Source of the DNA: Escherichia coli
GTDB lineage: Bacteria > Pseudomonadota > Gammaproteobacteria > Enterobacterales > Enterobacteriaceae
Length of the DNA: 2,411 nucleotides
Assembly: GCF_003334305.1 (NCBI RefSeq)
Contig: NZ_QOWS01000055.1
Strand: one strand, 5' to 3'
Shown here: positions 1 to 2,411 of the stretch, piece after piece
How positions within the stretch are numbered: position 1 is the stretch's first letter
Layout: each line of letters starts with the position of its first letter
The notes under the pieces: generated by a model
What the model was told of the DNA's origin: nothing
What the model saw: the letters and a program-made list of their open reading frames with translations, nothing else
Databases searched by the model: none
Program-made: the position numbers and the translations under genes

Positions 1-195
1 TGTTACTTTTGCATCATTTGTGACTGAGATCGCGATTAGCACATCAACCCGATGTTTATTTAATAGACTTCCAGTCTTATCACTCAGGCCAATACTATCT
101 AATCATAAGCAACCTAACAGGATTAATACCGAAAATTCAGCAGTCTATACCCTTTTCATTTCAAAGGGTCGGTCGTATAGTATGGTAACTAAAAC

Positions 196-232
196 AATGT
201 TTACTAATGCCATAATGTTATTTTTATAACAT
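196..232 (+). promoter_or_regulatory. Putative sigma70 promoter and possible operator region of the regulator gene
   Basis: AT-rich tract immediately upstream of the RBS with -10-like hexamers CATAAT (211..216) and TATAAC (225..230) and a weak -35-like TTTACT (200..205). AATGTT is repeated at 196..201 and 214..219, which could be operator half-sites. Exact elements cannot be fixed by eye. Confidence 0.25.
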
Positions 233-238
233 TTTTAC

Positions 239-246
239 GGAGAGAG
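239..246 (+). promoter_or_regulatory. Ribosome-binding site of the DeoR-family regulator gene
   Basis: GGAGAGAG at 239..246, with the GGAG core 7 nt upstream of ATG 250. Confidence 0.6.
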
Positions 247-249
247 TTG

Positions 250-1032
250 ATGGAAACGAAGCAAAAAGAGCGTATCCGACGTTTGATTGAAATACTTAAG
301 AAAACCGACAGAATCCATTTGAAAGACGCGGCACGAATGCTGGAAGTTTCTGTAATGACTATTCGTCGCGATCTCCATCAGGAATATGAACCTCTGCCAC
401 TGACCCTACTGGGTGGCTATATTGTAATGGTGCATAAACCCGCACCATCCATGCCAGTAATCCAGGACGTTCCGAGAAATCATCGTGATGACTTACCTAT
501 TGCAATTCTGGCCGCCGGAATGGTTAATGAAAATGATCTGATCTTCTTTGATAATGGCCAGGAGATACCGCTCGTTATAAGCATGATCCCGGATGCAATC
601 ACCTTCACTGGCATCTGTTACTCACATCGTGTCTTTGTTGCGTTGAATGAAAAACCTAATGTGACAGCAATACTTTGTGGTGGTACGTATCGTGCCAGAA
701 GTGATGCTTTTTACGATGCCAGTAACTCTTCGCCATTAGACTCTCTCAATCCGCGAAAAATATTTATTTCCGCCAGCGGTGTACATGATCACTTTGGCGT
801 CAGCTGGTTTAATCCCGAAGATCTTGCCACTAAGCGTAAAGCGATGGCCCGTGGACTAAGGAAAATTTTGCTCGCCCGCCACGCCTTGTTCGATGAAGTA
901 GCCTCTGCCAGCCTCGCACCGCTCTCTGCATTTGATGTTCTGATTAGCGATCGTCCGTTACCGGCAGATTATGTTACGCACTGCCGGAATGCTTCTGTAA
1001 AGATCATTACACCTGATTCAGAAGACGAATGA
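250..1032 (+). CDS. DeoR-family transcriptional regulator (N-terminal DeoR-type helix-turn-helix, C-terminal DeoR-like sensor domain)
   Basis: Uninterrupted 260-codon frame ending at TGA 1030..1032. The N-terminus (KERIRRLIEILKKTDRIHLKDAARMLEVSVMTIRRDL) fits the DeoR HTH signature, including the characteristic TIRRDL motif. The C-terminal part (ILCGGTYRA...IFISASGVHDHFGVSW...KRKAMARGLRKILLARHALFDE...FDVLISD) fits the DeoR C-terminal sensor fold. The ORF track starts at TTG 247, but ATG 250 sits 7 nt after a GGAG core and is the more likely start. It may be a yfjR-like island regulator of Enterobacteriaceae; that is from memory only and unverified. Confidence 0.9.
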   Translation: METKQKERIRRLIEILKKTDRIHLKDAARMLEVSVMTIRRDLHQEYEPLPLTLLGGYIVMVHKPAPSMPVIQDVPRNHRDDLPIAILAAGMVNENDLIFFDNGQEIPLVISMIPDAITFTGICYSHRVFVALNEKPNVTAILCGGTYRARSDAFYDASNSSPLDSLNPRKIFISASGVHDHFGVSWFNPEDLATKRKAMARGLRKILLARHALFDEVASASLAPLSAFDVLISDRPLPADYVTHCRNASVKIITPDSEDE

Positions 1033-2020
1033 CTTACTGAAAAAACACCGTACTCTTGTTAAACATCGTCGGATTGGACTGATTACGTTGCACTTTCATC
1101 ACATATTCCAGTTTATCAATTTGGCTTATCATCTACTCCAGACGCTGGTCATCATTGACCAATAGTCTGATATGGCTTTTGTCGCGGTCCTGAATCGGCA
1201 GGCAGAAAATGACTTCAACGTTAAAAGGGCGACGGGAAAAAGCCCACAAAGGTGAGTCATTACGCCCGGATAATAAACAGGCTCCTCCCTGTTATGGAAT
1301 CCGTTGTATTGTCCATAATGTCTGGGTTTTTAATGCACACTGGATAACAACCGGACGAATCTTCAAATATCACTGGTGCTGACAGCCGGTTTGAATTCAT
1401 CTCACAACCCTGTATAGAGCGAATCTCCTGCCTGCGCGTCACTCCACTCCATGGTATCAACTTCACACTCTTTATCTGCGGCTAGTTTCAGTCACCAGAT
1501 AAGCATCGACTATGAAAGGTGAGCCATGACAACATAACGTTGGTAACGCTCTGATGCCTTAACGGAAGATGCCTGCCACCACAGGGAATGTAAACGACTG
1601 AAGTGTGGCCTTTAATGCCGTGAACGGCTCATGGTCTCCTGGCACGGTTGCCGCCCCAACCTGTAACAACATTCCACAGTACAATGTCTGTCAGAGCCGG
1701 AGCCTCCCATGCCTGTTGTAGTAACTCTACCAGTTACGAACATCCTTCCTCAAAAGTGTTGTCGTATCTCGCATGGAAGAAAAGATCCTGACTAAGCAGC
1801 AACACACAACGTATTGCGGAACCTGCATGTTTTTCCTGTAACTAGTGTATTACGACATATGGTAATAGCTACCTGTGTGGTTTCGCTGGATAACAAGGGG
1901 ATTTATTCGCAAGTAAAATGCCTGATAAAATACACGAATCTAGTAATCATCAATATTTACTCTGGTCGAATGAAGTGTGAAGTGGATTGCCAGCAGATGC
2001 GGCCAGTGATCCACCGCCTG

Positions 2021-2048
2021 CTTAACAAAACGCCGGATTTCCCCCGGC
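2021..2048 (-). terminator. Candidate Rho-independent terminator for a minus-strand transcript
   Basis: Perfect all-GC 5-bp stem GCCGG (2032..2036) / CCGGC (2044..2048) with a 7-nt loop. On the minus strand this hairpin is followed directly by GTTTTGTTAAG (reverse complement of 2021..2031), a U-rich tail. On the + strand no T-run follows it directly. Confidence 0.3.
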
Positions 2049-2231
2049 TCTGAAAGTAAGGCTTCGGTTATTTGCACTATTTTATCTCTGTTGAATTTGG
2101 TTAAGTCGGTGCAGACTCATCAACACAAGTACGGTTCGATGCAAACAGCTGTGACTGGCAATATGAAAGGAATGATGAATCAGTCAGGATGACAAAGTGC
2201 CGGCTGACCGGAGGGGACGCAGGAAGATTCA

Positions 2232-2411
<180 letters not shown>

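Follow-up and report, generated by a model that had tools for sequence, protein, structure and literature searches.

The closest described relative of the region studied here is the deoQ-deoKPX locus of Salmonella. In the work of Christensen et al. (2003) this locus is said to have divergent promoters in a 324-bp spacer and three operators that DeoQ binds independently, with DeoR reportedly adding repression and catabolite control reportedly acting on deoKPX only. Salmonella DeoQ recognises palindromes (PMC2222622). A second point of reference is the deoCABD operon of E. coli K-12, where TGTTAGAATTCTAACA and TGTTAGAATACTAACA are palindromes for DeoR, a repressor that loops distant operators together and whose effector is deoxyribose-5-phosphate (PMC5326754). 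Within E. coli, a deoK operon has been described in NCTC 86 (PMC5382810) and on PAI II-AL862 at pheV (PMC7545054), and the genes carry the names deoQKPX in E. coli Nissle 1917 (PMC7924626).

Here we compare a further E. coli locus with these systems. The window, by which we mean the whole stretch of 2,411 nucleotides that was analysed, opens with 249 nucleotides that very probably form the greater part of the control region from which deoQ and deoKPX diverge, in a 2-deoxy-D-ribose utilisation regulon with palindromic DeoR-type operators on a pheV-type island. This is a known system, already characterised, and an ordinary one; everything computed here agrees with what is reported for Salmonella. 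For annotation, the result is that predicted DeoQ/DeoR operators, likely promoters and a CRP-like site are placed on an E. coli fitness-island operon, with little beyond this. The deoQKPX operon confers growth on deoxyribose on pathogenic and commensal strains, e.g. Nissle 1917.

The locus and its regulator

The chromosome of E. coli strain A7 matches the window at 100% identity. We fetched the locus from this strain with 8 kb on each side (L001), in which the position minus 8000 gives the position in the window. The spacer between deoQ and deoK-deoP-deoX is 303 bp long and window positions 1..249 are its right-hand 249 bp. The divergent arrangement, with the DeoR-family gene deoQ facing away from deoK-deoP-deoX, is confirmed by the annotation and by NCBIfam matches (Table 1). 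Among complete E. coli genomes the 303-bp spacer is found in 1598 of 5426 (29%). The yghD/gsp genes and island-type cargo adjoin the locus, which fits the pheV island location.

Table 1. Features of the deoQ-deoK region; positions refer to the window, negative positions lie to its left, and L001 is the strain A7 locus.
Feature	Position	Strand	Description
deoX	left of window	minus	aldose-1-epimerase-family, mutarotase-like protein; annotation, NCBIfam
deoP	left of window	minus	FucP-family permease; annotation, NCBIfam
deoK	L001 7026-7946; start codon 54 bp left of window edge	minus	ribokinase-family kinase; annotation, NCBIfam
deoQ-deoK spacer	L001 7947..8249		divergent genes on both sides; 303 bp
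Oa, TGATATTTAAATAACA	-21..-6, just left of window		predicted DeoR-type operator; 16.9 bits
Ob, TGTTACTTTTGCATCA	1..16		predicted DeoR-type 16-bp operator at deoK promoter; 12.3 bits
CRP-like site, TGTGACTGAGATCGCG (TGTGA-N6-TCGCG)	19..34		predicted; conserved, beside deoK promoter
ORF 20..229	20..229	plus	mechanical, 69 codons, GTG start; not a gene
ATGTTTA	52..58	plus	inside moderately conserved TGTTTATTTA stretch
Likely deoQ promoter	153..181	plus	-35-like TTTTCA 153..158, 17-bp spacer, -10 TATAGT 176..181
AATGTT, lone half-site	196..201 (TGTT 198..201)	plus	left half that remains of a weaker fourth site
Oc, inverted repeat AATGTTAT-TTTT-ATAACATT	214..233		core 16-bp predicted operator TGTTATTTTTATAACA, 216..231; 15.1 bits
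Shine-Dalgarno GGAGA of deoQ	239..243	plus	kept in nearly all of 43 species, 6-10 nt ahead of ATG
deoQ	250..1032 (L001 8250-9032)	plus	RefSeq CDS; DeoR-family repressor, 260 aa, ATG 250

The best NCBIfam match of DeoQ is DeoR itself (equivalog NF007961), at 231.1 bits against a cutoff of 244, and DeoQ shares 38% identity with K-12 DeoR. Because the score falls below the cutoff and the identity is of this order, we regard DeoQ as a paralogue of DeoR and not as DeoR. The helix-turn-helix of DeoQ (HLK.AARMLEVSVMTIRRD) does not vary among the 43 species, and the recognition helix, MTIRRDL, is identical to that of DeoR. A start of the regulator at TTG 247 is not borne out: in 26 of the 43 orthologues the stop codon TGA stands directly ahead of the ATG, and for this reason we place the start at ATG 250.

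When the E. coli proteins are compared across genera (L001 against L002-L043), DeoK is 89-97% identical and the adjacent DeoQ 63-85%, with E. coli DeoQ at most 85% identical to that of any other species. Judged by these identities, DeoQ evolves much faster than the DeoK beside it, the invariant helix-turn-helix excepted.

Just past deoQ, the sole annotation in the window is a pseudogene of an ilvN-like 'acetolactate synthase small subunit' (1034..1260, minus strand). It is followed by about 1.1 kb with no annotated gene and then by the start of an IS3-family transposase at 2407. In most other genomes the match to the window ends at 2334. This part of the window, 1034..2411, looks like island junk or a junction.

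Predicted operators and likely promoters

In order to read the spacer in an evolutionary context we scanned one genome per species and recovered 42 orthologous loci from the Enterobacteriaceae and Edwardsiella, which together with E. coli gives 43 sequences. A divergent kinase gene is present at all 42 orthologous loci, including those of two Salmonella subspecies. Their spacers range from 185 to 353 bp, with 324 bp in both S. arizonae and S. diarizonae. In the alignment of all 43 spacers both ends are nearly invariant, and the middle, at about 40..150, is unconserved and rich in indels.

A search for TGTTA-N6-TAACA, allowing up to two mismatches, finds exactly three positions that are common to 41-43 of the 43 sequences. 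These are the predicted operators Oa, Ob and Oc, with one, two and no mismatches in E. coli, respectively. A weight matrix for the operator was trained on the other 42 species only, with E. coli excluded, and random spacers served as the null, their best sites having a 95th percentile of 7.0 bits. The scores of the three E. coli sites are listed in Table 1; the next best position of the E. coli spacer reaches -2.2 bits. The cross-species footprint yields a clean operator consensus, TGTTACTTAAGTAACA (TGTTAC-TTAA-GTAACA), with C/G at positions 6/11.

Two of these sites lie at deoK. The spacing between Oa and Ob is 22 bp in 43 of 43 sequences, Ob holds the same aligned position in 41 of 43, and 32-33 bp separate Oa from the deoK start codon. 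The minus-strand hexamer GTAACA (6..1) is -35-like for deoK and is followed, after 17 bp, by TATCAT (-17..-22), so arranged that the promoter overlaps Ob and Oa. An alternative candidate for the -10 hexamer comes from the invariant 6-bp segment between Oa and Ob, whose minus strand is GATAAT in most species but GCTAAT (-1..-6) in E. coli. Going by the positions of these motifs, the predicted deoK core promoter is covered by Oa and Ob whichever -10 hexamer applies.

The consensus for CRP binding is TGTGA-N6-TCACA. The CRP-like site beside the deoK promoter matches it at 8 of 10 core positions, the right half, TCGCG, being non-consensus, and both TTTGTGA and TCGCGATT are nearly invariant in the 43 species. 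It would stand at about -40 or about -55, depending on the deoK -10 hexamer. With GCTAAT as the -10 hexamer the position is about -40, which would be the geometry of class II CRP promoters. The site would probably activate the deoK promoter. The right half is overlapped by a perfect 8-bp palindrome with a GATC, ATCGCGAT at 27..34, which is almost invariant in the 43 species; a CRP half-site alone would need less conservation. A role for a second factor, or for Dam methylation, is conceivable here.

At the other end of the spacer, the likely deoQ promoter, TTTTCA-17-TATAGT, is the only sigma-70-like match on the plus strand of the spacer. GTATAGT and CTTTT..TTTC are kept in about 38 of 43 species, and from this promoter we would expect deoQ transcription to start at about 188. 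Oc follows the conserved TATAGT by 33-36 bp in nearly all species. With the promoter at 153..181, it would occupy about +28..+43 of the deoQ leader. This is well downstream of the putative start, an unusual place for simple occlusion.

The original prediction had drawn attention to this region for its repeated motifs, namely AATGTT at 196..201 and 214..219 and ATGTTTA at 52..58 and 197..203, all of which are present on the plus strand. It had overlooked one more AATGTT, which lies at 228..233 on the minus strand. This copy pairs with the one at 214..219 in a perfect 8-bp inverted repeat, 100% complementary, and the element (214..233) is nearly invariant across the 43 species. Its core, Oc, fits TGTTA-N6-TAACA without a mismatch, as no other site does in 18.4 kb, and 41 of 43 species have it at this aligned position, mostly as TGTTAC-N4-GGAACA. 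Of 5000 dinucleotide shuffles of 1..249, 24 contain AATGTT two or more times on the plus strand, 5 contain ATGTTTA two or more times, 227 contain a perfect 8-bp inverted repeat, and 3603 (72%) have some 6-mer repeated within 25 bp. The choice of motif was post hoc, so the direct repeat of AATGTT is not significant from the sequence alone. We nevertheless take the observation as real, since 214..233 is conserved and TGTT recurs upstream of it in 36 of 43 species.

This upstream TGTT, 18-22 bp from Oc, marks a weaker fourth site. In other species, in most of which it is intact, the site lies 18-21 bp from Oc and has a median score of 6 bits and a maximum of 12.3, and 23 of 36 exceed the 95th percentile of the null for this position (-0.8). 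The E. coli 16-mer at the same position scores -18.5 bits, by which a full E. coli operator including AATGTT 196..201 was rejected. Only the left half survives in E. coli, and the AATGTT here would therefore be a vestigial or auxiliary half-site. For the ATGTTTA at 52..58 the best 16-mer reaches -9.8 bits, which is below background, and it was rejected as an E. coli operator. Among the 43 species, 10 have a site above the 95th percentile of the null in the equivalent region, at varying positions; the stretch is absent in Edwardsiella and in the species with short spacers. S. arizonae has a further candidate site, GGTTACTTAGTGAACA, near alignment column 54.

Variation within E. coli and in the shortest spacers provides some further detail. 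Ob, Oc and the two originally noted motifs are invariant among intact, diverged E. coli alleles, whose substitutions fall mostly in the middle of the spacer. The allele of the window is a minority one, with 291 records at least 99% identical to it and 1087 at 95-99%. Three intact diverged alleles were sampled (L047-L049). They have TGGTAT in Oa (window -19) where the window's allele has TGATAT, and their deoQ start is set 2 bp further from the ribosome-binding site by an additional GA (window 244..249). The sole plasmid-borne copy of the region, on pEC16-AU-EG1 (L046, NZ_CP194962.1), is decaying: deoQ is frameshifted, the permease gene is frameshifted and has an internal stop, and there are substitutions and a 1-bp deletion in and around Ob.

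Five species have no spacer middle, four with spacers of 185-188 bp (L024, L028, L040, L043) and one with 216 bp (L026). Their spacers still contain the CRP-like site and all three of Oa, Ob and Oc, but have lost both the weaker fourth site and the conserved TATAGT -10. With this -10 lost, deoQ must have another promoter in these species. The distance from Ob to Oc is only 81 bp in the four shortest spacers.

A model of regulation and its alternatives

These features suggest a simple model. DeoQ would bind 16-bp palindromes of the form TGTTA-N6-TAACA. At Oa and Ob, which bracket or overlap the predicted deoK core promoter, it would block RNA polymerase, and at Oc, some 30-45 bp downstream of the putative deoQ start site, it would regulate its own gene. 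The CRP-like site would place deoK under catabolite control, and deoxyribose or its phosphate would release DeoQ. For binding, start sites, the role of CRP and the inducer, the model follows what Christensen et al. (2003) reportedly found in Salmonella. The host DeoR probably binds Oa, Ob and Oc as well, because the sites fit the DeoR consensus.

The original prediction took the region for the promoter and operator region of the regulator, a view that is supported. The autoregulation it proposed is broadly right, but the region also, and mainly, would govern deoKPX on the minus strand; Ob and the CRP-like site stand at the left edge of the window. As for the operator half-sites, AATGTT at 214..219 is half of a predicted operator downstream of the likely deoQ promoter, but the functional unit would be the palindrome at 216..231 and not a direct repeat of AATGTT. 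The copy at 196..201 is conserved, but is just the surviving left half of the weaker fourth site. A role as half-site for ATGTTTA at 52..58 does not hold up, given its score and a position that is not conserved.

The same motifs can be arranged in other ways. If AATGTT (196, 214) and ATGTTTA (52, 197) were direct-repeat half-sites, the regulator would only autoregulate, and some DeoR-family proteins do use direct repeats (PMC2222622). Both copies of AATGTT lie downstream of the likely deoQ promoter and both are conserved, as ATGTT at 197..201 and as AATGTTA at 214..220. However, the copy at 214 belongs to a perfect palindrome in which the right arm is just as conserved, the spacing of the direct copies varies between 18 and 22 bp, and the copy at 52..58 is not a conserved site. 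Moreover, 16-bp palindromes account for the three strongest conserved blocks, two of which are at deoK and not at deoQ. We therefore find a direct-repeat arrangement improbable. Even less credit can be given to the notion that 214..233 acts not as a DNA site but as an RNA hairpin in the deoQ leader, i.e. an attenuator or a stability element. The operator motif is also found at the deoK promoter, where the DNA would be read in the opposite direction, and in most species an A opposite a G at Oc position 5/12 would break the stem, while the letters of TGTT/AACA are invariant. The minimum-free-energy fold of 188..252 does include an 8-bp hairpin followed by a U run, but its energy is ordinary (z = -1.16; equalled by 26 of 200 shuffles). 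The search for terminator-like sites found none, and no Rfam family matches anywhere in the window.

That the region is coding is the least credible alternative, with next to no chance of being correct. In this case ORF 20..229 would be a small gene in its own right, or would hold the 3′ terminus of a plus-strand gene that enters from the left. The frame is indeed without a stop from position 2 to 229, as the original prediction noted. This openness to the left edge is trivial, because a TAG at window -4..-2 closes the frame. The same in-frame TAG, seen on leftward extension, and a left neighbour on the minus strand refute an upstream gene ending at 227..229. The GTG of the ORF lies inside the CRP-like site and its TAA stop inside Oc, its central part (40..150) is unconserved with many indels, and its G+C content is 34.5% against 46.0% for deoQ. 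By tblastn the peptide has no counterpart in the 42 orthologous loci (best E 0.77), and RefSeq has no annotation over the ORF in the genomes listed. The doubt expressed earlier that it codes for a protein was thus justified, and the spurious ORF can be removed from the annotation.

Palindromic operators for DeoQ on both sides of the spacer remain our preferred reading. A more elaborate form of it, which we regard as rather unlikely, has the operators working as tandem pairs, Oa with Ob and the fourth site with Oc, an oligomeric DeoQ forming a loop between them, and autoregulation in E. coli re-tuned by compensatory changes after horizontal transfer. If this were true, a loop of about 230 bp, held by a DeoQ oligomer, would join Oa/Ob at deoK (22 bp apart) to the pair in the deoQ leader, the fourth site and Oc (about 20 bp apart). 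In E. coli the fourth site would have been reduced to a lone TGTT, Oc would have become a perfect palindrome and 24 bp would have been lost downstream. Across species, the Ob-Oc distances give R = 0.48 at a period of 10.5 bp (p ~0.03), with similar R at 12 and 13 bp, which gives helical phasing of the distant operators no clear support.

Comparison with Salmonella and K-12

The likeness to Salmonella extends over the whole region. Gene order and orientation are the same, and the orthologous blocks of the spacer are nearly invariant at both ends. Going by what is reported for Salmonella, the two systems also have in common a weak deoQ promoter, palindromic sites for the repressor, three in each, and a CRP-like site next to deoK. 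The kinases of Salmonella and E. coli are 94-95% identical and the DeoQ proteins only 82-83%. The spacer is 303 bp in E. coli and 324 bp in Salmonella, and E. coli lacks about 24 bp in the interval from Oc to the ribosome-binding site. The Oc of E. coli is a perfect palindrome (TGTTAT..ATAACA), whereas Salmonella has TGTTAC..GGAACA or TGTTAC..GAAACA. The fourth site beside Oc reads TGTTCTCAGAAACACA in Salmonella and is decayed in E. coli, and Ob has one more mismatch in E. coli than in Salmonella.

The resemblance to the K-12 deoCABD system (O1/O2/OE) is one of architecture. The same search with TGTTA-N6-TAACA finds both DeoR operators given at the outset, upstream of deoC; 279 bp further upstream, counted from the first deo operator, there is a third site, which is weaker. 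The two systems share the 16-bp TGTTA-N6-TAACA format, several separated operators, an identical recognition helix and deoxyribose-5-phosphate as the theme of the pathway (PMC5326754). The repressor is different, DeoQ being 38% identical to DeoR and under the NCBIfam DeoR cutoff. The distances between operators are 22 and 215-237 bp here and 279 and 599 bp in K-12 deo, and, unlike K-12 deo, the deoQ-deoKPX region has a divergent, autoregulated arrangement.

The operators themselves differ at positions 6/11, which are C/G in DeoQ-type sites (T/A in Oc) and G/C in K-12 O1/O2. The inner positions of O1/O2 (TGTTAGAA / TTCTAACA) are matched neither by Oc nor by the 43-species consensus. Positions 6/11 (window 216..231 against K-12 L044 365-380 and 964-979) are thus a candidate discriminator between DeoQ and DeoR, and the inner operator positions could serve the study of how two paralogous repressors whose recognition helix is the same keep their targets apart or hold them in common.

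Follow-up and report, generated by a model that had tools for sequence, protein, structure and literature searches.

The 57-codon open reading frame (ORF) at positions 1209–1382 is very probably an accidental frame that spans the junction between an antisense ilvN pseudogene and genomic-island DNA, and not a gene. It lies within a 2,411-nt stretch of Escherichia coli DNA, all of which was analysed and which is referred to here as the window. The initial annotation of the window had called the ORF unlikely to be real, and this verdict is borne out by neutral variation among its alleles, by the existence of broken alleles and by a length at chance level. We infer that no functional peptide is made from it. 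This verdict disposes of a false lead and accounts for the entries for this peptide as a 'hypothetical protein' in some databases. It also illustrates how the decay of a pseudogene, together with a rearrangement junction, can yield a small ORF that looks plausible.

The ORF runs on the plus strand from ATG 1209 to TGA 1380–1382 and encodes 57 amino acids. Its listed coordinates and translation are identical to those first reported, and several other particulars of that description hold. An SD-like GGCAGG is present upstream (1197–1202, six bases 5' of ATG 1209), the frame uses the rare codons ATA (once), CGA (twice), CGG (once) and GGA (twice), and it overlaps a listed ORF of the minus strand (1260..1466, 68 amino acids, GTG start). 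The length of the ORF is no more than is expected by chance. In random sequences generated from an order-1 Markov model with the composition of 1033–2411, ATG-initiated ORFs of at least 57 codons occurred at a mean of 2.5 per sequence, and 93% of the sequences contained one or more. The real stretch 1033–2411 (~1.4 kb) contains three.

A gene remnant lies opposite the beginning of the ORF. Nucleotide identity, tblastn and the PGAP annotation identify 1034..1271 on the minus strand as ilvN', a 5'-truncated and frameshifted pseudogene fragment of the acetolactate synthase small subunit. In its DNA the fragment is like K-12 ilvN, sharing 89% nucleotide identity with codons 18–97, but it differs in being truncated at codon 18, frameshifted, interrupted by an internal stop and without ilvB, and it is carried on the strand opposite the ORF. 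A tblastn search with K-12 IlvN matched 1034–1271 with an E value of 8e-35, the match being split across two frames. By local alignment, one base is missing near 1237 (a 1-bp deletion), and a CAG->TAG change near 1134 creates an in-frame stop. PGAP annotates 1034–1260 as a pseudogene ('frameshifted; internal stop') with the product 'acetolactate synthase small subunit'. The fragment thus combines homology to ilvN with disabling lesions, the two marks of an IlvN pseudogene. Given that 1034–1271 is a minus-strand ilvN', the first 63 nt of the ORF (codons 1–21) are its reverse complement. The initial annotation, accurate as to the frame itself, missed both this pseudogene antisense to the 5' third of the ORF and the rearrangement junction within the ORF.

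The junction became visible by comparison with other enterobacterial genomes. The gene next to ilvN', convergent with it, encodes a DeoR-family transcriptional regulator (250..1032, plus strand, WP_001347893.1). A search of 100,044 species genomes with this protein as the query gave 42 loci with 63–85% amino acid identity, including loci from Citrobacter, Raoultella, Salmonella arizonae and diarizonae, Klebsiella indica, Pseudocitrobacter, Trabulsiella and Leclercia. Intact convergent ilvN-ilvB genes directly follow the DeoR gene in 34 of the 42 loci, all from other Enterobacteriaceae. When the window was compared with the 42 loci by blastn, homology began at about 234 and ended at 1269–1271 wherever ilvN was reached. 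Therefore 1271/1272 is a rearrangement breakpoint inside ilvN codon 18, where synteny with the ancestral DeoR-ilvN-ilvB order ends, and codons 22–57 of the ORF lie in unrelated DNA.

The intact loci also show where the frame begins. The triplet orthologous to ATG 1209 is ATG in 26 of the 34 intact ilvN genes and ATA or ATC in the other eight. The antisense frame in intact ilvN (MPSTLxARRAxxPQTWV...) is 15–109 codons long, and the window peptide diverges from it after about residue 10 because the 1-bp deletion of the pseudogene shifts the frame. The ORF therefore overlaps a gene remnant on the opposite strand and depends on the disabling mutation of that remnant, as is characteristic of a spurious antisense or junction ORF. 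Two accidents of decay, the 1-bp deletion and the junction, thus account for the 57-codon frame.

Homology ends elsewhere in one lineage (allele L020, strain 1105 and 11 others), in which similarity to the window stops at 1384, two bases past the stop codon of the ORF. After this point an AlpA-type regulator module replaces the window sequence (1384/1385 in the window, 1545 in L020). Given that the breakpoints at 1271/1272 and 1384/1385 differ, 1272–1384 is a 113-nt segment between two breakpoints. Separately, a motif at the first junction, GCCCGGATA, is like the 5' end of tRNA-Phe. A tRNA or att remnant was rejected here because ARAGORN found nothing and the motif belongs to ilvN.

The following sequence of events best explains this arrangement. 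A block comprising the DeoR regulator, sugar-utilisation genes and the adjacent 3' part of ilvN probably came from another enterobacterial chromosome and now resides in the pheV-side island of E. coli, with a gene set that resembles the deoK deoxyribose operon. The ilvN gene was broken at codon 18 and fused to unrelated DNA of the island, and the fragment also gained the 1-bp deletion and the stop codon. An ATG antisense to ilvN, which is also present in intact genes, opens a frame on the opposite strand, and the deletion together with the new junction lets this antisense frame run 57 codons to a TGA. As a by-product, the result dates the block: its E. coli island copy retains 238 bp of the donor's ilvN, in agreement with the published idea that another enterobacterium was the source of the deoK region.

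The ilvN' fragment shares 89% identity with E. coli ilvN but only 73–77% with the ilvN genes that adjoin DeoR orthologues in other genera, and the DeoR regulator gene has 72–78% identity to those same loci. The donor of ilvN' may have been a near relative of Escherichia that has yet to be sampled; alternatively, the resident ilvN may have gene-converted the fragment.

The region of the ORF is carried by ~1560 complete genomes, in one copy each, and we aligned 13 alleles ranging from 100% to 90% identity. The frame is open and encodes 57 amino acids in the window and in alleles L007 and L013–L016. The commonest class of alleles lacks the stop codon; alleles L009, L010 and L017–L019 have TGA changed to TGC and a frame of 61 amino acids (four more). 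Allele L008 has a GAG->TAG nonsense mutation at codon 16, detected in 154 complete genomes of the ~1560 carriers, and allele L020 has a 1-bp deletion (GGG->GG, near 1324) that gives 45 amino acids, detected in 12 complete genomes of the same set. These counts are based on exact 31-mers in which any 28-nt seed must span the mutation. The frame is broken in at least 11% of carriers and open in about 89%, including alleles that are 9–11% diverged. Conservation of the frame had been suggested initially as a check on the ORF, and running it revealed that stops and indels do break the frame (the TAG at codon 16 in the 154 genomes, the deletion in the 12).

The pattern of substitutions is not that of a coding sequence. 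The 13 alleles contain 27 variable sites, distributed as 10/11/6 over the three codon positions. The changes comprise 5 synonymous, 20 missense, 1 nonsense, 1 stop-loss and 1 frameshift (an indel), and missense changes make up 20 of the 25 sense-codon substitutions. One nonsense mutation was observed and ~1.7 are expected under neutrality, given that 6.4% of the possible substitutions make a stop. In the candidate frame, the window and L009 differ with a pN of 0.120 and a pS of 0.054. The DeoR gene, used as a control, has substitutions distributed as 7/4/20 over the codon positions, a pattern usual for coding genes. No segment of the block is more diverged than the ORF (10.9%, versus 3.9% for the DeoR gene). 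Across the alleles, the ORF evolves neutrally. Nonsense, frameshift and stop-loss alleles interrupt the frame within conserved homologous DNA, and the 13 alleles contain no excess of synonymous or third-position changes of the kind that purifying selection leaves.

Variation also affects the residues that had drawn attention to the peptide. The Cys, Trp and His content had been suggested to suit a metal-binding or membrane-active peptide, a suggestion left unsupported by a set of changes in which 20 of 25 are missense and Cys33 is replaced by Tyr, Cys57 by Arg and Tyr29 by Cys. His44 and His55 are also replaced by Tyr (H44Y and H55Y, alongside C33Y, C57R and Y29C). Of the four positions at which any allele has a cysteine, three vary, and no set of Cys/His ligand residues is conserved across the alleles.

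Searches for relatives of the peptide returned no homologues beyond near-identical DNA. Every hit among 5.8 billion protein clusters has at least 91% identity, and a 24-mer of the ORF has no exact match in 100,044 species-representative genomes. NCBIfam has no match to the peptide, and PHROGs gave nothing meaningful for the peptide, its 61-amino-acid variant or the 68-amino-acid minus-strand ORF. In RefSeq/PGAP, the ORF is called in none of the 20 annotated records inspected. The initial description of the ORF as unlisted is thus correct for RefSeq/PGAP in these 20 records, but not for other, older annotations, which deposited the exact peptide (EDV67425.1, CAE85175.1 and UniRef100_Q707I0, named 'conserved hypothetical protein' or 'Uncharacterized protein'). 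Public collections list the peptide and its two main variants under 'hypothetical' or 'conserved hypothetical protein', all of them from non-PGAP annotations.

Some members of the peptide's cluster are longer. Four cluster-mates of 157 amino acids (P0002, P0004, P0017 and P0026) show W at TGA codons of the DNA. They were thus called on short metagenome contigs with TGA read as Trp, and a longer protein was rejected. These calls, which span roughly 1030–1500 of the window, are artefacts of annotation and inflate the cluster. A member of 183 amino acids (P0036) is a fusion with the OrfA of an IS3 element inserted at the last codon of the ORF in another genome.

Signals for expression of the ORF were sought on the plus strand. 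The interval 555–1890 has no sigma-70-like promoter, and the DeoR gene has no terminator-like site 3' of it, and thus read-through transcription alone is plausible for the ORF. Any transcript over it would come from the DeoR gene by read-through. The SD-like match of the ORF is passable; its duplex has an energy of -5.7 kcal/mol, compared with a median of -6.6 in 17 neighbouring genes, and 11% of the ATGs in the window have an equal or better one. The codon-usage score of the ORF is intermediate, falling at the 5th percentile of windows from real genes and at the 80th percentile of off-frame windows. Taken together, these signals are not enough to rescue the ORF.

Could the ORF be a genuine and very young small protein of E. 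coli, specific to the island, basic and rich in Cys, Trp and His, and made from the DeoR read-through transcript? We regard this as highly unlikely. The frame is open in most alleles, yet pN exceeds pS, 20 of the 25 sense-codon changes are missense, and Cys33, Cys57 and position 29 (Tyr/Cys) vary; the nonsense and frameshift alleles are moreover fixed in 154 and 12 genomes. The SD-like GGCAGG (-5.7 kcal/mol) and the lack of a terminator between the DeoR stop codon and the ORF would allow translation of a frame that hangs on a pseudogene frameshift and a junction, and several annotation pipelines have deposited as a hypothetical protein a peptide of chance-level length without relatives outside the island. 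There is likewise very little chance that the ORF is a proto-gene, that is, a junction-born basic peptide of 57–61 amino acids translated at a low level by read-through in ~89% of the carriers, tolerated and not yet under selection that can be detected. Proto-genes, or de novo ORFs arising in non-coding DNA, are reportedly a concept of Carvunis and colleagues from 2012. The ORF is like them in being restricted to a lineage, in having been made by a frameshift and a junction, and in having a possible start site and possible read-through. It is unlike them in that it has no sign of translation or selection and that about 11% of carriers retain disrupted alleles.

Two other explanations place the function outside the frame. 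The segment might act as a non-coding RNA, either as an extended 3' UTR on the DeoR mRNA or as an RNA whose 89%-identical antisense part can pair with the mRNA of the resident ilvN, a reading to which we attach a very low probability. A plus-strand transcript of 1034–1271 would be complementary to ilvN mRNA at 89% identity, and no terminator-like site lies past the DeoR coding sequence on this strand; however, species with the ancestral arrangement share the convergent layout with intact ilvN, so nothing about it is specific here, and no other part of the block diverges as fast as this segment. Rfam has no match at E values up to 1, and folding z-scores of +0.27 and +0.89 for 1345–1480 carry no structure signal. 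The plus-strand ORF might instead be the shadow of a real gene on the minus strand, either the 68-amino-acid ORF at 1260..1466 or what remains of the 3' end of ilvB and the 5' end of ilvN; the probability of this is close to nil. An overlapping minus-strand ORF does exist, and its tail, MDNTTD, slightly resembles the N-terminus of IlvN, MQNTTHD, but this likeness is not significant. The exact 68-amino-acid sequence is absent from 15 billion proteins, NCBIfam and PHROGs have no meaningful match to it, and homology ends at 1269–1271 in each of the 34 loci with intact ilvBN. Past 1272, tblastn and blastn with K-12 IlvB and IlvN give no match, and local alignment of 1272–1480 with the K-12 ilvB 3' end and ilvN 5' end scores 18, compared with a mean of 16.6 for shuffled sequences. 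An ilvB or ilvN 5' remnant past 1272 was rejected because the searches were empty and the alignment was no better than shuffles.

An accidental frame over the ilvN' junction has counterparts among known spurious ORFs. AntiFam catalogues spurious ORFs predicted antisense to genes or pseudogenes. Like these, the ORF is a short frame opposite a gene remnant that some pipelines call a 'hypothetical protein', and it is also like them in having relatives solely in near-identical DNA and neutral variation. It differs in that the first 21 codons alone are antisense to the remnant and the rest lies in unassigned DNA past a rearrangement junction. Antisense overlapping genes have been proposed in pathogenic E. 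coli from ribosome profiling, and those candidates rest on expression and phenotype data. The ORF resembles them as a small frame antisense to an annotated feature in a pathogenic-type island, but its overlapped partner is a dead gene.

The window is part of the pheV-side genomic island of E. coli. It is 100% identical to DNA of E. coli strain A7 (NZ_CP028767.1), and positions 1–2334 are present in over a thousand complete E. coli genomes; most strains match that part alone. The island adjoins yghD/gspL, and its genes are ordered pgtABCP, an aldose-1-epimerase, a fucP-like permease, a ribokinase-family kinase and the DeoR-family regulator. After the DeoR gene come the minus-strand ilvN pseudogene, then an IS3 element and CP4-type island genes. 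The DeoR-family regulator at 250–1032 is presumably deoQ. Its start is TTG 247 in the ORF list and ATG 250 in RefSeq; ATG 250 has a better-placed SD sequence, GGAGAG, with a duplex energy of -6.6 kcal/mol. A deoK deoxyribose operon has been published on the pheV island, and the set of kinase, permease, epimerase and DeoR regulator agrees with it.

Downstream of the ORF, a six-frame translation of 1261–2411 gives nothing meaningful with NCBIfam, and no function could be assigned by NCBIfam, PHROGs, Rfam (no match at E values up to 1) or ARAGORN to the stretch from 1272 to ~1700. Further on, tblastn revealed a decayed and frameshifted gene of the UCP030791 family ('inovirus-type Gp2') of a CP4-like integrative element (1704..2077, minus strand). 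Residues 1–70 of an intact plasmid homologue of 187 amino acids match 2077–1868, and residues 71–125 match 1889–1704 in another frame (E value 1.6e-33). The remnant has about 70% nucleotide identity to plasmid copies and probably extends down to about 1510. In some genomes PGAP calls, on the minus strand, a 23-amino-acid 'hypothetical protein' at 1734–1805 and a 45-amino-acid 'UCP030791 family putative phage-derived protein' at 1940–2077. Given that these are pieces of one frameshifted pseudogene, both calls are likely over-annotations.

Divergence is uneven along this part of the block. Between the window and L009/L010, 1383–1718 is 3.3% diverged, compared with 8–12.6% in the flank 1034–1382 and 7.3% in the flank 1719–2116. 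The low divergence may result from recombination mosaicism, or the tail of the decayed UCP030791-family gene may be under constraint.

A patch of ~130 nt at 1348–1476 has 74% identity (E value 5e-10) to an unannotated intergenic stretch of the IncK2/Z plasmid pSTEC1018_1, located between the gene for a TraM-recognition-domain protein (a coupling protein) and a DEAD/DEAH helicase gene. The patch has no coding conservation, Rfam match or folding signal. A structured RNA in 1345–1480 was rejected, as folding z-scores were near zero on both strands in both the window copy and the plasmid copy.

The window closes with the left end of an IS3-family insertion (2335..2411, plus strand), the transposase coding sequence of which starts at 2407 in the annotation of strain A7. 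IS3-family elements insert repeatedly in this block, the copy in the window beginning at 2335, and other alleles carry IS2, IS66 or IS3 within 1–2 kb.
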